Source of the DNA: Escherichia coli
GTDB taxonomy: Bacteria; Pseudomonadota; Gammaproteobacteria; Enterobacterales; Enterobacteriaceae
Assembly: GCF_003334815.1 (NCBI RefSeq)
Contig: NZ_QOWO01000001.1
Length of the DNA stretch: 64,000 nucleotides
Strand: one strand, 5' to 3'
Shown: one piece after another, positions 1 through 64,000 of the stretch
Layout of the letters: every line of letters begins with the position of its first letter
How positions within the stretch are numbered: the stretch's first letter is position 1
Notes under the pieces: model-generated
What the model saw: the letters and a program-made list of their open reading frames with translations, nothing else
What the model was told of the DNA's origin: nothing
The model's database searches: none
Made by a program: the position numbers and the translations under genes

Positions 1-479
1 GCCATGCGCGCTTCAATGTGCCTGGAACATGGCGGGCCGGGTCGGACGCCGTGCGTCAGATCCTGCGCCAGCAAGCCGGTGTCGATATTGGAAACACCAT
101 TATTGCCGATGGTTCAGGGCTTTCGCGGCATAACCTGATTGCCCCCGCCACCATGATGCAGGTGCTGCAATACATTGCCCAACACGACAATGAACTTAAC
201 TTTATCTCCATGCTGCCGCTGGCGGGCTATGACGGCTCTTTGCAGTACCGTGCAGGTCTGCATCAGGCGGGCGTGGATGGAAAAGTCTCAGCGAAAACCG
301 GTTCGTTGCAGGGGGTATATAACCTGGCGGGATTCATTACCACAGCGAGCGGGCAACGAATGGCGTTTGTGCAATATCTTTCTGGCTATGCAGTAGAACC
401 TGCGGATCAGCGTAATCGCCGTATTCCGTTAGTGCGTTTTGAAAGCCGTTTGTATAAAGATATTTATCAGAACAATTAG
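1..479 (+). CDS. dacB: Penicillin-binding protein 4 (D-Ala-D-Ala carboxypeptidase/endopeptidase), C-terminal part; 5' end lies upstream of the window
   Basis: ORF 18..479 is open back to the window edge in the same frame; translation matches my recollection of the DacB C-terminus. Confidence 0.85.
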   Translation, partial: HARFNVPGTWRAGSDAVRQILRQQAGVDIGNTIIADGSGLSRHNLIAPATMMQVLQYIAQHDNELNFISMLPLAGYDGSLQYRAGLHQAGVDGKVSAKTGSLQGVYNLAGFITTASGQRMAFVQYLSGYAVEPADQRNRRIPLVRFESRLYKDIYQNN

Positions 480-481
480 TC

Positions 482-509
482 AAAAAGAAACCCCGGCACA
501 TGGCCGGGG
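482..509 (-). terminator. Intrinsic terminator-like hairpin (ccccggc / gccgggg) with an A-run on the plus strand, i.e. a U-tract for minus-strand transcripts
   Basis: GC stem 491-497/503-509 read directly; on the minus strand it is followed by TTTCTTTTT. Confidence 0.5.
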
Positions 510-541
510 CTTCAGATTATTGACAAAGTGCGCTTTGTTTA

Positions 542-642
<101 letters not shown>

Positions 643-664
643 ATTTGGCGTTTATCATCAGTGA

Positions 665-1852
<1,188 letters not shown>

Positions 1853-2818
1853 TCATTCGCCTGCGCGGGGTTGCGATACCACCGTTGTATGCTTACGTAA
1901 TCCGCCCCAAATACGATGACCAATGGCGGAATACATCGCGCCCGCAACCACGACAAACGCACCGAGATAACCTAAAAGGTTTAACATCGGTCTGGCGAAG
2001 AAATCGGGCCAGGCCAGTGATAAAAGATCTGAAAAAAACAGCGTAAACAGTGGGGTGAGCGTGATGATCGCGCTCACCTGCGCTGCCTGCCAGCGAGCCA
2101 TCGCTTCCGCCAGGGCGCCATATCCTACCAAGGTATTCAGTCCGCAAAAAATTAAACATGCGAGCTGCCAGTGGCTAAGCTGCGCTATCACTCCAGGCTT
2201 TGCCAGAGGGAAGAGCGCAATTGTACATAAAGTGTACAGTAAAAACAGGATCTGCGGTGAGGCCAGCCGACGCAATAAAACCTTTTGCGCCACGCCATAA
2301 CTCACCCAAACCGTCGCCGCACCGACCCCAAAGATAACTCCCCAGGTGTAATCGGTGAGCTTTGTAAATATCTCGACCAGACTGGTGTTAAAAAACATCA
2401 CCAGGCCGCTCAGGAGCATCAATGCCCCTACAACCTGAGTGCTGCGCATTTTCTCTTTGAGGATAAATACGCTGGCAACCATCATGCCAACTGGCGAGAG
2501 TTGCCCAATCACCTGCGAAGCGGTCGGACTCAGGTATTGCAAGGATGAGCTGAACAGGATGAAGTTCCCAAACAGCCCGGCGGTCGCCACTGCCAACAAA
2601 ATCAACCAGCGTGGCTTACGAAACACGCGTAATGGCGGCAACCTCTTCTTCACCGCAAGAATGGCACCCAGGCCAATACTCGCCATCAAGAAACGGTAAA
2701 ACACGATTGTCGGAGGTTCCATCACCTCCAGCACCTGCTTCATTGCGATTGGCAACGCCCCCCAGCAAATTGCTGTGGTGAGCGCCAAAAGAATGCCAAT
2801 GCCTGCCTGCTGCTTCAT
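1853..2818 (-). CDS. yhbE: EamA/DMT-family inner membrane transporter
   Basis: 321-aa hydrophobic multi-helix ORF in the conserved position between obgE and rpmA. Confidence 0.85.
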   Translation of the reverse strand: MKQQAGIGILLALTTAICWGALPIAMKQVLEVMEPPTIVFYRFLMASIGLGAILAVKKRLPPLRVFRKPRWLILLAVATAGLFGNFILFSSSLQYLSPTASQVIGQLSPVGMMVASVFILKEKMRSTQVVGALMLLSGLVMFFNTSLVEIFTKLTDYTWGVIFGVGAATVWVSYGVAQKVLLRRLASPQILFLLYTLCTIALFPLAKPGVIAQLSHWQLACLIFCGLNTLVGYGALAEAMARWQAAQVSAIITLTPLFTLFFSDLLSLAWPDFFARPMLNLLGYLGAFVVVAGAMYSAIGHRIWGGLRKHTTVVSQPRAGE

Positions 2819-2886
2819 ACCGTATTCCCTGCAAAGCGCATTTGCGGATTAACGTCGCACCATGCGCATTTTTACCGGTTATCGAA

Positions 2887-2916
2887 TGTAAAAAGCCCCG
2901 CAACGTGTTGCGGGGC
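2887..2916 (-). terminator. Intrinsic terminator downstream of rpmA
   Basis: Stem gccccgcaac/gttgcggggc with a plus-strand A-run (U-tract on the minus strand) immediately after the rpmA stop. Confidence 0.55.
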
Positions 2917-2944
2917 TTTCATCCGTTACCGGGACGCGAAAAAC

Positions 2945-3570
<626 letters not shown>

Positions 3571-3792
3571 TCAGAGTGCGCTATAAATATTCACAATAGG
3601 GCGCGAATATTACGCAAAACGCACGCCTTTGACAAGTGCTACAGTCAATACACGAAGAAAAAAAACACAACTTGTACGGTAACGTTTATCTGTGCCATTT
3701 TTTCAGTACAATCACCCTATATTCCTAACCATAAACCCTAAGTTGCCTTTGTTCACAGTAAGGTAATCGGGGCGAAAAGCCCGGCTTTTGCG

Positions 3793-4764
3793 ATGAATTT
3801 AGAAAAAATCAATGAGTTAACCGCGCAAGATATGGCGGGTGTTAATGCGGCAATCCTTGAGCAGCTTAATTCCGACGTCCAACTGATCAATCAGTTAGGC
3901 TATTACATCGTCAGCGGCGGCGGTAAACGTATTCGTCCGATGATTGCTGTACTGGCTGCACGAGCTGTTGGCTATGAGGGAAATGCGCATGTCACCATTG
4001 CTGCCCTGATCGAGTTTATCCACACGGCGACTCTGCTACACGACGACGTTGTGGATGAATCAGATATGCGCAGGGGTAAAGCTACCGCCAACGCCGCATT
4101 TGGCAATGCCGCCAGCGTGCTGGTAGGCGATTTTATTTATACCCGCGCTTTCCAGATGATGACCAGCCTCGGTTCGCTCAAAGTGCTGGAAGTCATGTCA
4201 GAAGCCGTAAACGTCATCGCAGAAGGTGAAGTTCTGCAACTGATGAACGTTAACGATCCGGACATCACTGAAGAAAACTACATGCGCGTTATCTATAGCA
4301 AAACCGCGCGTCTGTTTGAGGCTGCCGCGCAGTGTTCCGGGATTCTGGCTGGCTGTACGCCGGAGGAGGAGAAAGGCCTGCAGGATTATGGGCGCTATCT
4401 CGGCACTGCTTTCCAGTTGATCGACGATTTACTCGATTACAATGCCGATGGCGAACAGTTAGGTAAAAATGTCGGCGACGATCTGAACGAAGGTAAACCG
4501 ACGCTGCCGCTGCTGCATGCGATGCATCATGGCACACCAGAACAGGCACAGATGATCCGTACCGCCATCGAACAGGGTAACGGTCGCCATCTTCTGGAAC
4601 CGGTTCTGGAAGCAATGAACGCTTGTGGATCTCTTGAATGGACGCGTCAGCGTGCCGAGGAAGAAGCAGACAAAGCCATCGCAGCGTTACAGGTGCTCCC
4701 GGACACCCCTTGGCGAGAAGCACTCATCGGCCTCGCGCACATCGCTGTTCAACGCGATCGTTAA
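3793..4764 (+). CDS. ispB: Octaprenyl-diphosphate synthase (polyprenyl synthetase)
   Basis: 323-aa ORF with the two aspartate-rich DDxxD motifs (LLHDDVVDESD and FQLIDDLLD). Confidence 0.95.
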   Translation: MNLEKINELTAQDMAGVNAAILEQLNSDVQLINQLGYYIVSGGGKRIRPMIAVLAARAVGYEGNAHVTIAALIEFIHTATLLHDDVVDESDMRRGKATANAAFGNAASVLVGDFIYTRAFQMMTSLGSLKVLEVMSEAVNVIAEGEVLQLMNVNDPDITEENYMRVIYSKTARLFEAAAQCSGILAGCTPEEEKGLQDYGRYLGTAFQLIDDLLDYNADGEQLGKNVGDDLNEGKPTLPLLHAMHHGTPEQAQMIRTAIEQGNGRHLLEPVLEAMNACGSLEWTRQRAEEEADKAIAALQVLPDTPWREALIGLAHIAVQRDR

Positions 4765-4991
4765 TCCCCTCCCCTCATCCCGCGCAGCGCGCGGGATGGT
4801 TCCAGTAAGTTCCATAAAAACACTTATTCAGCTCTATAACACCTGAAAAATAGGGATGTGCATCTTTATATATTCTGAATATTCACACTCTTTACAGGAA
4901 CTTTTTAGAGCAATAGGCCATCAGGAGTATAGTGATGCTCGACAGAAGAAGTGTTCTGAATGAAAGCGACTAACTTAAGGAGTGAGGAAAA

Positions 4992-5270
4992 ATGGAAAGT
5001 AATTTCATTGACTGGCATCCCGCTGACATCATTGCGGGTTTGCGCAAGAAGGGAACGTCAATGGCGGCGGAATCTCGCAGAAATGGTTTGAGTTCCTCAA
5101 CGCTGGCGAATGCATTATCGCGCCCATGGCCGAAAGGAGAGATGATTATTGCGAAAGCCCTGGGAACTGACCCCTGGGTTATCTGGCCATCACGCTACCA
5201 TGATCCGCAGACCCATGAGTTTATCGACAGAACGCAGTTGATGCGTAGCTACACTAAACCGAAAAAATGA
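4992..5270 (+). CDS. sfsB: Ner-like DNA-binding protein SfsB/Nlp
   Basis: 92-aa ORF MESNFIDWHPADIIAGLRKKGTS..., matches recalled Nlp. Confidence 0.9.
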   Translation: MESNFIDWHPADIIAGLRKKGTSMAAESRRNGLSSSTLANALSRPWPKGEMIIAKALGTDPWVIWPSRYHDPQTHEFIDRTQLMRSYTKPKK

Positions 5271-5317
5271 GTGGTCTGGCGGTAGCCCCGCGAACGGGGC
5301 TGCCAGCTCTCAGACGA

Positions 5318-6577
<1,260 letters not shown>

Positions 6578-6631
6578 TTAGTTTGTTCTCAGTTAACAAT
6601 TCATATCCGCTACCGGCGAATCGCCCATAGC

Positions 6632-6886
6632 TCAAAAGCCGTTCAGTTTGCGATCGCGCGCCCACTCCGCAGGGGTATACGCTTTGATCGACACAGCATG
6701 AATGCGGTTATCCGCAATATATTCCATCAGCGGACCATAGACCGTCTGCTGTTTTTTAACCCGACTCATGCCGTCAAACAACTCACCCACGGCAATAACC
6801 TGAAAGTGGCTGCCATCGCCGGAAACGTGGACTTCCTGGAGGGAGAGAGCGTTCATCAACACGCTCTGAATTTCATTATTTTCCAT
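6632..6886 (-). CDS. ibaG: BolA-family protein IbaG (YrbA)
   Basis: ORF track gives 89 aa; trimmed to MENNEIQ... (84 aa) to match the recalled protein. Confidence 0.85.
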
Positions 6887-7004
6887 GGGATCTTCAATCA
6901 TCAGTTAATAAACCAGCGAAACATCTTAGAGCAAAGTTGCGCTGGCATAAATAAGCAAAAAGCCTCGCTGATAAATCAGACAAGGCTCGACTTGCAGGCA
7001 GGTT

Positions 7005-7038
7005 TGCCGGACAGGCGGTTAACGCCATATCCGGCCTG
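7005..7038. repeat. Single REP-like palindromic unit
   Basis: tgccggacaggcggttaacgccatatccggcctg resembles the REP consensus. Confidence 0.55.
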
Positions 7039-7045
7039 AAAAAAT

Positions 7046-7338
7046 TTAACGAGGCAGAACATCAGCAGGCAAATTATACAATTTCGCCAGGGTATACACT
7101 TTGTCGTTTACCCCCTGAAGCGTCACATTGTTGCCCTGCTTTTTCGCCAGATCGATAAGATGGAGCAGCAGTGCCAGTCCCCCCGTATCCACGCGGGAGA
7201 CACGGCTAAGATCGATGCAGGTAATCCCCTTCACCGCTTCCTCACGCATTTCCCAAAGCGGTAGCAAAACGTCCTGATCCAGCTCTCCGGATAACGCCAG
7301 CGTGTCACCCGTCTGCATCCAGCTCAGTGACTCGCTCA

Positions 7339-7339
<1 letters not shown>
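7046..7339 (-). CDS. mlaB: Phospholipid ABC transporter STAS-domain protein MlaB
   Basis: Trimmed to MSESLSWMQ... (97 aa); its ATG overlaps the mlaC stop by 1 nt (TAATG). Confidence 0.9.
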
Positions 7340-7992
<653 letters not shown>

Positions 7993-8544
7993 TTATTTCG
8001 TTGTACCCACAGGTTCAGTGGTTTCATTATTACCTGGCGCAGCAGCTGGCGCATCGCCACTATTCTTATTGTCATCGCCTTTACTACCGTAAAGGAACTG
8101 ACCAATGAGATCTTCCAGCACCATCGCAGACTTAGTGTCCTGAATTGTATCGCCATCCTTCAGGATAGCAGTCCCCAGTTCCGGGTCTTCAAAACCGACG
8201 TTTAATGCCAGATATTGTTCCCCCAGCAGGCCGGAAGTACGAATGCTCAGCGAACTGGTATCTGGAATGTGGTTATAACGTTGTTCAATTTCCAGCGTTA
8301 CGCGCGGCAGATAGGTTTTCGGGTCCAGCGTAATATCCGCCACCCGACCCACAACAACGCCACCAATACTGACCGGAGAGCGCGCTTTCAGGCCGCCAAT
8401 GTTATCGAACGTCGCATAAAGCGTGTAGGTCGGTTCAGTACGTATGGACGTCACGTTCGCCGCCTTCAGGCAAACAAACAGCGCCGCCAGCAGTGCTGCT
8501 AATAAAAAGATACCCACCCAAATTTCATTTTTTTTCGTTTGCAT
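7993..8544 (-). CDS. mlaD: MCE-domain protein MlaD
   Basis: Trimmed to MQTKKNEIWVG... (183 aa); N-terminal membrane anchor. Confidence 0.92.
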   Translation of the reverse strand: MQTKKNEIWVGIFLLAALLAALFVCLKAANVTSIRTEPTYTLYATFDNIGGLKARSPVSIGGVVVGRVADITLDPKTYLPRVTLEIEQRYNHIPDTSSLSIRTSGLLGEQYLALNVGFEDPELGTAILKDGDTIQDTKSAMVLEDLIGQFLYGSKGDDNKNSGDAPAAAPGNNETTEPVGTTK

Positions 8545-8548
8545 GAAC

Positions 8549-10148
<1,600 letters not shown>

Positions 10149-10357
10149 AATTCACCCTTCGTCTTGCGTTGATTTTCTAAGCATGGCGCTCAATTTAACC
10201 TTGAACCCAACATATTTACAGAATATTACCCGCCGTGGTTAGCGAAAGCTGGCATTTGTTTTACTTTTTAGCCGCATAAAGTCAAAATTAAGCATCCGTT
10301 ACGGCTTTCTGAAAATCTTCAGCGGACCGGCGAGTATACCTGAAGAAAGGACGTTAG

Positions 10358-11335
10358 ATGCTTTTAGCTACGGCACTGTTAATTGTTGGTTTACTTTTGG
10401 TCGTTTACAGTGCCGACCGCCTGGTTTTTGCCGCGTCTATTCTTTGCCGAACCTTTGGCATCCCGCCGCTGATCATCGGCATGACGGTGGTCAGTATTGG
10501 TACATCGTTACCAGAAGTCATCGTCTCGCTTGCCGCGTCTCTGCACGAACAACGCGATTTAGCCGTTGGTACAGCCCTCGGCTCAAACATTATCAATATA
10601 TTGCTGATCCTCGGTCTGGCTGCGCTGGTTCGTCCTTTTACCGTCCATTCTGATGTTCTACGCCGTGAATTACCCTTAATGTTGTTGGTCAGCGTGGTGG
10701 CCGGTTCCGTACTCTATGACGGACAACTTAGTCGCAGCGATGGTATCTTTCTCCTCTTTCTGGCTGTGCTATGGCTGCTGTTCATTGTTAAACTTGCACG
10801 TCAGGCTGAACGTCAGGGGACTGACAGCCTGACCAGAGAGCAGCTTGCAGAGCTGCCGCGTGACGGCGGATTGCCCGTCGCGTTTTTATGGCTCGGCATT
10901 GCGCTTATCATCATGCCAGTGGCCACGCGGATGGTGGTTGATAACGCCACGGTGCTGGCGAATTACTTTGCCATCAGCGAGTTGACGATGGGTCTGACGG
11001 CAATTGCTATCGGAACCAGCCTGCCGGAACTGGCAACCGCAATAGCGGGGGTTCGCAAAGGTGAAAACGACATTGCTGTCGGAAATATCATTGGCGCAAA
11101 CATTTTTAATATTGTCATCGTGTTGGGTTTACCCGCGCTGATAACGCCAGGAGAGATTGATCCACTGGCGTACAGTCGTGACTACAGCGTGATGTTGCTG
11201 GTGAGCATTATTTTTGCGTTGCTGTGCTGGCGGCGCTCCCCGCAACCGGGCCGTGGTGTAGGGGTATTATTAACTGGCGGATTTATCGTATGGCTGGCGA
11301 TGTTGTACTGGTTATCGCCAATACTCGTTGAATAA
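10358..11335 (+). CDS. yrbG: Na+/Ca2+ exchanger-family inner membrane protein
   Basis: 325-aa hydrophobic ORF with the two internal alpha-repeat motifs (GTSLPE); divergent from mlaF. Confidence 0.9.
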   Translation: MLLATALLIVGLLLVVYSADRLVFAASILCRTFGIPPLIIGMTVVSIGTSLPEVIVSLAASLHEQRDLAVGTALGSNIINILLILGLAALVRPFTVHSDVLRRELPLMLLVSVVAGSVLYDGQLSRSDGIFLLFLAVLWLLFIVKLARQAERQGTDSLTREQLAELPRDGGLPVAFLWLGIALIIMPVATRMVVDNATVLANYFAISELTMGLTAIAIGTSLPELATAIAGVRKGENDIAVGNIIGANIFNIVIVLGLPALITPGEIDPLAYSRDYSVMLLVSIIFALLCWRRSPQPGRGVGVLLTGGFIVWLAMLYWLSPILVE

Positions 11336-11348
11336 CTGGAAACGCATT

Positions 11349-12335
11349 ATGTCGCACGTAGAGTTACAACCGGGTTTTGACTTTCAGCAAGCAGGTAAAG
11401 AAGTCCTGGCGATTGAACGTGAATGCCTGGCGGAGCTTGATCAATACATCAATCAGAATTTCACGCTTGCCTGTGAAAAGATGTTCTGGTGTAAAGGGAA
11501 AGTTGTCGTCATGGGGATGGGAAAATCGGGGCATATTGGGCGAAAAATGGCGGCAACGTTTGCCAGCACCGGTACACCTTCATTTTTCGTCCATCCTGGT
11601 GAAGCCGCGCATGGTGATTTAGGCATGGTTACCCCACAGGATGTGGTGATTGCTATCTCTAACTCTGGTGAATCCAGCGAAATCACGGCCTTAATTCCAG
11701 TGCTTAAGCGTCTTCACGTACCGTTAATCTGCATCACCGGTCGCCCGGAGAGCAGCATGGCGCGCGCCGCAGATGTGCATCTGTGTGTTAAAGTAGCGAA
11801 AGAAGCCTGTCCGTTAGGGCTGGCACCGACCAGCAGCACCACCGCCACGCTGGTTATGGGCGATGCCCTCGCTGTCGCGCTGTTAAAAGCACGCGGCTTT
11901 ACTGCTGAAGATTTTGCGCTCTCACACCCAGGCGGCGCACTGGGTCGTAAACTTCTGCTGCGCGTAAACGATATTATGCATACGGGCGATGAGATCCCGC
12001 ATGTTAAGAAAACGGCCAGTCTGCGTGACGCGTTGCTGGAAGTTACCCGCAAAAATCTTGGTATGACTGTCATTTGCGATGACAATATGATGATTGAAGG
12101 CATCTTTACCGACGGTGATTTACGCCGTGTCTTCGATATGGGCGTGGATGTTCGTCAGTTAAGTATTGCCGATGTGATGACGCCGGGGGGAATACGTGTG
12201 CGCCCTGGCATTCTGGCCGTTGAGGCACTGAACTTAATGCAGTCCCGCCATATCACCTCCGTGATGGTTGCCGATGGCGACCATTTACTCGGTGTGTTAC
12301 ATATGCATGATTTACTGCGTGCAGGCGTAGTGTAA
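11349..12335 (+). CDS. kdsD: D-arabinose 5-phosphate isomerase (SIS + tandem CBS domains)
   Basis: Trimmed to MSHVELQPGF... (328 aa). Confidence 0.93.
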   Translation: MSHVELQPGFDFQQAGKEVLAIERECLAELDQYINQNFTLACEKMFWCKGKVVVMGMGKSGHIGRKMAATFASTGTPSFFVHPGEAAHGDLGMVTPQDVVIAISNSGESSEITALIPVLKRLHVPLICITGRPESSMARAADVHLCVKVAKEACPLGLAPTSSTTATLVMGDALAVALLKARGFTAEDFALSHPGGALGRKLLLRVNDIMHTGDEIPHVKKTASLRDALLEVTRKNLGMTVICDDNMMIEGIFTDGDLRRVFDMGVDVRQLSIADVMTPGGIRVRPGILAVEALNLMQSRHITSVMVADGDHLLGVLHMHDLLRAGVV

Positions 12336-12355
12336 AGATTCAAGGATAAACAACA

Positions 12356-12922
12356 ATGAGCAAAGCAGGTGCGTCGCTTGCGACCTGTTACGGCCCTGTC
12401 AGCGCCGACGTTATAGCAAAAGCAGAGAACATTCGTCTGCTGATCCTCGATGTCGATGGCGTACTGTCAGATGGCCTGATTTATATGGGCAATAATGGCG
12501 AAGAGCTGAAAGCGTTCAATGTTCGTGACGGTTATGGCATTCGTTGTGCGCTCACCTCTGATATTGAAGTCGCTATCATTACCGGGCGAAAGGCTAAACT
12601 GGTAGAAGATCGTTGTGCCACATTGGGGATCACTCACTTGTATCAGGGGCAGTCAAACAAACTGATCGCCTTTAGCGATCTGCTGGAAAAACTGGCGATT
12701 GCCCCGGAAAATGTGGCTTATGTCGGCGATGATCTCATCGACTGGCCGGTAATGGAAAAAGTGGGTTTAAGCGTCGCCGTGGCCGATGCGCATCCACTGT
12801 TGATCCCGCGCGCCGATTACGTGACGCGCATTGCTGGCGGTCGTGGCGCAGTGCGCGAAGTTTGCGACTTATTACTCCTGGCGCAGGGCAAACTGGATGA
12901 AGCCAAAGGGCAATCGATATGA
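12356..12922 (+). CDS. kdsC: KDO 8-phosphate phosphatase (HAD family)
   Basis: 188-aa ORF with the HAD motif ILDVDGVL. Confidence 0.95.
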   Translation: MSKAGASLATCYGPVSADVIAKAENIRLLILDVDGVLSDGLIYMGNNGEELKAFNVRDGYGIRCALTSDIEVAIITGRKAKLVEDRCATLGITHLYQGQSNKLIAFSDLLEKLAIAPENVAYVGDDLIDWPVMEKVGLSVAVADAHPLLIPRADYVTRIAGGRGAVREVCDLLLLAQGKLDEAKGQSI

Positions 12923-13494
12923 GTAAAGCCAGACGTTGGGTTATCATTGTGCTATCACTGGCGGTTCTGGTGATGATCGGCATTAATATGGCCGAAAAAG
13001 ACGATACCGCCCAGGTGGTCGTCAACAACAATGATCCCACCTATAAAAGCGAGCATACGGACACGCTCGTCTATAACCCAGAAGGGGCACTAAGCTATCG
13101 ATTGATTGCTCAACACGTTGAATATTATTCCGATCAGGCCGTTTCGTGGTTTACGCAGCCGGTACTTACCACGTTTGATAAGGATAAAATCCCGACATGG
13201 TCCGTAAAAGCAGATAAAGCCAAGCTGACCAATGACCGGATGCTCTATTTATATGGACACGTTGAAGTCAACGCACTTGTGCCAGACTCTCAACTTCGCA
13301 GAATCACGACGGATAACGCGCAGATCAATCTGGTGACGCAGGATGTTACCTCTGAAGACCTCGTCACGTTATACGGAACAACATTTAACTCCAGCGGTCT
13401 GAAAATGCGCGGCAACTTACGCAGCAAGAACGCCGAGCTGATTGAAAAGGTTAGAACATCCTATGAAATTCAAAACAAACAAACTCAGCCTTAA
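12919..13494 (+). CDS. lptC: LPS export protein LptC
   Basis: 191-aa ORF with an N-terminal TM anchor; its ATG overlaps the kdsC stop (ATGA). Confidence 0.95.
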   Translation: MSKARRWVIIVLSLAVLVMIGINMAEKDDTAQVVVNNNDPTYKSEHTDTLVYNPEGALSYRLIAQHVEYYSDQAVSWFTQPVLTTFDKDKIPTWSVKADKAKLTNDRMLYLYGHVEVNALVPDSQLRRITTDNAQINLVTQDVTSEDLVTLYGTTFNSSGLKMRGNLRSKNAELIEKVRTSYEIQNKQTQP

Positions 13495-14020
13495 TCTTGT
13501 GCTTGCCAGCTCACTTCTGGCCGCCAGCATTCCGGCATTTGCCGTAACCGGAGACACTGATCAGCCGATCCACATTGAATCGGACCAGCAATCTCTTGAT
13601 ATGCAAGGCAACGTGGTTACCTTTACCGGTAATGTCATCGTCACCCAGGGCACCATCAAAATTAATGCCGACAAAGTGGTCGTTACCCGTCCGGGCGGCG
13701 AACAAGGTAAAGAAGTGATTGACGGCTACGGTAAACCGGCAACGTTCTACCAGATGCAGGACAACGGTAAACCCGTTGAAGGTCACGCTTCCCAGATGCA
13801 CTACGAACTGGCAAAAGATTTTGTCGTTCTGACGGGTAATGCTTATCTGCAGCAGGTCGATAGCAACATTAAGGGCGATAAGATCACTTACCTGGTGAAA
13901 GAGCAGAAAATGCAGGCTTTCAGCGACAAAGGCAAGCGCGTAACAACCGTTCTGGTGCCGTCGCAGCTGCAGGACAAAAACAACAAAGGCCAGACCCCGG
14001 CACAGAAGAAGGGTAATTAA
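13463..14020 (+). CDS. lptA: Periplasmic LPS transport protein LptA
   Basis: Trimmed to MKFKTNKLSLN... (185 aa); start lies 32 nt inside the lptC 3' end. Confidence 0.93.
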   Translation: MKFKTNKLSLNLVLASSLLAASIPAFAVTGDTDQPIHIESDQQSLDMQGNVVTFTGNVIVTQGTIKINADKVVVTRPGGEQGKEVIDGYGKPATFYQMQDNGKPVEGHASQMHYELAKDFVVLTGNAYLQQVDSNIKGDKITYLVKEQKMQAFSDKGKRVTTVLVPSQLQDKNNKGQTPAQKKGN

Positions 14021-14026
14021 TTCGTT

Positions 14027-14752
14027 ATGGCAACATTAACTGCAAAGAACCTTGCAAAAGCCTATAAAGGCCGTCGCGTGGTAGAAGACGTCAGCCTGAC
14101 CGTCAACTCCGGGGAAATTGTCGGTCTGCTGGGGCCAAACGGTGCCGGTAAGACCACCACTTTCTACATGGTTGTAGGCATTGTGCCGCGCGATGCGGGC
14201 AACATCATTATTGATGATGACGATATCAGTCTGCTGCCTCTGCATGCACGCGCGCGCCGCGGTATCGGCTATCTGCCACAGGAAGCCTCCATTTTCCGTC
14301 GCCTCAGCGTTTACGATAACCTGATGGCGGTACTGCAAATTCGTGACGACTTGTCTGCTGAACAACGTGAAGACCGCGCGAACGAGCTGATGGAAGAGTT
14401 TCACATTGAGCACCTGCGTGACAGCATGGGGCAGTCACTCTCCGGGGGTGAACGTCGCCGTGTAGAAATTGCCCGCGCACTGGCTGCGAATCCGAAATTT
14501 ATTCTGCTCGACGAACCGTTTGCCGGGGTTGACCCGATCTCGGTTATCGACATTAAACGCATCATTGAGCACCTGCGCGACAGCGGCCTGGGCGTGCTGA
14601 TCACTGACCACAACGTGCGTGAAACACTGGCGGTTTGTGAACGCGCTTATATCGTCAGTCAGGGGCATTTGATCGCCCACGGCACGCCTACAGAAATCTT
14701 ACAAGACGAACACGTTAAGCGTGTATACCTTGGGGAAGACTTCAGACTCTGA
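14027..14752 (+). CDS. lptB: LPS export ABC transporter ATPase LptB
   Basis: 241-aa ORF with Walker [10 protein letters not shown] and signature LSGGERRR. Confidence 0.97.
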
Positions 14753-14799
14753 TAGGGTAGAAGTTTGCGACGTTTTAGCAGGAGAGTACGATTCTGAAC

Positions 14800-16233
14800 A
14801 TGAAGCAAGGTTTGCAACTCAGGCTTAGCCAACAACTGGCGATGACGCCACAGCTCCAACAGGCAATTCGTCTGTTGCAGTTGTCGACGCTGGAACTTCA
14901 GCAGGAGCTACAGCAGGCGCTGGAGAGTAATCCGCTGCTTGAGCAAATCGACACTCATGAAGAAATCGACACCCGCGAAACGCAAGACAGTGAAACGCTG
15001 GACACCGCCGACGCGCTCGAACAAAAAGAGATGCCGGAAGAGCTGCCGCTCGATGCCAGTTGGGACACCATTTACACCGCTGGTACACCATCCGGCACCA
15101 GCGGTGACTACATTGACGACGAGCTGCCGGTCTACCAGGGCGAAACGACGCAGACCTTGCAGGATTACCTGATGTGGCAGGTTGAGCTGACACCGTTTTC
15201 CGACACTGACCGCGCTATTGCTACCTCTATCGTCGATGCCGTTGATGAAACCGGTTATCTGACTGTCCCGCTGGAAGATATTCTCGAAAGTATAGGCGAT
15301 GAAGAGATCGACATCGACGAAGTTGAAGCCGTCCTTAAGCGGATCCAACGGTTTGATCCGGTCGGTGTGGCGGCAAAAGATCTGCGTGACTGTCTGCTGA
15401 TCCAACTCTCCCAATTCGATAAGACCACGCCGTGGCTGGAAGAGGCCAGACTGATCATTAGCGATCATCTCGATCTGTTAGCCAATCACGACTTCCGCAC
15501 TTTAATGCGCGTCACGCGTCTGAAAGAAGATGTGCTGAAAGAAGCCGTCAATCTGATCCAGTCGCTCGATCCGCGCCCCGGGCAGTCGATCCAGACTGGC
15601 GAACCTGAGTATGTCATTCCAGATGTGCTGGTGCGTAAGCATAACGGTCACTGGACGGTAGAACTCAACAGTGACAGCATTCCGCGTCTGCAAATCAACC
15701 AGCACTACGCCTCGATGTGCAATAACGCGCGCAACGATGGTGACAGCCAGTTTATCCGCAGCAATCTGCAGGATGCCAAATGGTTGATCAAGAGTCTGGA
15801 AAGCCGTAACGATACGCTACTGCGCGTGAGTCGCTGTATCGTTGAACAGCAGCAAGCCTTCTTTGAGCAAGGTGAAGAATATATGAAACCGATGGTACTG
15901 GCCGATATCGCCCAGGCTGTCGAAATGCATGAATCGACGATATCTCGCGTGACCACGCAAAAATACCTGCATAGTCCACGAGGCATTTTTGAACTGAAGT
16001 ATTTCTTTTCCAGTCACGTCAATACCGAGGGCGGCGGCGAAGCTTCCTCCACGGCGATTCGTGCGCTGGTGAAGAAATTAATCGCGGCGGAAAACCCAGC
16101 GAAACCGTTGAGCGACAGCAAGTTAACCTCTTTGCTGTCGGAACAAGGTATCATGGTGGCACGCCGCACTGTTGCGAAGTACCGAGAGTCTTTATCCATT
16201 CCGCCGTCAAACCAGCGTAAACAACTCGTTTGA
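14800..16233 (+). CDS. rpoN: RNA polymerase sigma-54 factor
   Basis: 477-aa ORF with a Gln/Leu-rich N-terminus, acidic region and C-terminal RpoN box ([10 protein letters not shown]). Confidence 0.97.
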
Positions 16234-16255
16234 CCCAACCGATAAGGAAGACACT

Positions 16256-27700: not shown

Positions 27701-29268
27701 TGATCTCCCCGCCGCCGCACCACGATATCTACTCTATCGAGGACTTAGCGCAGCTCATTTTCGACCTCAAGCAGGTTAACCCGAAAGCGATGATCTCCGT
27801 GAAGCTGGTTTCCGAACCGGGAGTAGGCACCATCGCGACTGGCGTGGCAAAAGCTTATGCGGACTTGATCACCATCGCAGGCTATGACGGCGGCACCGGC
27901 GCAAGTCCGCTTTCATCGGTGAAATACGCAGGCTGTCCGTGGGAGCTGGGGCTTGTTGAAACCCAGCAGGCGCTGGTTGCTAACGGCTTGCGTCACAAGA
28001 TCCGTTTGCAGGTCGATGGCGGCCTGAAAACGGGTGTCGATATCATCAAGGCGGCGATTCTCGGCGCAGAAAGCTTCGGCTTCGGCACTGGCCCGATGGT
28101 GGCGCTCGGCTGTAAATATCTACGTATTTGCCATCTGAACAACTGCGCAACGGGTGTAGCAACTCAGGATGACAAACTGCGTAAGAACCACTATCACGGC
28201 CTGCCATTCAAGGTGACGAATTACTTTGAGTTTATCGCCCGTGAAACCCGCGAGCTGATGGCACAGCTTGGCGTAACACGTCTGGTGGATCTGATTGGTC
28301 GCACCGACCTGCTGAAAGAGCTGGACGGTTTCACCGCCAAACAGCAGAAGCTGGCGCTGTCGAAGCTGCTGGAGACTGCCGAACCGCATCCAGGTAAGGC
28401 ACTCTACTGCACCGAAAACAACCCGCCGTTTGATAACGGCCTGCTGAACGCGCAGTTGCTGCAACAGGCGAAACCGTTTGTCGATGAGCGCCAGAGCAAA
28501 ACCTTCTGGTTCGATATTCGCAACACCGACCGTTCTGTCGGCGCGTCGCTTTCAGGCTATATCGCCCAGACGCACGGCGATCAGGGGCTGGCAGCCGATC
28601 CTATCAAAGCGTACTTCAACGGCACCGCAGGCCAGAGCTTCGGCGTGTGGAACGCGGGCGGCGTGGAACTGTACCTGACCGGTGATGCCAACGACTATGT
28701 CGGTAAAGGCATGGCGGGCGGCTTAATCGCCATTCGTCCTCCGGTTGGTTCCGCCTTCCGCAGCCATGAAGCAAGCATTATCGGCAACACCTGCCTGTAT
28801 GGCGCGACCGGTGGTCGTCTGTATGCCGCAGGCCGCGCGGGTGAACGTTTCGGCGTGCGTAACTCCGGTGCTATCACCGTGGTAGAAGGCATTGGCGACA
28901 ACGGTTGTGAATATATGACGGGTGGTATCGTCTGCATTCTGGGTAAAACCGGCGTTAACTTCGGTGCGGGCATGACCGGCGGTTTCGCTTACGTTCTCGA
29001 TGAAAGCGGCGATTTCCGCAAACGCGTTAACCCGGAACTGGTCGAGGTCTTAAGCGTTGACGCTCTGGCGATCCATGAAGAGCATCTGCGTGGTCTTATC
29101 ACCGAGCATGTGCAGCATACCGGCTCTCAGCGCGGTGAAGAGATTCTGGCGAACTGGTCAACCTTCGCCACTAAATTTGCGCTGGTTAAACCGAAGTCCA
29201 GTGATGTAAAAGCACTGCTGGGTCACCGTAGTCGTAGCGCAGCTGAGTTGCGCGTGCAGGCGCAGTAA
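24715..29268 (+). CDS. gltB: Glutamate synthase (NADPH) large subunit
   Basis: Trimmed to [11 protein letters not shown]... (1517 aa); catalytic Cys in the DNCGFG motif follows a 42-residue propeptide. Confidence 0.95.
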
Positions 29269-30699
<1,431 letters not shown>

Positions 30700-30714
30700 G
30701 CGAGGTAACAATGA

Positions 30715-30739
30715 ATTCGCCAGACTGTGTCTGGCGAAT
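30715..30739. repeat. 25-bp palindrome attcgccagac-tgt-gtctggcgaat; member of the CAGAC-N-GTCTG palindrome family
   Basis: Read directly; perfect 11-bp arms around a 3-nt centre, 16 bp after the gltD stop. Confidence 0.7.
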
Positions 30740-31258
30740 CAAATTACTGACGAAGTGCGCGTTGTTTTCTGGCAAATGCGGCATGAGCGTTTGACCTTTC
30801 CTATAATAGGGATAATTTTCAATAAATTGTGCTTTGTTCACCAAGTCTGATGAGTGAAGCACATCAAGCAATTTCTCATTTACAATCCGTCTCAATTACT
30901 TGTTAACACCTCTGACAATACCGATTCTGCAAGCTATTCAGTCTTTTCATTCCATGTAAATTGTCTCGATATTAATATACAAAATATGAATATAAAAAAC
31001 CAATATATTATCCTTAATTATCTATATATTTTCCTATTTTTCAGCGCAAACATTCATGTAATGAATAATTGTCACCACAAACCACCTCACCAGCACCTTA
31101 TTATTCACATGATCGTAACTATAAAATTCATTAAATAAATACATCCCAGCAAGTTGGCTATTTCTGAACGAGTTATTTATTTACATTCACAAACAGATAT
31201 ATATACTGCTTCAGCTTTTTATTTTAAAAAATAAATTTGTTATTAAGGATATGTTCAT

Positions 31259-32023
31259 ATGTTTTTCAAAAAGAACCTCACAACAGCTGCTATTTGTGCA
31301 GCACTTTCTGTTGCAGCATTCAGTGCCATGGCAACAGATTCAACTGATACAGAATTAACTATCATCGGCGAGTATACCCCTGGTGCATGTACCCCAGTTG
31401 TTACGGGCGGCGGCATTGTTGACTATGGGAAACATCATAACAGTGCGCTGAATCCGACCGGTAAAAGTAATAAACTGGTTCAACTGGGCCGCAAAAACAG
31501 CACATTAAATATAACCTGCACAGCACCAACGCTAATTGCTGTAACCTCCAAGGATAACCGTCAGTCGACCATTGTAGCGTTAAACGACACATCCTATATT
31601 GAAAAAGCTTATGATACTCTCGTAGATATGAAGGGAACGAAAAACGCCTTTGGTTTAGGTTCTGCGCCTAATGGACAAAAAATTGGCGCTGCATCCATTG
31701 GTATTGACAGGTCTAATGGTGGGATTCACGCGGCGGACGATACAGGTGAAATTCCTGTCGACCTGATTCAAACTGACCACTGGTCAGCAGCGACCCCCAC
31801 ATGGAAAGCCTCATCTAATGGCGCATTCTGCTCGCTGACAAGTTGCTCAGCAATCGAGCGCGGTTATTCTGTTGCAAAAACAGGGGAACTGACACCTGTT
31901 GCCATTACAGCGGTCACCTTCCCGTTACTGATTGATGCTGCGGTAAATGACAATACTATTCTTGGTTCTGATGAAACGATCAAACTGGATGGTAACGTCA
32001 CTATCAGCGTTCAGTATTTATAA
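31259..32023 (+). CDS. gltF: Fimbrial-subunit-like secreted protein GltF
   Basis: 254-aa ORF with a signal peptide; paralogous to YhcF (shared C-terminal LDGxxxISVxYL). Confidence 0.9.
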   Translation: MFFKKNLTTAAICAALSVAAFSAMATDSTDTELTIIGEYTPGACTPVVTGGGIVDYGKHHNSALNPTGKSNKLVQLGRKNSTLNITCTAPTLIAVTSKDNRQSTIVALNDTSYIEKAYDTLVDMKGTKNAFGLGSAPNGQKIGAASIGIDRSNGGIHAADDTGEIPVDLIQTDHWSAATPTWKASSNGAFCSLTSCSAIERGYSVAKTGELTPVAITAVTFPLLIDAAVNDNTILGSDETIKLDGNVTISVQYL

Positions 32024-32194
32024 GAACTTGTAATACAGTTTTTATTTTTACGCATTAACCAGTTAGCTATAACTCGGACAGATTATGCCCTATGACATGG
32101 TCTGTCTTAATCAATCTCATCGCAAACAGTGCATAACATATATTAACAATATGTTTCTGCGTTATTTATCATTATTACAGGAGTTTTAATTTAA

Positions 32195-32869
32195 ATGCTC
32201 AGACACATTACATTCACTGTATTTATAACAACATCAATGAATACCTTAGCCACAGGGATGGTTCCTGAAACATCAGTATTGCTGGTTGATGAAAAGCGTG
32301 GTGAAGCTAGTATTAATATTAAGAATACAGATGATCATCCTTCATTGCTTTACACCACCATTGTTGATTTGCCTGAAAGCAATAAATCAATTCGTTTAAT
32401 CCCGACTCAGCCCGTTATTCGTGTTGAAGCCGGTCAAGTACAACAGGTTCGATTTTTACTTCAGGCGACTGTTCCTCTGCAATCAGAAGAGCTGAAACGC
32501 GTAACGTTCGAAGGTATTCCACCAAAAGATGACAAGAGCAGCAGAGTTACTGTTTCAATTCGTCAGGATCTACCTGTACTGATCCACCCGGCTTCCCTGC
32601 CGGAAGAGCGAGAGACCTGGAAATTCCTGGAATGGCGTAAAAATGGCGACCAAATTGAGATTAGCAACCCCAGTAATTATGTCGTTCGTATGACCTTACA
32701 ATTTAAAACGCTCCCTTCAGGAAAAACGGGGGCTATAAATAAGACCTATTTTCTACCACACACCAGTACAACTACTGCATTAACAAACGCTACGGATACA
32801 AAAGTCGAGTTTTACCCAGCCAGCCGATATGGTTATCGCGGTAATAAATATGTCACTGACTTAAAATAA
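32195..32869 (+). CDS. yhcA: Periplasmic fimbrial chaperone (PapD-like)
   Basis: 224-aa ORF with signal peptide and chaperone fold motifs. Confidence 0.9.
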   Translation: MLRHITFTVFITTSMNTLATGMVPETSVLLVDEKRGEASINIKNTDDHPSLLYTTIVDLPESNKSIRLIPTQPVIRVEAGQVQQVRFLLQATVPLQSEELKRVTFEGIPPKDDKSSRVTVSIRQDLPVLIHPASLPEERETWKFLEWRKNGDQIEISNPSNYVVRMTLQFKTLPSGKTGAINKTYFLPHTSTTTALTNATDTKVEFYPASRYGYRGNKYVTDLK

Positions 32870-32889
32870 CTTTGCCTGGAGCGACAAGG

Positions 32890-35271
32890 ATGTTAAAAAA
32901 AACGTTACTGGCCTACACCATTGGTTTTGCCTTTTCTCCCCCAGCCAATGCAGATGGTATAGAGATTGCCGCTGTTGATTTTGATCGGGAAACATTAAAA
33001 TCACTAGGTGTAGATCCTAATATATCGCATTATTTTTCCCGTTCAGCCCGTTTTTTGCCAGGTGAATATTCACTGATAGTATCAGTAAATGGCGAAAAAA
33101 AAGGCAACATTGCTACGCGCTTTGATGAAAATGGCGACATTTGTCTTGATCAGGCATTTCTGCAACAAGCCGGTTTAAAAATTCCTTCTGAAGAAAAAAA
33201 TGGCTGTTACGACTATATATTGTCCTACCCGGGTACCACAATCACACCATTACCTAACCAGGAAGCGTTAGATATTATCGTTTCACCACAGGCGATCATT
33301 CCCATAGGGTTGGATCTCACAAACGCAGCAACTGGTGGAACAGCTGCGCTGCTAAACTACTCTCTGATGAGCAGCCGTGCAGAATTTTCTAATGGGAGTT
33401 CGGACTACTCCCAGGCTGCACTTGAAGGTGGGATTAATATTAATGACTGGATGTTACGCAGCCATCAGTTCCTTACACAAACAAATGGCACATTCAGTAA
33501 CCAGAACTCGTCAACCTACCTTCAACGTACCTTTACAGATCTTAAAACACTCATGCGAGCAGGTGAAGTTAACCTCAATAATAGCGTGTTGGAAGGAGCC
33601 AGTATTTACGGTATCGAAATCGCACCGGACAACGCATTGCAAACCAGCGGCAGTGGTGTGCAAGTTACTGGTATAGCCAACACCTCTCAGGCTCGTGTCG
33701 AGATTCGTCAACAAGGAGTTTTAATTCATTCCATTCTGGTTCCTGCGGGCGCATTCACTATCCCTGATGTACCTGTTCGCAATGGTAATAGTGATCTTAA
33801 TGTCACCGTTGTCGAAACAGACGGTAGTTCGCACAACTATATTGTTCCCTCCACCCTGTTTAATCAGCATGTAGAAAGCTTCCAGGGTTATCGCTTCGCG
33901 ATAGGGCGGGTAGACGATGACTATGACGAATCACCTTGGGTAATTAGTGCATCGAGCGGATGGAATCTGACACGCTGGAGTGCAATGAACGGCGGCGTTA
34001 TCGTAGCAGAAAATTATCAGGCGGCATCAATCCGGTCGAGTCTGGTTCCCCTGCCCGATTTAACAGTGAGCAGCCAAATTAGTACATCGCAGGATACGAA
34101 AGACTCACTGCAAGGACAGAAATATCGTCTTGACGCGAACTACAATCTCCCATTTTCACTTGGGCTAACAACCAGCCTCACTCGATCTGATCGCCATTAT
34201 CGCGAACTGTCTGAAGCGATTGATGATGATTATACCGATCCGACTAAAAGCACTTATGCGCTTGGTTTAAACTGGTCTAACTCCATTCTGGGTGGTTTCA
34301 ACATCAGTGGCTATAAAACATATAGTTACGACGGTGACAATGACTCAAGCAACCTTAATATTAACTGGAACAAAGCGTTCAAACACGCCACGGTTTCCGT
34401 CAACTGGCAGCATCAACTTAGTGCTTCAGAAAATAATGAAGACGATGGTGATCTGTTCTACGTCAACATCAGTATTCCATTTGGCAGATCAAACACCGCC
34501 ACACTGTATACTCGCCATGACGATCATAAAACCCACTATGGTACTGGTGTCATGGGAGTCGTCTCAGATGAGATGTCCTACTATGTGAATGCTGAACGAG
34601 ATCACGACGAACGTGAAACGAGCTTGAACGGCAGTATCAGTTCCAATCTCCATTACACCCAAGTCAGCCTTGCCGCAGGAGCAAGCGGCAGTGATAGCCG
34701 TACTTACAACGGTACGATGTCAGGTGGTATTGCCGTACATGATCAGGGAGTGACCTTTTCACCGTGGACTATCAATGACACTTTCGCCATCGCAAAAATG
34801 GATAACAATATTGCAGGTGTCAGAATTACATCTCAGGCAGGCCCAGTATGGACAGATTTTCGGGGTAATGCCGTCATTCCATCAATCCAGCCGTGGCGAA
34901 CATCAGGAGTTGAGATCGATACCGCCAGCTTGCCAAAAAATGTCGATATCGGTAACGGCACAAAAATGATCAAACAAGGCCGTGGTGCAGTAGGGAAAGT
35001 CGGATTCAGTGCGATAACACAACGCCGTGCATTACTCAATATCACACTTTCCGACGGCAAAAAACTGCCCAGAGGCGTTGCGATTGAAGATAGTGAAGGC
35101 AACTATCTGACAACATCAGTGGATGACGGTGTTGTATTCCTCAATAACATCAAACCGGACATGGTGCTAGATATAAAAGATGAGCAGCAATCATGCCGTA
35201 TTCACCTTACATTCCCAGAAGATGCACCAAAAGATGTGTTCTATGAGACAGCAACAGGAGAGTGCCAATGA
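32890..35271 (+). CDS. yhcD: Outer-membrane fimbrial usher
   Basis: Trimmed to MLKKTLLAYTIG... (793 aa); ATG confirmed at 32890. Confidence 0.9.
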   Translation: MLKKTLLAYTIGFAFSPPANADGIEIAAVDFDRETLKSLGVDPNISHYFSRSARFLPGEYSLIVSVNGEKKGNIATRFDENGDICLDQAFLQQAGLKIPSEEKNGCYDYILSYPGTTITPLPNQEALDIIVSPQAIIPIGLDLTNAATGGTAALLNYSLMSSRAEFSNGSSDYSQAALEGGININDWMLRSHQFLTQTNGTFSNQNSSTYLQRTFTDLKTLMRAGEVNLNNSVLEGASIYGIEIAPDNALQTSGSGVQVTGIANTSQARVEIRQQGVLIHSILVPAGAFTIPDVPVRNGNSDLNVTVVETDGSSHNYIVPSTLFNQHVESFQGYRFAIGRVDDDYDESPWVISASSGWNLTRWSAMNGGVIVAENYQAASIRSSLVPLPDLTVSSQISTSQDTKDSLQGQKYRLDANYNLPFSLGLTTSLTRSDRHYRELSEAIDDDYTDPTKSTYALGLNWSNSILGGFNISGYKTYSYDGDNDSSNLNINWNKAFKHATVSVNWQHQLSASENNEDDGDLFYVNISIPFGRSNTATLYTRHDDHKTHYGTGVMGVVSDEMSYYVNAERDHDERETSLNGSISSNLHYTQVSLAAGASGSDSRTYNGTMSGGIAVHDQGVTFSPWTINDTFAIAKMDNNIAGVRITSQAGPVWTDFRGNAVIPSIQPWRTSGVEIDTASLPKNVDIGNGTKMIKQGRGAVGKVGFSAITQRRALLNITLSDGKKLPRGVAIEDSEGNYLTTSVDDGVVFLNNIKPDMVLDIKDEQQSCRIHLTFPEDAPKDVFYETATGECQ

Positions 35272-35813
35272 AACGGATAATAACAGGATGCCTGCTGCTG
35301 AACTTCGCCATGGCCGCTCAGGCAGAGTGTAATATCTCCAGTAGCATACAAAATATCGACTATGGCAAACGAAGTGCTGCCATGCGCCAAGTTGACCGGG
35401 GTAAAACAACACAATTAGCAGACAGAACAATCACGCTGGTAATGCAATGCGATCAGGACGCTCATATTCGTGTTCAGTTGAATACCGCTAATATTTCCAA
35501 CAACGGATTTGGATTTGGCCCGAATGGTTCATTAAATCTGATCGCCAGCGATGCATTTTCAGGTAGTAACAATCTCGACCTGGCGTTAGCCAGTGGCAAA
35601 AATGACAATCCGGGCAGCACAGGAACAGCATCAATTAGTACTTCCCCCAATAATTGGCTGGTGTTTATGCAAAATGGTCAAGAAGTGGTAATTGATAGCG
35701 GTAAAAGCGTTAGCCTCACACTGACAATGGCTCCAGCTTTTAAGGATGAAGGGGAACTAACCGACATGACAGATATTACAGGCAATCTGACGGTCCTGGT
35801 GGAGGCAAAATGA
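35262..35813 (+). CDS. yhcE: Fimbrial-cluster secreted protein YhcE (intact, 183 aa)
   Basis: Uninterrupted ORF with a signal peptide overlapping the yhcD stop; I recall this gene as IS5-disrupted in K-12 MG1655. Confidence 0.7.
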   Translation: MPMKRIITGCLLLNFAMAAQAECNISSSIQNIDYGKRSAAMRQVDRGKTTQLADRTITLVMQCDQDAHIRVQLNTANISNNGFGFGPNGSLNLIASDAFSGSNNLDLALASGKNDNPGSTGTASISTSPNNWLVFMQNGQEVVIDSGKSVSLTLTMAPAFKDEGELTDMTDITGNLTVLVEAK

Positions 35814-36526
35814 ACAATGTAAAATTACTGATTGCCGGAAGTGCCTTTTTTGCCATGTCAGCGCAAGCCGCTGATAGAGTATCAATTGACGTTAAGGTGA
35901 CTCTGGAAGCTGCAGCTTGTACTCCAATACTAAGCAACGGCGGAGTTGTTAACTTCGGTAGTCATTCAGTCAATAGACTTTCAACGCAGCACTACACACA
36001 GATTGGAACACGTAATATTAATATGACTATAACTTGCGAATCCGCTACCGGCATTGCGATTACCGCTCGTGATACACGAATGGATAGTATGACCACCGGA
36101 AAAGATAGTGGGGGTCAGAGTGGTGTAAAATATACCTTAAATGGCGGAGGTTATATTAGCCAGACAACGCGCTTATTCGGCTTAGGGAAAACAAAAGATA
36201 ATAAAAATATCGGTAGTTATGCCGTGTTAATTGATAGCAACAACATTAGTGCCAGCAATGGTAGCCAGACGTTAGCTGTATCAATAGCAGGTGCAGATGC
36301 CGTCATAACAGGGCAAAAAAGAGCATGGCAAACGCTCACCGCTTATCCGCTTGCAGTCGATCAAAGCTATTATTACACCTTTGTAAAACCAGGTGAAACA
36401 ACCCCAACTCCTGTAACGAACGCCATTATACCGCTTCAGGTGAGCGCATCTATCGCGAATGATTTAGGCGGTTCAGAAAAAATCGAACTTGATGGGAAAG
36501 CTGTGATAAGCGTAGTCTACTTGTGA
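35810..36526 (+). CDS. yhcF: Fimbrial-subunit-like secreted protein YhcF
   Basis: 238-aa ORF with a signal peptide; paralog of GltF. Confidence 0.88.
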   Translation: MNNVKLLIAGSAFFAMSAQAADRVSIDVKVTLEAAACTPILSNGGVVNFGSHSVNRLSTQHYTQIGTRNINMTITCESATGIAITARDTRMDSMTTGKDSGGQSGVKYTLNGGGYISQTTRLFGLGKTKDNKNIGSYAVLIDSNNISASNGSQTLAVSIAGADAVITGQKRAWQTLTAYPLAVDQSYYYTFVKPGETTPTPVTNAIIPLQVSASIANDLGGSEKIELDGKAVISVVYL

Positions 36527-36710
36527 TAACAATGCCGGACAGGAGTACTATCAGGCATTCGTTTTATACGATCGGTTAATGTTTCAGGAAAGCTCTTCGC
36601 ATATCTTGGGGAAAGTAAATGTAATACGCTGTTCTTAATTGTTCAGTGCTCACCCCCCAGAGTATAGCTCATTCCATTATTCAACTTAGCTCCATATAAA
36701 GGGACAGATA

Positions 36711-37838
36711 ATGGAATCGCTCTCAGAAGGAACCACAGCAGGCTACCAGCAAATCCACGACGGTATTATTCATCTGGTCGATAGCGCCCGGACGGAAACG
36801 GTACGTAGCGTTAACGCGTTAATGACCGCGACGTACCAGGAAATTGGCCGACGAATTGTCGAATTTGAACAAGGTGGCGAGGCCAGGGCTGCGTATGGTG
36901 CGCAGCTAATCAAGCGACTATCAAAGGATTTATGTCTAAGGTATAAGCGTGGGTTCTCTGCAAAAAACTTACGCCAAATGAGGCTTTTTTACCTCTTTTT
37001 TCAACATGTTGAAATTCGCCAGACAATGTCTGGCGAATTAACACCATTGGGAATTCCGCAGACACCGTCTGCAGAATTCCCATCGGCAAAGATTTGGCAG
37101 ACGCTGTCTGCCAAATCTTTCCCCTTGCCCAGGTCCACCTACGTCCGTTTACTTTCCGTTAAAAACGCTGACGCCCGCAGCTTTTATGAAAAAGAGACGC
37201 TCCGCTGTGGCTGGTCTGTTCGCCAGCTAGAGCGGCAAATTGCGACCCAGTTTTATGAGCGGACACTACTGTCACATGACAAATCAGCCATGCTGCAACA
37301 ACACGCTCCTGCCGAGACGCATATTCTTCCGCAACAGGCGATACGCGATCCCTTTGTGCTCGAATTTCTGGAATTGAAAGATGAATATTCAGAATCCGAT
37401 TTTGAGGAGGCGCTGATCAACCACCTGATGGATTTCATGCTGGAACTTGGGGATGATTTTGCCTTTGTTGGTCGGCAGCGAAGGTTACGCATTGATGACA
37501 ACTGGTTTCGTGTCGATCTGCTGTTTTTCCACCGCCGTTTACGCTGCCTGCTAATCGTCGATCTAAAAGTGGGCAAATTCAGCTATAGCGATGCCGGACA
37601 GATGAATATGTATCTCAACTACGCCAAAGAGCACTGGACGCTACCGGATGAAAATCCGCCCATCGGTCTGGTTCTCTGTGCAGAGAAAGGAGCCGGAGAA
37701 GCGCATTATGCTCTGGCAGGTTTGCCTAACACCGTTCTGGCAAGCGAATATAAGATGCAACTACCTGATGAGAAACGACTCGCAGATGAACTCGTTCGAA
37801 CACAGGCGGTGCTAGAGGAAGGCTATAGACGCCGTTAA
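36711..37838 (+). CDS. yhcG: YhcG-family (DUF1016) protein, PD-(D/E)xK nuclease-like C-terminal domain; function unknown
   Basis: 375-aa ORF; the C-terminal segment (...FAFVGRQRRLRIDDNWFRVDLLFFHRRLRCLLIVDLK...) fits a PD-(D/E)xK-type core by recall. Confidence 0.85.
   Translation: MESLSEGTTAGYQQIHDGIIHLVDSARTETVRSVNALMTATYQEIGRRIVEFEQGGEARAAYGAQLIKRLSKDLCLRYKRGFSAKNLRQMRLFYLFFQHVEIRQTMSGELTPLGIPQTPSAEFPSAKIWQTLSAKSFPLPRSTYVRLLSVKNADARSFYEKETLRCGWSVRQLERQIATQFYERTLLSHDKSAMLQQHAPAETHILPQQAIRDPFVLEFLELKDEYSESDFEEALINHLMDFMLELGDDFAFVGRQRRLRIDDNWFRVDLLFFHRRLRCLLIVDLKVGKFSYSDAGQMNMYLNYAKEHWTLPDENPPIGLVLCAEKGAGEAHYALAGLPNTVLASEYKMQLPDEKRLADELVRTQAVLEEGYRRR
37013..37119. repeat. Three tandem palindromes (37013-37039 perfect 27 bp; 37050-37080, 31 bp with 1 mismatch; 37089-37119 perfect 31 bp) inside the yhcG coding sequence
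   Basis: aattcgccagaca-a-tgtctggcgaatt; ggaattccgcagac-acc-gtctgcagaattcc; aagatttggcagac-gct-gtctgccaaatctt, all read directly. Confidence 0.75.
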
Positions 37839-37853
37839 TTTCAGCGGTTTCGA

Positions 37854-37878
37854 ATTCTGCAGACAGTGTCTGCAGAAT
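37854..37878. repeat. 25-bp perfect palindrome attctgcagaca-g-tgtctgcagaat between the convergent yhcG and yhcH stops
   Basis: Read directly; same CAGAC-N-GTCTG core and GAATT arms as the intragenic copies. Confidence 0.75.
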
Positions 37879-37897
37879 CTTTAAAACGAACTAAGTT

Positions 37898-39230
<1,333 letters not shown>

Positions 39231-39234
<4 letters not shown>

Positions 39235-39920
39235 AGCACCGCCTTTTTCATCGCTGTGTTGTACCACTGACAAATGTGCTCAAGACGCGTGATTGCAGAA
39301 CCGACCGTCACCGCCCACGCGCCGTGGCGCATCGCATCCGCCGCCTGAGCAGGCGTGTTGTAACGCCCTTCGGCAATCACCCGACATCCGGCGTCGCTCA
39401 ACGTTTTCACCAGCGCCAGATCCGGCTCTTCTGGCGTTTCAGGCGTGGTATAGCCAGAAAGCGTAGTGCCAATAATTTCGGCTCCCAGCTTTTGGCATGC
39501 CAGGCCGTCTTCCGGCGTTGAGCAGTCGGTCATCGCCAGTAAACCGTGATGGTGAATACGTGCCAGCAGCGTTTCAACAGGCACCGGACGCGGGCGGTCG
39601 GTGCCGTCAATGGCGATAATGTCCGCGCCCGCCTGCGCCAGCGCATCAACATCTTCAATATAGGCCGTGATGCGTACCGGAGAATCCTCCAGATCGCGTT
39701 TCACAATTCCAATAATCGGCACGCTCACCACCGCACGCGTGGCTTGCAGATTTGCCACACCTTCAATGCGAATGGCAACCGCGCCCGCCTGTTCTGCCGC
39801 TAATGCCATGGCGGCGACGATTTCGGGTTTATCGAGCGGGCTGTCCGGAACCGGCTGGCAGGAGACAATCAGGCCACCGTTAGCAGCGATTTTTTGATCC
39901 AGTTGTGCAAGTAACGACAT
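39231..39920 (-). CDS. nanE: N-acetylmannosamine-6-phosphate 2-epimerase
   Basis: Trimmed to [22 protein letters not shown]... (229 aa). Confidence 0.93.
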
Positions 39921-39967
39921 ACATCTTCCCTTAGCGAAAGGCCCGGTACATAGACCGGGCAACAGGA

Positions 39968-64000: not shown

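Follow-up and report, generated by a model that had tools for sequence, protein, structure and literature searches.

A palindrome within the DUF1016 gene yhcG and its probable extragenic duplicates in Escherichia coli

Between gltD and nanQ (yhcH), Escherichia coli carries a short palindrome not only inside the coding sequence of yhcG but also outside any gene, which raises the question of what the extragenic copies are and how they came to lie there. The window, the whole stretch of E. coli DNA that was analysed (64,000 nucleotides), holds two such copies, here called pal1 and pal5, together with three copies inside yhcG. We propose, with a probability of about 0.6, that pal1 and pal5 are Escherichia-specific duplicates of the palindrome inside yhcG, that this palindrome is an element of the whole DUF1016 family, and that its copies mark the endpoints of deletions and replacements at the locus.

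Five palindromes in and around yhcG

The gene yhcG (positions 36,711–37,838, plus strand) is present as a three-repeat allele of 375 amino acids that encodes DUF1016_N and a YhcG_C PD-(D/E)XK nuclease, and it is a PADLOC candidate (PDC-S02). The PDC-S02 profile matched the whole protein with E = 2.8e-131, and the Pfam families PF17761 and PF06250 matched with E = 1.3e-36 and E = 1.6e-56, respectively. Within the gene, on the plus strand, unit 1 (37,013–37,039) reads AATTCGCCAGACA-A-TGTCTGGCGAATT and encodes I-R-Q-T-M-S-G-E-L, unit 2 (37,049–37,081) reads GGGAATTCCGCAGAC-ACC-GTCTGCAGAATTCCC with a single C.A mismatch and encodes I-P-Q-T-P-S-A-E-F, and unit 3 (37,085–37,123) has 18-nt arms that are 94% complementary and encodes I-W-Q-T-L-S-A-K-S. 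The cores, at 37,020, 37,059 and 37,098, recur with a period of exactly 39 bp (13 codons), and the units are in frame in the yhcG ORF and separated by 12-nt spacers. YhcG lengths of 349, 362 and 375 amino acids correspond to one, two and three units. Outside the gene, pal1 (30,715–30,739, no strand assigned) has 11-nt arms, ATTCGCCAGAC and GTCTGGCGAAT, around a TGT loop, and pal5 (37,854–37,878, plus strand) reads ATTCTGCAGACA-G-TGTCTGCAGAAT; with its 5' flank, pal5 forms a 43-nt stretch (37,836–37,878, plus strand) that begins at the yhcG stop codon. The distance in the window sequence is 16 nt from the gltD stop codon to pal1 and likewise 16 nt from the yhcG stop codon to pal5, which agrees with the placement of both copies just 3' of a stop codon in an initial annotation of this DNA.

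All five copies match the 16 fixed positions of ATT-N3-CAGAC-N3-GTCTG-N3-AAT and form one family, as had been suggested from their shared core. Their N3 triplets pair at 3/3, 3/3, 2/3, 3/3 and 3/3 positions, and the units are 25–39 bp long, with AT-rich outer arms (ATT...AAT) around the CAGAC/GTCTG core in pal1 and pal5. The 25-nt pattern ATTNNNCAGACNNNGTCTGNNNAAT was observed five times in the window where 0.04 occurrences are expected, bearing out the claim of five related, non-identical copies within about 7 kb; CAGACNNNGTCTG was likewise observed five times (0.02 expected), and a search for ATTNNNCAGACNNNGTCTGNNNAAT with up to two mismatches gave no additional site in the 64 kb. As RNA, the five copies fold into hairpins with dG values of -15.6 to -24.1 kcal/mol and z-scores of -4.1 to -7.7; no shuffle folds as well as pal1 (-17.9 kcal/mol) or pal5 (-15.6 kcal/mol). 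Both intergenic palindromes are real. The sequence is native E. coli, so that the EcoRI and PstI sites are natural and the copies are not a cloning artefact, a point on which the initial annotation was right. It was also right in setting them apart from REP/BIME, ERIC and CRISPR repeats: the MG1655 annotation has no feature at the pal1 or pal5 site, and Rfam gave no match to the palindromes.

Structural alleles of the gltD–nanQ interval

Complete E. coli genomes (5,426) were surveyed with GCC-type and TGC-type 37-mers, both strands being counted. This survey found 2–4 places per genome for the GCC-type and 1–6 for the TGC-type query, almost all of them chromosomal (all TGC-type places; 2 of 12,521 GCC-type places were on plasmids). 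In E. coli the palindromes are confined to the gltD/yhcG/nanQ locus and are not a dispersed repeat family. The initial annotation erred in implying a dispersed intergenic repeat; the copies are locus-confined and appear to derive from the yhcG coding palindrome. Uniqueness to this locus and absence from other strains, which had been named together as counterevidence, came apart, since the copies are unique to the locus and are present in most genomes (5,119 and 4,431 of 5,426 for the two queries).

Three structural alleles were distinguished. Allele A (gltD-pal1-gltF..yhcG-pal5-nanQ) occurs in 1,236 genomes, allele B (gltD-yhcG-pal5-nanQ) in 3,140 and allele C (gltD-one palindrome-nanQ) in 946. 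In allele A, the gltF-yhcA-yhcD-yhcE-yhcF block (30,700–36,585, plus strand) takes the place of the usual terminator of gltD; pal1 is found 11 nt in from the left end of the block, whose right edge is without a palindrome. Restricted to alleles A and C, pal1 is 6 kb from yhcG in the window and is the sole palindrome remaining in allele C, where the single palindrome is a mosaic. The 3' flank of nanQ (37,898–38,362, minus strand, convergent with yhcG) immediately adjoins the palindrome on its right in all alleles that keep one there (A, B, C and that of E. albertii).

The corresponding region of Salmonella, Citrobacter (C. koseri) and Pseudocitrobacter is arranged as gltD-yhcG(-nanQ) with internal palindromes only, and by this comparison the extragenic copies appear to be Escherichia-specific. 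The gene itself is syntenic and vertically inherited across the Enterobacteriaceae, and in other genera the copy inside it is the ancestral one. Together with 17 nt of 5' flank, pal5 agrees with the Pseudocitrobacter internal unit at 37 of 43 positions; the 43-nt stretch is paralogous to the segment inside the gene that encodes Y-F-Q-R-I-E-I-L-Q-T-V-S-A-E, which it repeats in frame, and pal5 is in frame with yhcG, the read-through variant P0021 running on past the stop codon. The arms of pal1 have the same sequence as those of the final internal unit in Pseudocitrobacter yhcG and in the E. coli allele of 382 aa, with homology between pal1 and yhcG ending at about 29 nt. Both extragenic copies read I-[RL]-Q-T-V-S-[GA]-E-S (pal1, I-R-Q-T-V-S-G-E-S).

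In E. albertii, the nanQ flank is joined to a hybrid palindrome whose left arm is that of an internal copy and whose right arm is that of pal5, the remnant of a deletion between the two. In the fEC.1 type, a gene replacement begins exactly at the right edge of unit 3, and both the O157 frameshift and the 2-bp LSPA-6 allele fall at a deletion junction beside a palindrome; certain deletion endpoints are likewise beside palindromes and not inside them. The copies are thus endpoints at which intervening DNA is lost or replaced, giving the structural alleles of the gltD–nanQ interval, and in E. coli they mark where this region was repeatedly deleted and rebuilt. Shared junction sequences, rather than a phylogeny, suggest that the alleles arose in the order B, A, C. 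This polymorphism and the family-wide occurrence of the palindrome were overlooked in the initial annotation, whose interpretation is partly supported overall.

The palindrome in the DUF1016 family

A scan of one genome per species resulted in at least 120 loci with at least 170 sites. In 87 sites the unspecified triplets pair along their whole length, against a chance expectation of about 1.6%, and of the 94 sites inside DUF1016 ORFs, 93 are in the same single frame. For an unbiased sample, 80 DUF1016 genes were picked via nuclease-domain motifs only; a palindrome score of at least 8 at the same position was found in 57 of the 80, compared with 2 of 78 in a same-size control window. Stem sequences vary from gene to gene yet covary strongly among DUF1016 genes of many phyla, including Archaea, with a covariation score of 0.546 against 0.178 for shuffles (0 of 500 reached 0.546) and at most 0.143 for slid controls. 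The innermost A/T "pair" gave no covariation, and among sense-strand mismatches G.T (20) is no commoner than A.C (32). On these comparisons, a palindrome at this position appears to characterise DUF1016 genes as a family, in Bacteria and Archaea alike, an unexpected result that reaches beyond the locus; we found no description of a DUF1016-embedded palindrome. pal1 and pal5 share with it the fixed pattern, the self-complementary N3 triplets, the I-x-Q-T-x-S reading and the linkage to yhcG.

Additional copies are present in certain DUF1016 genes in the 5' UTR, in the 3' flank or as tandem arrays. Several clostridial genes have a copy between the -10 box and the ribosome-binding site, a Myxococcales gene has one 16 nt past its ORF, and in a Rhodothermales MAG the gene is preceded by a tandem array of about 38 x 78 bp. 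In a Christensenellaceae genome, identical direct repeats of 48 bp, each holding the palindrome, lie on either side of a DUF1016 gene that has housekeeping genes as neighbours, and two genes (L010 and L099) have external copies and no internal one. Flank copies amount to about 5% in the unbiased sample, and this rarity suggests that extragenic copies arise as by-products from time to time and do not regularly belong to the system. Orphan perfect palindromes were also seen at loci without a DUF1016 ORF.

The residues encoded by the palindrome form the lowest-confidence loop of the YhcG structure model, within a linker of hypervariable length; the palindrome, read in the frame I-x-Q-T-x-S-x-x, is predicted to encode part of a disordered loop in the DUF1016_N linker. 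The nearest solved folds to the YhcG nuclease domain are NucS/EndoMS, and the domain was previously grouped near YraN-like proteins and archaeal Holliday-junction resolvases (PMC1189080). Tentatively, the family-level palindrome may act in cis, as a hairpin, a cruciform or a two-fold symmetric duplex that its NucS/Holliday-junction-resolvase-like host nuclease recognises, in which case it could serve autoregulation or be a built-in substrate of the nuclease.

Origin of the extragenic copies and comparison with known systems

According to the explanation we favour, the home element would be a palindrome of 25–29 bp with the frame signature I-x-Q-T-x-S-x-x that codes for the loop of the DUF1016_N linker and is kept palindromic by compensatory change in DUF1016/YhcG genes of Bacteria and Archaea. 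In Escherichia, the unit would have been amplified in tandem within yhcG (one to three copies, with a period of 36 or 39 bp) and also copied to the yhcG 3' flank as pal5, with a further copy, pal1, where the inserted gltF-yhcADEF block begins on the left. The rearrangements may have proceeded by short-homology or hairpin-assisted replication slippage, or by illegitimate recombination between self-complementary and mutually similar copies, and template-switch "perfecting" of quasipalindromes would hold each copy symmetric.

If pal1 and pal5 were instead primarily RNA elements, that is, terminators or 3'-stabilising hairpins for the gltD and yhcG/nanQ transcripts, their likeness to the intragenic copies would be secondary. 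Their stable hairpins and their position 16 nt past a stop codon, repeated in the Myxococcales gene, accord with this, and a curated Term-seq "primary" 3' end of gltD at MG1655 3,360,660 (PMC7815308, supplementary file 1) corresponds to position 30,743 of the window (plus strand), 4 nt past pal1. On this published evidence, pal1 now marks the gltD mRNA 3' end, suggesting a 3' hairpin co-opted in place of the lost canonical terminator. The 3'-end role put forward in the initial annotation is therefore supported for pal1, but both copies lack a U-tract (their tails read CAAAUUAC and CUUUAAAA) and neither was called in a terminator scan of both strands. A normal GC-rich terminator follows gltD in allele B and in other genera, pal5 is accompanied by 17 nt of in-frame 5' flank from within yhcG, and sense-strand mismatches lack a G.U excess. 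The constant location in the family is inside the ORF, and the curated Term-seq data have no 3' end entered at the internal copies or at pal5 and no entry for the 3' ends of yhcG or nanQ, yhcG appearing poorly expressed. The extragenic copies probably did not arise as terminators, and a primary RNA function is improbable. Doubtful, too, is a reading of the palindromes as attC-like or att-like sites of site-specific recombination around a mobile DUF1016 cassette, with allele C as the empty site. The change from pal1...pal5 to a single palindrome does resemble excision, and the Christensenellaceae direct repeats and the orphan palindromes would fit; however, the locus has no evident recombinase gene among its ORFs and annotated genes, yhcG is inherited vertically in synteny, the gltF block has no palindrome at its right edge, the deletions end at varying positions, few flank copies occur in the unbiased sample, and the perfect stems have neither attC-type extrahelical bases nor a GTTRRRY core.

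The palindrome could also be without function, a quasipalindrome that perpetuates itself in a linker tolerant of mutation; the Q-T-x-S codons would have seeded it, template switching would maintain its symmetry, and the extragenic copies would be rearrangement debris. The encoded loop is disordered and hypervariable, mismatches show no strand bias, copies tend to duplicate and delete, and template-switch perfection of quasipalindromes is a mutational process reportedly established in E. coli by Ripley in 1982 and by the Lovett laboratory. We nevertheless consider this unlikely, as one position keeps a palindrome with entirely different stems across Bacteria and Archaea whereas the control window in the same genes does so in only 2 of 78, and as external copies persist at the two genes without an internal one and lie between the -10 box and the ribosome-binding site in several clostridia. 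Five chance insertions of a dispersed REP- or MITE-like mobile repeat would yield related, non-identical copies within 7 kb, but this is very improbable and already contradicted by the single locus per genome in 5,426 genomes, the single conserved reading frame (93/94 sites), the ancestral intragenic copy in other genera and the lack of an MG1655 repeat annotation at either site.

The duplicated yhcG palindrome resembles several known systems in part. Like REP sequences with their RAYT (TnpA-REP) genes, it is a short palindromic unit tied to one nuclease gene family, with copies that flank the gene, vary in number and keep the stem structure while the sequence varies. REPs, however, are extragenic and dispersed in hundreds, and RAYTs are HUH Y1 enzymes, whereas the yhcG element lies inside an ORF in 1 to 5 copies at one locus and belongs to a PD-(D/E)XK nuclease. 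REP/BIME was ruled out by the copy number (2–4 and 1–6 places per genome versus hundreds of dispersed extragenic copies), and the REP/BIME consensus, a GC-rich imperfect palindrome of about 35–40 nt, is not matched by perfect stems with AT-rich outer arms. Units of 25–39 bp rule out ERIC/IRU, an imperfect palindrome of about 127 bp; a CRISPR array is ruled out by the 12-nt spacers, the in-frame position inside an ORF and the single extragenic copies, and no cas genes are named among the ORFs and annotated genes at the locus. An integron attC site or gene cassette was rejected on the perfect stems and missing GTTRRRY core, with no integrase named among the same genes.

With intrinsic terminators and 3'-stabilising hairpins, the extragenic copies share a stable stem-loop after a stop codon and, at pal1, an RNA 3' end 4 nt downstream; unlike them, they have no U-tract, an AT-rich outer stem, a hairpin derived from coding sequence and a usual family position inside the ORF. 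Type III toxin-antitoxin systems (ToxIN) also combine a nuclease gene with tandem arrays of a short structured unit, adjacent to the gene or within it (3 x 39 bp for E. coli yhcG), but ToxN is an RNase of the Kid/MazF-like kind whose repeats encode no protein and lack the palindromic form of the yhcG element, and the DUF1016 palindrome is usually a single in-frame copy. ToxI-like antitoxin repeats were rejected, the gene encoding DUF1016_N and a YhcG_C PD-(D/E)XK nuclease with the repeats in frame inside its ORF; only the Rhodothermales array resembles the ToxI layout of repeats upstream of the gene. The C-box operators of restriction-modification controllers are two-fold symmetric sites with a nuclease gene, as are the copies between the -10 box and the ribosome-binding site in some Firmicutes. 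C-boxes, with the consensus GACT-N3-AGTC, lie upstream of the gene and not inside it, whereas differing arm sequences, each copy self-complementary, coexist at the yhcG locus.

In typing E. coli O157:H7 lineages, the LSPA-6 yhcG marker is this same polymorphic stretch, and what distinguishes its 392- and 394-bp alleles is a deleted AT at the junction next to the palindrome; the typing literature consulted treats it as an anonymous indel and mentions neither the palindromes nor their wider distribution. A mutational parallel exists with the template-switch and slippage hotspots at E. coli quasipalindromes, where short inverted repeats turn perfect and deletions and duplications have their endpoints. 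Single-event perfecting of this kind is suggested by allele C's mosaic palindrome and by the perfect, differing arms of neighbouring units. Such hotspots are incidental, whereas the palindrome here is conserved at one position of a gene family in two domains of life.

Palindrome copies at the gltD-yhcG locus

Five copies of the palindrome are present in the window. The two extragenic copies lie at the positions reported in the initial annotation, each 16 nt 3' of a stop codon: pal1 (30715–30739, ATTCGCCAGAC-TGT-GTCTGGCGAAT) follows gltD, and pal5 (37854–37878, ATTCTGCAGACA-G-TGTCTGCAGAAT) follows yhcG, 19 nt from the convergent gene nanQ (yhcH). The three intragenic copies (units 1–3 of yhcG) are spaced exactly 39 bp apart, in frame, and encode the peptides IRQTMSGE, IPQTPSAE, and IWQTLSAK. 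The core CAGACNNNGTCTG occurs five times in the 64-kb window compared to 0.02 expected occurrences, and the 25-nt pattern ATTNNNCAGACNNNGTCTGNNNAAT five times compared to 0.04; tolerating two mismatches in the latter resulted in no extra sites in the 64 kb. All five copies fold into strong hairpins. A cloning artefact, against which the initial annotation had argued, was rejected, as the DNA is native E. coli and the same sequence is found in thousands of genomes. When the 1.4-kb yhcG-nanQ stretch was searched, pig and human isolates were 100% identical and K-12 derivatives 99.9% identical. The window's yhcE (35262–35813) does not contain the IS5 that interrupts the MG1655 gene, showing that the window is not MG1655.

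The distribution of the palindrome was then determined with 37-mers, each palindrome being counted on both strands. Of 5,426 complete genomes, 5,119 contain a 37-mer around the GCC-type copy (GCC-type and TGC-type denote classes of palindrome arm), each at 2–4 places; the pal5 37-mer occurs at 1–6 places per genome, and all inspected matches are at the gltD/yhcG locus. No repeat is annotated at the pal1 or pal5 site in the curated MG1655 record, and Rfam gave no match to the palindrome, even at E ≤ 10. With few places per genome, no further site in the window, and no annotation, the palindrome is not a REP, ERIC, or CRISPR element, as previously judged, nor is it a dispersed intergenic repeat, as had been implied.

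A role for the extragenic copies as hairpins at RNA 3' ends had also been suggested, and this is supported for pal1. The curated primary 3' end of the MG1655 gltD mRNA (3,360,660; PMC7815308) corresponds to window position 30743, 4 nt past pal1, whereas published Term-seq data list no 3' end for pal5 or the internal copies. Both extragenic copies were rejected as canonical terminators because a terminator scan found no U-tract at either. As the gene order of the window and K-12 (allele A, below) is missing the canonical gltD terminator, and given the published 3' end, we conclude that pal1 serves as the gltD 3' hairpin, which identifies the structure ending the K-12 gltD mRNA. Two other transcript features have been mapped nearby: a region of Rho-dependent termination ~80 nt inside yhcG (window ~36790, MG1655 3,367,906; PMC7815308 supplementary file 2) and, at the yhcF-yhcG spacer, the stationary-phase ncRNA G0-10703, which diverges from the 5' region of yhcG and is antisense to it (PMC7815308; PMC7967276).

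Structural alleles of the gltD-nanQ interval

The interval between gltD and nanQ exists in at least five forms with junctions at palindromes. Allele A, present in 1,236 genomes, reads gltD, 11 nt, pal1, gltF yhcADEF, yhcG, pal5, nanQ. Allele B (3,140 genomes) consists of gltD, an ordinary GC-rich terminator, yhcG, pal5, and nanQ, and is probably ancestral because this order is also found in Salmonella, C. koseri, Pseudocitrobacter, and a cryptic Escherichia clade. In allele C (946 genomes), yhcG is absent and gltD is separated from nanQ by 67 nt containing one perfect palindrome (GAATTCGCCAGACAGTGTCTGGCGAATT). Alleles A and C have a 12-nt junction (gaggtaacaatg) in common, suggesting that they are sister forms, and the palindrome in allele C has the left flank of pal1 and the right flank of pal5, as would be expected if all DNA between pal1 and pal5 had been lost.

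Three further variants also have a junction at a palindrome. The E. albertii type strain retains the 5' third of the gene, followed by a hybrid palindrome fused directly to the nanQ flank, with a left arm (AAATTGGCAGAC) like that of an internal unit and a right arm (GTCTGCAGAATCT) like that of pal5. In fEC.1-type E. coli, foreign DNA begins exactly after the third internal palindrome and stands in for the 3' two-thirds of yhcG and pal5, which is lost; this replacement (locus L212 of E. coli fEC.1, 1650–2120) comprises ~470 nt with a 101-aa ORF annotated as "transposase". The third variant, a one-unit allele from the cryptic clade, combines a left arm resembling that of unit 1 with the type of right arm and flank seen in unit 3. 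Unit number varies as well: YhcG is 349, 362, or 375 aa long with one, two, or three palindrome units, respectively, and a second yhcG allele class has a unit period of 36 bp. In O157:H7 and MA11, yhcG is frameshifted at a deletion junction adjoining the remaining palindrome; the AT difference between these two genes is that between yhcG alleles 1 and 3 of the LSPA-6 typing literature, which explains the nature of this marker in the O157:H7 scheme. In E. coli, the palindrome copies are thus the junctions of deletions, replacements, and copy-number changes. They explain a structural hotspot of the chromosome and account for the presence or absence of yhcG and the gltF-yhc fimbrial block. These rearrangements may have arisen because short repeats that resemble one another and form hairpins undergo slippage or recombine illegitimately. 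Each copy would be kept symmetric by template switching at quasipalindromes, which is an established process in E. coli. The interval 3' of yhcG appears to be a general insertion hotspot in Enterobacteriaceae; in Salmonella enterica, the 6 kb past yhcG (locus L003:7218–13071) occupies the place of E. coli nanQ and encodes a permease for cytosine/purines, an amidohydrolase, and a fimbrial operon of the chaperone-usher type.

Outside Escherichia, only the internal palindrome is found. Salmonella and C. koseri carry ATTCAGCAGACACTGTCTGGTGAAT, and Pseudocitrobacter yhcG contains two perfect units, one TGC-type and one GCC-type. All examined Escherichia alleles that retain the yhcG 3' end have pal5. 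The 43 nt from the yhcG stop codon onward (TAATTTCAGCGGTTTCGAATTCTGCAGACAGTGTCTGCAGAAT) match at 37 of 43 positions when aligned to the Pseudocitrobacter internal segment encoding Y-F-Q-R-I-E-I-L-Q-T-V-S-A-E, and a natural read-through variant of YhcG exists, its protein end given as 23 residues, from which we conclude that pal5 is a paralogous copy of part of this internal segment of yhcG. The arms of pal1 are identical to those of the last internal unit of a 382-aa allele, including the following GAATC; homology of pal1 to yhcG stops at about 29 nt, and pal1 now borders the gltF block.

A palindrome shared by DUF1016 genes

The palindrome was also examined across DUF1016, the gene family of yhcG. 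One genome per species was scanned for 16 fixed bases, resulting in at least 120 loci and at least 170 sites; by our own arithmetic, about 69 matches would be expected by chance in 298 Gb. The listed loci span Bacteria (Proteobacteria, Firmicutes, Bacteroidota, Actinomycetota, Verrucomicrobiota, Planctomycetota, Acidobacteriota, Myxococcota, Cyanobacteria, and others) and Archaea (Methanoperedens, Methanoregula, Methanomicrobiales, and Woesearchaeota). Among 170 listed sites, the unspecified arm triplets are fully complementary in 87 (1.6% expected) and complementary at two of three positions in 63. YhcG-homologous ORFs contain 94 of the listed sites, 93 of them in the frame in which ATT encodes Ile. 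As this sample is biased by the search pattern, an unbiased set of 80 DUF1016 genes on viral contigs was assembled using only two peptide motifs of the C-terminal nuclease domain, and prevalence was taken from this set. In 57 of the 80, the best palindrome score in the linker window was at least 8, always at +235 to +340 nt, compared to 2 of 78 for a control window of equal size in the nuclease domain.

The stems differ wholly between genes (CAGAC, GAGAC, CACGC, GAACAC, CGACAC, CCACTC, CACC, CAAC, and others). Among 50 distinct 35-mers, two-sided changes support 13 pairs, and the covariation score is 0.546; shuffles give 0.178, none of 500 reaching the observed value, and slid registers give no more than 0.143. 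No covariation is seen at the innermost A/T positions, which are statistically independent. At the protein level, the segment is a linker that is hypervariable in length and sequence, and in the AlphaFold model of YhcG it forms a loop (residues 97–114) that includes the lowest-confidence residues of the protein. The right arm extends into conserved L-S-W-S-H codons, and the left arm is its mirror. A by-product of a conserved protein motif was therefore rejected, as the stems are fully different yet palindromic and the encoded peptide is not conserved. Rather, the motif in the protein is set by the palindrome: residues covary as R/G-E, L/A-E, W/A-K, and V/A-Q since their codons have to pair with each other, a plain example of a protein motif imposed by a constraint on the nucleic acid. 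The palindrome is a hallmark of the DUF1016 gene family.

Copies outside the ORF are rare in the unbiased viral-contig sample (about 5%) and take several forms. In four clostridial DUF1016 genes (L076:7503, L088:1670, L010:8078, and L056:550), a copy is at a 5'UTR or operator position, flanked by a TATAAT -10 box and the RBS; its arms are the same as those of the internal copy in two or three of the four genes, and the internal copy is absent in one. One copy, with 23-nt arms, is found 16 nt past the ORF of a Myxococcales gene, and the 3' copy of one viral-contig gene has arms of its own (CTCTCAAC). In viral contig L188, an inverted-core palindrome (GTCTG..CAGAC; ATTTCGTCTGACAGCAGACGAAAT, 1384–1407) precedes a DUF1016 ORF by 21 nt; the arms of the palindrome inside this ORF are unrelated to it. 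In a Christensenellaceae MAG, identical 48-bp direct repeats containing the palindrome (L099:1137–1184 and 2323–2370) flank a DUF1016 gene that has no internal palindrome and is inserted between housekeeping genes (dnaJ/nucleosidase and zapA-like), a layout resembling a cassette. A Rhodothermales MAG (JAJECE010000060.1) contains about 38 tandem 78-bp repeats, each with a palindrome (ATTCTACAGACACCGTCTGGAGAAT), at L126:2433–5471, directly upstream of a DUF1016 gene (1201–2373, minus strand); across the array, the ILQTVSVES frame stays open for 1,013 codons, and the neighborhood is defense-type, encoding a DUF1156-like methylase and a helicase. Perfect palindromes of the family type were also found in loci with no DUF1016 ORF (L125:9398–9812, L050:4089–4136, L101:3739, L022:3055, and L026:2904), in apparently non-coding DNA; a Caldilineaceae MAG has three of them inside 400 bp, and in a Legionellales MAG two abut each other. 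These orphans may be remnants like E. coli allele C.

Possible roles and related systems

YhcG is the PADLOC candidate PDC-S02. NCBIfam and PDB sequence searches gave no match to YhcG; the closest solved structures to its nuclease domain are NucS/EndoMS, and the domain was earlier placed beside YraN-like proteins and archaeal Holliday-junction resolvases (PMC1189080). DUF1016 genes are over-represented in type I R-M and inversion-prone loci (PMC9881135). More than 25 profiles represent PDC-S02; many have an end at residue ~100–120, and many span only residues ~6–110 or begin at ~120–200, suggesting that DUF1016 genes are often split, or annotated as fragments split, at the palindrome.

Selection on an mRNA-specific hairpin would predict an excess of G.U pairs on the sense strand; the mismatches show no such excess, with 20 G.T against 32 A.C, leaving this explanation unsupported. 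The argument that a palindrome perfect to its center must act as duplex DNA was withdrawn in turn, given the independence of the innermost A/T positions, and a stem with an R-N-Y triloop and a two-fold symmetric duplex fit the data equally well. An operator for a sequence-specific dimer is weakened by the five copies in one locus, whose arm triplets differ although each copy is self-complementary. The most likely family-level reading, to which we assign a probability of about 0.3, is that the palindrome is a cis element, or cognate nucleic-acid partner, recognized by its own DUF1016/YhcG nuclease, the two possibly constituting a self-contained gene plus hairpin/cruciform module conserved in Bacteria and Archaea. 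Recognition by the gene's own product is suggested because a gene for a structure-specific nuclease holds a cruciform- or hairpin-forming site, with copies in the 5'UTR, ORF, or 3' flank. The NucS/resolvase-like enzyme would act by binding or cutting the palindrome embedded in its own gene, which could throttle expression, arm a defense or suicide response, or move and reshuffle the gene. If so, the E. coli extragenic copies, tandem arrays, and orphan palindromes would be footprints of nuclease activity. The DUF1016 nuclease family is very common in defense islands, type I R-M loci, ICEs, and phages, and a palindrome in a disordered loop offers a mutable handle for learning what these proteins do.

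Both the E. coli sequence and the indel marker in yhcG have been described before. For what the palindromes are, for their part as breakpoints, and most of all for a palindrome that covaries throughout the family, no description was found in Rfam, in the MG1655 annotation, or in the literature retrieved under the names YhcG, DUF1016, and PDC-S02. The closest known arrangements are REP-RAYT and ToxIN, in which a nuclease gene is likewise paired with cognate palindromic repeats. The logic is comparable, but the DUF1016 case differs from both in enzyme fold, in the location of the repeat within the coding sequence, and in copy number.

Follow-up and report, generated by a model that had tools for sequence, protein, structure and literature searches.

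The gltF-yhcA-yhcD-yhcE-yhcF cluster of Escherichia coli is classed among the beta chaperone-usher systems (PMC5216030, PMC3032704), and intact yhc loci have been described in phylogroup A ETEC by Del Canto et al. 2017 (PMC5216030). These loci contain the same five genes free of the IS, with a 717-bp form of yhcF, while in certain strains yhcD is cut short by an early stop codon or yhcF occurs in reduced forms; the same study predicts no function for YhcE and reports no beta-class fibre or structure and no Yhc fibre, and its deletion of yhc in an ETEC strain left adherence to Caco-2 cells unchanged (PMC5216030). In Salmonella, StjB has been named a beta-fimbrial usher (PMC9238391). The existence of the operon, its placement in the beta class, the K-12 IS5 lesion and the intact phylogroup A copies have all been published before, and our own sequence searches of the PDB found no beta-class structure and no meaningful match to GltF, YhcF or YhcE.

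We have examined this cluster in a 64,000-nucleotide stretch of E. coli DNA (hereafter the window), in which five uninterrupted open reading frames, preceded by Shine-Dalgarno sites, occupy 31259-36526, all on the plus strand (Table 1) and at the positions given in the first-pass annotation. There is no substantive difference from the phylogroup A ETEC loci, including the form of yhcF, and RefSeq genomes in which exactly these five genes are annotated are 100% identical to the window over 30700-36700. Two genes most likely start inside their longest reading frames. RefSeq begins yhcD at ATG 32890, and residue 7 of the longer frame is where the match to the NCBIfam usher profile begins; for yhcE, both RefSeq and the Shine-Dalgarno spacing point to ATG 35268, which has an AGGAG 9 nt upstream, whereas the GTG at 35262 is only 2 nt from the same AGGAG. 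The gene is intact, as had been claimed, but most likely codes for 181 residues rather than the 183 codons first given, and a 10-nt overlap ascribed to yhcD and yhcE, which needs the unlikely GTG start, becomes a 4-nt ATGA; the 4-nt overlap reported between yhcE and yhcF is indeed present, also as ATGA.

Table 1. Features of the yhc locus, in window coordinates.
Feature	Coordinates	Strand	Description
gltD-gltF spacer	30700..31258	+	presumed fimbrial regulatory region; 559 bp, GC 0.32 (window 0.51)
GC-rich hairpin	30712..30741, core stem 30716-30738	+	just 3' of the gltD stop; RNA fold
sigma-70-like promoter candidate	31180..31207	+	TTTACA-16 nt-TATACT, ~50 nt 5' of gltF
gltF	31259-32023	+	254 aa; DUF1120 fimbrial subunit, signal peptide, N-terminal extension, Cys44-Cys87 pair
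12-bp stem-loop	32076..32107	+	in the gltF-yhcA spacer; RNA fold
yhcA	32195-32869	+	224 aa; beta-class periplasmic fimbrial chaperone
yhcD	32890-35271 (ORF 32872-35271)	+	793 aa; outer-membrane usher
yhcE	35268-35813 (ORF 35262-35813)	+	181 aa; intact, secreted, remote DUF1120 relative
empty IS5 target site TTAG	35635-35638	+	occupied in K-12
yhcF	35810-36526	+	238 aa; second DUF1120 subunit, N-terminal extension ADRVSIDVKVTLEAAAC

The same locus is present in K-12 MG1655, with 99.9% DNA identity to the window and identical accessions for GltF, YhcA, YhcD and YhcF. The difference lies in yhcE: base-by-base comparison with a K-12-type genome shows a 1195-bp IS5 with a 4-bp TTAG duplication at about codon 124, whereas in the window the site is empty and the K-12 yhcE::IS5 allele is absent. 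The first-pass annotation, which describes yhcE as IS5-disrupted in K-12 MG1655, is thus correct on this point. Among 5426 complete E. coli genomes the cluster is present in about 1148, every copy being at least 99% identical, and a distant blastn search of E. coli brought up no diverged alleles; a contiguous yhcE is present in 783 genomes and the K-12 IS5 junction in 344, all of them K-12-type. Intact yhcE is thus the ordinary form and the K-12 allele the exception, so that the finding of an intact copy is correct yet not new; the conclusion drawn earlier, that the window represents a different E. coli background, understates how common the intact form is.

The same genomes raise the question of whether the cluster is a decaying relic, intact in sequence here but making no fibre any more and heading for loss. 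Most E. coli lineages have lost the locus: ~79% of the complete genomes are without the cluster, two of the three locus layouts do not include it, insertions of IS5, IS1, IS2 and ISEc33 at the locus are independent and frequent, and IS1-associated deletions have removed the cluster altogether; a Pantoea symbiont retains a degraded copy, and the missing adherence phenotype and damaged yhcD and yhcF genes noted above point the same way. We nonetheless consider this explanation improbable, in view of the number of genomes in which yhcE is contiguous and of the condition of the genes in related species. In E. coli, E. ruysiae and E. albertii the five reading frames are intact and the ATGA coupling is conserved, and comparison of the orthologues at this locus gives dN/dS values of 0.05-0.22 in each of the five genes, although dS is close to saturation, showing that they are under purifying selection. 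Further afield, a search that started from a 13-sequence DUF1120 alignment recovered eight related loci, all in Enterobacteriaceae, and seven of these eight, from other genera, keep the order DUF1120 (one or two copies), chaperone, usher, YhcE-like protein, DUF1120.

Synonymous divergence between the Escherichia orthologues greatly exceeds that of the genes on either side, and the locus looks like an old trans-species polymorphism of mosaic make-up, in which gltF-yhcA-yhcD and yhcE-yhcF would form modules with separate histories. Such a pattern is to be expected of a surface structure that faces diversifying pressure, rather than of a dead relic. We regard it as likely that the region is the intact, ancestral E. 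coli form of a beta-class chaperone-usher operon.

Profile searches support the proposal that the chaperone-usher cluster is complete. YhcD scores 1273 bits against NCBIfam PRK15304 (cut-off 723) and contains the Pfam domains PapC_N, Usher (E = 1.1e-150) and PapC_C, while YhcA scores 319.7 bits against PRK09918 (cut-off 183) and matches PapD_N with E = 1.1e-23; an usher of the YhcD clade combined with DUF1120 subunits is what characterizes the beta class in the scheme of Nuccio and Baumler. Type 1 and P pili (Fim, Pap) have the same set of usher domains and the same PapD_N domain in the chaperone. However, YhcA is without the Arg8 and Lys112 of PapD (reference sequence checked against 1pdk_A), the pair with which PapD/FimC-type chaperones anchor the subunit C-terminal carboxylate; the aligned residues are Val28 and a proline, and Caf1M Lys139 aligns to that same proline. 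The replacement is common to YhcA of E. coli, E. ruysiae, E. albertii and seven other genera. We do not claim it as novel, since beta chaperones have been described as having no classical anchors, and as carrying instead residues analogous to the Arg89/Tyr196/Arg174 anchor of CsuC (PMC4654587). In this they resemble the archaic and alternative systems (CsuC, EcpB and CfaA chaperones), although usher phylogeny groups Yhc with the classical ones. In the YhcA family Arg102 (in KRVTFEG), Arg165 and Arg211-Tyr212 are invariant.

The first-pass annotation took GltF and YhcF to be clear paralogues, and they align over their full length with 30% identity (E = 6e-26), sharing ..ACTP.. near the N-terminus and LDGxxxISVxYL at the end. 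YhcF matches Pfam DUF1120 with E = 2.3e-47, and the consensus of this family, LxVxGxIxPxACTP...LDGxATxxLxYL, in which Cys44, Cys87 and the penultimate Tyr253 never vary and Gly37 hardly does, has the N-terminal extension, the disulfide and the C-terminal motif that are classic for pilins. At the N-terminus there is an alternating hydrophobic pattern, ELTIIGEY in GltF and VSIDVKVTL in YhcF, in a segment that is unstructured in the monomer model. The pilin-like fold for which structure prediction had been recommended is found in the predicted model of GltF, which superposes on FimI, FimA, PapE and PapA, and the subunits have the incomplete Ig-like fold of pilins. The extension, the Cys pair and the penultimate Tyr are also found in type 1 and P pili; in contrast, the Yhc subunits exceed those of the classical pili by ~70 residues and are members of DUF1120 instead of the Fimbrial Pfam family, and no two-domain adhesin is encoded in the cluster. 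A comparison with the PRK15301-PRK15304 models, which we infer to correspond to Salmonella Stj, places the usher above its subfamily cut-off, but GltF and YhcF match PRK15302/15303, and YhcE matches PRK15301, with 55-107 bits against equivalog cut-offs of 226-337, so that these are distant relatives and not orthologues.

By hhalign, the YhcE family aligns with DUF1120 over the full length (probability 97%, E = 1.3e-10), Cys pair and DYG motif included, with a gap opposite the N-terminal segment of DUF1120. Cleavage of E. coli YhcE is predicted at AQA|EC, which would place the mature N-terminus a single residue ahead of the first Cys, as is also predicted for seven other genera, and the YhcE-like proteins at the related loci always begin xC directly after the signal peptide. 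The predicted cleavage sites and the profile alignment suggest that YhcE has no N-terminal donor strand, which makes it a candidate for the tip or first-incorporated subunit. It could be argued that YhcE is instead an accessory factor of the periplasm or outer membrane, which might regulate assembly or serve as an anchor and would have a beta-sandwich fold but no place in the fibre. This seems unlikely to us, because the profile match extends over the whole length, cysteines and DYG included, and the Foldseek neighbours in AFDB50 (E 1e-12 to 1e-8) belong to DUF1120 or are fimbrial proteins, some of them named as such. The genes for minor and tip subunits usually stand after that of the usher, and yhcE lies 3' of the usher gene and is translationally coupled on both sides. 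We tentatively propose, with somewhat less than even confidence, that YhcE is the missing beta-class tip, an acceptor-only derivative of DUF1120 that would reach the usher first and be linked by YhcF to a rod of GltF, at a locus that is an old mosaic trans-species polymorphism of Escherichia.

The name gltF implies a quite different role, that of a periplasmic regulator of glutamate synthase or nitrogen metabolism, co-transcribed as gltBDF and next to fimbrial genes by accident. The gene does lie 3' of gltD on the same strand, a gltBDF operon is still cited in recent papers (PMC8403718), and read-through from gltD into gltF is possible, as the hairpin beyond gltD has no clear U-run. However, gltD is present in 5416 of the 5426 genomes and gltF in about 1148, so that gltF does not follow gltBD in occurrence. 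Nor is it contiguous with gltBD, the two being separated by the AT-rich spacer and a strong hairpin. GltF also has a predicted pilin fold and a paralogue in YhcF, and belongs to a family that always adjoins a chaperone and an usher. Deletion of gltF was reportedly without any nitrogen phenotype in the hands of Goss, Perez-Matos and Bender in 2001, which counts against the regulator. The doubt cast earlier on the regulatory label is thus well placed; we find the regulator reading hardly credible, and in all probability gltF is no functional part of the glutamate synthase operon.

The spacer between gltD and gltF, previously described as ~560 bp long and strongly AT-rich, has very nearly that length and a GC content far below that of the window (Table 1), and AT-rich upstream regions (GC 0.29-0.37) are found at orthologous or related loci, in three Escherichia species and at seven other enterobacterial loci. 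The hairpin at its left end has a predicted stability of -22.6 kcal/mol (z = -4.35), equalled by none of 200 shuffled sequences, and is also found 3' of gltD in a genome where gltD is directly faced by a convergent nanQ. The gltBD unit probably ends at this hairpin, a presumed terminator that has no clear U-run. The promoter candidate matches the consensus at 10 of 12 positions, and its TTTACA block is kept in E. ruysiae. Since promoter consensus matches in the region (10, against 14.5 expected from shuffles) show no excess, and terminator consensus matches are at or below the shuffled expectation, we treat individual sites as candidates; an Rfam scan of 30600-36800 with E up to 1 gave no match. 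The gltF-yhcA spacer is 171 bp long with a GC content of 0.30, and the fold of 32020-32110, which includes its stem-loop, has -21.9 kcal/mol (z = -3.4); by analogy with other fimbrial operons, this stem-loop may set the ratio of the major subunit to the assembly genes.

We also note that the 8-bp sequence TAACAATG is present 3' of both the gltD and the yhcF stops. These repeats were considered as endpoints of the deletions and rejected: the genome with the convergent nanQ, which has neither the cluster nor yhcG, still has the hairpin that follows the left copy, although recombination between the repeats would have deleted that hairpin.

Taken as an intact operon, the cluster suggests the following assembly, in which the order of subunits, the silencing and the formation of a fibre itself are inferred. 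All five products would be exported by Sec signal peptides, and YhcA, a PapD-like chaperone, would cap the subunits in the periplasm with a non-classical carboxylate anchor as in beta, archaic and alternative systems. The usher YhcD would then polymerize them through donor-strand exchange, with GltF as the presumed major repeating subunit, being encoded by the first gene, with its own AT-rich promoter region and a stem-loop after it, and with YhcF as a second polymerizing subunit. YhcE, with an acceptor fold and apparently no donor strand of its own, could occupy only the distal end of the fibre, as tip, initiator or adhesin candidate. Under laboratory culture conditions the operon is probably not expressed, owing to H-NS-type silencing through its AT-rich upstream region.

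As a discovery the intact cluster carries little weight, and its practical value is limited. Nonetheless, the gltF name and the label of a gltBDF operon are still spreading and are misleading, and it is strains with intact yhcE, such as that of the window, and not K-12, that are the right background for establishing whether beta-class fimbriae are made at all. An acceptor-only YhcE would, moreover, provide a concrete model for the architecture of the beta-class fibre.

Downstream of gltD lie five uninterrupted plus-strand open reading frames, gltF, yhcA, yhcD, yhcE and yhcF, and positions 30700-36700 match at 100% identity RefSeq E. coli chromosomes on which exactly these genes are annotated (yhcE as 'YhcE family protein'), so the complete and intact fimbrial cluster proposed in the first-pass annotation is upheld. 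The 183 codons given there for yhcE and its 10-nt overlap with yhcD do not hold, as both depend on the GTG at 35262. An AGGAG motif is positioned 9 nt 5' of the ATG at 35268 and just 2 nt from the GTG, and because both this spacing and the RefSeq choice favor the ATG, we assign yhcE 181 residues and a 4-nt overlap (ATGA) between the yhcD stop and the yhcE start. The reported AT-richness of the gltD-gltF spacer is clear, with a GC fraction of 0.32 over 559 bp versus 0.51 in the window; gltD is at 0.56 and the five cluster genes at 0.42-0.46.

Features of the gltD-yhcG region (window coordinates)
Feature	Coordinates	Strand	Remarks
gltD	29281-30699		precedes the cluster
TAACAATG, first copy	30706-30713		just past gltD stop
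gltF	31259-32023	+	uninterrupted
FCSLTSC	31829-31846		GltF residues 191-196
gltF-yhcA spacer	32024-32194		171 bp, GC 0.30
Promoter-like match	32143-32172		10/12 positions; within gltF-yhcA spacer
yhcA	32195-32869	+	uninterrupted
yhcD	ORF from 32872; ATG 32890	+	793 aa; uninterrupted
yhcE	ORF from 35262; ATG 35268	+	181 aa; uninterrupted
IS5 insertion point of K-12	35635-35638		unoccupied; near yhcE codon 124
yhcF	35810-36526	+	uninterrupted
TAACAATG, second copy	36527-36534		directly after yhcF stop
yhcG	36711-37838		next gene after yhcF

The contrast with K-12 drawn in the first pass is borne out by comparison with a K-12-type genome (L001), in whose annotation an IS5 transposase separates two pseudogene pieces of yhcE. 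Base by base, the two differ by a 1195 bp IS5 running from GGAAGGTGCGAATAAG to CACCTTCC, with one copy of a duplicated TTAG on each flank, at a site that is empty in the window. Sequence of yhcE is present in 1142 of 5426 complete E. coli genomes; it is near-complete in one place in 783 (at least one of which has IS1 joined in), and the K-12 IS5 junction is found in 344. Intact yhcE is therefore the normal form, and the disrupted gene is particular to the K-12 lineage.

The cluster as a whole occurs in approximately 1148 of the 5426 genomes, every copy being at least 99% identical, and a sensitive blastn search of the same set found no diverged alleles; gltD is present in 5416. Comparison of window 30700-37838 with three genomes that have no cluster (L006, L007 and L008) reveals three layouts of the gltD-nanQ interval: gltD, cluster, yhcG and nanQ, as in the window; gltD, yhcG and nanQ, as in O157:H7 and O111:H8; and gltD followed by nanQ, as in strain R7. 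Homology of O157 with the window ends 2 nt past the gltD stop and restarts about 130 nt upstream of yhcG. We note that yhcG, whose product has a PDDEXK nuclease domain, also varies in its presence, and that the O111:H8 copy has a frameshift. In several E. coli genomes (L003, L004 and L005) the counterpart of 30741-37200 consists of gltD, IS1 and a 5'-truncated yhcG. Their left junction falls 42, 166 or 304 nt past the gltD stop and their right junction is shared; because the left ends vary and the right end is constant, it appears that deletions next to IS1 have repeatedly taken out the entire cluster. The TAACAATG 8-mer was considered as a deletion junction, and its duplication is probably due to chance since it does not match the junction in L007, in which nanQ converges directly on gltD.

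A strong hairpin (z = -4.35) follows the gltD stop and is also present in L007. A sigma-70 match at 10 of 12 consensus positions is located about 50 nt before gltF, and the gltF-yhcA spacer contains a strong 12-bp stem-loop as well as a second promoter-like match. Recurrent IS5 insertion in this spacer has been seen in an evolution experiment (PMC8403718), and genomic SELEX of minor sigma factors placed a peak in yhcA, in the heat-shock section of the table (PMC5493296). AT-rich upstream regions (GC 0.29-0.37) are conserved in all ten related loci, and silencing of the fimbrial operon by H-NS would be plausible.

YhcA and YhcD match the PRK09918 chaperone and PRK15304 usher subfamilies above curated cut-offs, with PapD_N and PapC_N/Usher/PapC_C domains, respectively. 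GltF and YhcF are both DUF1120 proteins, and their suspected paralogy is supported by a full-length alignment (30% identity, E = 6e-26). The family is large (781 representatives with an E-value limit of 1e-3), with matches covering the whole protein, and has the consensus LxVxGxIxPxACTP...LDGxATxxLxYL with invariant Cys44, Cys87 and penultimate Tyr253. GltF and its closest relatives have an extra cysteine pair, FCSLTSC, that is missing from YhcF and most DUF1120 proteins and may form an additional loop disulfide in GltF. The doubt previously cast on GltF as a regulator of glutamate synthase is well founded: gltF is missing from approximately 79% of gltBD-carrying genomes, the protein has a pilin fold, and in the related loci examined the family always adjoins a chaperone and usher, all of which argues strongly against such a role. 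Goss et al. reportedly came to the same conclusion in 2001 from genetic evidence.

Alignment of YhcA and all orthologues examined (with FimC also aligned and the PapD sequence checked against 1pdk_A) places Val28 at PapD Arg8 and a proline at PapD Lys112. Pakharukova et al. (2015, PMC4654587) had already stated that chaperones of beta-fimbriae are devoid of the classical anchor residues and possess counterparts of the CsuC anchor, and the Arg102 (KRVTFEG), Arg165 and Arg211-Tyr212 invariant in the YhcA family are consistent with that statement.

The first-pass finding is thus correct and ordinary, as the cluster, its class, the IS5 lesion and intact loci have all been described: one comparison of laboratory strains gives it as a beta-class chaperone-usher operon that carries IS5::yhcE in K-12 and that three of the other strains, including W, lack (PMC3032704), it is routinely counted as one of 12 chaperone-usher operons of MG1655 (PMC8174762), and intact loci were described in phylogroup-A ETEC in 2017 (PMC5216030). 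The present analysis adds only the correction of the yhcE start, the interpretation of YhcE as a DUF1120 relative that lacks a donor strand, the conservation of the five-gene architecture, and the pattern of selection and mosaicism across Escherichia.

The function of YhcE has been termed unclear (PMC5216030), and a Pfam search with it returned no recognized family (DUF1120, E = 0.11). Profile-profile comparison of ten YhcE-family proteins with DUF1120 gives a full-length match (97% probability, E = 1.3e-10) with the signal peptides, both cysteines and a DYG motif in register, and the lone large N-terminal gap corresponds exactly to the donor-strand-like DUF1120 segment of about 15 residues. 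Foldseek matches in AFDB50 (E = 1e-12 to 1e-8) are almost all named fimbrial protein, DUF1120 or beta-fimbriae major subunit. Seven loci, one each from Pseudenterobacter, Klebsiella oxytoca and Silvania and two each from Enterobacter and Leclercia, keep the same order: one or two DUF1120 genes, then chaperone, usher, a YhcE-like gene and a further DUF1120 gene. In all seven the YhcE-like protein starts one residue before the first cysteine, right after the signal peptide, and the flanking DUF1120 proteins retain a 14-20-residue extension. We infer that YhcE would be an acceptor-only subunit, which would place it at the distal tip. Pseudenterobacter timonensis, Enterobacter hormaechei and E. 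asburiae have two tandem copies of the GltF-like first gene ahead of the chaperone, and in a Pantoea stink-bug symbiont a related cluster is degraded, with chaperone and usher fragmented, consistent with genome reduction. A 2025 interactome preprint (bioRxiv 10.1101/2025.05.07.652715) labels yhcE 'UPF0056 membrane protein', probably a name mix-up since this does not fit a secreted beta-sandwich protein.

The frequency of IS insertions and losses, together with the unchanged Caco-2 adherence of an ETEC yhc deletion (PMC5216030), could indicate that the cluster is a relic rather than functional fimbriae; against this, E. ruysiae and E. albertii have the same five genes intact between gltD and nanQ, where the 4-nt overlaps are also kept, and Nei-Gojobori dN/dS for the five genes is 0.05-0.22. 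Their dS, from 0.6 to saturation, is far above that of flanking gltD and nanQ (0.28-0.52, with dN/dS 0.02-0.09) between Escherichia species (window 31259-36526 against L010 and L012). E. coli is nearer E. albertii in gltF, yhcA and yhcD (78-83% amino-acid identity) and nearer E. ruysiae in yhcE and yhcF (78-86%), a mosaic pattern whose breakpoint appears to fall between yhcD and yhcE. Together these comparisons point to purifying selection on the cluster genes, with alleles that would either predate the species or have crossed between them. Old or imported alleles under purifying selection are the pattern usual for surface structures.

Follow-up and report, generated by a model that had tools for sequence, protein, structure and literature searches.

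Genes and palindromes at the yhcG locus

The window, i.e., the whole 64,000-nucleotide stretch of Escherichia coli DNA analysed here, carries on its plus strand the gene yhcG (36711..37838), which, according to the list of open reading frames and to the RefSeq annotation of identical DNA, encodes a PD-(D/E)XK nuclease of the DUF1016/YhcG family (375 aa). The protein comprises the Pfam domains DUF1016_N (residues 19-184) and YhcG_C (residues 208-360), i.e., PF17761 and PF06250, and corresponds in PADLOC to the defence candidate PDC-S02 (E = 4e-136). The nearest fold to its C-terminal domain, itself related to resolvases, is that of NucS/EndoMS, and YhcG has been tied to Holliday-junction resolvases through profile analysis (PMC1189080). 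A sequence search of the PDB with YhcG returned chance-level matches only, and NCBIfam contained no model matching it. Around 25,000 DUF1016/YhcG homologues (E <= 1e-3) were found in a search of 1.84 billion representatives at 50% identity, and the family recurs in restriction-modification and BREX loci and in mobile elements. A phage origin was rejected, given that a homologue is present in only 15 of 50,697 phage records.

Sequence reading and a repeat finder both recover the three in-frame palindromes that an initial annotation had described inside yhcG, two of them perfect and one with a single mismatch. They stand in register, at a spacing of exactly 39 bp (13 codons), and constitute a tandem array of three 39-bp units on the plus strand (37011..37127; residues 101-139; a direct-repeat family with spacings of 39 and 39), each unit being formed by one palindrome and a spacer of 8-12 nt. 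Unit 1 (AATTCGCCAGACAATGTCTGGCGAATT; 37013..37039) is perfect, with 13+1+13 nt and a DNA hairpin of -13.1 kcal/mol; its place is the one that the ancestral palindrome takes up throughout the family and to which the orthologue units align, and a single central base, A in K-12 but G in O157, sets it apart from the sole unit of the E. coli O157 allele. Unit 2 (GGAATTCCGCAGACACCGTCTGCAGAATTCC; 37050..37080; 14+3+14) contains one mismatched pair, as judged by sequence, repeat finder and folding, and unit 3 (AAAGATTTGGCAGACGCTGTCTGCCAAATCTTT; 37088..37120; 15+3+15) is perfect according to repeat finder, palindrome scan and hairpin energy. The extent originally assigned to the three (37013-37119) fits units 1 and 2 and falls slightly short of the longer unit 3; likewise, the GAATTC outer arms ascribed to all of them are found in units 1 and 2, their counterpart in unit 3 being AGATTT/AAATCT. 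The units, whose mutual identity is 70-78%, are translated as EIRQTMSGELTPL, GIPQTPSAEFPSA and KIWQTLSAKSFPL, and a protein alignment with single-unit orthologues identifies two of the three as extra. In an AF2 model of YhcG obtained with a diverse alignment (pLDDT 87), residues 97-114 are a coil between two helices and the lowest-confidence stretch of the model, which places the palindrome-encoded peptide in a predicted surface loop of low confidence in the N-terminal domain. The length of this linker ranges across the DUF1016 family from 12 to 78 aa.

Two free-standing copies, which the initial annotation had missed, complete the set. One of them (ATTCGCCAGACTGTGTCTGGCGAAT; 30715..30739), similar to unit 1, lies 15 nt past the gltD stop codon, outside any DUF1016-family ORF and with a stop codon directly upstream in the reading frame of the unit; it marks the leftmost edge of the gltF-yhcADEF island, and O157-type genomes lack it. 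The other (ATTCTGCAGACAGTGTCTGCAGAAT; 37854..37878), similar to unit 2, lies 15 nt past the yhcG stop codon, between the convergent genes yhcG and nanQ and with no T run after it, and is translated as FRILQTLSGES in a read-through allele (P0030). The fimbrial island itself (gltF-yhcA-yhcD-yhcE-yhcF, plus strand, 30740..36580, with an approximate right boundary), delimited by ORFs and junction comparison, lies, in K-12-type genomes, between yhcG and the palindrome on the gltD side, and is missing in O157-type and L002-type ones; at the loci L001 and L002, gltD directly adjoins yhcG.

Departure from chance and comparison with known element classes

The core CAGAC-N1-3-GTCTG appears six times in the window against 0.07 expected, and the 25-nt pattern ATTCNSCAGACNNNGTCTGSNGAAT, with up to three mismatches, five times against none in 100 shuffles. 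Only six perfect palindromes in the window combine arms of 11 nt or more with loops no longer than 3 nt, four of which belong to the family of the YhcG palindrome, and a 15-nt arm did not arise in any of 1000 synonymous-codon shuffles of yhcG. The single DNA hairpins have energies of -10.8 to -15.7 kcal/mol (z of -5 to -8), and the RNA fold around the array, a check proposed by the initial annotation, gives z = -10.6 for positions 36990-37140. The palindromy is kept among E. coli strains. A genome-wide search had also been proposed, and in it other copies do exist, but only at the yhcG locus: E. coli genomes contain the pattern at 1-5 places each (median 2), and all listed or inspected matches are at the gltD-yhcG-nanQ locus.

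Do these palindromes belong to any known class of element? A terminator reading, which would require a GC-rich hairpin and then a T run, was rejected: none of the five copies was scored in a scan for intrinsic terminators of positions 30600-38000, and the sequences that follow them are AACACC, CCATCG, CCCCTT, CAAATT and CTTTAA. Rfam 15 gave no match at E <= 1 for the window segment 30000-39000 or for nine other element-bearing loci. The array departs from a CRISPR in the 70-78% identity of its units, its spacers of 8-12 nt and its in-frame location within an ORF, from REP/BIME elements in being restricted to 1-5 places per genome and associated with a PD-(D/E)XK nuclease gene, with no Y1/HUH transposase, and from Rickettsia palindromic elements (RPE), which enter many unrelated genes of a genome, in that 102 of the 130 listed sites fall within YhcG-like ORFs, where they share a single codon phase and a single position. 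As for integron attC sites, the main copy here is internal to a gene, and single genes are involved, next to ordinary chromosomal genes; neither cassette arrays nor an integron integrase were noticed in the window or at the inspected loci. The ToxI array of type III toxin-antitoxin systems was discarded too, the units being translated in frame inside the nuclease gene, and so was programmed frameshifting: the T run, 12 nt from the stem of unit 1, is specific to E. coli, and no usable slippery site lies at frameshifting distance from the yhcG palindromes. What does apply is the definition of a VNTR (and of the LSPA-6 yhcG marker), since the number of tandem units varies between strains, and that of a structured nucleic-acid element, with compensatory pairing in independent lineages beyond that of shuffled and slid controls.

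Conservation of the palindrome in Bacteria and Archaea

The pattern ATTNNSCAGACNNNGTCTGSNNAAT, run against a set with one genome for each species, gave at least 120 loci, from many bacterial phyla as well as from Methanomicrobiales and Woesearchaeota, against about 17 chance matches expected in 298 Gb by our own arithmetic. Among the matches listed, 102 of 130 sites are within YhcG-like ORFs, and 98 of the 104 ORF matches share a single codon phase. An unbiased sample was formed by DUF1016 genes chosen solely by their C-terminal domain. In 45 of its 68 genes, the longest perfect palindrome of the whole gene is found in the 60 nt that precede the Trp codon of the conserved LSWSHY motif, the centre being mostly at exactly -18 nt from that codon, and 23 of the 68 beat all 200 of their synonymous-codon shuffles; a hairpin of at least 9 pairs can be formed in 48 of 63 distinct linkers. 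The palindromes measure 17-31 bp in the family sample (33 bp in K-12 unit 3), typically with arms of 12-14 nt and a centre of 1-3 nt.

One unit of the palindrome is ancestral and occupies a fixed codon position across the DUF1016 family, in both Bacteria and Archaea, and the yhcG palindromes are tandem in-frame copies of this ancient nucleic-acid element of YhcG/DUF1016 nuclease genes in general. This contradicts the proposal of a miniature insertion that colonised the gene, as does the restriction of the E. coli copies to a single locus. It had also been assumed that other DUF1016 proteins carry a single, non-repeated segment at this point, which is correct for some of them, but many unrelated lineages, from different phyla, have independently acquired 2-5 units. 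Where there are external copies, they share a lineage-specific core with the internal ones (CAGTC in L152, GTGAAC in L170, CTCGAC in L059, CTCAAC in L191 and GCAGAC in E. coli), and in L031, L048, L152 and L170 an upstream copy of the promoter-proximal kind is present. A literature search on YhcG/DUF1016 found no description of the palindrome, so that its conservation in these genes appears to have gone undescribed so far.

Conservation of the symmetry rather than of the peptide

The two-fold nucleotide symmetry is conserved and the peptide is not. An alignment of 40 windows, anchored at the Trp codon, contains a helix of 11 pairs that is 72% paired; the figure for shuffles is 48% (none of 500 was as high), slid registers do not exceed 42%, and 10 of the 11 pairs show changes on both sides. 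In the set selected by pattern, the three free positions form Watson-Crick pairs in 96, 88 and 85 of 97 sites, and the free-position triplets are of 18 different types, perfectly paired. Arms can be wholly different between lineages (e.g., GTCACGCAcTGCGTGAC, GTGTCACCAcTGGTGACAC or GTGAACGCA|TGCGTTCAC), and so can the peptides. In the loci L155 and L162, ATTCGCCAGACAGTGTCTGaCGAAT, identical to the E. coli O157 unit in 24 of 25 positions, is read one frame over, as FARQCLTN, and L153 also reads the palindrome nucleotides in another frame. Among syntenic yhcG orthologues, the compensatory arm triplets alter the amino acids: CGC/GCG in E. coli, CCG/CGG in Salmonella, CAC/GTG in E. albertii, and both GTG/CAC and CTC/GAG in Pseudocitrobacter. 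These compensatory changes, together with the use of other frames elsewhere, bear out the original suggestion of a feature selected at the nucleic-acid level instead of as a peptide; an ancient peptide repeat, whose synonymous divergence was expected to destroy the palindromes, is at odds with the alignment of orthologues, in which divergence preserves them.

The mismatches and the centre are informative about the form in which the symmetry might be read. The stems of 81 distinct palindromes contain 13 A·C, 5 G·T and 10 other mismatches, and the free positions 6 G·U versus 6 A·C; there is no excess of sense-strand G·U in either set, a count against RNA that is based on small numbers (18 informative mismatches). 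Even-length palindromes are complementary through the very centre, where the innermost pair changes in a compensatory manner (CATG to CGCG), while the innermost pair of odd-length palindromes shows no covariation.

Variation and rearrangement in Escherichia

Alleles with one to three units are found in Escherichia. A single unit occupies the position in Salmonella, Citrobacter freundii and E. coli O157, compared with three in K-12, which confirms that the triplication is an expansion, as had been suggested. The O157 allele is 78 bp shorter than that of K-12, i.e., by two 39-bp units, and a multi-unit junction is present in 3205 of 5426 genomes and a single-unit junction in 209. The step from one to three units is a lineage-specific expansion, explained most simply by slippage between hairpin-forming units. 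The yhcG amplicon length is known as the LSPA-6 marker for the lineage typing of E. coli O157:H7, and the typing papers deal with the length polymorphism, with no mention of the palindromes, their conservation or the wider family (PMC3514354, PMC8733641). The locus is the same, and the 78-bp difference between O157 and K-12 corresponds to the two units.

The copies of the palindrome in Escherichia mark the breakpoints of deletions and recombination, as well as a mosaic tract. A deletion in E. albertii, with the crossover at the core, fuses an internal unit with the downstream copy (37854..37878), which is also the partner in a deletion in ST131, where one palindrome is left between gltD and nanQ. 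The right end of unit 3 is the junction at which yhcG is replaced in strain H2, and other strains are truncated there (query position 406); in L003 the junction reads GCCAAAT|. An ORF of 101 aa in H2 that is annotated as a transposase matched no NCBIfam model and nothing in PADLOC. Next to the palindrome, a tract of about 100 nt is 15-33% divergent between otherwise near-identical alleles. Footprints of recombination of this kind could also follow passively from any short repeated palindrome.

Possible roles of the palindrome

What might maintain such a symmetry inside a coding sequence? The reading that we prefer, and that we consider somewhat short of probable, is that the palindrome, as a DNA hairpin, cruciform or symmetric duplex, is the cognate site of the NucS-like dimeric nuclease that the gene encodes. 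It would act as DNA and not as mRNA, and its putative reader would be the homodimeric NucS/EndoMS-like PD-(D/E)XK enzyme itself; because the site is embedded in the coding sequence, enzyme and site would always be co-inherited. Binding or cutting at this self-site, which we infer from sequence, would control the nuclease, by autoregulation or by sequestration, and might as a side effect make the spot recombinogenic, which would result in variation of the unit number, the mosaic tract, deletions ending in the palindrome and occasional up- or downstream copies. In favour of DNA are the lack of a G·U excess and the pairing through the centre of even-length palindromes; the relation of the enzyme to Holliday-junction resolvases would suit a symmetric or branched target, and the core shared by external and internal copies suggests sequence-specific reading. 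Several observations count against it: the ST131 palindrome is perfect though yhcG is gone, about a quarter of the unbiased set has no clear palindrome, only around 10% of the genes have external copies, and the innermost pair of odd-length palindromes does not covary. As regards the physical form, a duplex-reading dimer alone leaves the covariation at non-conserved arm positions unexplained, hairpin stability does the same with the central complementarity of even-length palindromes, and no single form covers all the observations. The extrusion of a cruciform from 13-nt arms requires strong negative supercoiling.

The same symmetry could instead serve in the yhcG transcript, as an mRNA hairpin that slows ribosomes between two portions of the protein, controls mRNA decay or acts as an RNA ligand inactivating the nuclease. 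In the last case, the ratio of RNA to protein would depend on a copy in the 5' UTR, the one to three internal ones and one at the 3' end, by analogy with type III toxin-antitoxin systems. The stem-loops are indeed very stable as RNA, as the above z of -10.6 indicates; tandem multiplication is tolerated, and the covariation of the stem, absent from the odd-length innermost pair, fits a 3-nt loop. In the Clostridia loci L031, L048 and L059, one copy follows a TGnTATAAT -10 box and precedes the ribosome-binding site, and a second one comes directly past the stop codon, so that all copies would be on one transcript, and the E. coli downstream copy is likewise 15 nt past the stop. The role is nonetheless unlikely: sense-strand G·U pairs are not more abundant than A·C (5 vs 13, and 6 vs 6 at free positions), even-length palindromes are complementary across the would-be loop, the centre is a strand-symmetric R-N-Y, there is neither an Rfam match nor a usable slippery site (the upstream T run being E. 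coli-specific), and the copies past gltD and in ST131 are off any yhcG transcript. It is distinctly unlikely that the palindrome has no function at all and is an ancestral quasi-palindrome in a loop open to nearly any peptide, kept symmetric, lengthened and multiplied by template switching and intra-palindrome gene conversion as the DNA replicates, the covariation being mutational. In favour of this, template switching is well known to correct quasi-palindromes, little constraint acts on the encoded loop, symmetry is sometimes perfect through the centre, G·T mismatches are as rare as A·C ones and the unit number is unstable. In addition, perfect copies persist in genes that are no longer intact (the truncated one of E. 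albertii and the L070 pseudogene) and in ST131, which has no yhcG. Against a process of this type stands the centre, which is fixed relative to the Trp codon in Bacteria and Archaea, in a family of at least 11,000 representatives at 50% identity, and which would be hard to sustain without selection since short palindromes are deletion-prone. It also counts against it that parts of the arms (CAGAC, ATT and the centre CA-N-TG) are strongly conserved within clades while the intervening triplet is free, that extra units decay (unit 2 of K-12 and unit 3 of Pseudocitrobacter), and that external copies, placed like operators or cassette boundaries, share the lineage-specific core.

The placement of those external copies has its own possible explanation, namely a cassette boundary or attachment site, with palindrome-gene-palindrome as a mobile unit that enters and leaves solitary palindromes, and with the internal copy as a by-product or third site. 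In L062, the palindrome is contained in 51-bp direct repeats, 98% identical, on either side of a lone DUF1016 gene, with a dnaJ- and dnaK-like pair located a few kb to one side. Copies also flank the gene in L048 and L059 (with nearby ORFs that we take, by eye and from their first residues, for rsmI- and polC-like ones), K-12 has palindrome-[island + yhcG]-palindrome in the place where ST131 has one palindrome, and solitary copies are found in intergenic DNA (L078, L088 and L007), beside what by eye are presumably P4-type integrase-like ORFs and upstream of a presumed hsdM-like ORF. Such a boundary role is improbable, however, given that the gltB-gltD-yhcG synteny is shared by Salmonella, Citrobacter, Pseudocitrobacter and E. 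coli, so that yhcG is vertically inherited and the ST131 state is a loss. Moreover, the members of this syntenic group from outside Escherichia have no external copies, flanking copies are limited to those roughly 10% of genes, a nuclease alone is incapable of strand exchange, no instance of one cassette at two different sites was found, and a deletion between short direct repeats requires no dedicated machinery. A dispersed miniature mobile repeat (REP- or RPE-like) that landed in yhcG by chance would be short, palindromic and in frame, with a few intergenic copies directly past stop codons, all of which is observed, but this is very improbable, because the copies are confined to one locus (the 1-5 places per E. 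coli genome); they were not seen within other genes, the 102 of 130 listed sites in YhcG-like ORFs share one position, and no RAYT-type gene was noticed at the inspected loci. A protein-level repeat, in which the symmetry is a codon coincidence of the peptide I-x-Q-T-x-S-[AG]-[EKQ], is hardly conceivable: the motif is widespread in one large clade and adjoins the conserved LSWSHY, and CAG-ACN-NNG-TCT-G can encode Q-T-x-S-G/A, but unrelated peptides elsewhere (HALRDE, SPLVTQ, IVNACVHN) are encoded by palindromes nonetheless, amino acids are altered while pairing is kept, and synonymous shuffles lose the palindromes. The frame-shifted copies (L153, L155 and L162) and the non-coding ones, outside any ORF, refute it.

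Similarities to known systems

RPE are selfish repeats of 100-150 bp in many unrelated genes of one genus. They share with the YhcG palindrome the presence of palindromic DNA in frame in ORFs, the addition of a tolerated peptide and the action at the nucleotide level, but the latter is 17-33 bp long and is found in one gene family, at a fixed codon position and in both Bacteria and Archaea. REP are intergenic, with hundreds of copies per genome and a Y1/HUH transposase as the enzyme. As short imperfect palindromes near stop codons, with an enzyme gene physically tied to its cognate palindromes, REP/BIME are alike, and the RAYT genes, which are REP-flanked, resemble the copy-flanked genes of L062 and L048; unlike in them, the main copy of the YhcG palindrome lies inside the coding sequence of a PD-(D/E)XK nuclease and does not disperse. 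Symmetric DNA in a coding sequence is also known from lacO2 in lacZ and galOI in galE, intragenic auxiliary operators that are operon-specific and read by a separate repressor. Both they and the YhcG palindrome can pair with a promoter-proximal copy, the binding by YhcG being putative, but in the YhcG case the internal copy is universal, the upstream one occurs sporadically, and the arms show covariation in place of conservation.

Quasi-palindrome template-switch hotspots are inverted repeats perfected by arm-to-arm copying, at arbitrary places; that process would produce compensatory changes and expansions like those at YhcG, whose palindrome, in contrast, keeps to a single codon position across a family that numbers more than 11,000 representatives. 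The ColE1 repeat, with 13-bp arms, forms a cruciform that is cut by T7 endonuclease I or T4 endonuclease VII, and the YhcG palindrome is similar to it in its arms of 12-14 nt, its short loop and in having a PD-(D/E)XK-type junction or distortion nuclease as the natural, here putative, reader. In the ColE1-type cases the substrate is outside the gene of the enzyme, and the YhcG palindrome is a candidate substrate inside it. Finally, ToxI is a non-coding RNA made of tandem 36-nt units, encoded ahead of the toxin gene and processed by the toxin, and RpnS, a protein produced from an internal start codon, is the intragenic antitoxin of the Rpn nuclease. These two systems and YhcG have in common a defence-associated nuclease with a (here putative) control element in or next to its own gene, and the 36-nt units of ToxI are comparable to the 39-nt ones of yhcG; the element of YhcG is in frame in the coding sequence, and its mismatch spectrum disfavours RNA.

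Implications

DUF1016/YhcG is a large family without a characterised function, and the palindrome provides the first concrete handle on it, since the candidate substrate or control site lends itself to synthesis and to direct tests on purified YhcG. Clear cases in which protein sequence is dictated by selection for DNA symmetry, across very long evolutionary distances, are rare, and this is one of them. For E. coli in particular, the palindrome units account for the LSPA-6 yhcG marker and for the local hotspot of deletion and mosaicism. If the palindrome is the site of the nuclease encoded around it, it would represent a new way to link a nuclease with its target or regulator. Extended to the whole family, the proposal would be that YhcG/DUF1016 nucleases are self-addressed, each carrying the site in its own reading frame, with a specificity that drifts via compensation between the two arms. 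We regard this extension as rather doubtful, but, were it true, site and enzyme would form a two-in-one module, a pairing of cis element and enzyme that has not been previously described. Such a module could switch a defence nuclease in response to a cruciform, supercoiling or single-stranded DNA, and could let the gene move or be exchanged at solitary palindromes as a palindrome-gene-palindrome cassette.

Palindromes within and beside yhcG

In the window, which is E. coli K-12-like, the 375-aa ORF of yhcG (36711..37838), encoding a YhcG/DUF1016 PD-(D/E)XK nuclease, carries three palindromes, two of them perfect and one with a single mismatch, as the initial annotation had described. Unit 1 (37013-37039, 13+1+13) is perfect and encodes EIRQTMSGELTPL, unit 2 (37050-37080, 14+3+14) has one mismatched pair and encodes GIPQTPSAEFPSA, and unit 3 (37088-37120, 15+3+15) is again perfect and encodes KIWQTLSAKSFPL; the lengths originally given hold for units 1 and 2, while unit 3 is slightly longer. 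The units follow each other in register, with a period of exactly 39 bp (13 codons). The core CAGAC-N1-3-GTCTG occurs six times in the window versus 0.07 expected, and the 25-nt family pattern five times versus none by chance. With arms required to be 11 nt or longer and loops 3 nt or shorter, the 64 kb contain just six perfect palindromes, four of which belong to the yhcG family, and not one of 1000 synonymous yhcG shuffles produces an arm of 15 nt. A chance origin of the yhcG palindromes is excluded. The mRNA fold proposed as a check proved strongly structured across the palindrome stretch (z = -10.6), and the DNA free energy per unit ranges from -10.8 to -15.7 kcal/mol. The sole other perfect palindromes of this arm length, AAAGCCCCGCAACGTGTTGCGGGGCTTT and TGATGAAGATTAATCTTCATCA (2892-2919 and 18309-18330), are unrelated to the yhcG family.

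Two free-standing copies, i.e., copies outside the DUF1016 gene, had been missed: one 15 nt after the gltD stop codon (30715-30739) and one 15 nt after that of yhcG (37854-37878), between the convergent yhcG and nanQ. Neither is followed by a T run, and none of the five copies in the window qualifies in terminator scoring. A sensitive search with one unit, run across 5,426 complete genomes of E. coli in line with the suggestion to look genome-wide, found copies at one to five places per genome (median 2), every one listed or inspected being at the gltD-yhcG-nanQ locus, which rules out a dispersed repeat. The earlier idea of a miniature insertion that colonised yhcG thus has to be abandoned, since the copies are confined to one locus and the palindrome is ancient and integral to DUF1016 genes.

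A palindrome fixed in position across the family

A scan for the pattern ATTNNSCAGACNNNGTCTGSNNAAT in one genome per prokaryotic species (298 Gb) returned at least 120 loci versus approximately 17 matches expected by chance, by our own arithmetic. The matches listed include Actinobacteria, Proteobacteria, Bacteroidetes, Firmicutes, Acidobacteria, Verrucomicrobia, Cyanobacteria, Planctomycetes, Methanomicrobiales and Woesearchaeota, among others. Among these listed matches, YhcG-homologous ORFs hold 102 of the 130 sites, and 98 of the 104 ORF matches share one codon phase, reading I-x-Q-T-x-S-[AG]-[QKE] and usually placed directly before the conserved LSWSHY motif; the positions left free by the pattern are complementary in 96, 88 and 85 of 97 sites, with 18 different paired triplets. 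Because that set had been selected by the pattern itself, an independent sample of 80 viral-contig loci was chosen solely by alignment of the C-terminal nuclease domain. In 45 of its 68 distinct genes, the gene-wide longest perfect palindrome is located no more than 60 nt upstream of the LSWSHY Trp codon, mostly with its centre exactly at -18 nt from that codon; 23 of the 68 beat all 200 synonymous shuffles, and a hairpin of at least 9 pairs is present in 48 of 63 distinct linkers. The DUF1016/YhcG family as a whole comprises 25,215 representatives at E <= 1e-3 (11,373 of them at E <= 1e-10).

Some loci retrieved from other genomes depart from the common form. A perfect 19-nt arm is found in L076 (1836-1924), 21 matched pairs (one mismatch allowed) in L087, and an arm of some 24 nt, by eye, in L019 (5709-5781), so the symmetry can spread beyond the usual arms to adjacent codons or adjacent DNA. 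L021, L097 and L013 have a CAGAC-type palindrome some 45 codons upstream of the usual site, within the N-terminal helix (…YG.qILQTLSAKL..YG.GFS…), and L021 has a second, different palindrome, AATTGTCGTGACACTGTCACGACAATT, at the canonical position. The inner 13-mer of the family takes the form xxGAC-RNY-GTCxx, and the internal palindrome of L021 reads GTGACACTGTCAC, which equals the matS consensus of MatP, GTGAC-RNY-GTCAC. The match is probably a coincidence; the likeness of the two forms indicates a spacing that suits a dimeric DNA-binding protein.

Conservation of the symmetry rather than the peptide

Stacking the genes on the Trp codon reveals a common centre with very different arms, such as GTCACGCAcTGCGTGAC, CAATTTGCTACACAcTGTGTAGCAAATTG, ATTTTCCAGTCAgTGACTGGAAAAT, GTGTCACCAcTGGTGACAC (the type of locus L195) and CTCTCAACAcTGTTGAGAG, together with even-length forms (e.g., GTGAACGCA followed by TGCGTTCAC), and the peptides encoded at the position are unrelated (HALRDE, SPLVTQ, IVNACVHN). 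Over 40 Trp-aligned windows, an 11-pair helix is 72% paired versus 48% in shuffles, 0 of 500 of which reach 72%, and at most 42% in slid registers; both sides have changed at 10 of the 11 pairs. Loci L155 and L162 carry ATTCGCCAGACAGTGTCTGaCGAAT, identical at 24 of 25 positions to the E. coli O157 unit and read one nucleotide out of frame (FARQCLTN versus IRQTVSGE), and the reading of L153 is likewise frame-shifted relative to the L124 type.

Salmonella, C. freundii and Pseudocitrobacter share the syntenic order gltB-gltD-yhcG. The arm triplets are CGC/GCG in E. coli, CCG/CGG in Salmonella, CAC/GTG in E. albertii, and GTG/CAC and CTC/GAG in Pseudocitrobacter, each two-sided change among syntenic orthologues altering amino acids, and a divergent E. 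coli allele carries AATTGTGCAGACACTGTCTGCACAATT. This is the opposite of the orthologue divergence destroying the palindromes that, according to the initial annotation, would have spoken for an ancient peptide repeat: the two-sided changes keep the pairing. The symmetry retained over unrelated peptides and the alternative frames of L155, L162 and L153 bear out its proposal to the extent that the feature belongs to the nucleic acid rather than the protein. A peptide repeat is refuted, since nucleotides are conserved rather than the peptide (out-of-frame reading, compensatory changes that alter amino acids) and palindrome copies exist outside any ORF. The palindrome is an ancient, position-fixed one, maintained at the nucleotide level and integral to DUF1016 genes.

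Place in the protein and number of units

Pfam assigns residues 19-184 to DUF1016_N and 208-360 to YhcG_C, so that the units (residues 101-139) fall inside the N-terminal domain. In an AlphaFold model from a diverse alignment (pLDDT 87), residues 97-114 of a single-unit protein form a coil of lowest confidence between helices 84-96 and 115-122; the element is thus predicted to encode a surface loop. Linkers of 12-78 aa and arrays of as many as five units, both seen in representatives of the family, fit such a placement, as do the two or three units, with periods of 30-57 nt, of many unrelated lineages. The statement that other DUF1016 proteins carry a single non-repeated segment is right for Salmonella, Citrobacter and Kluyvera (IEIQQTLSGES...) and wrong for the unrelated lineages with two to five. 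Orthologue alignment identifies the triplication as an expansion, E. coli alleles having one, two or three units, and the K-12 state is an expanded array with two satellite copies. Of 5426 genomes, 3205 have the unit 1-to-unit 2 junction and 209 the single-unit junction. The O157 allele is 78 bp shorter, i.e., by two units, a length polymorphism already known as a typing marker, yhcG being among the LSPA-6 amplicon-length markers (PMC3514354; PMC8733641).

External and solitary copies in other taxa

External copies accompany approximately one in ten genes, and they share lineage-specific cores with the internal ones (CAGTC in L152, GTGAAC in L170, CTCGAC in L059, CTCAAC in L191). In L062, a lone DUF1016 gene stands between 51-bp direct repeats containing the palindrome; a pair of genes resembling dnaJ and dnaK is found a few kb away on one side. 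In the Clostridia L031, L048 and L059, whose neighbouring ORFs are by eye rsmI- and polC-like, the stretch from a TGnTATAAT box to the ribosome-binding site holds one copy, and a second directly follows the stop codon. Solitary intergenic palindromes, with no DUF1016 gene nearby, occur in L033 (4088-4138, two overlapping copies), L007 (233-257, with an hsdM-like ORF about 60 nt downstream), L078 (4150-4174) and L088 (7624-7648), the last two adjoining ORFs that resemble P4-type integrases (ORF likenesses by eye). Separately, a candidate division FCPU426 MAG (L022, 11-2163) has 36 copies of the palindrome TCCCCGCACGTGCGGGGA with a 61-nt period, CRISPR-array-like, a few kb from a DUF1016 gene.

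Rearrangements at the locus in Escherichia

In Escherichia, deletions and conversion tracts have their breakpoints at the palindrome copies. ST131 lacks yhcG and retains 67 bp between gltD and nanQ with one palindrome, whose left flank matches that of the K-12 gltD-side copy and whose right flank resembles that of the post-yhcG copy. In E. albertii, a deletion running from an internal unit to the downstream copy has removed the nuclease half of yhcG; the hybrid that remains, AAATTGGCAGACACTGTCTGCAGAATC, has its crossover at the core. E. coli strain H2 has yhcG replaced directly after unit 3, a position at which several further strains are truncated; the foreign DNA there (L003, 3497-3802) includes a 101-aa ORF annotated as a transposase, with no NCBIfam or PADLOC match. 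In L205 (~2023-2780), an IS1B interrupts the gltD-side palindrome in its right arm, and the DNA as far as mid-yhcG is lost.

The O157 and L002 (E. coli, gltD beside yhcG) alleles are identical over 210 nt, then 15-33% divergent for about 100 nt, and then ~0-3% different. The divergent tract lies just upstream of and including the palindrome (L001/L002 alignment columns 211-330, window ~36920-37040), and that of L002 is only 5-10% from Pseudocitrobacter. Two haplotypes, NLRQMR..FYL[YF]FQ and NLWQ[FI][KR].FY.CFQ, likewise segregate in each of Salmonella and Citrobacter; together with the tract, they point to trans-species polymorphism or repeated gene conversion. The gltF-yhcA-yhcD-yhcE-yhcF fimbrial island (approximately 30740-36580), at whose extreme left end in K-12 a palindrome copy lies, is an insertion by comparison with O157-type and L002-type genomes, in which gltD and yhcG are 184 bp apart; the O157-type spacer is ancestral, being homologous to that of Pseudocitrobacter. 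The yhcF-yhcG spacer (36527-36710) is reported to contain the stationary-phase ncRNA G0-10703, which diverges from the yhcG 5' UTR and is antisense to it (PMC7967276).

DNA or RNA, and possible role

If the palindrome acted as a hairpin in the mRNA, G·U tolerance would be expected of the sense-strand helix, and it is absent: sense-oriented stem mismatches in 81 distinct internal palindromes are 13 A·C, 5 G·T and 10 other, with 6 and 6 for A·C and G·T where the pattern leaves positions free, among the matches listed. Odd-length palindromes, moreover, have a strand-symmetric R-N-Y centre, and even-length ones are complementary through it, a single compensatory change having occurred at the innermost pair. 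More hairpin-like are the lack of covariation at this pair in odd-length palindromes and the location of all Clostridial copies on one presumed transcript. Overall, the weighing favours DNA over RNA, not decisively, and an mRNA hairpin is regarded as unlikely. Somewhat less probable still is a neutral palindrome that corrects itself, and a cassette boundary site is a poorer candidate again; the readings as a repeated peptide or as a dispersed mobile repeat, even jointly, retain hardly any credibility given the out-of-frame readings and the single locus.

YhcG matches the PADLOC defence candidate PDC-S02. Sequence searches found no solved homologue, and no informative structural match was found for its N-terminal domain. 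Homologues are rare among phage genome records (15 of 50,697) and enriched beside restriction-modification and BREX genes (PMC9881135). In the searchable literature on yhcG/DUF1016, itself incomplete, the palindromes, their conservation and their family-wide presence are not described; since, in addition, no Rfam family matches positions 30000-39000 of the window or nine other loci with the element, and the defining features of REP, RPE, CRISPR, attC and terminators are not displayed, we rate it as a new kind of element with a putative function. Our tentative preference, at a little under even chances, is that the palindrome acts as DNA and may be the cognate site of the dimeric nuclease encoded around it. 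Such a self-site would keep enzyme and site linked, could provide control of the nuclease and would make the locus recombinogenic.
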